Below, in pieces: positions 1 through 64,000 of a stretch of 64,000 nt of DNA. The notes under the pieces were generated by a model. The model saw only the letters and a program-made list of their open reading frames with translations. It had not been told where the DNA came from and made no database searches. This DNA comes from a virus (Duplodnaviria > Caudoviricetes). The stretch covers positions 1 through 64,000 of IMG/VR virus record IMGVR_UViG_3300025416_000002; one strand, 5' to 3'. The first letter of the stretch is position 1. Every line of letters starts with the position of its first letter. The position numbers and the translations under genes were made by a program.

Positions 1-261
1 GTGAAGCAAGCTGCTAGCAAGCTTGCTTCACAAGCACTTGGCTTCAATAACACACAGGCTAACCCTGACTGCACACTTGGTGTTGTAGCCAGCGCACGCT
101 CTGAGAGCCTCGTCAGTGCTCGTGTTGTCGCTGAGACACCTAGCACCAAGATCGCCGGTACGGTTATTGCCGTTGGTGATCGTGAGTTCGCTGTTATCTG
201 GGATGATAAGACTGCCTCTGTTGAGCGCAAGGGCGACTACGAATTGGTAGTTACCCAATAA
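1..261 (+). CDS. Hypothetical protein, probably the 3' part of a gene starting before the window
   Basis: Open frame from the window edge to TAA, with codon use like neighbouring genes. Confidence 0.6.
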   Translation: MKQAASKLASQALGFNNTQANPDCTLGVVASARSESLVSARVVAETPSTKIAGTVIAVGDREFAVIWDDKTASVERKGDYELVVTQ

Positions 262-264
262 CTC

Positions 265-927
265 ATGTTTAGAACCAGAAAAACTAAGATCACTTCTGCT
301 CCTGTAGAAGAGGTCCTTGAGGTTAAGGATCCAGTGTTTGAGCCAACTTGGGAACAAGATTGGCCAGATGAAGATCCATGGGTGGATATTCAGGAAGAAG
401 AGCCTGAACTCCAGCAGATCACCAACATAGAATACATTAGCGTAGACTATGTTGAAAATGAAATGCAATGGGGTAAGCTCACTGACTACGATGACAACCA
501 GTTTAGTTATCAGTGGGACACCAGATCAAACAGAATCGTTCGTCTTGTTGGACACAGAATCGATAAGTTAACCTGGGATCTGTGCGAAAGTGTTCTACGA
601 AAGTACTACATTAAGCCAGAAGCGGCCAGAGTTGAAGAACCGATTGGCCCAAAGATTGAACAAGCAGTAAACAAGGCGCTTTCACCAGTTGCCAATGCTT
701 TCAAGAACCTTGAAGGCAAAGTTGACAAGGCTTTGGCCGCAAGGCCAGCTCCAGCACCTGCTCCTGTACAGGCTGCTCCAGCTCCTCGGCCACAAGCAGT
801 CCAGTCGACTTCTACCAGTGAAACACCAGCAATAAATGTAGCCGACAATGACATTAGCGTTAACGCGTTGAGGTTCTTGCAAGAATCTAATGTTCAGGAT
901 CTTGGCATAGATTACATGAGCCTATAG
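265..927 (+). CDS. Hypothetical protein with acidic N-terminus and Pro/Ala linker
   Basis: 220-aa ORF packed between neighbours. Confidence 0.7.
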   Translation: MFRTRKTKITSAPVEEVLEVKDPVFEPTWEQDWPDEDPWVDIQEEEPELQQITNIEYISVDYVENEMQWGKLTDYDDNQFSYQWDTRSNRIVRLVGHRIDKLTWDLCESVLRKYYIKPEAARVEEPIGPKIEQAVNKALSPVANAFKNLEGKVDKALAARPAPAPAPVQAAPAPRPQAVQSTSTSETPAINVADNDISVNALRFLQESNVQDLGIDYMSL

Positions 928-935
928 GAGATAAG

Positions 936-1694
936 ATGAACATCGCAGAAGGTAAAGGCCCAAAGCAAACAAAGAAGACATGGCCACTTGGCCAATTTGT
1001 TACCAATTACGGTAATGATGGAACACCAGGTGCCCTCTATCCTCCTGCTGTAGCATATGGGCAGTCTTTTACTAGCAGCGGTGTCGGTTATATGACCACT
1101 AGCGGCAATGTCGCTTATGCACAACCTGGATCAGTAAACCCAGGTCTCAACTTGAATGTAAACGGCAATGGCACGTTTGACGTTAGTATTCCTTGCGCTA
1201 TTGACCCTGCCACAGCCCTAACAGACCTGCAGGCAATCGTTGCTGTACTCAACGCTGAAGGTGGATGGTCGGGAACTGCTACTGTGTCTCTCCAAGGTAC
1301 TGCTAATCACTTCTTACCAAATGCTTACTTCACCAGTGCTTCTGGTTTGGCAACTTCTGCTAACTGGGCAACTATTGGAACAGCAACAATTTCAGCTGCC
1401 ACTTCTCCTGTAGTTATCACAGTACCTGTTGCTAGTGGTTACTTCTACCCTTCATACCGACTCATAGCCTCAGGTACTGGCACCGGTGTAATCGACTGGG
1501 TTCTCCCAGGTCTGTTCATTGACCTGTTCACTGCAGGAATTGGCCAGGAAGCTACATGGGCTAATGGCAATATTGGTCAGCAGAACATTGCTAATGGTAA
1601 GAACCTCACGATTTCTGGTGGTGTCGTTACTGGAGATAGCACGATTACTTCACCGAATTCAAGTGTAGACAATAACCACAACTACTTCGGCTAA
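936..1694 (+). CDS. Putative virion structural protein, S/T/G/N-rich
   Basis: AGGAG SD before ATG; low-charge beta-type composition with several SG motifs. Confidence 0.65.
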   Translation: MNIAEGKGPKQTKKTWPLGQFVTNYGNDGTPGALYPPAVAYGQSFTSSGVGYMTTSGNVAYAQPGSVNPGLNLNVNGNGTFDVSIPCAIDPATALTDLQAIVAVLNAEGGWSGTATVSLQGTANHFLPNAYFTSASGLATSANWATIGTATISAATSPVVITVPVASGYFYPSYRLIASGTGTGVIDWVLPGLFIDLFTAGIGQEATWANGNIGQQNIANGKNLTISGGVVTGDSTITSPNSSVDNNHNYFG

Positions 1695-1706
1695 TAAAGG
1701 ATTGAC

Positions 1707-1895
1707 ATGGAAAGACAACAGAATATAAGATTGGCACGTACACGTCACGTAGGCGCTAACTTCGATTTCAATGGCAACCCTATCATTCAGAATGAATCTG
1801 GTGGTACGGTTAGACTAAGTGGTCCCATTAGCACATACCCATGTGGCCACCAAGCAATTCCAGGCATTGACAACTGCAGTTGCACAACATATTAG
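1707..1895 (+). CDS. Small hypothetical protein (62 aa)
   Basis: AAAGGA SD; fills the gap before the portal gene. Confidence 0.55.
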   Translation: MERQQNIRLARTRHVGANFDFNGNPIIQNESGGTVRLSGPISTYPCGHQAIPGIDNCSCTTY

Positions 1896-1907
1896 AAAGC
1901 AACATAA

Positions 1908-4265
1908 ATGCCATCACAGGATTGGAGTGCATCTGCTGAGCTAGGCCGTATGAGATCGGCTGGTATCACAGGTCCCAAGAACCCAGTAACCAGAAGAGTA
2001 GCCAATAAGCAGTTGCTTGATATGGCACGTACTCCTGGTGCCATGGGTGCCATGAGCTCTAGTCCTTTGCTTGGACCTTCTGAAGGCAGATCACGCCTCA
2101 ACTCCCTTAGCTCTGCCGACTTCCTCGGTGATTCAGGGATGTCACGTACTGCTAACCGCAGAACTGCAGCAGCCACTGGATCAGACGCACAATGGGCATG
2201 GCCTAAGCTACACGACCCATTTGAGTACTGGCGTGAGCGCACGTGGTGGTTCAACATGGAGGACCCAGACGAGCAGACTCGTAAGATCCGTGACTGGGCA
2301 CGTCTTTTGTACACCACTCACTACTTGGTGCCTTCGCTTATTGACATCTATACTCGTTACCCATTGTTGGACATCGAGCTTATTCACCCAGACAAGCGAA
2401 TCTCTGACTTCTACAACGACCTGTTCTTTGACGGTCTGAACTACAACGAGTTCCTTTACGACCTTGGTCGTGAGCACTGGACCGTTGGTGAAGCATTCGC
2501 TATGGGATCCTGGCACGATGGTATCGGTGCTTGGGAAGAAGATGAGATCATCAACCCTAACGACGTTATCGTCGCTAAGAACCGTGCTCTCAGAACCTAC
2601 CAGTACCACATCAAGGTTCCTGAAGAGATTAAGCGTCTTATCGAGCGCAGAGATCCTCCACAGGAATACGCAATGCTTATGCAGCTCTACCCAGACGTTG
2701 TAGCCTGGGCTAGACAAGACAAGGAGATCCCGGTCTCTGATGTCATCATGAAGCAGATCAAGTTTAAGACTAACCCTTGGAGCGAGCATGGTACTCCTAT
2801 TCTTCTTCGTGCTTTTCGTATGCTTATGCTCGAAGAGTCCCTCAACGCTGCTCAAGACGCTATTGCTGACCGTCTGTATTCTCCCCTTATTCTTGCTACT
2901 CTTGGTCTGCCTGATGTAGACCAGGACGGTCCATGGGTCCCTGACGCTATGGAACTCCAGTCTTTGAGAGACGACCTCTCCATGGCTATCAACTCAGACT
3001 TCCGTCTGATGACATACCACCACGGTCTTCAGATTCAGAACGCATTTGGCCGTGAGTCAATGCCACGTTTGGATGCTGACTTCATGCGTGTTGAGTCAAA
3101 GGTCATGCAGGTATTCGGTATTGGTGCTGACTTGCTCCAGGGTGGTAACGGCGGTACATACGCTGCTGGTGCCCTTAACCGCGAGCTTATTACTCAGATG
3201 CTTTCAACATACCAGCACAAGATCGAAAGCTTTATCCGTTCCCGAATGGAACCAGTAGCAGAAAGACAGGGTCACTATGAAATGCGTTCGGTGGGTGGCC
3301 AAATGGTACCTGTCATGGAAACTGTTCTCATGGTTGATGAAGAGACTGGTGCTGAATATGTTGAAGAACGACCCAAGCTGGCCATTCCAGAAGTAAGGTT
3401 CCGTTCTATGAACCTGAGAGACGAAACCGTCGAGCGTGGCTTCCTGCAGCAGTTGATGGCATCTGGTTTCCCAATCTCTCTCAGCACTCTTGCTGTTAAC
3501 ATCCCAATTGACTTCGATGATGAGATCGAAGCACGCAAGGATGAGAAGATTAAGACTGTCGTTGCTGAGCAGCAGTACAAGAAGGAACTGTTTAACCGTC
3601 TTATGACTTTGCAGTTGCCTATCCCACCAGAGTACGTACAGGAATACCAGGCTTATCTAGCAATGCTCGAGAACCCACAGCTTGGAGCACAGCTTGCTCC
3701 TGGTGCTATGGCTAGCTTGATTGTTCCACCAGCTGCTCCTAACTTGACTGGCGAAGCCATTAAGAATAGCGACGCTGCTATGGGTGCTCAGATCTACCCA
3801 AGTGTCAACAACATGGCACAGCAGATGAATCAAACGCAACGTGGTACTGAACGTCAACGTCCACAAGAGTCTTACGAGCAGCGCAAGAATGCTCCTAAGC
3901 CGAACAAGAAGGGTCCTAAGAATGGACCCAAGAAGAAGACCGCGAGCGTAAGCGGCTGGGATGATGAGTACGATGATACTCCGTTCGAGACGATCACATA
4001 CGGTGACCGTATGAAGTTTGCTGTACCATTCGAGAGCAAGAAGCGTAAGCGCATGAAGCTTGCTCGTGGTATGAAGATTGTAGCTGATGATAGCTATGAG
4101 AAGTTCAACGAAGAAGAGTTCAAGAAGCACTTGGCATCGATCATTGATGAGCCAATGATTCAAGAACCAACAAATCTTAACGAACACAGCAGTGGCGAAG
4201 GTGGCATGGACCAGCCTGCGCGTAAGCAAGTTGATCCGACTAAAGAAGAACCTTTTCCTTCCTAG
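1908..4265 (+). CDS. Portal protein
   Basis: 785 aa upstream of protease, scaffold and capsid genes; portal-type motifs (WGTPIL-like EHGTPILLRAFR; ADRLYSPLILATLG); charged C-terminal tail. Confidence 0.85.
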   Translation: MPSQDWSASAELGRMRSAGITGPKNPVTRRVANKQLLDMARTPGAMGAMSSSPLLGPSEGRSRLNSLSSADFLGDSGMSRTANRRTAAATGSDAQWAWPKLHDPFEYWRERTWWFNMEDPDEQTRKIRDWARLLYTTHYLVPSLIDIYTRYPLLDIELIHPDKRISDFYNDLFFDGLNYNEFLYDLGREHWTVGEAFAMGSWHDGIGAWEEDEIINPNDVIVAKNRALRTYQYHIKVPEEIKRLIERRDPPQEYAMLMQLYPDVVAWARQDKEIPVSDVIMKQIKFKTNPWSEHGTPILLRAFRMLMLEESLNAAQDAIADRLYSPLILATLGLPDVDQDGPWVPDAMELQSLRDDLSMAINSDFRLMTYHHGLQIQNAFGRESMPRLDADFMRVESKVMQVFGIGADLLQGGNGGTYAAGALNRELITQMLSTYQHKIESFIRSRMEPVAERQGHYEMRSVGGQMVPVMETVLMVDEETGAEYVEERPKLAIPEVRFRSMNLRDETVERGFLQQLMASGFPISLSTLAVNIPIDFDDEIEARKDEKIKTVVAEQQYKKELFNRLMTLQLPIPPEYVQEYQAYLAMLENPQLGAQLAPGAMASLIVPPAAPNLTGEAIKNSDAAMGAQIYPSVNNMAQQMNQTQRGTERQRPQESYEQRKNAPKPNKKGPKNGPKKKTASVSGWDDEYDDTPFETITYGDRMKFAVPFESKKRKRMKLARGMKIVADDSYEKFNEEEFKKHLASIIDEPMIQEPTNLNEHSSGEGGMDQPARKQVDPTKEEPFPS

Positions 4266-4333
4266 GATTTAACTTATCAATAAAAACGCACGAAGATGTA
4301 GAACGTGTATTTATTTATGTAGAGGTTAATCCT

Positions 4334-4522
4334 ATGAGCACACTTTTCAACAACGAACCACCCCGTTTACTTCCTAAGCAAGCTTTTAACAAGCGTAGCT
4401 TTCTCAACGTCGTAAGTCCTCTGGTTAAACTAGAGATCATTAAGGAAGGCGAAGGGCGGATCTGTCGTAACGCTCACAAGTTGAACCTTGCGAACAGTAT
4501 CTATGAAAAGCTGGAGGACTGA
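4334..4522 (+). CDS. Small hypothetical protein
   Basis: 62-aa ORF with AGAGG upstream, coupled to the next gene by TGATG. Confidence 0.55.
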   Translation: MSTLFNNEPPRLLPKQAFNKRSFLNVVSPLVKLEIIKEGEGRICRNAHKLNLANSIYEKLED

Positions 4523-4896
4523 TGCTTGCAACGTTCTTCAACTCATCAAACACCTGGTTTAGCTACATCTCTAATTTCTTTTTTGCTGCAGCTGGATTTG
4601 GCACCGTAGCAAGAATCATCTACAAATTGATCACTCGTCATAGCGATAAGAAGCTGGAAGAGCTCGAGAAGCAACTCGCAGCCAGCAAAGAAGATCAAGA
4701 CGATAAGTTCGAGCGCCTCTTTAGCCAATTCAAGACTAACGGCGGATCAAGCCCTAAGGACCAGTGGAACCGTTTGGAAACAAAGGTTGACCACCTGATG
4801 GGTATTGAAAACCACGTAGACAAGCTTACACAAGCACTCGATCGACACCTTGGTTACCACGAAGGACTTAGAGCGGCGCACGAAGACGAGGACTAA
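4522..4896 (+). CDS. Membrane protein with one N-terminal TM helix and a coiled coil
   Basis: Hydrophobic WFSYISNFFFAAAGFGTVARII followed by a heptad-like charged helix. Confidence 0.7.
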   Translation: MLATFFNSSNTWFSYISNFFFAAAGFGTVARIIYKLITRHSDKKLEELEKQLAASKEDQDDKFERLFSQFKTNGGSSPKDQWNRLETKVDHLMGIENHVDKLTQALDRHLGYHEGLRAAHEDED

Positions 4897-5291
4897 TGGC
4901 AAGGACATTCAGACACCCTATTACGGGCGATCCTATTGGCATTGGTAAACACGTTTCTTGGAAGATCCAGTTCTCTATCCGCAACTGGTATTTCATTGGA
5001 GCCATTACTGGCGTGACATTGTTCTGTGTTATATGGGGAACAATGAACATCGCCGTAATTGGCTGGTGGAATGTATGGGCTTCGTACATGGCTCTGTTCA
5101 TTGAATCTGTCGTTGGTATCAGTATGTTTGAGCAGACTCGAGCAGATGCCAAGGTTCTCAGACAAAGCCTTGCAGCTATTGAAGAATTGCTTACCAAGAT
5201 CAACCAACTACTTGAGCTCGAGAAAGAGCAGAGCAAAGAAGTACACAGTCTGGTCGATGTCTTGGAAGACGAGATCAACCTTCACCACTAA
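4896..5291 (+). CDS. Two-TM membrane protein with C-terminal coiled coil (DUF1003-like architecture)
   Basis: Two hydrophobic segments followed by a Leu/Glu heptad helix; TAATG coupling. Confidence 0.65.
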   Translation: MARTFRHPITGDPIGIGKHVSWKIQFSIRNWYFIGAITGVTLFCVIWGTMNIAVIGWWNVWASYMALFIESVVGISMFEQTRADAKVLRQSLAAIEELLTKINQLLELEKEQSKEVHSLVDVLEDEINLHH

Positions 5292-5358
5292 AGATTTAAC
5301 ATATTGTTAAACATCACAACGATGTAAAAACTATGTTAACACAAACTAGGTTACGAAC

Positions 5359-6021
5359 ATGATTAAATTCGGTGCACCCACAATAAGCCTCATGGGCAAA
5401 GGACTTACTGCCGGTAAAGAGCAGCCTATTGACTTGCACCCTGTCACGTTTGAAGATTTTAAGCCGTTCACTCCTGAGAAGGGAATGCTCTACACAGCCT
5501 CAAGAGCAATCTCGTCAAGAGTAAACGCAAACTACGACGGTTGGCCTGTAGACCAGATCAAGAAGAGTTACAAGACTTTTATTGGTCGCCCAATTTACGT
5601 TGAGCACAACAACTCAGATCCTGAGCGTGCTCGCGGTGTGATCCTTGACGCAATCTACAGAGAGACTAAGCTAGCATCAGGTATTATCGATGCTAGTGTC
5701 TACTGCCTTATGGAAGTAGACGCCGTTAACTTCCCAAAGCTAGCTTCAGCCATCGAAAGTGGCCAATTGAATGCAGTGAGTATGGGAGCTGACGTAGATG
5801 GAACCGAGTGCTCTGCTTGTGGCAAGTATGCAAGCAAGCCATCAGAATTTTGTACTCACATTCCTCGCCTTAAGGGTAGAAATGTGACTGTATACAAGGC
5901 AGGCAAGCGTGTCGAAGCCCTTGTATACGAAAGCTGCATCAACCCGAACTTCTTCGAACTCAGCTTTGTGTTCGAGCCAGCTGACGAGTCAGCCTGGTTG
6001 TTGCAAAAGAAGCGTTACTAA
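5359..6021 (+). CDS. Prohead (capsid maturation) protease
   Basis: His (VEHNN) and Ser (VSMG) motifs followed by CSAC...FC; located between portal and scaffold/capsid genes. Confidence 0.8.
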   Translation: MIKFGAPTISLMGKGLTAGKEQPIDLHPVTFEDFKPFTPEKGMLYTASRAISSRVNANYDGWPVDQIKKSYKTFIGRPIYVEHNNSDPERARGVILDAIYRETKLASGIIDASVYCLMEVDAVNFPKLASAIESGQLNAVSMGADVDGTECSACGKYASKPSEFCTHIPRLKGRNVTVYKAGKRVEALVYESCINPNFFELSFVFEPADESAWLLQKKRY

Positions 6022-6725
6022 TGCCAATTCTTAATGTATCCGACAGCGTTATGAAATACGCCTTAGAGACGATAAGGATCCCTATCTCCATTCTCGGTGA
6101 CTGCCCTCAGTGCCAAAGCAATGGTTTTAGAGATGGTATTTGCCCTGACTGTGGATTTGTTCACCCAACTGTACAGCAGGCAATCCAAGAATGGCAAGCA
6201 GCGATGGGCATCCAGCAAAATGCCGAGCAGATGAAGCAGCAACCAAAAGCTGCTTTTAGAAGCCTGTCGTTTGTAGACGTTCTGTCTACGAATTTCAATG
6301 GACCGGACCTTAGTGGTCCATCCAGTGGAAAGGTTAAATGCCCTAGATGCAAGGATCTTACGCTCAACGATACACACTGTGAAAACCCTAAGTGTGGATA
6401 TGAGCAAGCTCCTGAAGGTTTAGGATTTAAAAGACCTAAGTTTCTGGGTATAGATCCTAGGATGCTAAAAAAGGTTAAGCGGAACTTTCTAAGCCCCGCT
6501 AGCTTAAAGATCGAAGAAAATAAAAACAAACTGAAGAACACCAAGAAGTCTGCAGCTGAACAGCAACAGATGGACCTGGGAGCTCTTCAAGATGACTCAA
6601 TGAATGCCCACAACGATGCAACTACTCGGATGAAGAATATGTTGCAGCAAAGTGCAGGAATTGATGCGCAAATGAAACAACAAAATAACGACGAGAACGC
6701 TAACAACAGCGAGGAGCTAACATGA
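6021..6725 (+). CDS. Zinc-ribbon protein of the head module
   Basis: CPQC...CPDC and CPRC...CENPKC. Confidence 0.7.
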   Translation: MPILNVSDSVMKYALETIRIPISILGDCPQCQSNGFRDGICPDCGFVHPTVQQAIQEWQAAMGIQQNAEQMKQQPKAAFRSLSFVDVLSTNFNGPDLSGPSSGKVKCPRCKDLTLNDTHCENPKCGYEQAPEGLGFKRPKFLGIDPRMLKKVKRNFLSPASLKIEENKNKLKNTKKSAAEQQQMDLGALQDDSMNAHNDATTRMKNMLQQSAGIDAQMKQQNNDENANNSEELT

Positions 6726-8038
6726 GCCGTTTCGATAACGAACTGGTTAAGCACGCAGACAACGCATACCAAATGCACGGTCTCTCGGGCCAAACAACCA
6801 CCCCACGTCAACAGCCTTACGACCAGCAGAACACCGTTGGTACTGACCAAGCTCCCGGTGTAACTGTCGCACCTAAGCCTGTTCAGCAAATGCGTAACAC
6901 GGTTGCTGACCAACCCATTGGTATGATGGTCCAAGTAACTGACCTCGACGCTGCCGATCCACCAAACGGTCAGCCTGGTGAGATCTTTGGTATGCCCGGC
7001 AACTCAGCTGTTTATGCAGAGGGTCGCCAGATGGCTGCTAGCGTAAACCCAATTGACGAGAGCCTGTACAACGTTTACAAGGCTTCACGTGAGATCCGCG
7101 ATGCTATTTACTCGCAAATTGACTTTGACTTCTCACGTTTGCTCACTGCTGCTAACGACGCTTCCACTGTATTGCGTTTCGCAAGCACTGACCAGTCAAT
7201 CCAAAAAGTTATCGGTACCGTAGCTTCCATCGTACTCGACATCGAGAACGACCTCGTCGCCACTGCTAACTACCACCAGGCTTCTGCTGACCTCCAGGCT
7301 CTTGAGGGCTTGCTCGAGGACATCAACAAGACTGCTGCCAAGGACGAAGACGACGACGAAGACGACGACGAGTTCTGCACCAACTGCCACGGCAAGGGCT
7401 GTGAGAAGTGCAAGAACAAGGCCAAGTCGAAGAAGAAGCCTAAGAAGAAGGCTACCAACGGTAACCAGGAGACCAACGTCGTTGTAGACGTTCGTGACCT
7501 CGACGACCAGGCTGGTGTCTGGGACCGTCAGCGCGTCATGCAGCCTAGCTTCACCACCAATGTTCAGGAGCCTGAACTGGTTAACGGCGAAGACGCTGGT
7601 TACGTACCATTCTACAACGATGGTGCTGAGACAGGTATCACACCTGGCCAAGAGCCTCACAAACAAGAAGTATGGCCTTACGACGGCACCAACCCTGCCC
7701 TCGTTCCTTACCAGCAGCAGGGTGTTGTCGCTGCGGTACAGGCCAGCCGTGAAAAGATCTACGACAGTCTCAACCTTGTAGACCGTCTCGAGAAGATGGG
7801 CATGGTAAGTTCTGACGACCGTGCTAAGCATCTCGCTAAGTTTGAACAAATGGACAGTGCTAAGCTAGCTGGTTTTGTAGCCGCTCTGGACACGTTCGAA
7901 GAGTCTGGGGCTCGTCAACCCCGGAGCCAAAAGGTGGCAAGTGGTGCAAACCGCATGCCCGAAATGGGTCGGTTGACAACGGCCTCAACAGTTAAGCGTC
8001 AGGATGTACTTGCTGACGACTGGCTGATGACACTTTAA
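6722..8038 (+). CDS. Putative scaffolding/internal head protein
   Basis: Helical, with acidic and basic low-complexity tracts; directly upstream of decoration and capsid genes; strong codon bias. Confidence 0.65.
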   Translation: MSRFDNELVKHADNAYQMHGLSGQTTTPRQQPYDQQNTVGTDQAPGVTVAPKPVQQMRNTVADQPIGMMVQVTDLDAADPPNGQPGEIFGMPGNSAVYAEGRQMAASVNPIDESLYNVYKASREIRDAIYSQIDFDFSRLLTAANDASTVLRFASTDQSIQKVIGTVASIVLDIENDLVATANYHQASADLQALEGLLEDINKTAAKDEDDDEDDDEFCTNCHGKGCEKCKNKAKSKKKPKKKATNGNQETNVVVDVRDLDDQAGVWDRQRVMQPSFTTNVQEPELVNGEDAGYVPFYNDGAETGITPGQEPHKQEVWPYDGTNPALVPYQQQGVVAAVQASREKIYDSLNLVDRLEKMGMVSSDDRAKHLAKFEQMDSAKLAGFVAALDTFEESGARQPRSQKVASGANRMPEMGRLTTASTVKRQDVLADDWLMTL

Positions 8039-8067
8039 CCAATCCCCTAACTAAGGAGAAAGAAAAC

Positions 8068-8586
8068 ATGCTTCAATTGAATAGCATTGCTAACGTTGGG
8101 GTTCACCGCACGTGCACTCCATTGTACGAGAAGTACGAGGCTACACCCTACAACACGTTCCTGGACCCCACGGACACCAACAACATCTACTCGGGTATGG
8201 TCATGTACCGTACCGGTGCAGACACTGTTTCCCTGGCTACAGTAACGGGTACGAACTACGCAAACGCTAAGCCGTTTGGTCTTTCGGCTCTGGACCGTAA
8301 CCCCAACATCGATGACGTGACTCAGGTCGGTGTCAACGCTTGGGCTGTATGGCTTGGTAACTCCAACGCCTTCTTCACAATTACGGCTCCTGCCTTCGAC
8401 ACAACTCAGGCTTACAACATCTCGACAAGCGGTACTCGTCAGTTCCTGTACACCTGCTCAGGTACTGGTCAGCTCACCTCGGCCTCTGGTGCAAACATCA
8501 ACGGCGTTCCAGTTGCTGAATTGATTGACGTTATCAGCCCAACGCAGATCACTGTCCGTCTCGTACCTTACGGCGCTGCCGCTTAA
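8068..8586 (+). CDS. Putative capsid decoration (cement) protein
   Basis: 172 aa with AAGGAG SD, immediately before the major capsid gene. Confidence 0.65.
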   Translation: MLQLNSIANVGVHRTCTPLYEKYEATPYNTFLDPTDTNNIYSGMVMYRTGADTVSLATVTGTNYANAKPFGLSALDRNPNIDDVTQVGVNAWAVWLGNSNAFFTITAPAFDTTQAYNISTSGTRQFLYTCSGTGQLTSASGANINGVPVAELIDVISPTQITVRLVPYGAAA

Positions 8587-8605
8587 TTCTGAAAGGAATA
8601 TGAAA

Positions 8606-9619
8606 ATGTCAACAATTCACCCTAATGGCGGTGTTGCCGATCACTTGGCTCCCCGTACAGCAAAGAAGTCTGACGACTACGTCGCCAGCATCGTAGAGGC
8701 TCAAGAGCGTCTCGCCTCGGCTACTGGTCGTAAGACTGCTACCCGTGAAGAGAAGCAACGTCGTCTCGCCGGTATCCTTGCCGACAAGGACAACTACATG
8801 GTCCGTCTGGGTCAGGGTATGATTGGTCCTATCCAGCTGAAGCTCCGTTACCAGGGTATGACCCGTAACGTCCTCCTGGAAGACCCGCTCACCCCTGGTG
8901 TCCCCGTCATGTACGACGTCCTCGACGAGTACGGTCAGGCCTACATTCTTTCCGGTAACGAAGGTGAAGTCCGCGTGACACCCTTCGAAGGTAAGAAGGT
9001 TCCAGTCCGTTTGTTCCGTATCGCTACCTTCCCTCAGATCAAGAAGGAAGACTTGTGGTACCTCCGCGTGAATATCGTAGAGTACGCACAGGACATGTCA
9101 AAGCAGGCAATCATGATGCAGGAAGACGCCCGTTTGATCACGGTGCTCGAAGCTGCTATCAACAACTACGCGGTTGACCCTAACCACGTTGTGTCGCCTA
9201 ACCACATCGTTAACGAGCTCTCGGGTTACATTACTCCTGACTCACTGTACGACCTCGTTGCACTCATTGAAGTTCACCAGTTGGAAGCTTCAAGACTGTT
9301 GTTCAACCCAATCGACTACCGTGACCTCTACAAGTGGGACATCAACCAGACCGGCTGGGCCTTCAAGGACCGTGTTGTTGCTGGTGAGCGCATCGTTCAA
9401 TTCGGTGGTTTCCAAGTTCAGCGTTCGATCGAAGTGCCTCAGGGTACTGTTTACATGACCCCAAGCCCCGAGTTCCTCGGTGTGTTCCCCGTCATGTACT
9501 CGCTCGACGTCGAAGAGAACCACACCCCAGAGAAGTTCCACAAGGGTTGGGTCATGGACGAGCTCGTCTCCGAGATCGTTCTCAACCCCCGTGGTCTGGG
9601 CAAGATCGTTAAGGCTTAG
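8606..9619 (+). CDS. Major capsid protein (HK97 fold, Bxz1-like)
   Basis: Motifs MIGPIQLKLRYQG, FRIATFPQIKKEDL and FLGVFPVMYSLDVEEN match my recollection of Bxz1-type capsid proteins; GAAAGGA SD at 8591-8597 favours ATG 8606. Confidence 0.92.
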   Translation: MSTIHPNGGVADHLAPRTAKKSDDYVASIVEAQERLASATGRKTATREEKQRRLAGILADKDNYMVRLGQGMIGPIQLKLRYQGMTRNVLLEDPLTPGVPVMYDVLDEYGQAYILSGNEGEVRVTPFEGKKVPVRLFRIATFPQIKKEDLWYLRVNIVEYAQDMSKQAIMMQEDARLITVLEAAINNYAVDPNHVVSPNHIVNELSGYITPDSLYDLVALIEVHQLEASRLLFNPIDYRDLYKWDINQTGWAFKDRVVAGERIVQFGGFQVQRSIEVPQGTVYMTPSPEFLGVFPVMYSLDVEENHTPEKFHKGWVMDELVSEIVLNPRGLGKIVKA

Positions 9620-9629
9620 TCTTAACAAA

Positions 9630-9684
9630 CGTACCAGTGCCGGGGAGGTCGGATCCTCTGAGATCGCTCCCCGGTCATCGTACG
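9630..9684 (+). terminator. GC-rich hairpin after the capsid gene (terminator or stabiliser, no U tract)
   Basis: CCGGGGAG 9640-9647 pairs with CTCCCCGG 9667-9674; outer CGTAC/GTACG pairing. Confidence 0.6.
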
Positions 9685-9768
9685 AAGAAATACCCTTGAA
9701 GTAATAACTAGGTATGAAAATTTCGTATCTATTGAGGACGAGAGTCCCTTGAAAATAGGAGCATTAAA

Positions 9769-10341
9769 ATGGCAAGAACTGTATCAAAGTCAAGTGATGT
9801 CGGAGCAGAGAGTACCCCAGTTCCAGTAGTGGATTTGGGTGGTCACTTTGAAGAGCACAGACCTGATCCAGCAGACTTGAGCGCAGCAAGAGTGGCCACA
9901 TCGGCTGCAGTAGCTTCGTTTAAGGGTATGAAGGATATCAAGACAGGCGAATGGATTGAGAATCTGATGAACAGCAGCACGGTATTCACGAGTGCTAAGG
10001 GTAGTTTTAAGCTAGCTGCAGCTGGGATTCACGGCAGTATTCAACCGATTCCAGAAGAGATCCGTCAAGATCCATACCTGCTAAGAGCAGTACAACGCAA
10101 CAAGATTGCCTTCCTTACGGAAGAGAACGCAATGGAAAAGATCGCTGACCTTAGGGACGAAGGCGACACGAGCGAGAGTCACATCGACAGACTTCGTGAA
10201 AGCCTCGGTGCAGGAGCCAGCGAAAACAACGGTATGTACAAGATCCCGTTGCCAGATGAAGCAGAACCAAAGGGTCCATCACAGTCCTTTGAACAGATCT
10301 GGGAAAACAGCACCAGTACCCCTAAGTCTAAAAACGTATAA
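9769..10341 (+). CDS. Hypothetical protein downstream of the capsid gene
   Basis: AGGAG SD; 190 aa. Confidence 0.75.
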   Translation: MARTVSKSSDVGAESTPVPVVDLGGHFEEHRPDPADLSAARVATSAAVASFKGMKDIKTGEWIENLMNSSTVFTSAKGSFKLAAAGIHGSIQPIPEEIRQDPYLLRAVQRNKIAFLTEENAMEKIADLRDEGDTSESHIDRLRESLGAGASENNGMYKIPLPDEAEPKGPSQSFEQIWENSTSTPKSKNV

Positions 10342-10383
10342 ATCAGGTGGACTGCAAAGCTCCACCACTAATAAGGAGCTTAA

Positions 10384-10665
10384 ATGAGCGACGAGATCAA
10401 GAAGACAGCAAAAGCTGTTGAACCAGTATCCGTAGAGGTTGAGGAGCCCGCTGTTGGTATTGTCTTGCCTAGCGGCACAGTACTTAGCGGTACCAACGCT
10501 TTCAACGAGCCATGGTTCAACGTCTGGGCACCTCAGACATTCCCAGGAACAGTTGCCAGCGGTTACGCTGCTCCTACCTTGAGTGGTAGCGGCTGGACTG
10601 GTCAAAACAACACTGGCCTAGTGTTCCAGAACGACCAATACAACACAACCTGGAGAGGATTCTAA
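10384..10665 (+). CDS. Small SG-rich putative structural protein
   Basis: AAGGAG SD; 93 aa with 5 SG. Confidence 0.7.
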   Translation: MSDEIKKTAKAVEPVSVEVEEPAVGIVLPSGTVLSGTNAFNEPWFNVWAPQTFPGTVASGYAAPTLSGSGWTGQNNTGLVFQNDQYNTTWRGF

Positions 10666-10666
10666 C

Positions 10667-11389
10667 ATGGCAACAACCCCTAACCTTCCGAACGAGCAAG
10701 CTACAAAGCAGGCTCTTCGTGCTGTAACTCGTGGTGGTACTACACCATCGACAGTTAACCCTCCAATTGATGAAGCCATTATGGTCAATGCTGCTGCCAC
10801 AACCAGCGGTATCTTGGAGCTCTCAGTCCCAACCACAGCTGGTACTTTCACCATCAGCGGTACTAACGGCAAGACAACCAGCACAATCACTGGTACCACT
10901 ACTGGTACTCAGGTCAGTGGTTTGGTATCAGCTCTTGCAGCTGGTCCTTTGAGCGGTTACACCTTCTCGGTCAACACCGGTGGTGCTAACTTCCTTAACG
11001 GTGAGACCATCAGCATCGTAGTTCCTAGTGGTGCCTACTTGACCGTCTCTGGTCTTACTGGTACTGCTCCTACCCTTACTGCATTCACGCTTACTGGTAC
11101 CGAAGCTCAGTCCTACCCTAACTACGTTGGTACTCCTAACGCAGTTCCTACGTGGATTGACGACGTTACTGGACACGCTTACCAGGTTGGTTTCAACGGC
11201 CAGCTCGTTGTTAACAACAACGGTACACTGAGCGGTGCAAACGTTGTTCAAACTCAAATCCGCCAGATCAACACTGGCCAAGGTGTAGATGGTGGTTCTT
11301 CGGACCAACGTCTCGCTGGTTACTACGCTAGCTACTCGGGTAACCTGTACCAGACTGGTCAGAAGAGAACGTACCGTCAGCAGAGCTAA
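10667..11389 (+). CDS. Putative structural protein, T/G/S-rich
   Basis: GGAGAGGA SD; beta-rich composition. Confidence 0.7.
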   Translation: MATTPNLPNEQATKQALRAVTRGGTTPSTVNPPIDEAIMVNAAATTSGILELSVPTTAGTFTISGTNGKTTSTITGTTTGTQVSGLVSALAAGPLSGYTFSVNTGGANFLNGETISIVVPSGAYLTVSGLTGTAPTLTAFTLTGTEAQSYPNYVGTPNAVPTWIDDVTGHAYQVGFNGQLVVNNNGTLSGANVVQTQIRQINTGQGVDGGSSDQRLAGYYASYSGNLYQTGQKRTYRQQS

Positions 11390-11529
11390 TGGAACATGAG
11401 CCTTTTATTATAAAGGTCGAAGCAGTAGTTATAAGAGCCAATGGTGACCAGGAATTTCTTGGCACCATTGGTTCTACTGCATTAAGGGACAATAGTGAAC
11501 ACAGTATTGACATCGACAACAAGAAGTAG
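11389..11529 (+). CDS. Small protein (46 aa, VIRANG..E.LG motif)
   Basis: TAATG-coupled ORF read from the sequence (below the ORF-track cutoff). Confidence 0.6.
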   Translation: MEHEPFIIKVEAVVIRANGDQEFLGTIGSTALRDNSEHSIDIDNKK

Positions 11530-12100
11530 CCTCGTCAACGTCATCACAGGCTCTGGCTATTCCTTGGGTGAGCCAAAATACCTCTCTTGGGGAACTGGTG
11601 TAAGCCCTGCGCTACCCACAGATATTGCTCTTAGCAACCCGATCAGCGGTGTTATCTCTGGAACTGTCAGTACCGTTTCTACCGTTACATCAGGTGATAC
11701 GTACTTCTGTACGGGTACTTTTACTGCTAGTGGGATTGTTTCGGTTACCGAGGTAGGTCTTTTTACCAGTCAGTCTAGTTCAACCGTAGGCACTCTTGCA
11801 AATCAAGTTGGACCCACGGATACCACCATCACAGTGAGCGGCTACAGCGGCTTTCCAGGCACCTTTCCGTTCAATGTACAGGTGTCTACCGAAGTAATGA
11901 CAGTGACCTCTGGCAATGGTACAAATGTCTTCAATGTAATTCGTGGCGCAAATGGCTCTAGTAGAGTGACAAGTATTATTCCAACGCTTACCCCAGTTGT
12001 AGGACCAGCAGGGTATATGTTCTTGAAAAGTACGTTTTCAGGTATAAACTTATATCCAGGGGATAATCTTCAGTTTAATATCAGCGTACAATTCTCTTAG
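11495..12100 (+). CDS. Putative fibre-attachment/structural protein
   Basis: EPKYLSWGTG and TEVGLF motifs, typical of N-terminal domains of myovirus tail fibre proteins. Confidence 0.65.
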   Translation: MNTVLTSTTRSSLVNVITGSGYSLGEPKYLSWGTGVSPALPTDIALSNPISGVISGTVSTVSTVTSGDTYFCTGTFTASGIVSVTEVGLFTSQSSSTVGTLANQVGPTDTTITVSGYSGFPGTFPFNVQVSTEVMTVTSGNGTNVFNVIRGANGSSRVTSIIPTLTPVVGPAGYMFLKSTFSGINLYPGDNLQFNISVQFS

Positions 12101-12107
12101 GATCTAA

Positions 12108-15100
12108 ATGGCTTACCCCACATATACAACTCCTAGATCAATCGCTGGCGCAGCTGCACCTTCTTACCTCTCTGCAACGCTTGCTAGTGGGTACTCTGCT
12201 GGTCAAACAATTACAGTTGGCAATACATCTGGCTGGTATGAGGTAAGCTCGAGTGGCACTACTACAACAAACCCATTGGGAACTAGTGGTGTATTTACGT
12301 TGGTGGTTGATTATGGTCTCAGCACAGAAGAGAAAATTCTGTGTGCATCAGGTGCAATTTCTATTGGTGCAAACTCAGTAATCTATGTGTGGACCGATGG
12401 CATAAACAATGGTCGTGGCTGGGATGGTACAGCGTCAGTTGCTCACGCTGTTGGCAGTGGCACAAATCCTAATGTATTCCTCGTTAGAACTGCAGTAGAT
12501 GACCTTCAGTTCAATACATCAGCGGCCACACTAACCAATAACCTTGCTACTCTTTCGGGTCAATATGTGGTTACTTCCGGAGTCGTTACAGCTCAAGCTG
12601 GTTATATTTCTACGATCTCAGGCAAGCAAGTAACTGATGAAGCAAATATTGCCAGTTTGTCAGGTAGTTTAGCTACTCTCAGTGGACAATATGTAACAAC
12701 TAGCGGGATTGTAACCAGCCACACTGGGTCAATTGCAAGCATCAGCGGTAGCCTTAATACTTTGTCAGGTCAATATGTTGCCACCTCTGGTAGCCTCACA
12801 ACACTTTCGGGGCAATTTGTTGCTTTAAGTGGTTCATACACTGCTACATCTGGAAGCCTCAACACTGTCAGTGGAGTTGCTTACTCTGCTTTGCAACGAT
12901 CAGGTGGCACTATCAGCGGTGCATTGAACATCACCAGCCCCATCATTGGTGGTGTTACCGCTACTAGCGGACAATCTCTTGTATGGAACAACACACAATG
13001 GGTGCCAGCAACGGTTAGTGGCGGCGGTGGAGGGATCACTTCTCTTACCGGTGACGTAACTGCAACTGGCACAGGTGCAGTAGCTGCAACACTTGTAGGA
13101 ACCACTGCTGTTAGTGGTGTAGTCAATACCATAATCAACGTTAACTCAACGGTGACAGGTACAGTTGCAAATCTTGCTACTCTTAGTGGACAATTTGTTA
13201 CACTTAGCGGTGCTTATGCGACCACATCAGGTAATCTAAACACTGTAAGCGGTGTTGCTTATGCTGCTTTGCCAGGATCCGGTGGAACCATCAGTGGTAA
13301 CCTTGTAGTTGCTTCTGGTCTTACTGTTAGTGGAACTATAAGTGGAACTACTGCTGTTTTTAGTGGTGGCGTAACAGCACAGTACTTATCAGTAAGTGGC
13401 ATCCCAGGTTCTACGTCTGGTTCTAGATTCGTGGGTGCTATTTCAACTGGTATTAGTGGCATACCTTACGGTCCTAATTCTGGTACTTATACCGTAGGCG
13501 ATTTTGTAACTGACCAAGCAGGTAAAATCTGGGTCTGCTATAGTGGCGGCACTCCTGGTCTTTGGACTACGACACTTTACAGTCTTCCTATCTATAGAAC
13601 CTATAGAGGTGGTGTAGGCGCAGCAAATAATGCTAATGGTGTAAGTATCCCAACGACAGGATCGGGACTCTTGTTAGCACCCAATGAGCAAACTATTTTG
13701 CAAATTGGTAATACACAGGGTAATGGAGTTACCTGGACATTACCTTTTAACCCTTCAAATGGTAGCATTAATACTTTTATTAATAGTAGCAATGGTTACT
13801 ATACATATCTTTTGCCATCTGGTACGGATACAATTAATGTAAATAACACTGTTTATTCTGGTACTAGTAGCCCAGGTTTGTACATTGGTCCTGGTGCTTG
13901 GTACCAGTTTAGCTATGATGCTTTTGGACAGGGCAGTGGAAAAGGTGTTTGGTTTGCATTCTCCAGCAACCAGGCTCAATATTTATCTGGTAATTTTTCC
14001 AACGTTACAGTTACAGGCACTCTAAACGCTATTGGCCCTACGAATACATTAAGTGGGACAAATAATTTATTTGGTACAACAACTATTAGTGGTAGTTACG
14101 CTTTTTACCCTGCGTTATCAGGTACACCTACAGGAGCTGCAGGCGGTGATCTTACAGGTACTTACCCTAACCCAACGTTAGTTGGAACCACAAATGTAAG
14201 CGGAATTGTTAACACTATTATCAATGTTAACTCAACGGTGACAGGTACCGCTGCTAGCTTAACTACGCTAAGTGGTCAGTATGTTGCCACTTCCGGTAGC
14301 CTTACAACGCTAAGCGGTCAGTTTGTAGTGTTAAGTGGGGCATACACAGCGACTTCAGGATCTTTGAACACCGTTAGTGGTGTAGCTTATGCTGCCCTGC
14401 CAGGATCCGGTGGAACTATTAGTGGTAACCTTGTTGTTGCTTCTGGTCTTACCGTTAGTGGCAATATTGCTTCTAGTGGTACATTCTCACTTGGCCAAAC
14501 CAGTTCACTAAACATTGTTCCTTTTGGACAAATTTACGCTCCAATCTCTTTTGGTCCAAGCTACGCTTTAATGTATAATAATGCCGGTGGTTACTTCCAG
14601 AGCACTCTACCGAGCGTTGCATTTAGTACATGGGCGTCTTTAACCAACAATGCAACTCTTGGTGGTAACTTTACCGTAGCAAGTAATCTTACTGTATCTG
14701 GCGTGTCTACTCACATTGGCAACGCTACATTTAGTGGAACTGTAACCATTGGTGGTAATAGCGTAATGACAAGTGGTTATACCGCTGGCGGTGACCTTTC
14801 AGGTGCTTACCCCAACCCAACCGTTGCTGCTATTCAGGGTAAGAGCATCAGCACGACGCAGGCAACGCTTTTGTCGCAGATGAGCAACATCGTCACGCAC
14901 AACACCGCGAGCAACCCCACCGTCACGGCTGGTGAGTTCTCGGTAGTTCCCTCGTCGGGCGTTACGGGTGCGCTCACCCTCACCCTGCCCTCGGCTCCGG
15001 CAAACGGAACCATCAACTACATCTTCAACCAGAACGTCACCTACTCCATCACCCTTGCCGCAGGTGGCACGGACAAAATCCAAAACGGCGCGAGCAGTGT

Positions 15101-16565
15101 CTCGTCATTGTCGCTGGCCTTCCTCTATTCGACCTGCTACACCGTCGAGTATTACAACGGCTTTTGGTACGCCGTCGCTGGCCCCTTCAGTGGCATCACG
15201 GGAACCGGCTCGTTGGTTTATGCTGGTGGTCCTTCAATCTCAACGCCAACGCTAACTCAACCAACAATCGCAGGCTCTGCTTCGTTTTTAGCAACAACTA
15301 ACACAGCCTCGGTTTTGGCCGCTGCTGTTCCCGCCACTCTTGCGAACGGCAACGGTCCAGTTTATATTTACACGGCGAACCCAACCGCTTCGTATCCAAT
15401 ATTGATGACCACATATCGCACTGGCTCGGCTCAATACTCTAGCACCGCAACACTTCAAGTCAACAATGGTGCGACCGCTTACTTGCCATCCTCAATCACC
15501 ATTGACGGATACCAACTTGCCGCATCTGGTTCCACGCCAAGTCTTCCTACTAACGGTCAAACATCGCCCACCTATACGGTTACGGCGGCCACGGGTAACG
15601 GAACTACCGTCACCTACACCTGCGCCAACTCACTTACCGTAGGAACCATTGTCTCAATCACGGGTCTTGGCATCGCTACGGGTTCTTCGCTCAACCTAAC
15701 GAGCGTGACCGTCGCATCCGCTAACTCTACGCAGTTCACGGTCACGAACACCACGGTAGGTACTTCAAGCGGAACAGGAACGGCAACGCCAGTACGTTCT
15801 TTTACTACCTATTACCAAGGTGGAACTCAGTGGGCTTCGGCAGACCCCAGCACATGGGCTACTTATACAATTACAGTAATCAATACAGCAGCGAACAACT
15901 CAGTTGTCTTCCTCTCTAAAACGGCTGCTGGGGCAGGATTGCCAATTACACAGGGTGGAACAGGATCAACCACTGCTATCTCTGGGTTTAACAACCTTGC
16001 TATCTCTGGTGGTACTGTTGGTGGCAACCTGGTAGCTGCTTCTGGTCTTACCGTATCTGGTGCTTTAACGCAAATTGGCAATGCTTCGTTTAGTGGTACA
16101 CTCACTGTAGCTAGTGCTATTATCAACCCTATTCTTCAGGGTGCTTATGAAGTTGTATCATACAGTGGATCAACAGTGCTTAGCGGAACAGCTACTCCAG
16201 CTACGCTTAATGCAGCAAACAGCTCTTTCTACTTCTATAATACAGCACCATCTGGTTCATATACAGTAGCAATCACCGGAGCACCAACCGTATCTGGTGT
16301 AAGTGCCACTTTTGCTTTGCTTGTAAATAATGGTTCTACGGCTTATCTGCCCAGCAACGTTACCATTAATGGTAATCAGGCGGGTGCAAGTAGCTCAGCA
16401 CTCCCATTGCAGGGCGCAACAAACAATGGTATTACTACGTACTACCAAGGTGGTACAGCATGGTCATCAGCCGATGCCAACACTCTTGATTCTTATACGT
16501 TTACTGTGATTTGCACGTCAAACACGCCTACTTGGACACTGTTAGCAGGATTGACAAAGTTCTAA
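12108..16565 (+). CDS. Large fibre/adhesin-like virion protein (1485 aa) with SG heptad repeats and mosaic modules
   Basis: S/T/G-rich; two GGDL(T/S)GxYPNPT motifs; internal duplications; duplicated C-terminal TTYYQGGT.W.SAD domain. Confidence 0.8.
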   Translation: MAYPTYTTPRSIAGAAAPSYLSATLASGYSAGQTITVGNTSGWYEVSSSGTTTTNPLGTSGVFTLVVDYGLSTEEKILCASGAISIGANSVIYVWTDGINNGRGWDGTASVAHAVGSGTNPNVFLVRTAVDDLQFNTSAATLTNNLATLSGQYVVTSGVVTAQAGYISTISGKQVTDEANIASLSGSLATLSGQYVTTSGIVTSHTGSIASISGSLNTLSGQYVATSGSLTTLSGQFVALSGSYTATSGSLNTVSGVAYSALQRSGGTISGALNITSPIIGGVTATSGQSLVWNNTQWVPATVSGGGGGITSLTGDVTATGTGAVAATLVGTTAVSGVVNTIINVNSTVTGTVANLATLSGQFVTLSGAYATTSGNLNTVSGVAYAALPGSGGTISGNLVVASGLTVSGTISGTTAVFSGGVTAQYLSVSGIPGSTSGSRFVGAISTGISGIPYGPNSGTYTVGDFVTDQAGKIWVCYSGGTPGLWTTTLYSLPIYRTYRGGVGAANNANGVSIPTTGSGLLLAPNEQTILQIGNTQGNGVTWTLPFNPSNGSINTFINSSNGYYTYLLPSGTDTINVNNTVYSGTSSPGLYIGPGAWYQFSYDAFGQGSGKGVWFAFSSNQAQYLSGNFSNVTVTGTLNAIGPTNTLSGTNNLFGTTTISGSYAFYPALSGTPTGAAGGDLTGTYPNPTLVGTTNVSGIVNTIINVNSTVTGTAASLTTLSGQYVATSGSLTTLSGQFVVLSGAYTATSGSLNTVSGVAYAALPGSGGTISGNLVVASGLTVSGNIASSGTFSLGQTSSLNIVPFGQIYAPISFGPSYALMYNNAGGYFQSTLPSVAFSTWASLTNNATLGGNFTVASNLTVSGVSTHIGNATFSGTVTIGGNSVMTSGYTAGGDLSGAYPNPTVAAIQGKSISTTQATLLSQMSNIVTHNTASNPTVTAGEFSVVPSSGVTGALTLTLPSAPANGTINYIFNQNVTYSITLAAGGTDKIQNGASSVSSLSLAFLYSTCYTVEYYNGFWYAVAGPFSGITGTGSLVYAGGPSISTPTLTQPTIAGSASFLATTNTASVLAAAVPATLANGNGPVYIYTANPTASYPILMTTYRTGSAQYSSTATLQVNNGATAYLPSSITIDGYQLAASGSTPSLPTNGQTSPTYTVTAATGNGTTVTYTCANSLTVGTIVSITGLGIATGSSLNLTSVTVASANSTQFTVTNTTVGTSSGTGTATPVRSFTTYYQGGTQWASADPSTWATYTITVINTAANNSVVFLSKTAAGAGLPITQGGTGSTTAISGFNNLAISGGTVGGNLVAASGLTVSGALTQIGNASFSGTLTVASAIINPILQGAYEVVSYSGSTVLSGTATPATLNAANSSFYFYNTAPSGSYTVAITGAPTVSGVSATFALLVNNGSTAYLPSNVTINGNQAGASSSALPLQGATNNGITTYYQGGTAWSSADANTLDSYTFTVICTSNTPTWTLLAGLTKF

Positions 16566-17413
16566 TGCCACTCGTAACTACATTCGCAGACGATGCTATC
16601 CAAGCACTCGGCATGTTCTCATCTTCATTGACATCCCAAGTTGACTTTCTTATAGCAGGTGGAGGTGGTGCAGCAGGAGGTGGTACGGCACGTCGTGGTG
16701 GTGGCGGTGGTGCTGGCGACCTACGTTCGTCGGTGACCCTTTCCACCGCAGGAGGCAGTTCCACGCCAACCCTTGATTCAGCACTAACGGGCATTGGCGT
16801 TGGCTCTACGCTCACTATTAGCGTCGGTGTTGCTGGCACATACGGCAACTCAAGCGGCGGTAGTACCAATGGTGGAAACTCGGTATTGACTTTTGGGGCA
16901 ACGACCATCACCTCTCTCGGCGGTGGTTACGGTGGTTACGGCACAACATCCCCGACCGCAGGCAACAAGGGTGGTTCGGGTGGTGGTGGTGGTGGAAACT
17001 CCTCATCTGGCGGTGCTGCCTCTGGTGTGAACACCTTTGCCGGTGGTGCCGCCAACGTGGCAGGAACCTCTGTAAATGGCGGTGGAGGTGGTGGCGCAGG
17101 CGGCGCAGGTGCTACGTCTCTAGCAGGCGGTTCAGGTGGTTTCGGTCTAAGTAGTTCCATTACCGGAACTGCCACAACTTATTGCGTTGGTGGCGTTGGA
17201 ACAGGAACAGCACAATCGGGGCGAACCTACGGATGGGGTGGCGACAGTGAGGTTTCCAATGCAAACAACGGCGTGGTGATTATCCGTTGGCTAACTTCTG
17301 CCTATTCGGGAACCCCGACGTTTAGCGGTTTGACGCACGGCTCTATCAGCACAACTGGTTTGTATAGTTATGTTGTTATTACTGCCGGAACAAATGGAAC
17401 AATGGTGTTCTAA
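16565..17413 (+). CDS. Glycine-rich domain protein (fibre-associated)
   Basis: VDFLIAGGGGA...GGGGGAG...GVVIIRW pattern; TAATG start at 16565. Confidence 0.75.
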   Translation: MPLVTTFADDAIQALGMFSSSLTSQVDFLIAGGGGAAGGGTARRGGGGGAGDLRSSVTLSTAGGSSTPTLDSALTGIGVGSTLTISVGVAGTYGNSSGGSTNGGNSVLTFGATTITSLGGGYGGYGTTSPTAGNKGGSGGGGGGNSSSGGAASGVNTFAGGAANVAGTSVNGGGGGGAGGAGATSLAGGSGGFGLSSSITGTATTYCVGGVGTGTAQSGRTYGWGGDSEVSNANNGVVIIRWLTSAYSGTPTFSGLTHGSISTTGLYSYVVITAGTNGTMVF

Positions 17414-17742
17414 TGCTTGGCAATCGAGGATATTACAGCGCAAACGCCAAAGTGTATGAAGGCTACCGTGGTATACGTAAGCTGCAATCTTATATATTAA
17501 ACATCTTGTTGGTTGAATTTGGTAAAGTACAACCACTTATCAATGTTAATAATTATGCATTAGATAACGATCAAAATCTTGATAATGCTGGCAACTTCAC
17601 TGCGAATAATGACCAGCCAGGTCTTAATTGGATAGAACCAATAATTCCTGCTAGCGAAGGGTACACCGCAGAAGAAGTCCTGCAACCCAATGACTTTACA
17701 GAACCTGACTATCCATCAGGCGAAGATGTAGTACCCTCTTGA
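17413..17742 (+). CDS. Hypothetical protein
   Basis: 109-aa TAATG-coupled ORF. Confidence 0.6.
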   Translation: MLGNRGYYSANAKVYEGYRGIRKLQSYILNILLVEFGKVQPLINVNNYALDNDQNLDNAGNFTANNDQPGLNWIEPIIPASEGYTAEEVLQPNDFTEPDYPSGEDVVPS

Positions 17743-17775
17743 TTTTGCTGTAGATAATAGACCAAAGGAGATATT

Positions 17776-18324
17776 ATGAACGACACACGTAATGCACAAG
17801 TAGCTTGGGCCGAATGGGGCGTAGCTAATCACCAGCACTTTAATTACTCAGAAGGTGCTGACCGCATGAACGCCATTGGTGTTTGGCCTCCCAAGTTTCC
17901 CATCAATACCGACTGCTCGGGTTCTTGCACCCTGTGGGCATTCCTTGCCAATGGCGATGACCCAAACGGCCTTAACTTTGACCACGAAGGCTACACCGGC
18001 ACATTCCTTAGCCACGAAGAGCACCTTGCTCTTTGGGTTAAGAATGCCAAGGGTGTTAACGTAGAAGACGTTCTCCCTGGTGATTATGTAGTTTATGGAC
18101 CCGGAACGGGCACCCACGTAGCAATCATCGTGGAAGTCCACGGCAATGATATCTTGACCGTTTCGCACGGCCAGCAAGGCGGCCCTGGCTATTGTTGGGT
18201 TAACGAGCCTAAGACAGTACCTTCGCGTGGCTACCCATTTGATGGCCGTACGCCTCAGACATTCCTCCGCAACGTCACAGACACAACAAAGCCTGTTCGC
18301 ACACCTGCAGATCTCCCGAAGTAG
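17776..18324 (+). CDS. NlpC/P60-family peptidoglycan peptidase (candidate endolysin)
   Basis: DCSG catalytic Cys, PGDYVVY, and THVAI His; AAGGAG SD. Confidence 0.8.
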   Translation: MNDTRNAQVAWAEWGVANHQHFNYSEGADRMNAIGVWPPKFPINTDCSGSCTLWAFLANGDDPNGLNFDHEGYTGTFLSHEEHLALWVKNAKGVNVEDVLPGDYVVYGPGTGTHVAIIVEVHGNDILTVSHGQQGGPGYCWVNEPKTVPSRGYPFDGRTPQTFLRNVTDTTKPVRTPADLPK

Positions 18325-18330
18325 GACTAA

Positions 18331-19821
18331 ATGGCACGTTATCGCCAAGACTTTTTATCTGGTGTAGCAACCGTAACAACGACAACTGGACTAGTTCTTA
18401 CTGGAACAGGATTCCCCAATGGGACGATTCCTGTTGGTAGTTACATGGCTATCACCTTGAACCCAGGGTATTACGGTTCTACGAGCTCCCCTGAGATCCT
18501 TTACATTGGCAATGGGACTACATCAACTTCTGCAGTTGTTGCTGCCAGAGGTGTAGAGGGTACCACGGCCATTACTGGCACCAACATCCCATGGGTCGCT
18601 GGTCCAACCGTGTTTGACTTCGACATGACTAACCTCACCTCAACGGGTACTGTCACGGTTAACAATGGTTTGTCGGTAACTGGAGCGATCAATGCTACCG
18701 GTGGGATTAACTCGTCTTCATTGTCGAATGTATCAGCAGCTGGTACATCCCAGGGTACTGCAACTGCGATCACCACTCAGTACACGGTTGTTAGCGGTGG
18801 CACGAACTCACTTGGTAATGGATCCTCTGGTGCTGGTGTAGTTCTCCCATCGATCTCAACAACTGGCCAGAAAGCCACTATCGATAACTCAACCAACAAC
18901 TGGCTTCTTATCTACCCAGCTACCGGTCAAAGCATTGATGCTGCGGGGACAAACGCTGCTGTATGGGTTACTCCGTCTGGTTACTGGCAGGGCTACGCTG
19001 AGACTTCTACGTCTTGGGCAACAGTTATCCCATCGCTTAACGCTGACTCAACAGGCACAGTAAACGTTTCCTACGGCAATGGCCAGGTATCATTTGGTAT
19101 TCCAACGTCTCTAAAAATTCCCGGCAATCTAACAGTAAGTGGTGGTACAACAGTACTAGGATCTTTGGGTGTTGCAGGAAACTTCAATGCCAATGGTACT
19201 TCAGTCGTATTTCCCAGTGGATCACTGCAAGTTGCTGGAAGTATAACCACAAGTGGTACATTACAAGCCACCACAATTACGGGTACAACTGTAAATGTTG
19301 GTGGTAACTTAACAGTAAGTGGCGTGAGCATCACCGGTGTTCCTAGAGCTCGCATGAGTTCTACTGCTCAGACCACTATTGCCCCAAGCGGTTCATACAC
19401 ACAAGTTGCGAACATGCTCGCAAGTGCTTCGGGTGGTGTTACCTATGGTTTCTTAAGTGGTGGTTTTACTTTCTCTAGCAATGCTTTGGTTGTTCCTCTC
19501 ACTGGTTACTACCAAATCAATGCTTCCGTTGGTTTTAGCAACGGTACTGGTGACCCAACCATTGCTGGTGTTTACGGCATCCAAGTAGACTATGCTGCAT
19601 CGCCCAGCTATGTCGGAGCTTCTGCTTACCTGGTTAACGCATCTACTGCAGGAGCTTATGGTCAGGTACCAGAAACCATTGTTTGCTCTGACATTGTTTA
19701 CTGTGTCGCTGGAACTACACTTACTCTGTTCGCATATTCCCCATCAACATTTAACCAGGGTGTTGGTGCCGTTGCTGGTCCACAGACTACATACTTATCA
19801 GTTTATTACATCGGTAGCTAA
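18331..19821 (+). CDS. Fibre/receptor-binding-like protein with a C1q/TNF-like C-terminal domain
   Basis: S/T/G-rich stalk; C-terminal VVPLTGYYQINASVGF. Confidence 0.65.
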   Translation: MARYRQDFLSGVATVTTTTGLVLTGTGFPNGTIPVGSYMAITLNPGYYGSTSSPEILYIGNGTTSTSAVVAARGVEGTTAITGTNIPWVAGPTVFDFDMTNLTSTGTVTVNNGLSVTGAINATGGINSSSLSNVSAAGTSQGTATAITTQYTVVSGGTNSLGNGSSGAGVVLPSISTTGQKATIDNSTNNWLLIYPATGQSIDAAGTNAAVWVTPSGYWQGYAETSTSWATVIPSLNADSTGTVNVSYGNGQVSFGIPTSLKIPGNLTVSGGTTVLGSLGVAGNFNANGTSVVFPSGSLQVAGSITTSGTLQATTITGTTVNVGGNLTVSGVSITGVPRARMSSTAQTTIAPSGSYTQVANMLASASGGVTYGFLSGGFTFSSNALVVPLTGYYQINASVGFSNGTGDPTIAGVYGIQVDYAASPSYVGASAYLVNASTAGAYGQVPETIVCSDIVYCVAGTTLTLFAYSPSTFNQGVGAVAGPQTTYLSVYYIGS

Positions 19822-20684
19822 TGAGACAGCGCCCTATCCCACAATACGCTGCTGAGCCATTGGGTATCACCACGTACATTAGCGGTACTCAGTCAGATCC
19901 AGACAACCAATATGTGTGGTTGAACATTACAAATTCTGACAATGGTGCAGTAGTATTGGCATCAGGTCAAGCAACGTATGAAGGTACTGGTACATACCAG
20001 TACACAACCAATTCTAGCCAGACTGCAGTTCAAGGCAACTACGCAACTACTTGGAATTACACAATCAATGGCAGTCCAAGGACATACGTAGATAACTTCG
20101 TTGTAACTGACCAAATGCCTTATTGGAGCAATCTTAATACTGATCAGCGCCAATTGGTTACCGGCATTGTGCACCGACTTGACAAGAGTTTTGATTCCAC
20201 TGCTGGTGGACCATACCTGCAAGAACTCAACCAGAGCGGATTCCTCATGTACGAAGAAGTCGCAATGGTTATGCAGGATGAAACCATGGACTACATTAAT
20301 TTTGAGTTCCAGCCAATCTTTAGCCCGGCTTATCAAGTTGGTTTGAACGCAACAGTGCCATTCCCAACTACCTACTACGGTGTATTAGCTACTCAGACGT
20401 ACGCGCACTTTCTGAAGCATATCGCTCGCAACTACATTGAACAACCCACGCCAAATGGTATGAGTGCTGCTTGGATGGACCGCAGAGACTATTACAACAG
20501 ATGGTGGCAGCTATATCTATTCGACAAAGAGATTGCCGACAAGCAACTCCGTCAGATGAAACGTCAATACATGGTTGGTTCCAAGAGATCCCTTTTGGTT
20601 GCTGGTGGTCTTATTCCGCGTATGTTCACCAACCCTGCACGTCCTCACTTCCAGTACGCTGCCGTAAACATGGGTGGAGTCTAG
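19821..20684 (+). CDS. Putative head-to-tail adaptor
   Basis: Position at the start of the neck block; Ig-like N-terminus followed by a helical domain. Confidence 0.55.
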   Translation: MRQRPIPQYAAEPLGITTYISGTQSDPDNQYVWLNITNSDNGAVVLASGQATYEGTGTYQYTTNSSQTAVQGNYATTWNYTINGSPRTYVDNFVVTDQMPYWSNLNTDQRQLVTGIVHRLDKSFDSTAGGPYLQELNQSGFLMYEEVAMVMQDETMDYINFEFQPIFSPAYQVGLNATVPFPTTYYGVLATQTYAHFLKHIARNYIEQPTPNGMSAAWMDRRDYYNRWWQLYLFDKEIADKQLRQMKRQYMVGSKRSLLVAGGLIPRMFTNPARPHFQYAAVNMGGV

Positions 20685-20685
20685 T

Positions 20686-21372
20686 GTGTCAGGAATTAAT
20701 CCACAGCCAGGCCCGGTAATCCCTGGGGCTAACGGACTATCGACTCAACTTGAAAGTCCTTTGCTTGTTGTTAAGCAAAAAGAAATCTGGGCACAGACAG
20801 ATCAGCAAAGATTCCACGATGAAACCCTCCAGTGGTATGGTGAAGAGTGCATTGTGCGTCAGCTTTGGCGTGCAGAAGACCAGGTAAATGGCCTTGTCAG
20901 CTATTGCATAACATGCCAGGACAGCCCTAACCCATCTAGCCCAGACTCTGCTATCCAGAATCGTGTTAGCCAGGTATACCGTCAGACTGGCAACAGCTAC
21001 TGCCCAGACTGCTACGGAACTACATTCAGTGGTGGCTTCAAGACTACATGCTACCACCTTTACATGCTGGCAGCGGATACACCTCAGGTGCGTTCTAACT
21101 TATCTACAGGTCAATTCTGGAAGAACAACCCCCAGGTTCAGTTCAGCTGGTATCCCGAGATCCGCGTAGGTGACCTCGTTATACGTGTCAATCAATGGAA
21201 CAATGGGGTGCCGACTTCTTTGGGTGAACGCTTTACGGTCAGCACAGTACAACCACAATCGATTCGTACTGGCCCTGGAGTTAGCTACAACACCACAATC
21301 TACGTTAATCAGACCACAACTCTTGAGAACGTACCGCCAAGTCACCCCTACTACAACGTGCCGGTAATATGA
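20686..21372 (+). CDS. Putative head closure/neck protein with Cys pairs
   Basis: GGAG SD 6 nt before GTG; CITC and CPDC; synteny. Confidence 0.55.
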   Translation: MSGINPQPGPVIPGANGLSTQLESPLLVVKQKEIWAQTDQQRFHDETLQWYGEECIVRQLWRAEDQVNGLVSYCITCQDSPNPSSPDSAIQNRVSQVYRQTGNSYCPDCYGTTFSGGFKTTCYHLYMLAADTPQVRSNLSTGQFWKNNPQVQFSWYPEIRVGDLVIRVNQWNNGVPTSLGERFTVSTVQPQSIRTGPGVSYNTTIYVNQTTTLENVPPSHPYYNVPVI

Positions 21373-21896
21373 GCGAAGACGAGATGATACCTGTACCAGA
21401 GGTGCTTACTCAGCAGATCTCTAGAAGAGCCGTAGAAATCGCCAGAATTATTGGTCCTCGCAAATCTGGTAAGGGTCTTATTTCTCTTGAACCCATGTGG
21501 GATGAAGGCGTCATTGGTATTAAGACCTCTGACGACACAGAGTACATGCTTGACTTGGATAAGGGTATTGAAGAGCACCCAATGACAGGTCTTGCAAACC
21601 GGACAATTCCTGTACGTAGCCCCGGTGGTTCGCTGTATTTCCGTAACGCTAGTAGCAAAAACATTGGCCAAGTCCCCATTGTGATCAGGTCAGCAAAGAG
21701 TGGCAAGATCTATACGGGTAAGCCAGAGTGGATGTACCCAGCAAGACCAGGTCTTAACTACTTACAACGTTCATTGCAAATGAGCGTAGACGAATGGTGC
21801 CGTACAGCAAAAACAAAGAATGTAGTGGATATGATGCTTCAAACCAAATTAAGAAGCGATGTCAGCATGTTCATCTACGGTAGAGAGATGCCATAA
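21369..21896 (+). CDS. Putative neck/tail completion protein
   Basis: Synteny; ATGA overlap. Confidence 0.5.
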   Translation: MSEDEMIPVPEVLTQQISRRAVEIARIIGPRKSGKGLISLEPMWDEGVIGIKTSDDTEYMLDLDKGIEEHPMTGLANRTIPVRSPGGSLYFRNASSKNIGQVPIVIRSAKSGKIYTGKPEWMYPARPGLNYLQRSLQMSVDEWCRTAKTKNVVDMMLQTKLRSDVSMFIYGREMP

Positions 21897-22573
21897 TGTT
21901 TACAACAGCCGTAAAAACTGCCATAGTTGAAGCACTTAACGCGGGGTTTAGCACGCTCGCTAGCGCACCATCTGACAATAGCTTAGACTTAACTCCGAAT
22001 AGTATAACTATCGAGTATCCGCTAGAGTTAGTAGCTTGGCCAACAATCCTTGTGCATTTTAGACCAAGCAAGGTCCAATGGTCGGGTCTTTTCCCTGATA
22101 CTCACACAGTTTCTAACGGTGGGATCACGATCAGTGGGACTACATACTCTGGCTCGGTAATCTCCAGGAATGGCTATTTCGAAGGTAGCATTGACCTCCA
22201 AATCATGGCAATGCATTCAGAAGAACGTGACCGTCTTTACGATAGCGTAGCCAACCTCATCCTTATGGGACAAGGAAGCGAAGCTAGTGCTGCCTTCTAC
22301 AGCAGCATCTTCAATAACTCCCTGGTCGGAATGACCCTACTTCCTAGCACCTACACTAATTTGGGTGATAGCATTAGCTCAGGGACACCTTGGAGCCCAG
22401 AAGAACTAACTTATGAAGCCAGCATCCGCATCCAGTGCATTGGTGACTTCTACGAGACCAAGTACAACTACGTTACGCCGAGCATTACGACAATCCGTGC
22501 AAGTGGAACGCCGTACTACCCAGCCGTTTCATTGCTTTACCAACCAGGCAGCCCTTGGTATCCGTTGCCTTAA
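21896..22573 (+). CDS. Putative tail terminator
   Basis: Immediately before the sheath gene; DLQIMAMHSEERDRL pattern. Confidence 0.55.
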   Translation: MFTTAVKTAIVEALNAGFSTLASAPSDNSLDLTPNSITIEYPLELVAWPTILVHFRPSKVQWSGLFPDTHTVSNGGITISGTTYSGSVISRNGYFEGSIDLQIMAMHSEERDRLYDSVANLILMGQGSEASAAFYSSIFNNSLVGMTLLPSTYTNLGDSISSGTPWSPEELTYEASIRIQCIGDFYETKYNYVTPSITTIRASGTPYYPAVSLLYQPGSPWYPLP

Positions 22574-22638
22574 GAAATCTATCAAAAGAAGTATTGTAAA
22601 ACTACGCAGATTCTGCACAAGACCGTGAAGGAGATTGT

Positions 22639-24447
22639 ATGCCTATTTCCAATTATATTACGCCGGGTGTATATGTAACCCAGTCGGGTACATCGCTAAC
22701 AACCATTAATAACAACACGATCAACATCGCCATTGTTGCCGACCAGGTAACTCCTGGCTCTACAACCGATGTGTTCTCTAGCGTAGTTGCAGCCTCTGGT
22801 ATCACCATTGGTCAGCTCACTACGCCGATGGTTAACAACAGCTACACAGGCGCTTACACCAGCTATTCTGGCTACACCGTAACTTGGACCAACAGCCTTG
22901 GTGCCACCGTTACCGGTACTTACGGAACCAACTTCACGATCACAAACCCCAGCGGTTCACCATTCAGCTTCCTTACAACTAGCGGTACTTCTGCTGCTAT
23001 TAACCAGGTAACTGCAACTGGTAATGGTACAACTTGGTCATTCACCACACCAACAACCAACGGCATTGTTGCTGGTTCCTTGGTAACTCTTACGAACTTT
23101 ACGGGTACGGTAAGTGGTTTCAACGGTACGTATACCGTTGCCAGCTCGACCTGCACCAACGCCCTTGTACCTTCTGGCAACACGTTCACAATCATTAACT
23201 CGACTTTGGCTGGTATTGGTTCAACTACTGTTACCGGTACTGCTACTCAAAACGTAGTTCCTTCAGGAACCGTCGGCATTACCTACGGTCACAACTGGGG
23301 TGCTTACGGCACTTACTCAAGCTACACACAGCTTTCTAACCAAATTGGTGTTGGTGTAAGCGGTACAAGCATTATCAACCCTGCTTCACTCGCTGCTCAG
23401 CTTGCTTTCCAGAATGGTGCAAGCACAGTTACTGTTGTTCCTGTAGCACGCGTCTCGAGCTCAGGTAACTCTCCTGCTGTCGCATCCGACTGGATCCGCA
23501 CCTTCACTGCTTCCAGCGGTACGCCAAGTGACCCAACCTACTTGATGAACGCTTACGGTGTTGACGTTGTAGTCCCACTGTACGGCTTTGTTAACGTGGG
23601 TGGTGCCAGCAATGGTCAGATCATCACTTACGGTGCAGTTACCGTTGCAAGCGGAGTTAACTCGTACTTGAACAACCAGAACACCTACGGAAACCTGCAA
23701 AGAGCTTTCCTCGGTGTAGACGGAACTGCTAACCAAGTAACAGCTGTTCAGATGCAGACATTCGCTACTGCTCTCAACAGCACGCGCATTACGTTGAACT
23801 ACCCAACGGTTGTTAACTACAACCCTGGTTTCAACCCAACAACTGGTCTTAGCACTGCTAGCTTCAATATCCCTGGTTACTACGTAGCCGCAGCCTTGGC
23901 TGGTCTGTACGCAGGTCAACCTACTGTAGCTACTCCAATCACCAACAAGATCCTGAATGGTTTCAACAGCATTCCTAACCAGATCAGTGATGTTGACGCT
24001 GCTACGAACTACCTGCCATACGGTATTACAACCGTTCGACAGAAGCGTGATGGTAACTTCTGGGTCTACCAGGGCTTGACCACCAACACTACTTCTTGGG
24101 TAACCCAGGAAATTTCGATCAACGCAATTGGTGACCAGCTCGCAAAGAACGTTAAGACCGACCTGGTTAACAGCCAGCTCGTCGGTGGTCCTTTAACCAA
24201 CGTAACTTCAGCTGCTGTGCTCGGTACTGTACAAGCTACGCTAACCAACGCTCTGTCAAAGGGTCTCATCCAGTCATACCAGAACTTGGCGTTGTCGCTG
24301 AACCCTGCAACGCCAACAACTGTTAATGTCACATTCCAATACGCTCCGACGTATCCGATCAACTACATCCAAGCTAGCTTGAGCCTCAACACTCAAACTG
24401 GTGTTGTGGTTACTCAGAATACTCAGAGCAACTTCGTAGTCTACTAG
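22639..24447 (+). CDS. Tail sheath protein
   Basis: 602 aa; N-terminal YITPGVYV; C-terminal sheath core (YYVAAALAG...VTFQYAPTYPINYI); AAGGAG SD. Confidence 0.9.
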   Translation: MPISNYITPGVYVTQSGTSLTTINNNTINIAIVADQVTPGSTTDVFSSVVAASGITIGQLTTPMVNNSYTGAYTSYSGYTVTWTNSLGATVTGTYGTNFTITNPSGSPFSFLTTSGTSAAINQVTATGNGTTWSFTTPTTNGIVAGSLVTLTNFTGTVSGFNGTYTVASSTCTNALVPSGNTFTIINSTLAGIGSTTVTGTATQNVVPSGTVGITYGHNWGAYGTYSSYTQLSNQIGVGVSGTSIINPASLAAQLAFQNGASTVTVVPVARVSSSGNSPAVASDWIRTFTASSGTPSDPTYLMNAYGVDVVVPLYGFVNVGGASNGQIITYGAVTVASGVNSYLNNQNTYGNLQRAFLGVDGTANQVTAVQMQTFATALNSTRITLNYPTVVNYNPGFNPTTGLSTASFNIPGYYVAAALAGLYAGQPTVATPITNKILNGFNSIPNQISDVDAATNYLPYGITTVRQKRDGNFWVYQGLTTNTTSWVTQEISINAIGDQLAKNVKTDLVNSQLVGGPLTNVTSAAVLGTVQATLTNALSKGLIQSYQNLALSLNPATPTTVNVTFQYAPTYPINYIQASLSLNTQTGVVVTQNTQSNFVVY

Positions 24448-24455
24448 GAGATATA

Positions 24456-24929
24456 ATGGCACAGTCCACATTCCGTGTAGGTGGAGGATATACAGCGTTC
24501 GTATACAACGGTCAGCCGTTGATTTACGCTCAGGTAATTAACGAGCGCGCTCCTCAACCTGTCAACACACCACAGCCTATTCAACCGCTAGACTCTCCAT
24601 ACCCGATCGAGATCGCATTGCCCATTGCTCTGAATGCTGGAGCCTTGGAACTTACCTTCCTTGAACAGTGGAATGCAGAAGTCTGGGCACAGTTGGGAAG
24701 CAACTTCGCTACTGCGAGTGACCTCCTCGACGTTTTCAAGGCCCAGCTGGCACAAGGTGCAGTAACCTGCGTGAAGGTTATTAACAAGCCAGACGGTACT
24801 CAACGTAAGATTGTGTACCAGGGATGCGTTGTCACCAACGTTACGATTGACGAAATGATCGCAATCGGATCGATGACTATTCCAAAGATTATCACAATCA
24901 CGTATCTGTCAAGAAAAGAACTGCTGTAA
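24456..24929 (+). CDS. Tail tube protein
   Basis: 157 aa directly after the sheath gene; beta-rich. Confidence 0.8.
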   Translation: MAQSTFRVGGGYTAFVYNGQPLIYAQVINERAPQPVNTPQPIQPLDSPYPIEIALPIALNAGALELTFLEQWNAEVWAQLGSNFATASDLLDVFKAQLAQGAVTCVKVINKPDGTQRKIVYQGCVVTNVTIDEMIAIGSMTIPKIITITYLSRKELL

Positions 24930-24945
24930 GAAAGGTATACTTAAA

Positions 24946-25944
24946 ATGTCTGCACGTTCATTTGTTATTCAACTCCAGCCAGGAATTGGCCAAGGTCTTC
25001 TCCCTGACCACCGCAAGATGCTTCCTGGTGTCCAATACGTAGTCGACGCTGAGACGTTCTCGCGCATCTCTTTGGGTGCTCGTCAGAACGTTATCACCGT
25101 TGTAAGCGTTAACCTCGACACGCCAAGCTCGACATCACTGGCTTCTGCAAGCGGAACCTACGTTCCTGCTCAGGCTTCCTCTGGTATCAATGCTCAGGCA
25201 TTCGGTGCTGGCAACTCGCCTCTTAACCTGCTTACTCAGGTTAGCCCAACCGCATCCTCGTTCAGCCTTGCTGGATTTGCTGCTCAGGGTTGGAGCGCCG
25301 GTGGTGAAACTGGTACCAACACTGGTATCGGTCAGCCACAGAATGCTCTTAGCGGTTCAGCTGTTAACGTATCGTTGACTGGCCCCGAGGGTAACCGTTA
25401 CGTACTTGCATACAACGGTACTTCTTCGACCATTTCCGGTGGTTGGGCTACCGTATGGTACGACTACAACAACCGTTACATCTCAACTGCTTCTGGTGTT
25501 AACCTCCTGGTTAAGACGGACGCATTGGGCACTTCTTACGCTGTTGGCGCGAACACAACAATTAGCGGTGTAACCACTATTGGTACTAAGCAGGGTGAGT
25601 TCGCTGGTGTTACATTGACGAACATCCCCGCCGGTAACTTCGGTTTCGTTCAGATCGAAGGTACTTGCCCATTCGTTGCTGTCGCTGCCGGTACTGCAGT
25701 TGGTGCTGTGGTCGCCGTTAGTGGTTCAAGCAACGCCGGTTACTTGGCTCCTCCTGCCTCCACCTCTGCTTCCGTAACAAGCCTTGGTGTTGTAACTGGT
25801 ACAGCTCTTGCCAATAACACTGTGGGTACGGTTCTTACCGCTCCTGCATCAGGTACTACGACCAACAACCAGTACTTCTCTGTAGTTGAGCTTCGTAGCC
25901 GTCGTTCCAAGAAGCCATACAACCGCTTCCTGAACAAGAACTAG
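24946..25944 (+). CDS. Putative minor tail/structural protein
   Basis: AGAAAGG SD; SG-rich; strong codon bias. Confidence 0.65.
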   Translation: MSARSFVIQLQPGIGQGLLPDHRKMLPGVQYVVDAETFSRISLGARQNVITVVSVNLDTPSSTSLASASGTYVPAQASSGINAQAFGAGNSPLNLLTQVSPTASSFSLAGFAAQGWSAGGETGTNTGIGQPQNALSGSAVNVSLTGPEGNRYVLAYNGTSSTISGGWATVWYDYNNRYISTASGVNLLVKTDALGTSYAVGANTTISGVTTIGTKQGEFAGVTLTNIPAGNFGFVQIEGTCPFVAVAAGTAVGAVVAVSGSSNAGYLAPPASTSASVTSLGVVTGTALANNTVGTVLTAPASGTTTNNQYFSVVELRSRRSKKPYNRFLNKN

Positions 25945-25988
25945 TTAAATTAACTGGTAGGCCGTAAGGCCCTAGACCCAAAGGTAAC

Positions 25989-26513
25989 ATGACAACAGAC
26001 AACAAGAACGGATGGGGGATTGAAGACCTCTCCCAGACCGTAAGTAAGGGGATCGATTCATTCCCGAACGAATGGAAAGACGAGTTCGAAGGCTTGCTGT
26101 TCCTTGGCAAGTTGGAGAATGAAGTCACAAGAATTCCTTACCACAAGTTCGTGGTAAGGACATTAACAATCAATGAGAAGTTGGAAGTCAGTCTGCTGGC
26201 TAAGCCATTCATTGAAACGATCGGTTACGGTCGTGCTTACAAGGCATCTATCGTAGCAGCCGGTCTTGTAAGCGTGGATGGTCGAGACATGGTCCCACTG
26301 AGTAAGGGACTGAATGTCATTCGGCAGAAGTATGAGTACATCGTTAACAACTGGTATGACACAGTGATCGATATTCTTTACGAAGAGATCGATAAGCTGG
26401 AAAACAGAGTTATCTTTGTGCTCCAAGAGTTGGGTATTATTGAGCCTCTCCTTCCTCAAGGAATCTTTGAGCAGACAGAAGAGGAAAAGGATACCCCAAA
26501 AGATGGAAAGTAG
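25989..26513 (+). CDS. Tail assembly chaperone (short form)
   Basis: Upstream of the tape measure gene; ends just after a slippery heptamer. Confidence 0.75.
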   Translation: MTTDNKNGWGIEDLSQTVSKGIDSFPNEWKDEFEGLLFLGKLENEVTRIPYHKFVVRTLTINEKLEVSLLAKPFIETIGYGRAYKASIVAAGLVSVDGRDMVPLSKGLNVIRQKYEYIVNNWYDTVIDILYEEIDKLENRVIFVLQELGIIEPLLPQGIFEQTEEEKDTPKDGK

Positions 26514-26926
26514 ATCCGTACGTCATTGAGCAAAGCGAACTAGCTTATCTCAGAGGCTTACTGACTCAAAAAGACATCAACTCAGTTCAAGAGGCGATGC
26601 TTTCCATCGTAATGCTTCGCAAGCGAGAGGAAGAGTTCGAGCTTGAGAACATTAAGTTCGAGCAGGACTTGTTCATCAACAACACTCCTTTGTATCGTGA
26701 GTACATCAAGAACAAAGAAGAGCAAGTTGAAAGCGGCAATGAAGGCATTACTTGGATGGCTCCTGAAAGCGTCGAAGAAGCTCGAGAGTTGATGAACATC
26801 TTTAGTGATATCGATAAGCAGCTCAAGGAGATGGAAGAAGATCCCACCACACCAGAGCAGCCAGCAATGAGCTTCTTGGATGTACTGGGTAGCATTAACG
26901 TGGATGAGATCGGAGGTGATGACTAA
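26495..26926 (+). CDS. Tail assembly chaperone -1 frameshift extension
   Basis: The -1 frame is open from C CCA AAA (26495-26501) to TAA at 26926. Confidence 0.75.
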   Translation, partial: PKRWKVDPYVIEQSELAYLRGLLTQKDINSVQEAMLSIVMLRKREEEFELENIKFEQDLFINNTPLYREYIKNKEEQVESGNEGITWMAPESVEEARELMNIFSDIDKQLKEMEEDPTTPEQPAMSFLDVLGSINVDEIGGDD

Positions 26927-29259
26927 TGGCAGAGCCGATTCAATTAGAATTTGAATTTCCTGACAATACAGCTAACTTAAATAATAGCTGGAGCGGTCTC
27001 GCTGGTATTAGTAAAGACATCCGCGACTCATGGGCAGCTGTTGATGATTCGATGAAAGGCACGCTCGAACGAGCTGACGGAATCAGAGAAAAGCTAGACG
27101 ACTACAAGGATCTTCTTATCGGCCTAAAGTCATTGGGCGAAGAGATCAAGAAGGTTTTCACCGATAACGACAACATTCTTAAAGGTGATATCCAGTTTAT
27201 CAACCAGATCCTTCAGAATGCCAACAACGTTGGCAGTGTTATGTCGAGCGCAGAAGGCCGTATGCCCGGCTCACCGGCGCAAGGGCTTAATAACCCTTTG
27301 GCCAATCCAATGGCGTACCAAGCATATGCCAACCAAATGCGTCAGATCCAAACAGACCCATTCTATGGTGCTTCTGGACGTGGTCTGAACTCTCAGTTTG
27401 CTACATCGGGCAACAATTCATGGTTTGACAATAGAGGACCTATTGCCAACGTGCAATCACGCGGTGGTGGATTCCGTGGCGGTAATACTACTGGAGGCAA
27501 TAACTTAGGTGGTATCTGGGGCGGTGGCGATGAAGCATGGGAAGACAATGGTCCAGCTAATCCAGGCAATGCTCCAACAACTGGAGCCAGTGGTCGTGCC
27601 ACAACCAACGTGTCACAACCGAAAACAAACAGTCTTGGCGGCGTAATAACTAGATCAACCATTCCTTTTAACTTGGCCGAGGCTTACCCTAATCTTAGCG
27701 ATGCATTCTTTAATGCTAAGGGTGAATACGCTATTAATGCTGGTAATTACCAGAACGTTCCTTATTACGCTATTAACGCCATGGCTCAACAAATGGGCGA
27801 ACTGCCATTCATGAACACCACACCTGGTCAAATTTTTACCAGTGGTGCTCAGAACATGCTGTCTGGTTATGCAAAGTACATTTCTACTGCTGCGCCTTCT
27901 AACTATGGTCAAACAGTTGATGCGAGTGGCAACCCCATAACCAATGGATCTAACCTTTACAACAACCAGCAGCTTCAACTCATGAACGTGCTGAACAAGA
28001 TCAGTGGATTTTTGGGCGGCACAAACGCAAATGGCACTCCAAACCCAGGATCATTTGGTTCAAAGGCTATCAATGCCGCTGGTATTTACCAGGTCATGTC
28101 AGGGTTTACCGGTTTAGTCAACAATACCGGTGCATACTTGAGAGATAAGGTGGGTTATCCATCTCAGGAATACGCAGACGTTCTCGGTTATGCCAACGGT
28201 GGCATGGGTCTGCCCCAATATGCTCAGCTTACAGCTAGTGCAGGTACATTCGCTGTTTCACATGACCTTGCTGCCTATAGTTACAGAGACGCACTCAATG
28301 CTGCTATGGCAGCCACAGAGCTTGGTCTTAAGGGTGGAGATGTAAGCAATTATCGCAATATTGACTACACCCTTCAGACCCAATACGGTATGAACCAACA
28401 AGAGGTTCAGACCATGATGGGCACAAGCCTTGCTTATGGTGTCAACATGAACCAGTTCGCATCTGGTCTAGAGCAAGCTCGACAGCTTGGTTCACGCACC
28501 AACACAAGCACTGCATACGTTAACCAGAACTTCCAGTCTGGCGTTACTACTGCAGCAAGCATTGGCCTTACCGGCAACAATGCTGTTGCTTTTGGTAATT
28601 CTGCTGTCCAATTCGGTGCAGGAAACCAGATCGCCCAGCAAGCAGGTATGACTGGTCAGGAACTCCTTGGTACTAACCTTGGTAATGCCTTGCTTGCTCA
28701 GCAACTTGGTGTACCCTTTATGGACGTTTACGCGGCACTGCAATCTCCTTCTATGACTGCCGCCAAGGCACTTGGTGCTGAAGACAAGGCATGGTTGGGT
28801 CTTCTCCAGAACATCGGTATCCCAGTAAACTCCATCAAGAAACTCTCAGATCTTAACCCATACGCTATAAAATTGGGAATCATCCTTCCGCAGCTTGGTG
28901 TTAGTTCTGTAACAACTCCGCAACAGGCAACGGTCTGGGCATTCCAGACCATCCTCGCTGCAAGAGGAGTGACTGCTGCCAACACCTCAAAGACTGGTTC
29001 TTCCGGAACTTCAGGTGGACAAGGAACACCATCAGCTGCGAATAGCATGATACAAACTGGAGGGTTGGGAACTGACACCAGCAACCTAAACTATGTCAAC
29101 AATGCACTCGGTCTTGCAAACACGTCATCATCTGTTACAACTTCTAACGGAGTAACTGTACAAATTAACCTATCACCTTCTGCAGCGCAAGCTATTAGTG
29201 CTACAGTATCTAATACGGCTTCTACTGCCGCAGGTTATGTTCCTAATGCAGGCAATTAA
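26926..29259 (+). CDS. Tape measure protein
   Basis: 777 aa, A/G/N/Q-rich helical, after the chaperone pair. Confidence 0.75.
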   Translation: MAEPIQLEFEFPDNTANLNNSWSGLAGISKDIRDSWAAVDDSMKGTLERADGIREKLDDYKDLLIGLKSLGEEIKKVFTDNDNILKGDIQFINQILQNANNVGSVMSSAEGRMPGSPAQGLNNPLANPMAYQAYANQMRQIQTDPFYGASGRGLNSQFATSGNNSWFDNRGPIANVQSRGGGFRGGNTTGGNNLGGIWGGGDEAWEDNGPANPGNAPTTGASGRATTNVSQPKTNSLGGVITRSTIPFNLAEAYPNLSDAFFNAKGEYAINAGNYQNVPYYAINAMAQQMGELPFMNTTPGQIFTSGAQNMLSGYAKYISTAAPSNYGQTVDASGNPITNGSNLYNNQQLQLMNVLNKISGFLGGTNANGTPNPGSFGSKAINAAGIYQVMSGFTGLVNNTGAYLRDKVGYPSQEYADVLGYANGGMGLPQYAQLTASAGTFAVSHDLAAYSYRDALNAAMAATELGLKGGDVSNYRNIDYTLQTQYGMNQQEVQTMMGTSLAYGVNMNQFASGLEQARQLGSRTNTSTAYVNQNFQSGVTTAASIGLTGNNAVAFGNSAVQFGAGNQIAQQAGMTGQELLGTNLGNALLAQQLGVPFMDVYAALQSPSMTAAKALGAEDKAWLGLLQNIGIPVNSIKKLSDLNPYAIKLGIILPQLGVSSVTTPQQATVWAFQTILAARGVTAANTSKTGSSGTSGGQGTPSAANSMIQTGGLGTDTSNLNYVNNALGLANTSSSVTTSNGVTVQINLSPSAAQAISATVSNTASTAAGYVPNAGN

Positions 29260-29264
29260 ACAAT

Positions 29265-29807
29265 ATGGCAACACAGTTTGATAACAAGAATTCTTATACA
29301 GTAGCTACATTGACAGACGGCACTACGGGAAAGGTGTATAGCTTCCCGTACAATATCAATACCGCTCAATGGACGTACCAGTTAAATACAAACAGTATTA
29401 GTACAATCGGTGGACGCGTTACTCAGCTTCTATCCACCAGAACAAACACCTTGATGATTCAGGGTGAAGCGGGTAGTAGACAGAAACTTTTGGATCTTTA
29501 TACCGCCTTCAAGACTATGCAAGATAACCAGAATGTATTCAAGACTGCGAGTGCAACCTTGAACGTTCCTAGCCAGGGCTTAATCCTGAACGTATGGCTG
29601 GAGCAAATGCAAATGGGTTGGGGCGTAGAAACAGTAACTTACCAGTACAGTATGGCATTTGAGATCGAGAATGATCTCAGCAGTAGCACGCAGCTTTCAA
29701 CTGCAATAACCAACGACGCACTTAATCGAATTAGCAGTGGCGTTGGGTTTAATTCAGACTACCTTGGCTTCACAACGCAGAGTGTGAACCTTACTCTCGG
29801 AAGATAA
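29265..29807 (+). CDS. Putative tail tube initiator/baseplate protein
   Basis: Follows the tape measure gene; tube-like beta composition. Confidence 0.55.
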   Translation: MATQFDNKNSYTVATLTDGTTGKVYSFPYNINTAQWTYQLNTNSISTIGGRVTQLLSTRTNTLMIQGEAGSRQKLLDLYTAFKTMQDNQNVFKTASATLNVPSQGLILNVWLEQMQMGWGVETVTYQYSMAFEIENDLSSSTQLSTAITNDALNRISSGVGFNSDYLGFTTQSVNLTLGR

Positions 29808-29809
29808 TC

Positions 29810-29977
29810 ATGCAAGATTACAGATACTCTAACTGCAAGATCTCTGGGCCAATTCTTCAGCCAGGAAAGCAAACCGTCTCTTTCAATGGCATGGCTTGGA
29901 GCAGCACAGGGATGATGCACCAGGTTAACAACGTCAACGATGAAACCTGGGAATCATGGCTGGCAACGCAACAATAA
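29810..29977 (+). CDS. Small baseplate-module protein (55 aa)
   Basis: ATG at 29810 to TAA at 29977 fills the gap exactly; read from the sequence. Confidence 0.5.
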   Translation: MQDYRYSNCKISGPILQPGKQTVSFNGMAWSSTGMMHQVNNVNDETWESWLATQQ

Positions 29978-30630
29978 CGCTATACGACGGGAACGAAAGT
30001 ACTACTTTCGAAGTATGGATGCAGACTTTCTCAACGGGGTCTACTACCCAGTTTGACACACAGCAAATCCGTAACGGTATCAACTGGATCCCTATTCGTC
30101 GTCTGGAGATGTCAGTGGTCTTTTCGCTGACATGGCCATTGGTTGGCGTGCTAAATAAGAACGCAAAACCAGATCTTGGATTTGAAAAATTCGATCCAGC
30201 AGATGGTTTTGGTAAAATGCAATATTTCCAGGACACCATCCGGAAACATCAACAGGCATTAGTAAATGGTGGCACGAATGTTCCAATGGTGCTAAACTAT
30301 TACAACAACAGCACTAAAGCATCGCCAATCTTTAACACTCTGGTCAGTGAACAACCTCTACCAGCTTTAAGCTACACAGGATGGATCCAGCAATCTGAGA
30401 AGAATTACATTCGATTCCAGAACGTTTACCAGACGAACTACACGATGTTAATTATTACTCCGAATCTTTCCAATCCCAATGTTGCTTCGTACAACAATTC
30501 AACTACGGTTGTCAACAAATCCAAGACGTTCGCCCCAACAGCAGCTACCCAAAATAGCTATGGATCAAGTTGGATCAACCTGAACGTATTGGCATCTGGA
30601 ACTAACTTAATTCAAGGACTTCCGAACTAA
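29956..30630 (+). CDS. Putative baseplate/tube-like protein
   Basis: Synteny; 224 aa. Confidence 0.55.
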   Translation: MAGNATITLYDGNESTTFEVWMQTFSTGSTTQFDTQQIRNGINWIPIRRLEMSVVFSLTWPLVGVLNKNAKPDLGFEKFDPADGFGKMQYFQDTIRKHQQALVNGGTNVPMVLNYYNNSTKASPIFNTLVSEQPLPALSYTGWIQQSEKNYIRFQNVYQTNYTMLIITPNLSNPNVASYNNSTTVVNKSKTFAPTAATQNSYGSSWINLNVLASGTNLIQGLPN

Positions 30631-33374
30631 TGAGTTACAACAAGTCAGGTACTTTTACATACACACCAGACATCAGCTGTGTGATTAACACGATGAACAA
30701 CGGTGTTATTGACGTATCCAATGACATTATTAACTTCTCAGTTACTCGCAACATGAACGCAGTAAGTACTTTTACTGCTACCTTGGCGAACTCAAATCGT
30801 AAGTACAACCGCGTAATTAATACAATGGATCGAGTCACTGTGTTCCTTAAGCGTACACAGTATGTACAGGTATTTACTGGGTATATCACATACGCTCCAA
30901 TTGAGACGTTGGTGCCTACGCCCATTATGATCAACGCATCTTGCACGCTATACCAGCTGCAATCAATCTATTGGGACGACACACTGCTTCAGTACCAGCA
31001 GCTGTTGCTCAACTACATGGACAGCACCGCTTCAAGTAGTGACCAGACATTGAACGATGGTGGTATTTCTCAGGTGATCGTCAACCTATTGACCACTGTA
31101 GCTGGTTGGGATGTCAGCCGACTTCATGTCGCTCCTGTTCCGCAGAAGTTCTTGGAGCTTGCTGCAACCGTAGCTCAGAACCAAGATCTTTACGCGAGTA
31201 CGCTTAACCAAGCTGCCGTTGACAACATCGCAGCCATTGTTGGTATTGACAACATCACTAGTGGTCAAAGCATTTCTTCGCGCAAGTACAAGTACGGAAG
31301 CACCCAGACCGTAAACGACTCATCAGCACCAGATGGTGGTGTGGGCACTGCTTTCTCCGTATCGAGAGCCGTTGCGCTAACCACAGCACCTATCAATGGC
31401 CAGAACAAGAAGTATTTCCCTGGTCCTAATACTCTCAATCCAGTAGATAACAACAAGATCGACCAAGACATTTACTACTGCTCTTTGCCATTCTCGTTTA
31501 TCACTAACACAGATCCTAACATTGTTACCGATGCAAAGGATTGGATTGCTAGCAACCCGTACAATCCCAATGGAAGCAAGTCAAATGGTCGCCTACTTAT
31601 TCTGACCAACGATAAGACGAGCCGTGTTGTAGTCCTACGGGCAACCAGCATCACCCAAAAGGTTGACAAGCAAGGCAACTTAGTCTATCAGAATGGCTAT
31701 GCAGTACCTGACCCATCAGTCAACTACGCACAATGCCACCCAGGTGTAGTCGCCTATCTGAATGGTGATGTCAGCGATCCTACTCAATGGACGGGCAAAG
31801 GCTCTTCCAATATGTCTTTCATTAAGATCGCATGGGTAGACCAGACTCAAGTCTCTTCTCCTGGTCCTCAGAATGTGATCGAGAATTCCACGAAAACCAA
31901 TGCTGACTCTTACTTGGGTATTAACCAGCAGAGCAATGCGAACTCCAACGTACTTACAAGCGTGGCCTCTCAGCTTGTCAGCATCCTGGAAAGCCAGGAA
32001 GGTGCAATGTACTGGGATGGTGCACCGGGTTATGGTAAAGGATTCTCTAGAGAAACTCCGAACAACATCTATACCCATACCGGTGGTTGGTTCGACTGCT
32101 CTAGTTTAATGCAATGGGCTTATCGACAGATCGGTATCCCAATTGGGTCAACCACCTATACACAGTATGGCCTTGGTCCCGACTACCCACCAAACGGCAA
32201 CTCTGTATGCGGTGCATGGATCCCAACCAACCAGATGCCCATCGTCGGTGACCTATTGTTCTGGGACGTACCATCTGACACTGGTGGACAGCCAGGTCAC
32301 GTCATGTGCCTCGTAGAGCCATTTGATCCAGTTACTGGCTGGGGAACGATTATCCAATCGTCAGCTCCAGGAAATCCAGTTGCTCTTGCTCAAATGAACT
32401 GGAAAGAAATGGTCAATGGTGGTAGCCCTAATGGCTGGTATATGACCTACATGGGTGCCCGTAGACCTCTCACGCTTCACCCAGGTTGGGGTCAGACAAC
32501 ACAACAGAACGTTACCGTACCTAGCACGTCATCCACTGCTGACTACAGCACAACTGAGACTTCTACGGTTCTTACGGATACCCAGGGTTGGAACACAATC
32601 TGGACTTCTCCGAACTACAACATTACGGCGTCTACCATCCAGGGTACTCCACAGGCTTTTGCTCTTGATAACCCATTGATGCAAGACCTCGACCAAGTTA
32701 TCCAGGCTGGTTTGAGATCGTACATGAGCGCACCCAATGGCGACTTTGTTGCTTGGTTCCCAGACTGGTACGGCGTCTATGGCATGGACCCAGTAATGGA
32801 AATCTGTGACATCGAGATTATTGACTTCCAGATCTATCACGATGACACTGCACTAGTAACTCACGTAGCCATTATTGGTGACACGTCTGGTATTGGTACG
32901 TCGGTTAACCTAGTTGACTACATCACAACGCAAGGTATCGTTAGTATCCAGGACACGAGTACTATGCAGCTGCTGTTTGGTACTCTGAACAACTACGCCA
33001 CGACTGACCAGCAGAATGCACAGATTGCACTGAACTTCTTGAAGCGATACGGCGTACGACCCATGATGCAGGAGACTTCGGTGCTCCACAGCCACGCACT
33101 CGAGTACTTCTTTGCTCTCCAGCAGTTCATGCAGCAATGGGCCAACCAGTTTGTTAGCACCGTATACCTTACGTTTATGCCTGAGCTTTACCCAGGAATG
33201 AGAATCGTTATCAATATCGACAACGAAACTGGTGGTCAGGATCAGTACCAATTCTACTGCACGTCCGTGACACACAACGGTGACCGTAGTGGAGGATTTA
33301 CAACGCAGGCAACGTTGACTGCACCCATTAAGAATGGAATGGTCATGCACTACGGATTGGACTTTGTATCATGA
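30630..33374 (+). CDS. Baseplate hub protein with an inserted NlpC/P60 peptidase domain
   Basis: Hub-like termini; internal FDCSSLMQWAY...GDLLFW...GHV. Confidence 0.8.
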   Translation: MSYNKSGTFTYTPDISCVINTMNNGVIDVSNDIINFSVTRNMNAVSTFTATLANSNRKYNRVINTMDRVTVFLKRTQYVQVFTGYITYAPIETLVPTPIMINASCTLYQLQSIYWDDTLLQYQQLLLNYMDSTASSSDQTLNDGGISQVIVNLLTTVAGWDVSRLHVAPVPQKFLELAATVAQNQDLYASTLNQAAVDNIAAIVGIDNITSGQSISSRKYKYGSTQTVNDSSAPDGGVGTAFSVSRAVALTTAPINGQNKKYFPGPNTLNPVDNNKIDQDIYYCSLPFSFITNTDPNIVTDAKDWIASNPYNPNGSKSNGRLLILTNDKTSRVVVLRATSITQKVDKQGNLVYQNGYAVPDPSVNYAQCHPGVVAYLNGDVSDPTQWTGKGSSNMSFIKIAWVDQTQVSSPGPQNVIENSTKTNADSYLGINQQSNANSNVLTSVASQLVSILESQEGAMYWDGAPGYGKGFSRETPNNIYTHTGGWFDCSSLMQWAYRQIGIPIGSTTYTQYGLGPDYPPNGNSVCGAWIPTNQMPIVGDLLFWDVPSDTGGQPGHVMCLVEPFDPVTGWGTIIQSSAPGNPVALAQMNWKEMVNGGSPNGWYMTYMGARRPLTLHPGWGQTTQQNVTVPSTSSTADYSTTETSTVLTDTQGWNTIWTSPNYNITASTIQGTPQAFALDNPLMQDLDQVIQAGLRSYMSAPNGDFVAWFPDWYGVYGMDPVMEICDIEIIDFQIYHDDTALVTHVAIIGDTSGIGTSVNLVDYITTQGIVSIQDTSTMQLLFGTLNNYATTDQQNAQIALNFLKRYGVRPMMQETSVLHSHALEYFFALQQFMQQWANQFVSTVYLTFMPELYPGMRIVINIDNETGGQDQYQFYCTSVTHNGDRSGGFTTQATLTAPIKNGMVMHYGLDFVS

Positions 33375-34537
33375 CAATCCACAAGAAGGGTAGAACCCCT
33401 GCCACAAGAGTAGACAACAAGAACGGTGTTCGTAGGGTCGTACTTACCAGTGGCCCACAGCTGCACCCATTGAGCCTGGCTCAGAATGCCTCGAAGAACT
33501 ATTACTGCAATAGCTTCGACATGAACGGATTCCAGATCCAGATCGATCTTCAGGCACTGCCAGCGAATGTTACGATCGATCAGATTCAACCCAACCAGGT
33601 CTGGTGGGTAGAGAAGCGCACATCGTTGTACCGTCTGTATCTATACGGTGGCGTAATGGATCCAGTGACTCGAAAGATCAACAGTACAGAGCCTTTGGTT
33701 CCTTCGATAAGTACTTCCTTAAACAACGTAACGATCAGCGGCAACCTGACTATTAGTGGATCTATTAGCGGCGGAAGCACCGATGCATCATCACTCCGTG
33801 GCATCAACATTTCTACGTTAAGCCCAGGGAACGGCCAGGTTCTTCAGTACAACGCTGCTCAGAATCAATACATTCCGGCCACAGTTAGTGGGGGCGGTTC
33901 TTCCACCACAATACTGGACTCTGCACGTGGAACATTGCCTCCACAATACTGGGGGCCTTCAGGGACAAATGGTCCTTCGTACCAGACTTTTGACCCAATC
34001 ATGGCTGTCTCGCTTTATAACGTAGGCCAAGGTTCAACTGGCCAGACACCTTCTTTGTTGGTTTCTCCCAACATTTGGTGGAATGCTATCTACTTGCCAT
34101 CAGGCATATCGCCAAGCATGATCTACTATGCGATCACCGCTACTGGAACTTCTACGGCCAAACTTTATATGGCGCTTTACAACTCTGTTTCACAAATAGG
34201 CTACACCCCAGCACTTTCTGCAGGGCCGGTTGGCATGGCATCAGGCACTATGACCGCAACAAGTGCAGGCAGCTTGACCAGTATCTCTGGTGGCACTTAC
34301 TGGGTGGCTGTGGTGGCATCAGGAACAGGAACATTCCCTCAGTTGTTCGGCAACGCCGAGTATTCTTTCCCAAGCAACATAATGGGGCCAGCTCTTTCAA
34401 CCAGTAGCAAGCTGACAGTGCCTGCTGAATATATCACCGCGACAACATTGTCCGGTAAATTACCAACTTCGATGACATCAGTCACAACTGGTTTGTCATC
34501 TTCTACTGGTTCTTACTTTTGGTTTGGGGTCTCGTAA
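33371..34537 (+). CDS. Putative baseplate spike with C-terminal head domain
   Basis: Follows the hub gene; N-terminal beta domain, fibre linker GQVLQYN...PATVSGGG, S/T/G-rich tip. Confidence 0.55.
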   Translation: MTIHKKGRTPATRVDNKNGVRRVVLTSGPQLHPLSLAQNASKNYYCNSFDMNGFQIQIDLQALPANVTIDQIQPNQVWWVEKRTSLYRLYLYGGVMDPVTRKINSTEPLVPSISTSLNNVTISGNLTISGSISGGSTDASSLRGINISTLSPGNGQVLQYNAAQNQYIPATVSGGGSSTTILDSARGTLPPQYWGPSGTNGPSYQTFDPIMAVSLYNVGQGSTGQTPSLLVSPNIWWNAIYLPSGISPSMIYYAITATGTSTAKLYMALYNSVSQIGYTPALSAGPVGMASGTMTATSAGSLTSISGGTYWVAVVASGTGTFPQLFGNAEYSFPSNIMGPALSTSSKLTVPAEYITATTLSGKLPTSMTSVTTGLSSSTGSYFWFGVS

Positions 34538-34569
34538 TGTACTACAACCCTTATTTTGCTTAAGATATC

Positions 34570-35031
34570 ATGAAGACTCTTACAGTTAGCAACGGCGATC
34601 TTAATTTGAATGGCGGGAAACTTCAGTTCTCCTATGGTTCAAATAAACTAGCTCAAGACATTGCTCTGTGGCTTCAGGAGCCTCTTGGCACGGGATTTAC
34701 AACTCCAGCTTTTGGCAGTTTGCTACCAGGGATGGTCGGTACGTCTCAGGCCACCAACAGCGCTAGCAGTGTTGAAAACGAAATATTAAGAGTGTTACAG
34801 TTGTACCAGGGTCAGCAGATCATCAACTTGCAGCAGGCCCAGAACTCTGCCCAGCTTTCCATCTGGAACAAGAATGAAATCATTCAAAGCATCGTGTCTG
34901 TCCAAGCCAACGTAGACAGCACAAATGGTACCCAAATAAACGCGAACATCGTCATTCAGACGCTTACTGGGAACCTTGTTAACTTAATCGCATCGATCAA
35001 CAATAACGGAGTTAGTGTCCAAAATGGCTGA
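34570..35031 (+). CDS. Baseplate wedge subunit (gp25-like)
   Basis: 153 aa before baseplate J; LAQDIALWLQEPLG...FGS pattern. Confidence 0.7.
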   Translation: MKTLTVSNGDLNLNGGKLQFSYGSNKLAQDIALWLQEPLGTGFTTPAFGSLLPGMVGTSQATNSASSVENEILRVLQLYQGQQIINLQQAQNSAQLSIWNKNEIIQSIVSVQANVDSTNGTQINANIVIQTLTGNLVNLIASINNNGVSVQNG

Positions 35032-37813
35032 TACATCAGGAGTACTCTCAAGACTGCAGGCTGCCTTATCGACTTTCGACCCTTCATGGGACGTTAGCGT
35101 AGGTAGTGCTACATACAAGATCCTTGAGTCAGTTGCTCAGGAAATTGCCAATTCCAACAATAACTCTACGCTACAGACTTATAGCTATGACATCAATACG
35201 AAGTCTGGCAGTGACCTTGATACGTTCTGTAACCTGTTCGGTGTATACCGCCAGCTTGGTAAGCGGGCCGTGGGCACCGTTACCTTTTACTGCAACACGG
35301 CAACAGCAAACATTGTCAACATCCCTCTTGGTACCCAGGTAGCTGTTCCGGTTGGTGGCAACTACACAGCACCAGTCTATTTCGCCACGACTGCCCCAGC
35401 CATTATCCCAATCGGTGCAACCCAGGTTAACGTGCCTGTTATTGCATCTCTGCCAGGTATCTACGGCAATGTATATGCCAACACCGTTACAGCTTTGGTC
35501 TCTACGCTCAATGGCGTTACCAGTGTTTCCAACCTGAACAACATGACTGGTGGAACTGACCCAGAGAGTGACGCTCAGCTTCGTAGCAGATGGCAGAACT
35601 CTGCTTTCAACAACACGACTGGTACCAACGGTAAGTACATCCTCACCGCTCTGCAGAATCCTAACGTTAGTATTGCCAATGCCATTGGTCTTCAACAGTT
35701 CTACACGGAACAACTCCCTGTTCAGGCAACCATTAGTGGTGGTACGACTAACTACGTAACGTTCCAGATGATCGCATATAGCGGTATGACCAACGTCATC
35801 AGCGGTACCACCTATAGCGGTACCAACGTAGTTACATTCAGCGGATTCCCCGCAAGCACCACAGGTACCACACTGGCAGCTGGTCTTCAGGCAATGATCA
35901 GCGGTGTTGCGCCTCAAAGCTACATTACTGTAACTGCAACCCCTACGGGCAACACCATCTCTGGTGGCCTTAACATCACGCTTGGTGCACCTAGCCCATA
36001 TCGTTTAACAATCGGTAGTGGTTCTGCTATTAACGGAGCTGGTGTAACTTCGAACGGAGCGGTTACCATCAGCGGTACCACATACACCGAATACATGCGA
36101 AGTCTTAATCAGGACATCGGTGCTTCAGGTACACCTACCTACAATGGTACATATAGTGGTTTTGTTTTCCCACAAGGCAATGAGCTTGTCGGTAGCAACA
36201 TCAACACCGCTAGCCAAACTGTTTACACACCGAACTCTGACTACTTCTACAACAGTGGTGGTACGATTACCGTTACCGGGACGTTCTCTCCACAGATCTA
36301 TTTGCAGATTGCTAACCCATCGTTCTACCCAAGCTTGTTCATCGGTAACACCGTTCAGTTGATTTCCGAATACAACCCAGCGTCTAGCCGAGCAGCCACC
36401 ATTACCAGTGGTAACTACGTTGACATCTTTATCAATGGCACCACTGCTGCCGTAGCCACTGAACAATCAGCATTCAACACGGCATTTACGCTCTCCTCAG
36501 GCAACACAAGCAACCGTTTCCAGAACACTCTGAACTACGTTCTCGGTAGTGGCTCTGTGGCTGCTTCAAACACGAACACATCTGGTGACTACTACGTACC
36601 ATTCGATCGTCAGCCGATGATCAACTTCCCTGCGCAGGTTAGCACTGCATCTAGCGGTGTAGCAGACACAGTATTCCTGTATAACGCCGTCTCTAACAGT
36701 GGGTACACATACCCAATTGCCTTGAATAAGTACGGTTACATTAGTGTTACGGGCACTGTAAGTCCGACATCGTTTATGTACTCCTACTCTGCACCGATTG
36801 TTACTGGTGGCACAGTCAGTGGTGGATACAGCTCACCGTACATTGTGTTCAGCGGTACATCTGCGTTTATTTCTGGCAATGCTTTCCCAGGCACTGTCGT
36901 TGTTGTCACTGGTGCATCAAACAACAGTTATAACGGTACTTTCACGGTGGTTAGCGCGACCAACACGACCTTCTCGGTACAGGTTTTGGCAAACCCAGGA
37001 ACTCTTACGGGGAATGCTACAGCATCGCTGGATAACAGCAATGGTGTCACCCTTAGCGGTAGCACCATCTCTGGTGTCAACTTCGTTGCAATCAACAATG
37101 CTAGTTCGTTCCTATACCCAGGACTTGCTTTGTCAAACAGCAACACTGCGACTGGCATCCTGTCGCCTGGACAGAACTACTGGATCCAGAGTGTTTCTAC
37201 CAGTGGTGTCTACCTTAACGCCAATGTCAACAACAGTGGAACCCTGACCACGAGCGGTAAAGCTCTCGTTTACCCACTCTATGACATCACCAACACTAGT
37301 GCTAACAGTGTTTTGTCTATGAACGGCCTTGCTTTTGATGCCACTACGCCACCCTCTGGTTGGCCAACTCTCCCCGCTTCAGGTAGCTCATGGGTACAAT
37401 ACACCCACAACTTCAACAATGATGTTGTAGATGTCGAGTCGTTGATCCAGCAGAGTAGACCAATCGGTGTGAACACCTTGACCCACCAAGCTAGCTACCA
37501 GCCATTGTCGATCGCTTTGAGAATCGTGTTGGCACCTGGATATAGCCTTACAACCGTTCAATCGAACATTACCAACCAGCTCAACCAGTACTTCTCTGGA
37601 TTTAATTTCCTTGCGATCCTGTCCTTTGCTAGCTTGCAATCACAGATCCTCGGCGTATCTGGTGTTGCCAATGCCAAGGTTACTGGCGTAAGCATCGTTG
37701 CGCTTGATGGCACAACGATAAGCACATACACGAACGACTTCGTGCTGGGTAGCAACCAGCTGCCAGTTCTTAGCAACATCAAGTACACAGTCGTAGGAAC
37801 GAGTACGTTCTAA
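35024..37813 (+). CDS. Baseplate J-like protein with large SG-rich insertions
   Basis: LDTFCNLFGVYR...AVGTVTF and GGTDPESDAQLRSR motifs. Confidence 0.85.
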   Translation: MADTSGVLSRLQAALSTFDPSWDVSVGSATYKILESVAQEIANSNNNSTLQTYSYDINTKSGSDLDTFCNLFGVYRQLGKRAVGTVTFYCNTATANIVNIPLGTQVAVPVGGNYTAPVYFATTAPAIIPIGATQVNVPVIASLPGIYGNVYANTVTALVSTLNGVTSVSNLNNMTGGTDPESDAQLRSRWQNSAFNNTTGTNGKYILTALQNPNVSIANAIGLQQFYTEQLPVQATISGGTTNYVTFQMIAYSGMTNVISGTTYSGTNVVTFSGFPASTTGTTLAAGLQAMISGVAPQSYITVTATPTGNTISGGLNITLGAPSPYRLTIGSGSAINGAGVTSNGAVTISGTTYTEYMRSLNQDIGASGTPTYNGTYSGFVFPQGNELVGSNINTASQTVYTPNSDYFYNSGGTITVTGTFSPQIYLQIANPSFYPSLFIGNTVQLISEYNPASSRAATITSGNYVDIFINGTTAAVATEQSAFNTAFTLSSGNTSNRFQNTLNYVLGSGSVAASNTNTSGDYYVPFDRQPMINFPAQVSTASSGVADTVFLYNAVSNSGYTYPIALNKYGYISVTGTVSPTSFMYSYSAPIVTGGTVSGGYSSPYIVFSGTSAFISGNAFPGTVVVVTGASNNSYNGTFTVVSATNTTFSVQVLANPGTLTGNATASLDNSNGVTLSGSTISGVNFVAINNASSFLYPGLALSNSNTATGILSPGQNYWIQSVSTSGVYLNANVNNSGTLTTSGKALVYPLYDITNTSANSVLSMNGLAFDATTPPSGWPTLPASGSSWVQYTHNFNNDVVDVESLIQQSRPIGVNTLTHQASYQPLSIALRIVLAPGYSLTTVQSNITNQLNQYFSGFNFLAILSFASLQSQILGVSGVANAKVTGVSIVALDGTTISTYTNDFVLGSNQLPVLSNIKYTVVGTSTF

Positions 37814-38775
37814 TGTCAGGCAATATGTTCTCGATCTCGCCCAACTCTACGCTGGCGAGCAAGGTTGCTAACTTCCCAGAGGATGTTTATAACTTTAACG
37901 AGGGCGACAACCTTACTAACTTGATGACCATCCTGCTGGGTAACAGCGGTACTGGCCAGCTCAAGAACATTCAGACCGTTGCACGTCTTGGGCAAGAGAT
38001 CATTGAGTACAGCAACCTAGACAACATCCTGGGTCAGATCTTCAACATCCAGCGTACATCATCTGAGATTTACAGTTTTTCTACGAACCCCTTCATTGAT
38101 CAGCTTCAGCAAACTCAGTGGCAAGAGATCGTTCGCAAAGACGCTAGCTACCGAGAGCGTCTCCTTGGTGCTGCCGAAGCTTTCCAGAATGGTGCTACCC
38201 TTTGGGCAATTGTCACTCTATGCGAAGCACTGTCTGGTCTTAAGTTCTATGTAACTGAAAGCTGGAGAACACCTAACTTAGGTAGACAAGCGATCAATCC
38301 TGGCCAAGAGGTTGTGCTCATTCCCATTAGCGACGGTATATACTTCAATTGGGATCAGAGCAAGGCACAGCAAATCCTCAACGTTATCAACAACGTCGTA
38401 GCTTCGAATTTTGTAATCAGTTTTAGTGCAGTAAGAAACACTTTGACGCCAGTTCCTTTGAGCGCAGCAACAGTATCCGGATCTGAACCTGCAGGATACT
38501 CGGAGTATTTCTACCTTCAGCCCACTGTTACTGCCAATGGTATCTACACGCCAGCCAACATCCCACCAGGTGCAGGAACTCGTTACTGGCTAGTCAACAA
38601 CCAGAAGACACCGGCACCTTATTTCTCTCACCTCCAAACACAGGAAGCGGTTATCGACTTGACTGGGAATATTTCTAGCGTTACCTGTACAGATACTAAC
38701 GGCGATGGAGCACCTAGCAATAGCGTTGCCCAGCCCACACTACAAGTTACTGCGACTCTTTACGGTGCACAATAA
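37813..38775 (+). CDS. Baseplate wedge protein
   Basis: Follows J; YRERL...GATLWAI pattern. Confidence 0.65.
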   Translation: MSGNMFSISPNSTLASKVANFPEDVYNFNEGDNLTNLMTILLGNSGTGQLKNIQTVARLGQEIIEYSNLDNILGQIFNIQRTSSEIYSFSTNPFIDQLQQTQWQEIVRKDASYRERLLGAAEAFQNGATLWAIVTLCEALSGLKFYVTESWRTPNLGRQAINPGQEVVLIPISDGIYFNWDQSKAQQILNVINNVVASNFVISFSAVRNTLTPVPLSAATVSGSEPAGYSEYFYLQPTVTANGIYTPANIPPGAGTRYWLVNNQKTPAPYFSHLQTQEAVIDLTGNISSVTCTDTNGDGAPSNSVAQPTLQVTATLYGAQ

Positions 38776-41700
38776 TGTCTATCATTCCTAACAACATCGA
38801 CCCATTACAGGAATATGTTTCTGGTGGCATTTACCCACCACTAACTGTAGATGGCCTTGTCTACAACAAGGTGTATGCACAGACCGGTGTTATCGACGTA
38901 CTGTCTAATACTCAGAAGACTGGTTACACAGACCCAAGCACCAATGTAATTAACGGCAACAACAACAGCATCGTGTTCGGACAGAACCAGGAAACGTCTT
39001 GGATCTCGAGTGCTCAATTCGGTGGCCCTGGAAGCATCTCTGTTGTGCTTACCTACAACTTCAACACCACTTCTTACTATAACTACGTTAGCCTTGACGT
39101 CCTTAACGTTCCATGCTTCGTAGAGCTGGGCTACATTATCAACGGTAATTGGAATGCCCTCCCAGGTGCATCTACGTTTGTGATCAATGGTGGCAACAAC
39201 ATCTACACACAATCTGACTTCTTGCTTCTGCAGTATCAAGCACCATCAACGCAGGGAAGCCCCAATCTATCTGTTCGCATTACGAGAAACCAAAACGTTC
39301 AATCGATCAGCAATGGCATCCCAACCAACATCGCTTATTCAGTCGGTGTACAGAACGTGACTGTACGACTGCAAGTTCTGCAATCCTCCGATGTCCCATC
39401 AGGCGTTTTAAAAAATGCGAGTGGCATCATTACCCAGAATCGACTGGGATTTATTGAGAACTACTCTTACCAGAATTACCCTGTAAGCAATGCTTTCAAT
39501 ACGGGCACCAATTACTGGAAGAGTGCGCCACAACCGACTGCCGACTCTGTTGTTTACTTCTATGCAAAGATCAACGACACTACGGCGACATCGATCAACC
39601 GCCTCTACATTGATCCGCTTTACAGTACAAGCCGTTTCAATATTTACTTTACAACCAACACAACTTCTGGTGGCCTTATTGATCCAGATACGTTTACCTG
39701 GACGCCAATCCAAAGAGACTTCATACTTAGGAAGGGTCTCTACGATCTACCAACTGTAAGCGCCACATATCTTAAGTTCGAGTTCGTACAACTTGTGCCA
39801 GAAGCGTACGACTTGCCAATTGATTCCGTAACGAGAACCATCAACGTGTTCCCAGCTGACGTGGAAGACTACTACTACCAGCTAGAGAGCATGATCCTAG
39901 ACGGGGATTCTACGCAATATTCTTACATTGGCAACAACATCAACCCTCAGACAGCAACGACAACCAGCCTTAACGCTTCCACGCTGTTCGGTCTTTCGTC
40001 CAACACAGTTGCCAATGCTAACACCTGGCCGAGCCTTTCAGCTTTGAATGCTTCTCAGTATGGCAACTCAACAACAGTCGCTCTCAATACGAACTCATAT
40101 ATCATTGACCCAACAATGAGCTACAAGACCATTGACAACAATGGTAATTACAACGGTGTCGCTTACAATCAGTTCCTTCAGCGTCGATTCCCCAACGCAA
40201 GAACGCACGCATACACGCAGATCACACTCGAGCAGAACTGGCATGAAGCTTACTTCACCGGTATTCAGTATCTGACTGCCTTCTACGAGCAACAATACGA
40301 CGACATTCGCAGTACGCCAACGAACCTTTACGCTACGAATGGCACTACGTCTGGATTCAATTCTCAAAATGTCAACTACGTAGGTCTTCAACCAGACGAT
40401 ATCGCAACTACGAGCTGGTACCCAACCATCGATTCATTCAAGAGCTTCAACATTGGCGCTATAACAAGCGACTGGAACAGTTTCTTGAGCGATAGCCAGG
40501 TCTTGATGAATAGCTCATCTGTCCTGCAGAATACTTACAACTGTACAGCGAGCGCGGTAGGTAATTTCGGCAATAGCACTATCGTGTCAGTACAACAACT
40601 TACACATGGTACGCCTTACAACATTAGATCTGGCAGCTACCAGACCTCAACCAATGAGATTTCTTACACCGACGCCAACTTCCTTACCCTAACAAGCTGG
40701 TCAGGTCTTGGTGGCACAACCATCACTGGAACACTTGTCTCATGGGCATCTGGCACCAACAATGGCACGGCAAGTGGACTAAGCGTAAGCGGTGGTACGT
40801 ACTCTGCTGCCTATAACTTCACAATCCCTGGTGTAGTCGCTAGCGGTACAACTCCATGGGAAGTCCAGCTTGCTGTTCCTGCTTATGGTGTAGTGGGTCT
40901 TGGTTCTTACGTGCCATCTATCTCCGGTAACTCCGGAGCAATCAACTACTACTTCTACACTGGTGTACAGGTATCCGGTACTGCTGCTGGAATTTCAAAT
41001 GTTAATGGTTCCATTAGCGGTAGCACGAGATTTGTTAACCCAACTACTGGTGCAGCAATCTCTGGGACCACGGTAACAGGAACAACTGCAAACTTCGTAA
41101 GTGGAACTAGCAGCAACCTAGGCTATGTAACCAGCACAAACTACACGACTAGTGGGTATCCATCTAACACAATCCAGTTCGTCGTTAGCGGTAGTGGTAC
41201 TGGAGCATATGACCTTTACCAACTCGGTGTTTTCCCAACTCCAACGACTCAATGGGTGTCTCCGCAGGACCGTAAGTACATGCGTGTATCGGGTGTTGCG
41301 AGAATCTTCCTGCCATTTACTGACCTGGGTACATACAGAATTAGCTTATTTGCTACTAGCAGTACTGGTGTTCTCACTGAGCTGGTATACAAGCAATTTA
41401 ACCCAGGGTACATTCCCCTCAACACATGGTTCGATGTAGAGCTCGAGACGTTTACCGGAGACAACTACACGCAGTTCTACGTAGAAGTCCAGCAGGTTAA
41501 CGGAACTATCAACGAGGTGTTCTACGTAGCAATGCTTTCGCCGTTCTACCACCCAGTACGTTTTGAGTACACGACGATAAGTGGATCTACGTACCCGAAT
41601 AACTACCAGTTCATCACTGGTCCTATCGGTAACTCAGATTACTTTGTAAGTACCATCTCTGGTTTACCAGCAAGTGGTATCCAGCTGAGAATGACTTCGC

Positions 41701-41930
41701 TTGATCCGAATATCTTCATATCAGGAGTCAGTGTCGTACCTTACTACAAGCAGTCTCCATACTATGCCGAACTGAATATTGACTACATCGGTGTAAGTAA
41801 AACCAACGAGGTTAGTGTACGCAGAGCAGTAGAGAATAAGCCGTACTTCCAGAACAACACAGGTATTTACCCATCACGTTTTGGTATTCCTACTGTAGTT
41901 GGACCAAACGTTGGGTACGTCGTCGGTTGA
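38775..41930 (+). CDS. Large baseplate/peripheral wedge protein (1051 aa)
   Basis: Last gene of the structural block; multiple beta-sandwich-like segments. Confidence 0.7.
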   Translation: MSIIPNNIDPLQEYVSGGIYPPLTVDGLVYNKVYAQTGVIDVLSNTQKTGYTDPSTNVINGNNNSIVFGQNQETSWISSAQFGGPGSISVVLTYNFNTTSYYNYVSLDVLNVPCFVELGYIINGNWNALPGASTFVINGGNNIYTQSDFLLLQYQAPSTQGSPNLSVRITRNQNVQSISNGIPTNIAYSVGVQNVTVRLQVLQSSDVPSGVLKNASGIITQNRLGFIENYSYQNYPVSNAFNTGTNYWKSAPQPTADSVVYFYAKINDTTATSINRLYIDPLYSTSRFNIYFTTNTTSGGLIDPDTFTWTPIQRDFILRKGLYDLPTVSATYLKFEFVQLVPEAYDLPIDSVTRTINVFPADVEDYYYQLESMILDGDSTQYSYIGNNINPQTATTTSLNASTLFGLSSNTVANANTWPSLSALNASQYGNSTTVALNTNSYIIDPTMSYKTIDNNGNYNGVAYNQFLQRRFPNARTHAYTQITLEQNWHEAYFTGIQYLTAFYEQQYDDIRSTPTNLYATNGTTSGFNSQNVNYVGLQPDDIATTSWYPTIDSFKSFNIGAITSDWNSFLSDSQVLMNSSSVLQNTYNCTASAVGNFGNSTIVSVQQLTHGTPYNIRSGSYQTSTNEISYTDANFLTLTSWSGLGGTTITGTLVSWASGTNNGTASGLSVSGGTYSAAYNFTIPGVVASGTTPWEVQLAVPAYGVVGLGSYVPSISGNSGAINYYFYTGVQVSGTAAGISNVNGSISGSTRFVNPTTGAAISGTTVTGTTANFVSGTSSNLGYVTSTNYTTSGYPSNTIQFVVSGSGTGAYDLYQLGVFPTPTTQWVSPQDRKYMRVSGVARIFLPFTDLGTYRISLFATSSTGVLTELVYKQFNPGYIPLNTWFDVELETFTGDNYTQFYVEVQQVNGTINEVFYVAMLSPFYHPVRFEYTTISGSTYPNNYQFITGPIGNSDYFVSTISGLPASGIQLRMTSLDPNIFISGVSVVPYYKQSPYYAELNIDYIGVSKTNEVSVRRAVENKPYFQNNTGIYPSRFGIPTVVGPNVGYVVG

Positions 41931-41955
41931 ACTTTTCTATCAGTCATGATATGAT
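41927..41955 (+). promoter_or_regulatory. Housekeeping-sigma promoter for the SNF2 gene
   Basis: TTGAAC-17 bp-TATGAT with TG extension. Confidence 0.7.
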
Positions 41956-41961
41956 TGGTGC

Positions 41962-43821
41962 ATGAGTTCAGAAAAAGTTATATATGTACAGAGAAGTGAA
42001 GTTCTCAATGGAGTACTAAGATATAGCAGTTTGGACCCAGAAGTCAAGAAATTATTTTCACTAGATTCCTACGGTACTCTTCGGGATCGTGACAAGATCA
42101 GCTTTTTTGATGACTTGATCAGGTATAACGGTTACGAACTTGAGTTTGAAAACGACGAAGCCAAAGAACGGTACTACTCCCTCTTGGCATGCAGTAAGGA
42201 ACCTTTTGAAGTAAACAGTCCTTTCTTGGATGACCACAAACTCTTTCCCTTCCAGCATGTTGGTTTGAACTACGTCTGGGAACAGATTCATTCAGATAAG
42301 CCACGAGTCCTTGTCCAGTGGGACACAGGTGCTGGCAAGACCCTCCTCAGCTGCTTGACCAGTCAGAAGCTTTTCGACAACGGTGACATTGACATGGTCC
42401 TTGTCTTCTGTAAGAAGATCAAGCAGTACGACTGGGAGCAAGAGTACAAGCGGATGACTCACCTGACCGTCGATCGTGTCGGTGAGAAGATGACCCGTGC
42501 CAAGAGGCACGCCTTCTATGAGCAGAACAAGTCGCAGGTGCTCGTATTGAACTACGAGAAGGTCCGCGATGGGTCAATGAAGAAAGTCAAGGGTCAGCGT
42601 CGTCGTGTCAAGTCATATGACCGCACCGATCTAGAGCAGATCCTGGAGATGGTCAAGGATAAGCGTGTTCTTATCGTCATCGACGAATCTCAGAAGATCA
42701 ACACTGGTACCAGCCTGCTGAGCGATGGTTTCTATAAGCTCATCAACGAGTCAGCGACCCACTCACGAGTGCTGGCATTGACCGCTACACCATACACCAC
42801 CAGCCCATTGAACATCCGCAACATCATGGCCGTGGTTGCCCCTGGTATCCCTGACGTAAGCGACATGAACCGTGACAAGTTCAAGGCAATGTACGGCAAA
42901 GACTTCGGTTACTTCAACAACGGCTTTGTCCAGGAAGTATACGTGAAGGAATGGGATCGTACGAAGCTCCCCATCCTTGGTAAGAAGCACGAGGACTGGA
43001 CGCACATCGCTATGAAGAGCGACCCCAGCATCGCTGCTCAGTTCCCTGAGAGTATGCCCAAGCGTCTGGTGTACGAGCTCTCTGACATCGACCGTGAAAT
43101 CTACGATTGGGCTGAGGAACGTGCTCGTGAGAAGTACAACCCAGACAACCCTGTAGCCAACTGGTCTTACATCGACATGCTTCGGATGATCTGTAACTCT
43201 ACCGAAGGGCTCAAGAACAGTGACAGCCGCTTCGCCAAGGAGATTGTCGCAGAGTTTGGCTCAGACATCAGTATTGCCAACAGCTCGAAGTACCAGCTGA
43301 TCGAAGGCAACCTCGAATCGTACATCGAAAACGGTGACAAGTCTGTACTGTTTACCTTCTGGACGCACGGCACCCTGTTCCCCTACCTAGAAGCCTTGCG
43401 TGCGAAGTTCTCAGATGTACCAATCCTGCCTATCTGGGGTGTTGGCATGAGCAGTGATGAAGTAACCAAGAACATCAAGACATTCAACGAAACCAAGGGG
43501 CCAGCCATCCTGATTACCAGTGACGTTGGCCAGGAAGGATTGAACCTGTATGCGCCATACCTCTGGAATATTGAAATTCCAAGGACTTATGCGGAATATA
43601 AACAAAGAGCTAACCGAATTAACCGAGCTGACTCGAAATCAAAGGGGATTAATCACACTTGGATCTACCGCCCAGTTGCGAGCAATACAATCGAAGAGCG
43701 AGTTGATAGTAAAGTTCTGCGAAGAAGAGCTGAGGCAGAATCTATCCGTGGAGTAGTGGACGAGCTTGGCGACATGGAAGACACAATCGATCTAACCCCT
43801 AAGGGTTTCCTGTTTAAATAA
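41962..43821 (+). CDS. SNF2/SF2-family helicase
   Basis: FPFQ, DTGAGKT, VIDESQ, LTATP, GQEGLNL, QRANRINR. Confidence 0.9.
   Translation: MSSEKVIYVQRSEVLNGVLRYSSLDPEVKKLFSLDSYGTLRDRDKISFFDDLIRYNGYELEFENDEAKERYYSLLACSKEPFEVNSPFLDDHKLFPFQHVGLNYVWEQIHSDKPRVLVQWDTGAGKTLLSCLTSQKLFDNGDIDMVLVFCKKIKQYDWEQEYKRMTHLTVDRVGEKMTRAKRHAFYEQNKSQVLVLNYEKVRDGSMKKVKGQRRRVKSYDRTDLEQILEMVKDKRVLIVIDESQKINTGTSLLSDGFYKLINESATHSRVLALTATPYTTSPLNIRNIMAVVAPGIPDVSDMNRDKFKAMYGKDFGYFNNGFVQEVYVKEWDRTKLPILGKKHEDWTHIAMKSDPSIAAQFPESMPKRLVYELSDIDREIYDWAEERAREKYNPDNPVANWSYIDMLRMICNSTEGLKNSDSRFAKEIVAEFGSDISIANSSKYQLIEGNLESYIENGDKSVLFTFWTHGTLFPYLEALRAKFSDVPILPIWGVGMSSDEVTKNIKTFNETKGPAILITSDVGQEGLNLYAPYLWNIEIPRTYAEYKQRANRINRADSKSKGINHTWIYRPVASNTIEERVDSKVLRRRAEAESIRGVVDELGDMEDTIDLTPKGFLFK
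43550..43756 (+). CDS. Candidate overprinted gene (+1 frame, 68 aa) inside the SNF2 helicase
   Basis: AGGAAGGA SD at 43532-43539; ATG; host codons switch to A/T endings over this interval. Confidence 0.55.
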   Translation: MRHTSGILKFQGLMRNINKELTELTELTRNQRGLITLGSTAQLRAIQSKSELIVKFCEEELRQNLSVE

Positions 43822-43889
43822 ACGAAAGGATTTAAAAAGGGTTAGAACTTGGTCCTAGGTATTGAAGAGATTCATTCTCAGAATCCTTC

Positions 43890-43958
43890 CCGTAGGGCCT
43901 GGTCTTCCTCGGGGGTTGCAGTCGACGTTCTGTTACGACTCCCCCCGAGGCCCTTCGG
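43890..43958 (+). ncRNA. Structured RNA element upstream of whiB
   Basis: Nested stems CCGTAGGGCC/GGCCCTTCGG, CCTCGGGGG/CCCCCGAGG and GTCG/CGAC. Confidence 0.5.
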
Positions 43959-43966
43959 TAAATATT

Positions 43967-44365
43967 ATGGAAAAAACAACCATTGACTATACGTGGCAAA
44001 GGCATTCACTCTGTGCCACAATGGATTTAAAGCTCTTCTACCCTCCACAAGGTAAAAGATATTCCACGGAAGCAGCAGCAGCCTGCGCATCGTGCCCAGT
44101 CAAGCAAGAGTGCATTGATCATGCGCTGAAGTATGAAGAGTATGGCTACTGGTCTGGCACCACACCCAAAGAACGGGAAGCAATGCGCAAGGAGCTGGGT
44201 GTTGAACTGGTCGATATCTCCTACGAGTCTAGCTTAGTTCTTGCAGAAGAGGTCCGCAAGCACGAAGAATTTACCAACAGCCTAAAAATTAAAGGCCGTG
44301 GAAGAAAGCCAAAAAGCTTGCTTTTGCAAGACACCAATGATACGATCATCTCGGAGAACGAATAA
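43967..44365 (+). CDS. whiB: WhiB-family Fe-S transcription factor
   Basis: C...CASC-PVKQE-C four-Cys pattern and GYWSG turn. Confidence 0.9.
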   Translation: MEKTTIDYTWQRHSLCATMDLKLFYPPQGKRYSTEAAAACASCPVKQECIDHALKYEEYGYWSGTTPKEREAMRKELGVELVDISYESSLVLAEEVRKHEEFTNSLKIKGRGRKPKSLLLQDTNDTIISENE

Positions 44366-44919
44366 TGTATTCTGAGATCACAGTGTTAACTGCCACAATT
44401 CCAGAGCGTATCGACATGCTCAAGGAATGCATCGAGTCAGTAGCCAACCAGACACTTAAGCCTGTGACGCACAACATCATCGTTGATGTTAACAAGCGGG
44501 GCAATCACTTTACATACAATGACTTGCTAAGCACCGTCAAGACTAAATGGTTGTGCTTCCTAGATGACGATGATGTGTTCTACCCGGACCACCTTGAGAA
44601 GCTAGTAAAGAATTCTGAAGGCTACGACATCGTATTTGCTAACGCAGATGTCAATGACCCACTCAATATCATCCGCTACAACGACAACAACTTCGATCCC
44701 AAGCAGCTTGCTGTTGAATCAGTTGTTCCGATTACAGCGTTAGTAAAGACTGCTGCAGTACTAGACGTTGGTGGGTTTGAGCCAGTGCAGAGCTGTGACT
44801 ATAAGCTATGGCGCAGCCTCTATTTTGCTGGATACAAGTTCAACAAGATCAATGATGTCACGTGGCGCTACCGTTTTCACGACACAAATTTTTCGCGTAA
44901 AGGTATTACGTGGAACTAA
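44365..44919 (+). CDS. GT2-family glycosyltransferase
   Basis: WLCFLDDDD DxD motif; CIESVANQT. Confidence 0.85.
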   Translation: MYSEITVLTATIPERIDMLKECIESVANQTLKPVTHNIIVDVNKRGNHFTYNDLLSTVKTKWLCFLDDDDVFYPDHLEKLVKNSEGYDIVFANADVNDPLNIIRYNDNNFDPKQLAVESVVPITALVKTAAVLDVGGFEPVQSCDYKLWRSLYFAGYKFNKINDVTWRYRFHDTNFSRKGITWN

Positions 44920-44934
44920 CTTATAGTGTATAAT
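44906..44934 (+). promoter_or_regulatory. Probable promoter for the glycan cassette
   Basis: TATAAT at 44929-44934; weak -35 TTACGT 17 bp upstream. Confidence 0.45.
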
Positions 44935-44957
44935 CTTAGAAAGAACAAAGGATAAAA

Positions 44958-46247
44958 ATGGCAACGCAAAAGCTTAGAGTTTTAGCATGGGGTGACTACG
45001 CATGTAGCACCGGTTTTGGTACAGTCATGCGCAACATCATGAGCGAGCTCAACAGTACTAACAAGTATGAGATCGACGTTATTGGTGTTAACTACGATGG
45101 TGGCCCCTACGACACTAAGAAGTGGCCAGGTACTCTCTGGCCTGCTATCAGTGCTCTTCGCACGCAAGGCCCATACGGTGATGTGTTCGGTCGTCAGGTT
45201 TTCCTTGACATGCTCTCGCAGCGTGACTACGACATCGTGTTCATCATCCAGGACACCTTCATCGTTTTGCCTATTGCTCAGCAGATCCTGGAGATCCAGC
45301 GCACAAAGCCTAAGACGTTCTCTACCATCTACTACTACCCGTTTGACTGTGGTCCCCGTGAAGAGTGGGTAACCCAGTGCGTAGCAGCCATGGACTTCCC
45401 CGTTGCTTACACTGAGTATGCCAAGGAAGAGTCTCGCAAGTTTGTTGGCCGCTTTGCTGACAAGATTGACGTTGTGTATCACGGTACGAACACCAAGGAC
45501 TTCTATCCACTCACACCTACGCAGAAGATCGAAGCACGCAATACGATCTTCCCAGAGGTAATTCGTGACAAGTTCATCGTCACCAACGTGAACCGTAACC
45601 AGGGCCGTAAGGACATCTCTCGTAGCCTCATGATCATGAAGGAACTGGTTAACCGTGGCGTAGATGATGTCTTCCTTTACATGCACATGCAGGAAACAGA
45701 CTTCGGTGGCAGCATCATCCAGATGGCTACCGCCATGGGACTTGACCCTAACCGTCACTTCACCATTCCAGACCCACGCCAGTTCGGTGCACACAGTGGA
45801 TTCCCCATTGAATTCCTCAACGGTATCTACAACGCTAGTGACGCCTACCTCACCACTACACACGGTGAAGGCTGGGGCTTGAGCATCACCGAAGCAATGG
45901 CTACCAAGCTTCCTGTTATCGGACCACGTAACACGAGTCTCCCTGAGATCCTTGGCGAGAACAGCGAGCGTGGTTGGTTGGTCAACAGTGGCCACACTCC
46001 ATCGCACTGGATCATCAAGGACAACGACAACGAGCGTATGCGTCCCTTGATGAGCGTTGAGGAAGCAGCAGATGCTATCCTTTACGTGAAGAACAATCCA
46101 GCAGAAGCGCAGGAGAAGGTCGAGCTTGCGTACGACTGGATTCAGGAGCACACATGGAAGCATGTCTGCAAGCAATGGCTTGGCATTTTTGATAAAGCTG
46201 TTGCCAAGACAAAGGCAGCCAACTTATCGTGGAAGGAAACAAAGTGA
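44958..46247 (+). CDS. GT4-type (GT-B) glycosyltransferase
   Basis: NRNQGRK and GEGWGLSITEAMA (Ex7E) motifs. Confidence 0.9.
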   Translation: MATQKLRVLAWGDYACSTGFGTVMRNIMSELNSTNKYEIDVIGVNYDGGPYDTKKWPGTLWPAISALRTQGPYGDVFGRQVFLDMLSQRDYDIVFIIQDTFIVLPIAQQILEIQRTKPKTFSTIYYYPFDCGPREEWVTQCVAAMDFPVAYTEYAKEESRKFVGRFADKIDVVYHGTNTKDFYPLTPTQKIEARNTIFPEVIRDKFIVTNVNRNQGRKDISRSLMIMKELVNRGVDDVFLYMHMQETDFGGSIIQMATAMGLDPNRHFTIPDPRQFGAHSGFPIEFLNGIYNASDAYLTTTHGEGWGLSITEAMATKLPVIGPRNTSLPEILGENSERGWLVNSGHTPSHWIIKDNDNERMRPLMSVEEAADAILYVKNNPAEAQEKVELAYDWIQEHTWKHVCKQWLGIFDKAVAKTKAANLSWKETK

Positions 46248-46900
46248 GATCACAAGTACTTCTAATTGTTCCCACTCGCAGTCGACCAGAAAAGTCACTG
46301 GAGTTTTACGAAGCGTTCCGTGAGAACTCGAGCATCACAGACTTACTGTTTGCACTGGATGATGACGATGTTGAGTACCCGCAGATCGAGGGTGCTCAGT
46401 ATGAAATCAATCCACGCATGGGTATGAATGGTACTCTAAACTATGTAGCGAACAAGTACGCTGAAGAATATGACTACCTCGCATTCATGGGGGATGACCA
46501 CCGCATCCGCACAAAGGATTGGGATAAGGATCTCGTAGCATCAATCACCGGTTTTGAGAATGGTGTTGCGTATGGCAACGACCTTCTTCAGGGTAGCAAC
46601 TTGCCCACTGCAGTTCTTATGGACGCTCACATTGTTCGTAAGTTAGGGTACATGGCACCACCTAAGCAACGCCACCTTTACCTGGATGACTTTTGGAAGG
46701 AACTTGGCAACGCTCTAGGCACCTTGAGATACAGTCCTGGCGTAATCATTGAGCACCTGCACTTCACCAACGGTAAGGCAGACAGCGACGCTCTGTACCA
46801 AGAGGTTAATGCACCAGAACTTTATAACAAAGATCGTGAAGCATACAACGAATATCTTGCCAATGATTTCAATTCTGATTTAGAAAAGTTAAAGAGCTAA
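46244..46900 (+). CDS. GT-A fold glycosyltransferase
   Basis: IVPTRSRP and FMGDDH motifs; IEHLH; GTG start after an AAGGAA SD. Confidence 0.8.
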   Translation: MRSQVLLIVPTRSRPEKSLEFYEAFRENSSITDLLFALDDDDVEYPQIEGAQYEINPRMGMNGTLNYVANKYAEEYDYLAFMGDDHRIRTKDWDKDLVASITGFENGVAYGNDLLQGSNLPTAVLMDAHIVRKLGYMAPPKQRHLYLDDFWKELGNALGTLRYSPGVIIEHLHFTNGKADSDALYQEVNAPELYNKDREAYNEYLANDFNSDLEKLKS

Positions 46901-46901
46901 C

Positions 46902-47453
46902 ATGATTAAAAGATTGCGTGAAAAATACTCTGATGAAGAACTATCGCGTATTTATAGTACGCCACATCAGTCGTGGAAAGACACAGATCACAACATACGC
47001 GTAGAAAGAACGATCGAATTCATTGACAAGAACTTTGATAGCATTAAAAATGCAGCAGACTTATCAGCAGGTGATGCTCGTATTATCAACTCTATCAAGA
47101 TCGAAGGCGATAAATATATTGGTGATTTCGCACCAGGCTATGATCTGACAGGGCCGATTGAAAAAACTTTATTGGAGATACCAAAAGTAGATCTGTTCAT
47201 CAATTCAGAAACCCTAGAACACATGGATGATCCTCAGGATGTTCTCAATAGAATTAGAGAGAAAACCGATCACCTTGTTCTTTCCACTCCTGTCGGCAAG
47301 TTCAACGATACGAACCCTGAACACTACTGGGCATGGGATTATGAGGGCATTGAAGAACTGCTTAACAAGGCTGGTTTCACTGTATTCGATAGCGACGTAG
47401 TTTATCTCGCTGATCAATTCGTTTATGACTTTCAACTAGTGGCTTGCAGATAG
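46902..47453 (+). CDS. Class I SAM-dependent methyltransferase-like protein
   Basis: ADLSAGDA motif I and SETLEHMDDP...LVLSTP. Confidence 0.7.
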   Translation: MIKRLREKYSDEELSRIYSTPHQSWKDTDHNIRVERTIEFIDKNFDSIKNAADLSAGDARIINSIKIEGDKYIGDFAPGYDLTGPIEKTLLEIPKVDLFINSETLEHMDDPQDVLNRIREKTDHLVLSTPVGKFNDTNPEHYWAWDYEGIEELLNKAGFTVFDSDVVYLADQFVYDFQLVACR

Positions 47454-47454
47454 C

Positions 47455-48267
47455 ATGACAGTGCGCATGGTTGATAAGTACCCAGGATCAAAAGCCTGGC
47501 AGTACAATTTCGATGCCCCAGAAGGATACTGGCCAGCAAACTGCAACGTATATGTTGGAGATGGTAAGCCAGCTATCGTAGTTACCTGTAGGAACCTATC
47601 TATTGGCGACGACTATCAGCCAGTATGGGGAGAGCAAGGTGTTATTAGAACTAGAAGTTACTTTGCTTTTGTCGATGATGAGTTCAACCCAATCAGTGAA
47701 TGGAAAGAGCTGGATCAGCCAAACGTAGATGTTCACTTCCCAGCTGTTCGTGGAGCTGAAGACCCACGTCTTTACTACCGTGATGGCAAGTGGATGTGGG
47801 CTGGAACAATCCGTGAACACCACCCCAGTGGAGATCCAAGAGTCTGTGTCGGCACCGTTGATGATGGTATGCTATACATTGTTGATGGTAATGGATGGGT
47901 GAAGAACCAGATGCCGACCACGGTTGACAATCCTGAGTTCATTGATTCAGATACACCACGTACACCTCACTTGCATGGTGGTGGCGTGTTCCCATATGGT
48001 GATGGATACATTGGCATTTGTAAGGGCCACATGAATGCAACGTGGCCACATCGCACATACTTGAGCCAGTTTGCATTGTTCGATGCTGCAGGGAACATCA
48101 CACACTTAACAGAGAAGTTCACAATGACTGAGTGCCCGATTGAAGTCGCAACCGGTTTGACATTGTATAAGGATGAATTGATTATTGGCTTTGGGTTAAT
48201 GGACCGAGAAGCCTGGCTGGCAAAGGTTCCTCTGGGACCTGTATTGGATAGTATGGTAGAACTATGA
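47455..48267 (+). CDS. GH130-like beta-propeller (glycosidase/phosphorylase/transferase)
   Basis: RGAEDPRLY, VKNQMP, HGGG and IIGFGLMDREAWL blade motifs. Confidence 0.7.
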   Translation: MTVRMVDKYPGSKAWQYNFDAPEGYWPANCNVYVGDGKPAIVVTCRNLSIGDDYQPVWGEQGVIRTRSYFAFVDDEFNPISEWKELDQPNVDVHFPAVRGAEDPRLYYRDGKWMWAGTIREHHPSGDPRVCVGTVDDGMLYIVDGNGWVKNQMPTTVDNPEFIDSDTPRTPHLHGGGVFPYGDGYIGICKGHMNATWPHRTYLSQFALFDAAGNITHLTEKFTMTECPIEVATGLTLYKDELIIGFGLMDREAWLAKVPLGPVLDSMVEL

Positions 48268-49133
48268 ACATTTTGATAACTGGACACAAGGGATTCGTCG
48301 GTAGATACTTCTGCAAGAAGTACGGAAGCGACCACGACATCACTGGCATTGACATCGTTGATGGTAACGATGCTAGAGAATTCTTCAGGATTAACAATCA
48401 ACACTACGATTTGGTAATCCACTTGGCAGCTGTTGTTGGCGGACGCATGACTATCGAAGGCGCACCGTTGTCAGTAGCTGTAGACCTTGCTATCGATGCT
48501 GAAATGTTTCAGTGGGCATTGCGTACAAAGCCAGGGCGCATCGTGTACTTCTCTAGCTCCGCTGCGTATCCCATTGAGTTGCAGACAAGAGACTCGGGCA
48601 TCAAGCTTCGTGAAGATGCTATTGACATCAACAACTTGAAGATGCCTGATCTTACGTACGGTTGGAGCAAACTGACTGGCGAATACCAGGCTCAGTTCGT
48701 GCAAGCAGAAGGTATTAAGATCAACGTCTTTAGGCCGTTCAGTGGTTATGGTGCTGATCAAGATCTTGCTTACCCTTTCCCATCGTTCATCAAGCGTGGG
48801 AAAGAGCTGCAAAACCCGTTTGAGATCTGGGGTGATGGCACACAGGTTAGAGATTTTATCCACATCACAGACATTGTAGACGCGGTAGATGAAGCGATTA
48901 GACAAGACGTGCAAGGCCCAGTAAACTTGGGCTGGGGTAGGTCAACTTCATTCAACGAGCTGGCTACAATGGTTGCTGATGCTGCAGGATATTCTCCAGA
49001 GATCAAGCACCTGGAAGCTGCTCCAACTGGCGTGATGTATAGAGTGTGTGATCCCGCTAAGATGTTGTCGTTTTATCAACCCAAGATCACACTCGAACAA
49101 GGGATTGAGGAGGCGTTACAGTATGACATTTGA
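48264..49133 (+). CDS. NAD-dependent NDP-sugar epimerase/dehydratase (extended SDR)
   Basis: ITGHKGFVG, HLAAVVGG, SSS, YGWSK, IWGDGTQVRDF. Confidence 0.9.
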   Translation: MNILITGHKGFVGRYFCKKYGSDHDITGIDIVDGNDAREFFRINNQHYDLVIHLAAVVGGRMTIEGAPLSVAVDLAIDAEMFQWALRTKPGRIVYFSSSAAYPIELQTRDSGIKLREDAIDINNLKMPDLTYGWSKLTGEYQAQFVQAEGIKINVFRPFSGYGADQDLAYPFPSFIKRGKELQNPFEIWGDGTQVRDFIHITDIVDAVDEAIRQDVQGPVNLGWGRSTSFNELATMVADAAGYSPEIKHLEAAPTGVMYRVCDPAKMLSFYQPKITLEQGIEEALQYDI

Positions 49134-49311
49134 AGAATGGCTTGATTATGGAGTGAAGCATGGGTACTGCACCGAGCAGTTCTGCGACACTCACGATGGC
49201 CCACCGATGCACGAAACCGAAGAAGACGCTTGGGACCGTGGTGGCGATCCCTGCATGCACATGGTGAGACTCGGGTCTTACGATGACTGGAACACAGGAG
49301 AAGAAGAATGA
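49123..49311 (+). CDS. Small Cys/His protein (62 aa)
   Basis: YC...CDTHDG...DPCMH; GAGGAGG SD upstream. Confidence 0.7.
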   Translation: MTFEEWLDYGVKHGYCTEQFCDTHDGPPMHETEEDAWDRGGDPCMHMVRLGSYDDWNTGEEE

Positions 49312-49439
49312 CAATTCTATGTGTGCTGGTATTCCCAGCAATCGCAATCGCAACGGTAGGATACTTTGTCTACCGTTGGAACAAAGGCGTGAGGGCAGGG
49401 ATCTTCCAGAAGGTCAAGTTCCCTAAGCGCAAGAAATAA
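49308..49439 (+). CDS. Small membrane protein (43 aa)
   Basis: One TM helix and basic tail; AGGAG SD; ATGA overlap. Confidence 0.6.
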   Translation: MTILCVLVFPAIAIATVGYFVYRWNKGVRAGIFQKVKFPKRKK

Positions 49440-49506
49440 TCCGAACGAAGCAAATACCGTAGATGCAGCAAGGGGCCTGGGTATGCCCCCTAACAACTAC
49501 CCACAA

Positions 49507-49580
49507 CTGGTAGTGGCTCAACTTGGTAGAGCGGTTGGTTTGGGTCCAACAGGTTGGGGGTTCAAATCCCTCCTACCAGA
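49507..49580 (+). tRNA. trnP: tRNA-Pro(UGG)
   Basis: Acceptor CTGGTAG/CTACCAG; anticodon loop TT-TGG-GT; TTCAAAT T-loop. Confidence 0.93.
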
Positions 49581-49587
49581 CGCATTA

Positions 49588-49659
49588 GCCCTTGTAGCTC
49601 AGAGGAAGAGCATCTGTTTTGTAATCAGAGGGTCGGGGGTTCAAATCCCTCCGGGGGCA
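49588..49659 (+). tRNA. trnT: tRNA-Thr(UGU)
   Basis: Acceptor GCCCTTG/CGGGGGC; loop TT-TGT-AA. Confidence 0.9.
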
Positions 49660-49661
49660 CT

Positions 49662-49889
49662 ATGACATTAAATCAAGCAGCGAAGATTATGCTGGAGTTG
49701 TGCAACATCCCAGCTACACCAAAGTTGATTGCAGCGTTTAGCAATTACTCGTCTAACAGTATGTACATCAAAGGCGTATTGAAGCAGGCAGCGCCACAGG
49801 CGAGCAGTATGAGTAACCCTGCGTATCAGCAGGCGATGGAAGTTTTGCGTTCCAACGGAATTGATGTTAATATCTTTGATACCAACTAA
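49662..49889 (+). CDS. Hypothetical protein (75 aa)
   Basis: ATG directly after tRNA-Thr; frame open to 49889. Confidence 0.55.
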   Translation: MTLNQAAKIMLELCNIPATPKLIAAFSNYSSNSMYIKGVLKQAAPQASSMSNPAYQQAMEVLRSNGIDVNIFDTN

Positions 49890-49901
49890 GTAGGAGTAAG
49901 T

Positions 49902-50078
49902 ATGCATCACGAAACCTGGTGGAGTATCCTCACCGATCCCAACCACCTCATTGCTGAAAGCATTGTGGGGTTAGTAGAAGAGCTCATCGTCTTTGGACTG
50001 GGTTATTACTTCGGTCGCAACAAGATCTGGAAGAAGATCCACAAGCAGTTCGATGAGGAACACAACATCGAGCACTAA
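49902..50078 (+). CDS. Small membrane protein (58 aa)
   Basis: AGGAG SD; one hydrophobic helix followed by a basic segment. Confidence 0.65.
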   Translation: MHHETWWSILTDPNHLIAESIVGLVEELIVFGLGYYFGRNKIWKKIHKQFDEEHNIEH

Positions 50079-50083
50079 GATTG

Positions 50084-50159
50084 GCCCCAGTAGCTCAGTG
50101 GACAGAGCTGAACGTTTCTACCGTTTAGGCCGGGGGTTCGAATCCCTCCTGGGGTACCA
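50084..50159 (+). tRNA. trnR: tRNA-Arg(UCU), CCA encoded
   Basis: Acceptor GCCCCAG/CTGGGGT; loop TT-TCT-AC; ACCA end. Confidence 0.93.
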
Positions 50160-50160
50160 A

Positions 50161-50233
50161 GGATGATTAGCTCAATTGGCAGAGCAGGACCTTTACACGG
50201 TCAAGGTTGGGGGTTCGAGTCCATCATCATCCA
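50161..50233 (+). tRNA. trnV: tRNA-Val(UAC) with stem mismatches
   Basis: Acceptor GGATGAT/ATCATCC; loop TT-TAC-AC; G.A mismatches in the anticodon and T stems. Confidence 0.8.
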
Positions 50234-50259
50234 CTGCAGTACACTAGTAAGGAGAAACC

Positions 50260-50583
50260 ATGGGTTATTACTCAAAAGAATTTGCAAAGAATAGTTTGAA
50301 GATCGCATCAGGGTTTGCCATGATGAGCATGGCTAAGACAATGAAGGAGCATAATAGAGAAATGCTAGAGAACCCACAGCCAAGACCAACAGCAGGATCA
50401 GTACGTAGCTATGACTTTGGTATCTATGAAGGTACTGTTGTACGAGTCATCGGTGTGCTATCATCTCTGATGGAAGTCATTCTAAAGAATGACATTGAAG
50501 TAGACCCATACACAATGAAAGAAGCTCAGGAGATCGTTAGCGGTTTCCAGGAGCTGATGGACATGAAGAAAGTAGACAAATAA
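50260..50583 (+). CDS. Hypothetical protein
   Basis: AAGGAG SD; 107 aa. Confidence 0.75.
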   Translation: MGYYSKEFAKNSLKIASGFAMMSMAKTMKEHNREMLENPQPRPTAGSVRSYDFGIYEGTVVRVIGVLSSLMEVILKNDIEVDPYTMKEAQEIVSGFQELMDMKKVDK

Positions 50584-50933
50584 TGGAAATCAAGTTAAGC
50601 GTAAGCATCGGAGCAACTCTCCAAGTCAAGAACGACAAGGGTGAGTGGGACTGGATCAAGCCAGAGGTCGGCTGTGAAGTTAAGCTAGTCGACGGTGAGA
50701 TCAAGGCAGAGACTCTGCCAGTTCAGTTCGCTGCCATGTGGGATGACGTAGTAGGACCACAGTTCGCCAACGTAGTAACGGAGCTGATCGAAGGATCGGT
50801 GCCAAAGCCTGAAGTTGAAGCTGAAGTTGCCGAAGAAGTCGTTGACGAAGCAGAAACCAGCGAAGAGTTCATTGAAAAGCTCACGTCTATCATGGACGAG
50901 AAGCCCAACACTGATGAGGATGACTACTACTGA
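50583..50933 (+). CDS. Acidic hypothetical protein
   Basis: TAATG-coupled; 116 aa. Confidence 0.75.
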   Translation: MEIKLSVSIGATLQVKNDKGEWDWIKPEVGCEVKLVDGEIKAETLPVQFAAMWDDVVGPQFANVVTELIEGSVPKPEVEAEVAEEVVDEAETSEEFIEKLTSIMDEKPNTDEDDYY

Positions 50934-51064
50934 TGAGTGCATTCAATGACTTCGATGTATTTGTAGAGGAGCACATGATTGCCCCAGAAGAGTTGGGTGA
51001 GGCTTTCGCTGCATGGTTGAACTTGCAGACAGGCTGGGATGGAAAGTCTGAGAAAGTAGAGTAA
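50933..51064 (+). CDS. Small hypothetical protein (43 aa)
   Basis: TGATG and TAATG couplings on both sides fill the gap exactly. Confidence 0.65.
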   Translation: MSAFNDFDVFVEEHMIAPEELGEAFAAWLNLQTGWDGKSEKVE

Positions 51065-51618
51065 TGACGGTTATTGCTGCAGCATTGACGATGAGTCATG
51101 GCATTGTAATCGTCGGTGACTCTGAATTGTCTACACCATTTACACGTGACAACGACGGATACAGCAAGGTGTGGGTCGATGAGGAAAACGAAGGCTACAT
51201 TTTCGGTGGAGCTGGCAACCTCAGAGAGCTGCAGATCATCAAGTACCACGTTGCTTGGCCCTACTACCGTGACATCTATCCTGTAGAAGAGTTCGTTGTC
51301 AAAGAAGTGGTTCCCAGGATGCGCGAAGCATTGGTCGATAACGGGATTAAGTTAGAAGAATATGAGAGCTCATTCATCATGGCATGGGATGAAAACCTAG
51401 TGGTTATCGATGAAGACTTTGGCGTTACTATTCCATTCAGTGTGCGTTACGCCATTGGCTCTGGTCAAAGCGAAGCTCTTGGTGCTCTTGGCAATGAGGG
51501 TGGATGGACTAGAGAAGGTGTCATCGAAGCAGCGCATCGTGCCACTGTTACAGCAATCGGTGTCGGCGGTCCTTTGTACGCAGTTGACACCAGAGACTTG
51601 CAAGTAGTGCAAGTATGA
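51064..51618 (+). CDS. Ntn-hydrolase peptidase (HslV/proteasome-beta-like)
   Basis: N-terminal M-T, GDS, SKV Lys at about position 34, AIGSG. Confidence 0.8.
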   Translation: MTVIAAALTMSHGIVIVGDSELSTPFTRDNDGYSKVWVDEENEGYIFGGAGNLRELQIIKYHVAWPYYRDIYPVEEFVVKEVVPRMREALVDNGIKLEEYESSFIMAWDENLVVIDEDFGVTIPFSVRYAIGSGQSEALGALGNEGGWTREGVIEAAHRATVTAIGVGGPLYAVDTRDLQVVQV

Positions 51619-51626
51619 ATTTGTAT

Positions 51627-51655
51627 TTGACATTCCCCTCGGGGACTGCTAACTT
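51627..51655 (+). promoter_or_regulatory. Housekeeping-sigma promoter with a dyad in the spacer
   Basis: TTGACA-17 bp-TAACTT; TCCCC-TC-GGGGA at 51634-51645. Confidence 0.75.
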
Positions 51656-51684
51656 TTATATAACAACCAGTAAGGAGACAAACA

Positions 51685-52374
51685 ATGAAGCAGAATTACA
51701 TTATGCCCCCCAAGAAAGTACCCGTTACTACTCCACTCCAGGAAGTAACGGAACCTACGTTTGGGGAAACTACTAAGGCTCCAACACGAGCTGACATTCG
51801 TCGTACCTCTTCCAACGAAGAAGGCATGATCATTGCAGTGGAAGCGTTCGGTGCACTCAACGAAGTGCTGTACGCAACTGACATCAGCAATGTAGTGCCT
51901 CTCGCTCCTGAGGAGATCGACGTTCTTGCTACCGAATTGGTAGCTGTACGTAACGCCAAGGACATCGTCGAAGGTCGTGAGGCTGCTCTCAAGAAGTATG
52001 CCACCGACCTCATCAACCTGAAGATCGAGATGAACGGCGAAGACCCAATCTCAAGCAGTGGCTACCTTGTTAGCCCCGAGAATGGCGTTAAGCTTTCCAA
52101 GGAAGTCTCTGGTGGTAAGCTCACCGTTGATGTCGATGTACTCGAGACCATTCTGGACGAGGAACAGTTCCACTCTGTTACCAACCTTATCCACAACTAC
52201 CGCACCATCACCTACCCTGATGGCAAGACTGTAGAAGAGACTACCGTTACACGTGAGCTGAACGAGGAAGCACTAGAGAAGCAGCTCAAGCTCGGTAACA
52301 TTGGCATGGAGCAGATCGTCAAGGCAACTACTCCAGGTAAGGTACGTTCAGCCTTCTATGTCAGAAGCCTCTAG
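51685..52374 (+). CDS. Hypothetical protein
   Basis: AAGGAG SD; 229 aa; strong codon bias. Confidence 0.8.
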   Translation: MKQNYIMPPKKVPVTTPLQEVTEPTFGETTKAPTRADIRRTSSNEEGMIIAVEAFGALNEVLYATDISNVVPLAPEEIDVLATELVAVRNAKDIVEGREAALKKYATDLINLKIEMNGEDPISSSGYLVSPENGVKLSKEVSGGKLTVDVDVLETILDEEQFHSVTNLIHNYRTITYPDGKTVEETTVTRELNEEALEKQLKLGNIGMEQIVKATTPGKVRSAFYVRSL

Positions 52375-52708
52375 CAAGAGACCTGTAATACGTGATGACC
52401 TTGCTATATACACGCAAGGTATGGCTGCAGCGTTCTTTGACCTTACACCTGAAGCGTTCCGGTTCAAGGAGCGTTATTACAAGCATGTGTTTGAGCCTCA
52501 AAGAACTGCTGCAGGCACACGTATATATAGCTTAAATGACATTCTAAAGATTGCCCACACTCTGAGAAAAGACAACAAGATGACTGACCGCCAGCTGCGG
52601 TTAATAGTCTTGAGGGTGGATGCCTTTAAGGAACCTGTTAAGAAACACCGCAAGAAATATCGTAAAGGCAACATACCTGATGAAAAAAAGCACACTCCTT
52701 TTAATTGA
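52358..52708 (+). CDS. MerR-like helix-turn-helix regulator
   Basis: YTQGMAAAFFDLTPEAFRFKE...PQRTAAGTRIYSLNDI. Confidence 0.75.
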   Translation: MSEASSKRPVIRDDLAIYTQGMAAAFFDLTPEAFRFKERYYKHVFEPQRTAAGTRIYSLNDILKIAHTLRKDNKMTDRQLRLIVLRVDAFKEPVKKHRKKYRKGNIPDEKKHTPFN

Positions 52709-53633
52709 CGGTCACAACATCTTCATCCGTAGCTTTAGTGGTCTTATGCGCCACGGTCTTAGCGCACCCAATGGAGAAGGTACCTGGGGAGCATACGGTG
52801 CGTACAACGTACTAACCAGTATGATCCGCAAGTATGACCCAAGCCACGTACTCATCGCATTCGATAAGGGCCGGAGCACCAAGCGTCTAGCCATTGATCC
52901 AGAGTACAAGGCCAACCGTCACAAGCCAAGCGACAAGCCACGCAACCCGACAGACGAGGCGTTCTCTACGGAGTTCAAGCCACAGCTCGGTACGTTTATG
53001 AACCTCTGTCTTAAGAGTGGAGTACCGTTCATGAGTCTGGACGGTGTGGAGGCCGATGACATCATCGCCACTGCTGCACTTAAGCACCAGACTGTATTCG
53101 ATAAGATCGTTATCGTCAGTGCTGACCACGACCTTCACCAGTTGATCCGTCCTAACATCATCGTTGTCAAGCCAAGCATCAGCTACCGTGACATCGAAGC
53201 TGAAATCTATGACATGGAGTCAGTCAAGAATGAGTGGGGTGTAGAGCCATCTAGGCTATCTGAGATCTGGGCACTCATGGGTGACAAGGGTGACAACATC
53301 AAGGGCATCCAGGGTGTTGGCCCTAAGAAGGCCACCAAGCTTATTGCAGACCATGGAGATCTCGAGTCGGTGCTTAACCTGGATGACGAGAAGATCAAGA
53401 ACAACATTGATGTAGTTCGTAAGGCCAAGTCATTGATCGAGCTGGGCATCGATGAGACGCTACCATTCCCACCACTCGGTGACCTGCAGTTCCACCCAGT
53501 TGAACATGGTTCAGCCAACGCAGGAGCTCTCGAAGAGTTGTTCGTGAACCTGGGCTTTACTCAGATCCGAAGCAAGTGGTTCCACCGTAACCTGTGGGCT
53601 GAGACGAGAGGGTTTGGCAGAAGCCTACTGTAA
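52680..53633 (+). CDS. 5'-3' exonuclease / flap endonuclease (PolA N-terminal type)
   Basis: LLIDGHN, FDKG, YKANR, EADDIIA, SADHD, GDKGDNIKGIQGVG. Confidence 0.92.
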   Translation: MKKSTLLLIDGHNIFIRSFSGLMRHGLSAPNGEGTWGAYGAYNVLTSMIRKYDPSHVLIAFDKGRSTKRLAIDPEYKANRHKPSDKPRNPTDEAFSTEFKPQLGTFMNLCLKSGVPFMSLDGVEADDIIATAALKHQTVFDKIVIVSADHDLHQLIRPNIIVVKPSISYRDIEAEIYDMESVKNEWGVEPSRLSEIWALMGDKGDNIKGIQGVGPKKATKLIADHGDLESVLNLDDEKIKNNIDVVRKAKSLIELGIDETLPFPPLGDLQFHPVEHGSANAGALEELFVNLGFTQIRSKWFHRNLWAETRGFGRSLL

Positions 53634-54682
53634 TGGCAAGCTGGATCGTTAACCCATCACTGGATATGCCAGAAGTGCTCGAGCAATACGGACGCTTCCT
53701 GGAAAATGACTACCGCATGGTCATTGAATCGATGCGTGTGCCTAACTCTTTTGATGAATACTCCGAGCAAACAGGCAGAAGGTTTATCATCGTTGGTGGC
53801 AAGGAACGTCCAGGGCTCATCGCTAAGAGCGTTTTCCTTTGCCTTAAGCTAGCTGGGCCGGAGAGCATTGCTGTCTACACACCGTATCTGGATGAGATGT
53901 TCCTTGTACAGAACGTGCTCGAGAACTATGGTGAAGGCGTGCGCTCTAAGCAGTTCGCTAGCCATCATGACTTCCTAAGCATCAGCCCAGAATGGCGTGA
54001 TGAGATTGACAATGCCACCGACATCATTGTGTATGGTGATGACAATGCCATCAGCCTCTGGAGAGACTACGAGACTGTAGATCGACACGTGTGGGAGCAT
54101 GGCTATACCTTTAGCTTTGGCATCGTAGACGCCAAGACGTTGACTCGGTCTATGGTTAACGAGGTGTGCTTCGACTTCTTCTGTTTCTACGGTGAGGGAA
54201 GGCTGGCACCTAAGTTCTACTTCGTGATCGGCAACTACTCAGAGAAGCTCGTCGAGATGTTCGCCATGAATATGATTGTCAACTTCGGTTTCATCATCAA
54301 CGAATACAGAGCGAAGCTGCCATTGACGCGCAGGAGCGACCTTACTCGTGAGATGTTGAACGCACCGTACTCTGCAAAATATGTACGCGTAGACGATTTG
54401 AATTCTGACACTATGTTTGATAGTCTGTACGGAGACGTTCGTTTGGTTTTCGTTGACAACGTCAGTGAGATTGAAGAGTTCGTAGAGAAGTGGGCCGACA
54501 ACATCGGAACAGTCGCAATTGACTGGGATGATGACGAGGACATTATCAACGTGCTTGAAGAGTATATGGTGCCTCGCATCTGTCACATTGGTGACATGCA
54601 GTTCCCAGATTTCTTCGAGCAGTACGATGGTCTTGACGATTTCAGCGTATATGTCAGCGATGGCTTCGAAGGTCTTAACTAG
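53633..54682 (+). CDS. LuxC/acyl-CoA reductase-like protein lacking the catalytic Cys
   Basis: DIIVYGDDNAI, HGYTFSFGIV, DFFCFYGEG-R-LAP and RICHIGDMQFP...YDG follow the LuxC motif order. Confidence 0.65.
   Translation: MASWIVNPSLDMPEVLEQYGRFLENDYRMVIESMRVPNSFDEYSEQTGRRFIIVGGKERPGLIAKSVFLCLKLAGPESIAVYTPYLDEMFLVQNVLENYGEGVRSKQFASHHDFLSISPEWRDEIDNATDIIVYGDDNAISLWRDYETVDRHVWEHGYTFSFGIVDAKTLTRSMVNEVCFDFFCFYGEGRLAPKFYFVIGNYSEKLVEMFAMNMIVNFGFIINEYRAKLPLTRRSDLTREMLNAPYSAKYVRVDDLNSDTMFDSLYGDVRLVFVDNVSEIEEFVEKWADNIGTVAIDWDDDEDIINVLEEYMVPRICHIGDMQFPDFFEQYDGLDDFSVYVSDGFEGLN
54398..54426 (+). promoter_or_regulatory. Internal promoter, probably for the downstream replication operon
   Basis: TTGAAT-17 bp-TAGTCT with TG extension, in a local AT-shifted codon patch. 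Confidence 0.6.
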
Positions 54683-54700
54683 ATAAGTAAGGAGAAAGAA

Positions 54701-54928
54701 ATGAAAGAATTGCAAGAGCTCCGTAAGAAGCTTTACGATCAATGGGAAATGGTCCGAGAACTTGGTGGTGAATGGAACGCTGGCTATGAGCAAGCACTCC
54801 GCTTTGCCATCTCTGCTGTCTACGATCAGATCCGCTTGCTCGAGCGAGCTCAGCAGAAGCCTCAGCACCACGATCAGCCAAGGAAGAAAGACTACGGCAA
54901 CTGGGAAATCCGGAAGGACTACAAGTAA
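54701..54928 (+). CDS. Small helical protein
   Basis: AAGGAG SD; 75 aa. Confidence 0.75.
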   Translation: MKELQELRKKLYDQWEMVRELGGEWNAGYEQALRFAISAVYDQIRLLERAQQKPQHHDQPRKKDYGNWEIRKDYK

Positions 54929-55236
54929 TGTCATCTCTTGATTTCTCATCTAAGATCGAAAGACGTAAGAAGATCGAAGATCGTATGAATAGCCTATCTG
55001 AGTCGAGACTCATGGCAGTGTCACTGTTCATCGTCCTCGTGCTGGCATTCGTCGTGATCGTTCCGGTATCAATCGTGGCTTTGCCATTCATGCTTGCATG
55101 GGATACCACAAAGGCTCTGTTGGAAGTGCTCAAGAAGAAGAAGGCAAAAGAGGAGAACCCTTTCCTCGTTGACTTCAACAGTCTTGACAACGTAACAATG
55201 GATTTAAAAAACTGGTTTAACATAGGGAATGATTAA
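54928..55236 (+). CDS. Membrane protein
   Basis: Long hydrophobic segment LMAVSLFIVLVLAFVVIVPVSIVALPFMLAW. Confidence 0.75.
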   Translation: MSSLDFSSKIERRKKIEDRMNSLSESRLMAVSLFIVLVLAFVVIVPVSIVALPFMLAWDTTKALLEVLKKKKAKEENPFLVDFNSLDNVTMDLKNWFNIGND

Positions 55237-55613
55237 TGGAAAAGAAGTTGGCACAATCAGGTGATATGGTCTTCGAAAGAAACCTTGCTATCATCGCAGG
55301 CAGACGCCAGGAAGTACAGATCTTCAGTGATGGATTCGTTTACAAGGGCTACATGTGTGGCCTGGACGAACAGTGGATCCAGCTGTACGGTCACGAAGAG
55401 AACGATCAGAATGACTACGATGCTCAATGGAGATTCCTGTTGATTAACAGGATCAACATCTCGGCTATTGGTCCTAACGGTAAGAACCTGACCGACCTTG
55501 ACGACGAGACTCGTGAGTGGGTGAGCAAGAAGATTCAGATCTTCTCAGATGTTTGTGATAAGTTTGGTTCAGTAAGAGGAGTAAAGAACCATGACGGAAA
55601 AGAAAAGTTTTGA
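55236..55613 (+). CDS. Sm/Hfq-like fold protein (putative RNA-binding)
   Basis: EVQIFSDGFVYKGYMCGLDEQWIQL (Sm1-like) and LLINRINISAI (Sm2-like). Confidence 0.5.
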   Translation: MEKKLAQSGDMVFERNLAIIAGRRQEVQIFSDGFVYKGYMCGLDEQWIQLYGHEENDQNDYDAQWRFLLINRINISAIGPNGKNLTDLDDETREWVSKKIQIFSDVCDKFGSVRGVKNHDGKEKF

Positions 55614-56055
55614 TGGTAATCCAGCGAACTATGATGACGATAGCTACGATGAAGTCGTTGAGGTCAAAGTCATTGAGAGCAAGGAAGAACTGGTAGCAAG
55701 CATCGATCTGGTTAACGCCAGTCCTCGCGACCTACTGCTGTACTTCTCTGATCGTTTCAAAGAGAAGCACGGCTATACCTACAATATTGAGTGGGTGAAA
55801 GAAACATCCATCTTCAAGAGCTTCAAAGAACGTTACGGTGTTGACGCTGGTCCGATGATCGCCTTGCTGTTTGACAAGCACGGTGGTAAGCTGAACGACC
55901 TGGTGATGACCGCAACAGCATTCAGTAAGGGTAGCAAGTGGATACAAGACACTTTGTACATTGAGCTACAGCAACAAAAACTCAAAGAACAAAACCGCAA
56001 TAGTACGGAAGGATTGATGAATACAGATGACTTCATTGAACGATTCGCTTTTTGA
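55591..56055 (+). CDS. Putative replication initiator/loader accessory protein
   Basis: Directly upstream of the DnaC-like ATPase; AGAGGAG SD. Confidence 0.5.
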   Translation: MTEKKSFDGNPANYDDDSYDEVVEVKVIESKEELVASIDLVNASPRDLLLYFSDRFKEKHGYTYNIEWVKETSIFKSFKERYGVDAGPMIALLFDKHGGKLNDLVMTATAFSKGSKWIQDTLYIELQQQKLKEQNRNSTEGLMNTDDFIERFAF

Positions 56056-56827
56056 TTGGGAGAAGGATTACGTAAACCTCAAGTACGAGTTCCTTGAAGA
56101 CGAGGAGGTTGACTACCTTGAGCAGAAGTATCCCCAGTTCGAGAAGTTCGCTAAGCAAGGTTGCCCTACGTGTCTCGACAACACGTGCGGTGACTGCAAG
56201 TATCAGCTTCAGTTGTACAAGCACTACTCACGTGCAGGCATTGGCCTGAACTACCAGCGTCTCAGCTGGGAAGATTTCCAGGGTGACGAGAAGGCTTTGG
56301 CGTTGGCTAGGATCTACCTTGGCCAGCACAAGGAGTTCGTCAAGGGTGGTATGGGTATCCTCTACCATGGCACCTGGGGTACTGGTAAGACACTGCTCAC
56401 TAGCCTTATCGCTAAGGAGCTTGTCAAGCTGGGCTACAGTGTCTACTTTGCTACGTTCACCCAGATGGTTGACGAGTTCACCCGTGGTTGGGGTAGCAAC
56501 GATGACAAGGCACGCTTCGAGAGCAAGGTCGTTAAGAGCGACGTGTTCTTCCTGGACGACATTGGTAAGGAGTTCCGCACCAAGAACAACCTGAGTGAAG
56601 CAACGTTTGACCACGTCATGCGTCAGCGTGCACTGGACAACCGTCCAACGTTCATCACTACCAACATGGGCATTGATGAGTTGATGGAAGGCTACGGTGG
56701 TGCTATATTCTCTCTCCTGAAGGAGCGGGTGATCGAGCACAACATGACTGGCATCGACTATCGTGAGTACGCACGCAACCGTACGCTTGACGAAATTAAG
56801 TATGGAACAGTAAGGAAGATCCTGTAA
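56027..56827 (+). CDS. DnaC/IstB-like AAA+ helicase loader
   Basis: CPTC...CGDC zinc motif; GTWGTGKT; FFLDDIGKE; TFITTN. Confidence 0.9.
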   Translation: MTSLNDSLFDWEKDYVNLKYEFLEDEEVDYLEQKYPQFEKFAKQGCPTCLDNTCGDCKYQLQLYKHYSRAGIGLNYQRLSWEDFQGDEKALALARIYLGQHKEFVKGGMGILYHGTWGTGKTLLTSLIAKELVKLGYSVYFATFTQMVDEFTRGWGSNDDKARFESKVVKSDVFFLDDIGKEFRTKNNLSEATFDHVMRQRALDNRPTFITTNMGIDELMEGYGGAIFSLLKERVIEHNMTGIDYREYARNRTLDEIKYGTVRKIL

Positions 56828-58107
56828 TGGACATTGAAAAGAGTTTGGTTCGGCACTTTGCCAACCTCGATAGCTTTAACGAAATTTGGAACAAGGGGAT
56901 CCGCAGCGAGCACTTCTTCGATGATGGTGTGCGTGAGCTGTTTGACTACAGCCTTGACTACTACATCCGTAGCGAGTTCAAGAGCACGGTAGACCAAGAC
57001 TTCCTGGAGACCAAGTTCGCTGACTACTTCGTACGTAACGAGTGGCCAGAGGAAGAGTACCTGGTAGGCGTTCTCATTGAAGAAATGATGACTAAGTACC
57101 GCAAGGCTACAACTCAAAGCGTCCTATTGAAGGCAGCAACAGCGTTGGAGTCAGACCCTGAGTCTGGCATTGCACTGGCATTGAATAGCTTGTCCAAGAT
57201 CCAAAACGACACTAGTACTCGTGAGCGTCTTGAGGTCTACGGTGAGGGCTATGACCGCCGTGTCAACAACTACCTTGAGGAAGTCGCCAACCCTACCCGT
57301 GACAAGAAGGGTATCTACCTGGGCTGGGATGAACTGAACGATCACATGTACGGGATCCAGAAGGGTGAGCTTGCGGTTGTCGTGGGTATCCCAAACGTAG
57401 GTAAGTCGTGGGTGGGCTCAGTCATCGCTCTTGAGGCAGCACGTCGCAAGAACAAGGTCTACTTTGCATCGCTGGAGCTCCGTAAGGAACTGACACTGAT
57501 GCGTCTGGACTGCTTGGCTAGTGGTGTACCCTACAGCCGTTACGAGCGTGGGCAGCTTACTCCCAATGAGCTTCGTCGTCTCAAGGAAGCACGTGAAGAG
57601 ATCATGGAGTTTGGTGAGTACCTGATGATCGACTCGCCAGCACGTAAGAACGAGCGTAGCGTCTTGGAGCTGTACTCCAAGGCTAAGCACTGGGGTGCTG
57701 ACATGGTCGTGGGTGACCAGTTGTCATGGGTTACCACCGAGAAGTCGTACGGTAGCTCGAGCAACGTGCAGTCCCTGCAGATGGCAGAAGTCATCACCGA
57801 CATTGCCAGTACCAACCGTGAGATGGGTATGGCATCCGTGTGGCTCGCACAGTTTAACCGTGAAGCTATGAAGAACAAGAAGGGTCGAGGTGGCCTAGGC
57901 AACATTGGTCTCTCCTCACAGATCGAACAGATCGTGGACATGGCCATTGGTATCGGTGCTACCCGAGAGATGAAGCAGCAGGAAGCTCTCGTCATGGACA
58001 TCATGAAGTCTCGTCGTAGTGACCTTAAGTCCTGGATGATGGGCTTCGAGCTCAAGGACCGCACTAGCTTAAAGGTTGTCCGTGAGTACGAGGATGCTAC
58101 AGAGTGA
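56827..58107 (+). CDS. dnaB: DnaB-like replicative helicase
   Basis: GIPNVGKS, SLEL, VGDQL, LAQFNR, SSQIEQIVD. Confidence 0.92.
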   Translation: MDIEKSLVRHFANLDSFNEIWNKGIRSEHFFDDGVRELFDYSLDYYIRSEFKSTVDQDFLETKFADYFVRNEWPEEEYLVGVLIEEMMTKYRKATTQSVLLKAATALESDPESGIALALNSLSKIQNDTSTRERLEVYGEGYDRRVNNYLEEVANPTRDKKGIYLGWDELNDHMYGIQKGELAVVVGIPNVGKSWVGSVIALEAARRKNKVYFASLELRKELTLMRLDCLASGVPYSRYERGQLTPNELRRLKEAREEIMEFGEYLMIDSPARKNERSVLELYSKAKHWGADMVVGDQLSWVTTEKSYGSSSNVQSLQMAEVITDIASTNREMGMASVWLAQFNREAMKNKKGRGGLGNIGLSSQIEQIVDMAIGIGATREMKQQEALVMDIMKSRRSDLKSWMMGFELKDRTSLKVVREYEDATE

Positions 58108-58256
58108 CACGTAAGCAGTTGTACGAGAAGCATCAGCCTATCTTCCAGAATCAAGGGCGTAAGGGCAACGTTAACTACTGTGTAGGTTGCAAGGGCCCAA
58201 ACAACACCCTGATCCAGAAGTGGCCGTGCGATGTCATTAGGGCATTAGATGCGTAA
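58104..58256 (+). CDS. Small CxxC...WPC protein (50 aa)
   Basis: GTG overlaps the dnaB stop; CVGC...KWPCDVIRAL. Confidence 0.6.
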   Translation: MTRKQLYEKHQPIFQNQGRKGNVNYCVGCKGPNNTLIQKWPCDVIRALDA

Positions 58257-58391
58257 GAATGAAAGAGGTTTCTGGGAGTGCAGACTACCCATCAACCCAA
58301 TGAAACACCCAAGTAAGCTACATGAACAGGCATTAAACGACCTCAGCCCAAGGGATCGTGAGCTCATAGAGAACATTAAGGACGATTTGAA

Positions 58392-59411
58392 ATGGCTAAA
58401 GGACAACTAAAAGAGATCTTCGCAGGTCTCGATGCCAGAGTGGTTCTACAGGACATCCTGGGTGTAGGCGAGATCATGGAGAATGGCGACGAGTACATTC
58501 ACTCATGCCCACTACCGTTTGGTGTTCACCGCAATGGTGACCGTAACCCCAGCGCAAGCTTGAACAAAGAAACCCTTCTGTTCAACTGCTTCGGTTGCGG
58601 GGGTGGCAGTGTTATCTGGCTGGTGCAGAACGTACTCAACGTCGATCGTGACGAGGCCATAGCCATCCTGAAGAATGAGGTGGTGGAGCTCAAGGTCGTA
58701 GCGATCGAGGACTTCATCAAGCGTCTGGAGGGTGTCTTCGCTGCCAACCCTTGCGACCGTAATGAGATCCCCCACTACAGTGACAACATCATCAAGCGTT
58801 GGGAAGGTCCTTGCGACTATTTAACTACCAGAGGCGTCTCAGTTGACGTACAACGGGAGATGCGCACGGGGATAGAGATGGGTAGGCTAGAGATGGCTAA
58901 GACCCTCACAGGCGAACGTAGCGTCGCTGTTGACCGTGTAGTTATACCCCACTTCATGAACGGTAGGCTAGTTGGATGGGTAGCTCGCAAGGTCGAGGAT
59001 GTCCAGGGAGTACCCAAGTACCGCAACTCTAAGGGATTCCCACGGGGAGCCTGGTTATTTAACCTAGATAACGCCCGTCAATACGATGAGGTCTACGTAG
59101 TCGAGAGCCCCATGAGCGTCCTGGTCATGAAGTCCAGGGGCATCAAGAACGTGGTGGCTACCTTCGGTGCTAAGGTCGATAAGCAGCAGCTCAACCTTCT
59201 GCGTAGGTTCAACAAGGTCAACGTGTTCATGGACGGGGATGCCCCTGGTCGTATGGCCACAGACCACATCCTTGAGGAGTTACAAAACTATACCAAAATT
59301 GGTATAATTTTGACACCTGACGATGAAGATCCTGCTACTATGGAGATCATCCCCACACCAACAAGTTCGTTTGAGTACCAGTTAAAACACCGTTTGACTT
59401 GTGTTAGTTAA
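58392..59411 (+). CDS. dnaG: DNA primase (CHC2 zinc finger + TOPRIM)
   Basis: CPLPFGVH...FNCFGCG; PKYRNS; VVESPMS; FMDGDAPG. Confidence 0.9.
   Translation: MAKGQLKEIFAGLDARVVLQDILGVGEIMENGDEYIHSCPLPFGVHRNGDRNPSASLNKETLLFNCFGCGGGSVIWLVQNVLNVDRDEAIAILKNEVVELKVVAIEDFIKRLEGVFAANPCDRNEIPHYSDNIIKRWEGPCDYLTTRGVSVDVQREMRTGIEMGRLEMAKTLTGERSVAVDRVVIPHFMNGRLVGWVARKVEDVQGVPKYRNSKGFPRGAWLFNLDNARQYDEVYVVESPMSVLVMKSRGIKNVVATFGAKVDKQQLNLLRRFNKVNVFMDGDAPGRMATDHILEELQNYTKIGIILTPDDEDPATMEIIPTPTSSFEYQLKHRLTCVS
59280..59308 (+). promoter_or_regulatory. Promoter inside the primase 3' end (upstream promoter for SSB)
   Basis: TTACAA-17 bp-TATAAT with TG extension. Confidence 0.7.
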
Positions 59412-59422
59412 GCTGGTACTCT
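59394..59422 (+). promoter_or_regulatory. Second promoter for SSB
   Basis: TTGACT-17 bp-TACTCT with TG extension. Confidence 0.75.
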
Positions 59423-59480
59423 TATGAGTGCAGTAAACAAAAACCAACAGCCCTAGGGCTTCTAAAAGAAAGATACCAAA

Positions 59481-60299
59481 ATGGCATTGCAAAAAGGCAT
59501 GGCTGCCGTAAAGGCCAGCATTGAACGGTCACAGAAGGGCTCAGGCCCCAAGACCTACACCGAAACCAACTGGTTCTATTGGACCGCAGGAGAGACGAAG
59601 GCTCTACGCTTCCTCACGGACAGCAACGACATCTTCGTAGTTCCAGTCCACGAGAACGTACCCACCCACGATGGCAAGAAGAAGACCTTCGTCTGCCGCA
59701 GTGTGTTCGACGCCTCATGCGAGCTGTGCGCTCGTGCCAAGGGCGAGCCAGGTGCGTACCGTCGTGACGTTGGTTACGGTGTCGCCGTACTTCGTGAAGA
59801 AGTGCGTGAAGACGGTAAGCTCACCGGCTACCGCGACGTTACTACCACGTACGAAGACACTGTCGACGGCAAGGTAGTTACCAAGAAGAAGCCATACGTG
59901 GGCATTGTCTCGCAGGGTATGCGCAACTTCTGGAACCAGATCGCTGTCATCAGCGAGAAGTACGGTAGCCTCCGTGATCGAGAGATCGAAATCCTGCGCA
60001 ACGGTCAGGGAACTGACACCACGTACATGGCATTTCCTCTCGACAAGAAGGAGATCGAGAACATCGACACCCGCTACGCAAAGTTCCTTCCAGATATCGA
60101 GGCTTTCCTCAACCGTATCGGCAGCCAGGAGTACTACGATGCTCAGCTGCACGGAATCGTCAAGGAGAAGGAAGTGAAGTCACCCTCCTCCTCTGCTTCC
60201 TTCGCTGAAGACGATGACGAGTACGGCGAGGAAGAGTTCGTCGGTATCTCGGAAGAGACTACTGCTGACCGTCTACGCCGGAAGATGGCTGGGCAGTAG
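59481..60299 (+). CDS. Phage ssDNA-binding protein (gp32-like)
   Basis: TKALRFL, C...CELC zinc site, RNGQGTDTTY, acidic C-terminal tail. Confidence 0.8.
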   Translation: MALQKGMAAVKASIERSQKGSGPKTYTETNWFYWTAGETKALRFLTDSNDIFVVPVHENVPTHDGKKKTFVCRSVFDASCELCARAKGEPGAYRRDVGYGVAVLREEVREDGKLTGYRDVTTTYEDTVDGKVVTKKKPYVGIVSQGMRNFWNQIAVISEKYGSLRDREIEILRNGQGTDTTYMAFPLDKKEIENIDTRYAKFLPDIEAFLNRIGSQEYYDAQLHGIVKEKEVKSPSSSASFAEDDDEYGEEEFVGISEETTADRLRRKMAGQ

Positions 60300-60305
60300 T
60301 CCCCT

Positions 60306-60383
60306 GTAGAGTGAGCCAGTGGAGTTGGTTGGTAATGTTTCCCTTCCTTTCTGTTACCGAATCAGCTCCACTGGTCACTCTAC
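60306..60383 (+). ncRNA. Long RNA hairpin with a pyrimidine-rich anti-SD-like loop
   Basis: About 30-bp stem with G-U wobbles and two G bulges; 16-nt loop GUUUCCCUUCCUUUCU. Confidence 0.65.
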
Positions 60384-60405
60384 CTAACCAACAAGAAAGA
60401 ACACA

Positions 60406-60696
60406 ATGACATTGAATGCACTAGAAGACAAGGTAATCATTAAGGTTGCCAAGGTCGAGGAGACCACCGAGAGTGGTTTCTATCTTCCAGAAACTGCAAC
60501 AGCTATGCCAGACCAAGGCACTGTTGTAGCAGTGGGACCAGGCTGGACTGCTAGCAATGGAACCGTAATCCCAACTGGAATTAGTGTTGGCGATGTGGTA
60601 TTGTTCAACCGCAGGGCTGCTCAGAAGATCACGGTAGACGACGAAGAGTATCTCGTCTTCCTGTCTGAACACATCCTCGGCATCTTTACCGAGTAG
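60406..60696 (+). CDS. groES: GroES-like co-chaperonin
   Basis: LEDKVIIK...TESGFYLP...GTVVAVGPG...VGDVVLF...EEYLVF.EHILG. Confidence 0.93.
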   Translation: MTLNALEDKVIIKVAKVEETTESGFYLPETATAMPDQGTVVAVGPGWTASNGTVIPTGISVGDVVLFNRRAAQKITVDDEEYLVFLSEHILGIFTE

Positions 60697-60751
60697 CGTT
60701 GCAAGACCTGGGTACGTCATTAAACTACCCAACTAACAAGTAAGGATTACC

Positions 60752-63700
60752 ATGACAGATAAACTTGTCCACCTCCACGTTCACACCGAACACTCATTCC
60801 TGGATGGACTTCAGACAGTAGACCAGCTCGTAGATCGAGTGGTATCTCTCGACCAAGAAGCTGTAGCTATCACTGACCACGGTGAGTGCAGCGGTCACCT
60901 TCGCCTTCAGCATGCAGCTGACAAGGCTGGCATCAAGCCTATCTTCGGTATGGAAGGATACTTCACCGACAACCGGTTCGATAAGACTGGTAAGAAGGGT
61001 GAGAACTACGACCACATGACCATCGTGGCTATGAATGCCAAAGGTCTGGAGAACCTGTGGTCTCTGTCGAGTCTAGCTTATATCGAGGGTAGCTACTACG
61101 GCAACCCACGCTTTGACTGGGAACTCCTGGAGCGTTACAACGAGGGCCTGATCGTTACTGGTGGCTGCATGGGTGGCTGCATTGGTAAGCACCTCAAGGA
61201 TGATGGTATCTACCAGCGTGCTGTAGAACGTATCAGCCGTTACCAAGCCATCTTCGGTGATCGTTTCCACCTTGAGCTGCACACTTACCTTGACCCTGAG
61301 AGCAACGAGTGGAACATGCGAGTGGCCGAAGCAGCCATTGACTACAGCGTTCCTCTGCTTGCTGTCAGCGACGCACACTACGCTGAGCCTGACCACTGGT
61401 TTGCTCACGAGCTCATGACTGCTGTGCAGATGGGCAAGACTGTTGACGACCCCACACGATTCAGCTACGGTCCTAACCAGCTGTGCATCTTCTCAGAGGA
61501 GGAGACACGTAGTCGTCTAAGTTATTTGCCTGAGTCACTCGTTGACCAGGCGATCAATCGCACCAACGAGATTGCACAGATGTGTGATGCCCGTGTACCT
61601 GGTGCACGCAAGATGCCTGTGTTCTACAACACTGCAGCGATGGACGAGCGCAAGCTCCGTGAAACTGTAGAAGAAGGCTTCAAGCGAAAGATCGAAGGCC
61701 ACGTAACTGAAGAGATGCTCCCTGTCTACCGTGAGCGTATCGAATATGAAATGGATGTCATTGTAACCCGTGGGTTCCCGGGGTACTTTCTAACCGTACA
61801 AGACATTATTAACTGGAGTAAAAATGAAAACTTTTTGGTTGGTCCTAGCCGTGGTTCAGTCGGCGGAAGCCTTCTTGCTTATGTTATGGACATCACGGAA
61901 GTCGATCCGATCCCTTCTGGCCTTATCTTTGAGCGCTTTCTTAACCCTGAGCGCGTCTCTATGCCTGATATTGACATTGACATGCCAAAACTTGAGCGTG
62001 GAATGGTGCGCGACTATCTGGAGCGTAAGTATGGCCGCAACAATATTGCTTCTATCGGCACTCTCAACACGTTAGGCGCACGCCAGGCTATCCGAGACCT
62101 ATGTCGTGGCATGGGCATCAGCAAAGACGATGCAGCAACCATGTCTGACATCATCGATGACGACTGGAACATCAAGAACCGTGGTGCAGACTGGGCTACC
62201 GTCTACAAGCAGTACCGTTCTGAGTACGCTCCATGGGTTACCAAGTACCCACAGCTCTTCGAGACACTGCCTGAGGTAGTCAACCACATCCGCCACGCCA
62301 GTGCACACGCTGCAGGCATTGTGATCAGCAAGGAACCACTCGTTGGTGCTATGCCATTGCGCTACAGCCAGGTGAACGATGATATCCGTACGCAGTTTGA
62401 CATGGGCGACATCGATGAGCTGGGCTTTGTCAAGATCGACTTGCTCGGTCTACGTACGTTGAGTACACTCATGGCTGCATTGGATCTAATCAAGGAGAAC
62501 AACGGTGGCACCCTACCTTTTGACCATTTCTATGAATGGAACAACAACTGGTCAAAGTATTACGACGACGCTGGTGTCTGGGACTCAATTGGCACCGGTC
62601 ACAATATTGGATGCTTCCAGATCGAGACAGGTTCCCTTAGAAGTTTGGTTAAGCGATTCCTCCCTCGTAACATCGAAGACCTCTGCACAATGATCGCTAT
62701 CTATCGTCCGGGTATTACCCGAGCGGTGGATGCAGAAACTGGCTTGAACCTCCTCGAGATGTACATGCAGAAGCGAGAAGGCAAGCGCAGGGTAACCTAC
62801 AAGCACCCTAAGCTAGAAAAGATGCTGGGTGTCTCGTACGGTAGTTTCGTGTACCAGGAGCAGATCATGGAGACCTGCGTCGAGCTCGCTGGGTATACCA
62901 TCGTAGAGACTGACCGTGTGCGTAAGGCAGTGGCCAAGTCTAACTACGAAGACATGGTGGAAGAAGCTGAGATCTTCGTGCGCAAGTGCGTGGAGAACGG
63001 CGTAGACAAGGAAGTCGCCAAGTCGATCTTCGATGACATGCGTGCCTTTGGTATGTATGGATTCAACAAGTCTCACGGTTATGGCTACTCCATGCTGACC
63101 TACTGGACTGCCTGGACCAAGCACCACTACCCGCGTGAGTACATGACTGCGCTGTTCCGTACCAACCCCAAGGACAATGTGGTCTACACCCGTGAGGCTC
63201 GTCGCATGGGCATCGAGGTGCTGGGACCTGACATCAACGAGAGCGGTGGCAACTTCACCCTTACCAAGTCAGGCAGCATCCGCTATGGCTTGAATAGTGT
63301 CAAGTACATCTCTGGCTCTGCCCAGGAGCTACAGAAGCTGGGTCCATTCTCAAGCATGGAAGACTTCGCAACGCGTGTCCCATCGAAGAAGGTGAACAAG
63401 CGTGCTGTCATTGCCATGATCAAGTGCGGTGTGTTCGACAGCATCTGTGGAGACGCTCGGACAGCTCTGCGCCAGTACCTCGAATACCGTAAGGAGAAGA
63501 ACCTTGATAATCCTTGTAGCCCTGATTGCCCTCATTGCATTGGACATCTCACTACATTTGATTGCTACGCAGATCTGCAAGAGAATGTCATGGCTCGCGG
63601 ACAAAACGAGCATGAGCTACTGGGGACTATGGTTAGTGTCGATCCTCTTGCTGATTATCTGGGCATCATAGAAGAAGAGCACAATTTCCCTGGAGAGAAG

Positions 63701-64000
63701 AAGATGTTCCAGGGAGAGAAGGCTATGATCGGTGGGATGATCTCCCAAGTCAAGGAGCTGGTCACCAAGAAGGGCAAGAACCCTGGGGCGGAGATGTGCC
63801 AGGTGTGGATCGAGCTGCCCATTGACAACCTTGACGATGAGCTCATGCTTGACGAAGATGTAGAATCAACCAAGGATGACAACGTCCAGGTGGTAGCATT
63901 CCCTGATACGTATAAGCGTATCAAGGAAGATATCCAGGTGGGTACCCCCGTCCTGGTAGAGGTGCAGAAGCTCCGTGATGGATTAAGTCTTCGCAGCATC
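60752..64000 (+). CDS. dnaE: DNA polymerase III alpha subunit (3' end beyond window, no intein seen)
   Basis: HLHVHTEHS PHP domain, RGS..GSL.AY, FERFLNPER.SMPDIDID, YQEQIM, YGFNKSH. Confidence 0.96.
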   Translation, partial: MTDKLVHLHVHTEHSFLDGLQTVDQLVDRVVSLDQEAVAITDHGECSGHLRLQHAADKAGIKPIFGMEGYFTDNRFDKTGKKGENYDHMTIVAMNAKGLENLWSLSSLAYIEGSYYGNPRFDWELLERYNEGLIVTGGCMGGCIGKHLKDDGIYQRAVERISRYQAIFGDRFHLELHTYLDPESNEWNMRVAEAAIDYSVPLLAVSDAHYAEPDHWFAHELMTAVQMGKTVDDPTRFSYGPNQLCIFSEEETRSRLSYLPESLVDQAINRTNEIAQMCDARVPGARKMPVFYNTAAMDERKLRETVEEGFKRKIEGHVTEEMLPVYRERIEYEMDVIVTRGFPGYFLTVQDIINWSKNENFLVGPSRGSVGGSLLAYVMDITEVDPIPSGLIFERFLNPERVSMPDIDIDMPKLERGMVRDYLERKYGRNNIASIGTLNTLGARQAIRDLCRGMGISKDDAATMSDIIDDDWNIKNRGADWATVYKQYRSEYAPWVTKYPQLFETLPEVVNHIRHASAHAAGIVISKEPLVGAMPLRYSQVNDDIRTQFDMGDIDELGFVKIDLLGLRTLSTLMAALDLIKENNGGTLPFDHFYEWNNNWSKYYDDAGVWDSIGTGHNIGCFQIETGSLRSLVKRFLPRNIEDLCTMIAIYRPGITRAVDAETGLNLLEMYMQKREGKRRVTYKHPKLEKMLGVSYGSFVYQEQIMETCVELAGYTIVETDRVRKAVAKSNYEDMVEEAEIFVRKCVENGVDKEVAKSIFDDMRAFGMYGFNKSHGYGYSMLTYWTAWTKHHYPREYMTALFRTNPKDNVVYTREARRMGIEVLGPDINESGGNFTLTKSGSIRYGLNSVKYISGSAQELQKLGPFSSMEDFATRVPSKKVNKRAVIAMIKCGVFDSICGDARTALRQYLEYRKEKNLDNPCSPDCPHCIGHLTTFDCYADLQENVMARGQNEHELLGTMVSVDPLADYLGIIEEEHNFPGEKKMFQGEKAMIGGMISQVKELVTKKGKNPGAEMCQVWIELPIDNLDDELMLDEDVESTKDDNVQVVAFPDTYKRIKEDIQVGTPVLVEVQKLRDGLSLRSI
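61761..61789 (+). promoter_or_regulatory. Promoter inside dnaE upstream of nested ORF A
   Basis: TTGTAA-17 bp-TACTTT; dyad AACCC-GT-GGGTT at 61765-61776. Confidence 0.65.
61824..62075 (+). CDS. Candidate overprinted three-TM membrane protein (83 aa, +1 frame of dnaE): nested ORF A
   Basis: Own promoter; GGAG 5 nt before ATG; dnaE codon flip; stop formed by a rare TTA codon. Confidence 0.65.
   Translation: MKTFWLVLAVVQSAEAFLLMLWTSRKSIRSLLALSLSAFLTLSASLCLILTLTCQNLSVEWCATIWSVSMAATILLLSALSTR
62441..62469 (+). promoter_or_regulatory. Promoter inside dnaE upstream of nested ORF B
   Basis: TTGCTC-17 bp-TACACT. Confidence 0.5.
62505..62693 (+). CDS. Candidate overprinted protein (62 aa, +1 frame of dnaE): nested ORF B
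   Basis: AAGGAG 7 nt before GTG; promoter-like site upstream; milder codon shift. Confidence 0.4.
   Translation: MAPYLLTISMNGTTTGQSITTTLVSGTQLAPVTILDASRSRQVPLEVWLSDSSLVTSKTSAQ
63504..63671 (+). CDS. Candidate overprinted two-TM membrane protein (55 aa, +1 frame of dnaE): nested ORF C
   Basis: AAGGAG 7 nt before TTG; codon flip starts at TTG and ends at a stop formed by a rare ATA codon. Confidence 0.6.
   Translation: MIILVALIALIALDISLHLIATQICKRMSWLADKTSMSYWGLWLVSILLLIIWAS

Follow-up and report, generated by a model that had tools for sequence, protein, structure and literature searches.

Gene finders drop open reading frames that are nested in other genes, and most of the accepted examples come from tiny phages, whose small genomes are thought to make overlap necessary. 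The dnaE gene of a large tailed phage raises the question of whether a nested gene can also lie inside a main replicase gene. We analysed a stretch of 64,000 nucleotides (hereafter the window), which belongs to a phage record of 80 kb. The phages of this group are uncultured and sourced from metagenomes only, and related records extend up to 107–132 kb at 72–89% estimated completeness.

The dnaE locus and its nested +1 frame

The older gene, dnaE, occupies 60752..64000 of the plus strand within the window and continues to position 64033 of the record, beyond the end of the 64-kb window (the gene end was taken from the relative L001). It encodes a DNA polymerase III alpha-like protein in which a Pfam search detected the PHP, DNA_pol3_alpha, finger and HHH_6 domains. 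A fold search with the model of the DnaE C-terminal region returned Pol III alpha and OB folds only. The gene order is cpn10–dnaE–recA. Two side observations were made in this phage. Codons 340–400 of dnaE form a mosaic tract, over which the window and L016 are 94–95% identical as against 77% gene-wide, and hydrophobic, T-rich +1 windows are frequent in the structural genes.

The nested ORF (63504..63671, plus strand, 55 codons and a TAG) lies wholly within dnaE, on the same strand and in frame +1, each nested codon consisting of positions 2 and 3 of a dnaE codon and position 1 of the next. The preliminary description of this locus had listed a Shine-Dalgarno-like AAGGAG (63491..63496) followed after 7 nt by TTG 63504, and a TAG stop (63669..63671) formed by a dnaE ATA codon and the G of the next Glu codon. 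All of these elements were located exactly there, and NPCSPDCPHCIGHLTTFDC was likewise present. The AAGGAG is supplied by the Lys-Glu codons of DnaE, which are nearly invariant and come after an Arg that never varies.

For comparison we used 35 distinct relatives with 53–95% DnaE identity, which come from the best 80 loci of roughly 500 metagenomic relatives and were collapsed to 21 representative lineages. A comparison with cultured phages was rejected, as their relatives are only ~30% identical and too distant to test the frame. Homologous ORFs with a uniform length of 53–55 codons were present in 27 of the 35 relatives. Relatives that keep the DnaE insertion but show C-ending codons or +1 stops had been named beforehand as the observation that would speak against a gene; the eight sequences with a broken nested frame are of this kind, and the remaining 27 carry the ORF.

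The relatives also helped to choose between two starts. The weak TTG of the window is an ATG in most of them, and their ATG or TTG starts lie no more than one codon from the column of TTG 63504, which makes this the better start compared with GTG 63429. An AAGGAR occurs 7–10 nt 5' of the start in most intact relatives and is weak or missing in six lineages (L016, L017, L040, L043, L044 and L048). Initiation at the GTG would extend the product from 55 to 80 aa, and a leaderless form of this length had been suggested. It is not conserved: the open +1 stretch 63429..63503 on the plus strand lies outside the conserved unit, +1 stops fall at varied places between the GTG position and the start in approximately half of the intact lineages, and the stretch shows no excess of T at dnaE third codon positions (wobble T). 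The promoter proposed to serve this form, GTGAAC-17-CATGAT, does have the hexamers described, but it falls below the threshold of our promoter scan and is not conserved.

Within the nested ORF, DnaE carries a Cys4 motif (CX3CX2CX8C, 63515..63565, plus strand) that was invariant in all 35 relatives, including the eight with a broken nested frame, and was modelled with a pLDDT of 87–90. The idea that this Cys-rich stretch is a by-product of dual coding was abandoned, since the motif is kept where the nested frame is not. Alignment of the DnaE homologues had been suggested as a way to see whether the insertion and the open frame occur together; with the motif in 35 of 35 and the ORF in 27, frame openness does not track the motif fully. 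The Cys4 motif stands where distant and cellular DnaE proteins have the internal clamp-binding motif Q..LF, so that we regard it as a remodelled linker rather than a plain insertion. It is a probable metal-binding module of DnaE, and the fold search of the DnaE C-terminal model gave no match for it.

Wobble T, frame conservation and competing explanations

The wobble-T fraction of dnaE in the window was 0.49 within the ORF as against 0.26 gene-wide, a value in the top 0.4% of dnaE windows. The dnaE codons inside the ORF comprise GAT in 6 of 6 cases and CAT in 3 of 3, whereas the whole gene has 31 GAT and 48 GAC, and 5 CAT and 23 CAC (hypergeometric values of about 0.003 each). Read off the sequence, the flanking dnaE codons mostly end in C, as had been described. 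The T-ending bias is real; it recurs across lineages and maps to the two hydrophobic segments of the nested product. What did not stand is a bearing of GAT and CAT on the open frame: +1 stops need a dnaE NTA followed by A or G, or NTG followed by A, so the choice of these codons over GAC and CAC cannot change them and alters the nested product only from Thr to Ile. In a ranking of non-overlapping windows across the 80-kb record this T-rich segment comes about 8th, and those ahead of it lie in structural genes. It is not unique in its own genome, and evidence beyond chance therefore comes from the relatives.

When corrected for amino acid, the wobble-T excess formed two peaks on the hydrophobic segments with a trough on the loop between them and normal flanks. 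The best 53-codon window of the whole gene begins at codon 917, which is the TTG codon. With the window's own clade excluded, z was 4.0 and each helix alone scored above every other window in the gene. Over helix 1 the excess was +0.23 where the frame is intact, compared with 0.00 where it is broken; it was +0.25 over helix 2 and −0.10 over the loop. Most of the enrichment has disappeared from the lineages with a broken frame. With control for the next base, the observed/expected ratios were 1.45 for helix 1, 1.60 for helix 2, 0.70 for the loop and 0.92–1.00 for the flanks. The shift is purely from C to T. Two candidate causes were tried and rejected: a preference for optimal codons at conserved residues (T3 excess versus conservation, r = −0.01), and CpG or next-base context, as the excess survives that control.

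The wobble-T pattern could serve dnaE itself or a nucleic-acid element, for example slowed translation near the Cys4 motif, a U-rich or unstructured mRNA, or a hairpin, and the +1 frame would then be a by-product. We consider this quite unlikely. Start codons, the open frame and hydrophobicity do follow in part from wobble T, so that these lines of evidence are not fully independent. In the helix 2 region the codons GAT CCT CTT GCT GAT TAT, nearly invariant at their wobble positions, are part of a predicted hairpin of 10 bp with a loop, GAUCCUCU, that is similar to an anti-Shine-Dalgarno sequence. However, the consensus fold is weak (−7.3 kcal/mol), with no compensatory pair. Over helix 1 the nucleotides vary and their composition alone is kept. 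A third-position A is not elevated with T, and AT-rich relatives, in which T-ending codons are common, keep a high T3 (0.5–0.58), which argues against a cluster of rare codons. Moreover, wobble T is not in excess in L039, L055 and L057, lineages whose nested frame has long been broken, although they have kept both the Cys4 and the DPLADY motifs. In a codon-identity (synplot-like) scan the ORF as a whole was ordinary (observed/expected 1.03, rank 263 of 1040) and only the DPLADY stretch was high; selection thus seems to target hydrophobicity, not specific residues.

The use of rare ATA codons at the nested stop is also left unexplained by an element acting in dnaE. The ATA that forms the stop in the window is the only one among the 67 Ile codons of this dnaE (0 of the 66 others), and across the family ATA makes up ~6% of Ile codons. 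At codon 972 it was found only where codon 971 gives no stop, that is in the window together with L029, in L043, and in L044, L048 and L053; L018 has an ATA stop at codon 969. In at least three or four clades, loss of the usual stop is accompanied by a rare ATA that forms a new one close by.

It is very unlikely that the ORF is open by chance, from shared ancestry and the DnaE amino acid sequence without selection. The full architecture was scored where the start fell no more than one codon from column 917, the frame stayed open as far as column 968 and the stop came in columns 969–972, and we used as the null a resampling of synonymous codons that preserves each DnaE sequence and its codon usage. 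The architecture was present in 15 of the 21 lineages as against 0.88 expected, a contrast whose significance is overstated by a binomial calculation, the lineages being related. Openness of the +1 frame does not settle the matter by itself, because almost every relative is also open in two further stretches of dnaE, and the genome holds other long hydrophobic +1 ORFs. The null probability of an open frame in these two control stretches was 0.82 and 0.76, so their openness is explained by the DnaE protein sequence, whereas over the target it was 0.02–0.43 (median roughly 0.15); the resampling null separated the target from both. In favour of chance, four-fold sites are near saturation but not fully saturated (identity 0.41 versus 0.32 expected), and eight of the 35 sequences are broken. 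Against this, nucleotide identity to the relatives is the lowest in the gene over the target (0.47–0.75) and below the gene mean for every relative, which indicates a pattern maintained despite divergence and not a shared tract. The wobble-T excess argues in the same direction, as no other part of the gene exceeds it even when the window's clade is set aside.

A programmed +1 ribosomal frameshift would give a shortened DnaE with hydrophobic helices at its end in place of the OB fold, and no separate small protein. Frameshifting is known in C-family replicase genes (dnaX), and roughly half of the intact lineages, among them the window, have an open +1 frame over ~25–30 codons 5' of the start column. 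In six lineages, however, a +1 stop lies directly before the ATG, in others it lies 7–13 codons upstream, the wobble-T excess starts exactly at the start column, and no shift-prone motif came to notice incidentally, which leaves this explanation scarcely credible. A swapped-in AT-rich recombinant tract as the source of the odd codon usage can practically be dismissed, since the identity of the target is low to all relatives, T alone rises and the excess recurs in lineages of every base composition, even if dnaE does hold mosaic tracts elsewhere (codons 340–400).

The comparison shows that selection holds T at the third position of dnaE codons, where it is read as the second base of a nested codon; the result is Leu, Ile, Val or Phe, confined to the two helices. 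The frame is likewise kept free of stops by selection, and its start and stop are held in position.

Predicted product, origin and loss

We judge it probable that dnaE carries, overprinted in its +1 frame at 63504..63671, a second gene that encodes a helical membrane hairpin. As had been proposed, the nested ORF has the behaviour of a conserved coding sequence whose product would be small and have two hydrophobic helices, and it recurs across lineages. Helix 1 (nested residues 2–22, 63507..63569, plus strand) was assigned from wobble-T excess and helix prediction and overlaps the DnaE Cys4 motif. The inter-helix loop (63570..63617, plus strand) is depleted of wobble T and carries 2–5 Lys/Arg in most lineages. 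Helix 2 (63618..63668, plus strand), again with wobble-T excess, runs up to the C-terminus and overlaps the DnaE motif ELLGTMVS-DPLADY. The 15-residue Kyte-Doolittle maxima of the two segments were 2.9 and 2.3, and a model of the product showed a helix at residues 2–32, a break, and a helix at residues 38–54. Helix 2 is short (about 16 residues), helix 1 contains an Asp in about half of the lineages, and the ORF ends a few residues after helix 2 in nearly all of them.

Synthesis would begin by internal initiation at TTG 63504 of the dnaE message, at the codon that most relatives have as ATG, and would use the AAGGAG formed by the Arg-Lys-Glu codons of DnaE. The product would have 53–55 residues, with two hydrophobic helices and a Lys/Arg-bearing loop between them. 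By the positive-inside rule the hairpin would be placed in the host cytoplasmic membrane with the loop cytoplasmic and both ends outside. If the frame is a gene, the chances are roughly even that it encodes a membrane accessory factor of the replication phase, for example one acting in superinfection exclusion or host take-over. The fit to superinfection exclusion of the T4 Imm/Sp type concerns size, hydrophobic helices and location in a replication operon only, without homology. A role in lysis timing, or a holin-like one, is possible and clearly less probable. Searches of a 5.8-billion-protein collection (44–140 aa range) and of Pfam found no homologue of the product, and a PHROGs scan with 22 members gave only two stray single-member matches, to virion proteins, and no holin family. 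A search with six lysin Pfam families, which covered the window's record and four relatives of 72–89% completeness, detected no endolysin and did not locate the lysis cassette (three families were used on the window's record and five on the four relatives, three of those also covering the window's record).

The phyletic spread of the nested ORF is narrower than that of dnaE. The outgroups L066 and L061/L062 have a DnaE with the Cys4 motif and lack the two-helix ORF, the second helix being missing. L066, the most distant, has the Cys4 linker and no wobble-T signal. In L061 and L062 a one-helix ORF of 38–42 codons starts from the same column, with T enriched over helix 1 only. The ingroup of 32 sequences has the two-helix ORF, with about five losses. 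The eight broken sequences are best read as outgroups that never had the full ORF together with secondary losses. This distribution shows in part how the full gene would have arisen, namely in the ingroup ancestor, after the Cys4 linker of DnaE, to be lost later about five times. That successive steps in the birth of a membrane-protein gene within an essential replicase gene are preserved in this family (linker only, one helix, two helices, then repeated loss with the T signal decaying in five ingroup lineages) is a tentative and rather unlikely reading. A clade with outgroups, a possible one-helix intermediate and repeated losses nevertheless makes de novo gene birth testable.

Comparison with known overprinted genes

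Taken across the relatives, the evidence speaks for a membrane microprotein that is under selection, has escaped annotation and is encoded within the main replicase gene of large tailed phages. Such phages are not short of space, which supports gene novelty over compression as the driver of overprinting. On the less likely reading of a stepwise gene birth, the overlap with dnaE would have a function and not be incidental, should the hairpin also take part in replication, perhaps in placing the replisome at the membrane or in timing it there. A second gene of this kind could be lost unnoticed when phage polymerase genes are recoded or codon-optimised. The approach used here, in which a position-specific wobble-T excess across diverged relatives is set against a synonymous-resampling null, offers a detection method for any gene family.

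Class II holins such as S21 of phage 21 have both ends in the cytoplasm and a charged C-terminal tail, often a dual start, and are encoded beside the endolysin. Like them, the predicted product is a small phage protein with two transmembrane helices, and to this extent the class II holin-like topology put forward in the preliminary description fits. It differs in that none of the tail, the dual start, the both-ends-inside arrangement or the endolysin adjacency was seen here; Lys and Arg are in the loop, and no holin family was matched. A second dsDNA phage case is Rz1 of lambda, a small envelope-targeted protein encoded in the +1 frame wholly inside Rz. The small nested +1-frame gene is common to both. 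Rz1, however, is a lipoprotein with a signal peptide that works with the product of its host gene and belongs to a lysis cassette.

The S gene of hepadnaviruses is overprinted on the variable linker of the polymerase, its origin by overprinting having been inferred from phylogeny (PMC8227390). The arrangement is similar in that a membrane-protein gene lies in a shifted frame within a polymerase gene. The S product, in contrast, is a multi-pass envelope protein of an animal virus, of about 226 aa and essential to the virion, whereas here a dispensable 55-aa predicted hairpin of a tailed phage is concerned.

Proteins that arise de novo in the +1 frame are generally enriched in hydrophobic residues, and in the E gene within D of phiX174 a T at the third position becomes a T at the second position, giving a Leu-rich transmembrane segment that is produced by internal initiation (PMC8227390). 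E has one transmembrane helix and a known role, a block of cell-wall synthesis that leads to lysis, whereas two helices are predicted here. The 5-kb genome of phiX174 is under size pressure, in contrast to the replicase locus of a large tailed phage, and the two proteins have no sequence similarity. What the present ORF shares with E/D of the Microviridae is an ORF that lies in the +1 frame entirely within an older gene, with the third-position-T signature. From these features, 63504..63671 is most likely an overprinted gene of the same kind as phiX174 E inside D.

The locus and its nested reading frame

The window covers positions 1-64000 of an 80,551-bp IMG/VR viral record with an estimated completeness of 54%. 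Its dnaE gene (60752-64033, 1093 codons) encodes PHP, polymerase, finger and helix-hairpin-helix domains and lies between a cpn10 gene and recA. In the +1 frame of dnaE an ORF runs from TTG 63504 to a TAG ending at 63671, giving a 55-aa product, and a Shine-Dalgarno-like AAGGAG (63491-63496) is found 7 nt before the TTG. Every one of these coordinates in the preliminary description proved correct. The same description had proposed an 80-aa form, from the longer open frame at GTG 63429, and an upstream promoter. The former gained no support, with no excess of T at dnaE third positions (wobble T) in the flanks and with upstream +1 stops in relatives; the promoter fell below the threshold of the promoter scan and was not conserved.

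Scans of IMG/VR and metagenome contigs provided 35 distinct dnaE sequences, 53-95% identical over the compared stretch (query 63152-64000), where cultured phages reached only ~30% identity. The sequences were codon-aligned and condensed to 21 representative lineages, between which four-fold sites were near saturation (identity 0.41 vs 0.32 expected from codon usage). In one lineage (loci L024, L025, L026, L058 and L059) dnaE, followed back from its end, stayed open for just 770 codons, compared with ~1100 in the others; a split or frameshifted gene, an intein or a different N-terminus could be responsible.

Conservation of the frame and relocation of its stop

A +1 ORF of 53-55 codons (66 in one case) was present in 27 of the 35 dnaE sequences. 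It started with ATG (n = 19) or TTG within one codon of a single alignment column and ended within four codons of one shared column in nearly all 27; a twentieth ATG case, locus L013, has TTG at the start column and ATG six codons downstream. Openness was no proof in itself, as nearly all relatives are also +1-open along two further stretches of dnaE. Resampling of synonymous codons separated the nested ORF from these controls: the null probability of being open was 0.82 and 0.76 for the control stretches and 0.02-0.43 (median ~0.15) for the nested region. Summing the null values, we expected ~3.6 open lineages of 21 and observed 15, plus one whose stop comes two or three codons too soon. All three elements (start, open frame and stop) occurred together in 15 of the 21 lineages vs 0.88 expected under resampling.

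Since the nested frame is dnaE +1, a stop can form only from dnaE NTA when the next base is A or G, or from NTG when it is A. The usual stop consists of codon 971 (Leu, Val or Ile) and the A of Ile 972. When codon 971 was unable to form a stop, Ile 972 was ATA, yielding TAG (the window and L029; L043; L044, L048 and L053), and L018 had ATA at codon 969 instead. ATA at 972 was absent whenever 971 already supplied the stop. This codon accounts for ~6% of Ile codons across the family and occurs once among the 67 Ile codons of the window's dnaE. The stop was relocated at least three or four separate times on the DnaE tree, and this evidence is independent of wobble T.

Wobble T and the predicted nested product

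The preliminary description reported that dnaE inside the nested ORF uses GAT for 6/6 Asp and CAT for 3/3 His. The counts were borne out (gene-wide, GAT 31/79 and CAT 5/28), but the bias cannot guard the frame, since +1 stops do not arise from these codons. Its effect is to give nested codons a T at position two, and such codons always specify Leu, Ile, Val, Phe or Met. The fraction of wobble T was 0.49 within the nested ORF vs 0.26 in the whole of dnaE. Such a window is not unique in the genome, as several structural-gene windows are equally T-rich and also hydrophobic in +1. The strongest local excesses (z up to 5.3) were at 2760-2918 (gene 1908-4265) and at several places in the long gene 12108-16565, e.g. 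13767-13925; the +1 frames there are markedly hydrophobic, the one at 2760 staying open over 52 codons.

After correction for amino acid and for the codon usage of each lineage, mean wobble-T excess peaked at codons 917-938 and 958-970, dipped at 943-955 and was nil in the flanks. The top-scoring 53-codon window of the whole gene begins at codon 917, the TTG. With the window's own clade left out, the excess was 4.0 SD over other windows, and the window of each hydrophobic segment (helix 1 and helix 2) singly topped every other in the gene. The shift was from C to T, A and G not being elevated. Controlled for the following base, observed/expected T was 1.45 for helix 1 and 1.60 for helix 2, against 0.70 for the loop and 0.92-1.00 for the flanks, and the excess persisted under control for residue conservation. 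It was absent from the broken-frame loci L039, L055 and L057 and still present in the recently broken L053.

The AlphaFold model of the product was helix-break-helix (mean pLDDT 74), with 2-5 Lys/Arg in the loop of most lineages. Codon identity across the nested ORF was ordinary, which suggests that what selection maintains is hydrophobic character and not the identity of individual residues. No homologues were detected among called proteins, in Pfam or in PHROGs. The suggested class II holin identity fails on the missing C-terminal tail, topology, context (between cpn10 and recA) and homology; a search with six lysin Pfam families in the window's record and four relatives located no lysis cassette for comparison.

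The nested ORF is present in the ingroup (32 sequences) with about five scattered losses, and the outgroups L066 and L061/L062 are without the second helix. L061 (3501-4370) and L062 (894-1757) carry a one-helix +1 ORF of 38-42 codons at the same start column, with T enrichment confined to helix 1 (z = 1.6 and 2.8), which may show the putative nested gene at a previous step of its evolution.

The cysteine motif of DnaE and the origin of the T pattern

The DnaE motif CX3CX2CX8C (63515-63565) was invariant in 35/35 sequences, with a pLDDT of 87-90 in the structure model. It occupies the site of the internal beta-clamp-binding motif Q..LF of cellular and distant phage DnaE, its F-[DE]-C aligning to L-F-[DG] of those proteins. 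Of the Pol III alpha matches, those to the solved Thermus and Mycobacterium proteins end just short of the motif, and the one to E. coli spans it. The motif is a real feature of this DnaE clade and older than the nested ORF. Of the two readings first offered for the cysteine-rich stretch, a by-product of dual coding is set aside and metal binding is probable. Two histories would fit: conversion of the clamp-binding linker into a probable metal site, or a clamp motif that cysteines now flank.

The sequence comparisons are best read as pointing to an overprinted gene, and we hold this with reasonable confidence. The main rival, in which dnaE itself or some RNA element benefits from the T pattern and the ORF arises as a by-product, seems unlikely: it leaves unexplained the stop relocations and the loss of the T pattern in lineages still holding the DnaE motifs, nor does it account for the absence of RNA covariation. 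A 10-bp hairpin with four G-U pairs is predicted at 63629-63658; its loop, UCGAUCCUCU, is similar to the CCUCC end of 16S rRNA, and it is retained in 16 relatives without compensatory change. AT-rich and GC-rich lineages reach the same absolute wobble T (~0.5), which argues against a rare-codon cluster, and a shared recombinant tract was rejected because the region is the most diverged of dnaE.

Elsewhere in the gene, codons 340-400 (61772-61950, around the catalytic PDIDID region) were 94-95% identical in nucleotides between the window and L016, a member of a different major clade, vs 77% gene-wide, and identity to L035 and L048 was comparably high. A recombinant tract or strong constraint on synonymous sites would account for this. 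These codons rank second in the gene for wobble-T excess and overlap a +1 ORF (61824-62075, 83 aa) that is hydrophobic in the window and broken in most lineages.

The overprinted gene would be of the phiX174 E-in-D kind. In E inside D, T moving from third to second codon position is likewise described as giving a transmembrane segment (PMC8227390), the segments here being predicted ones.
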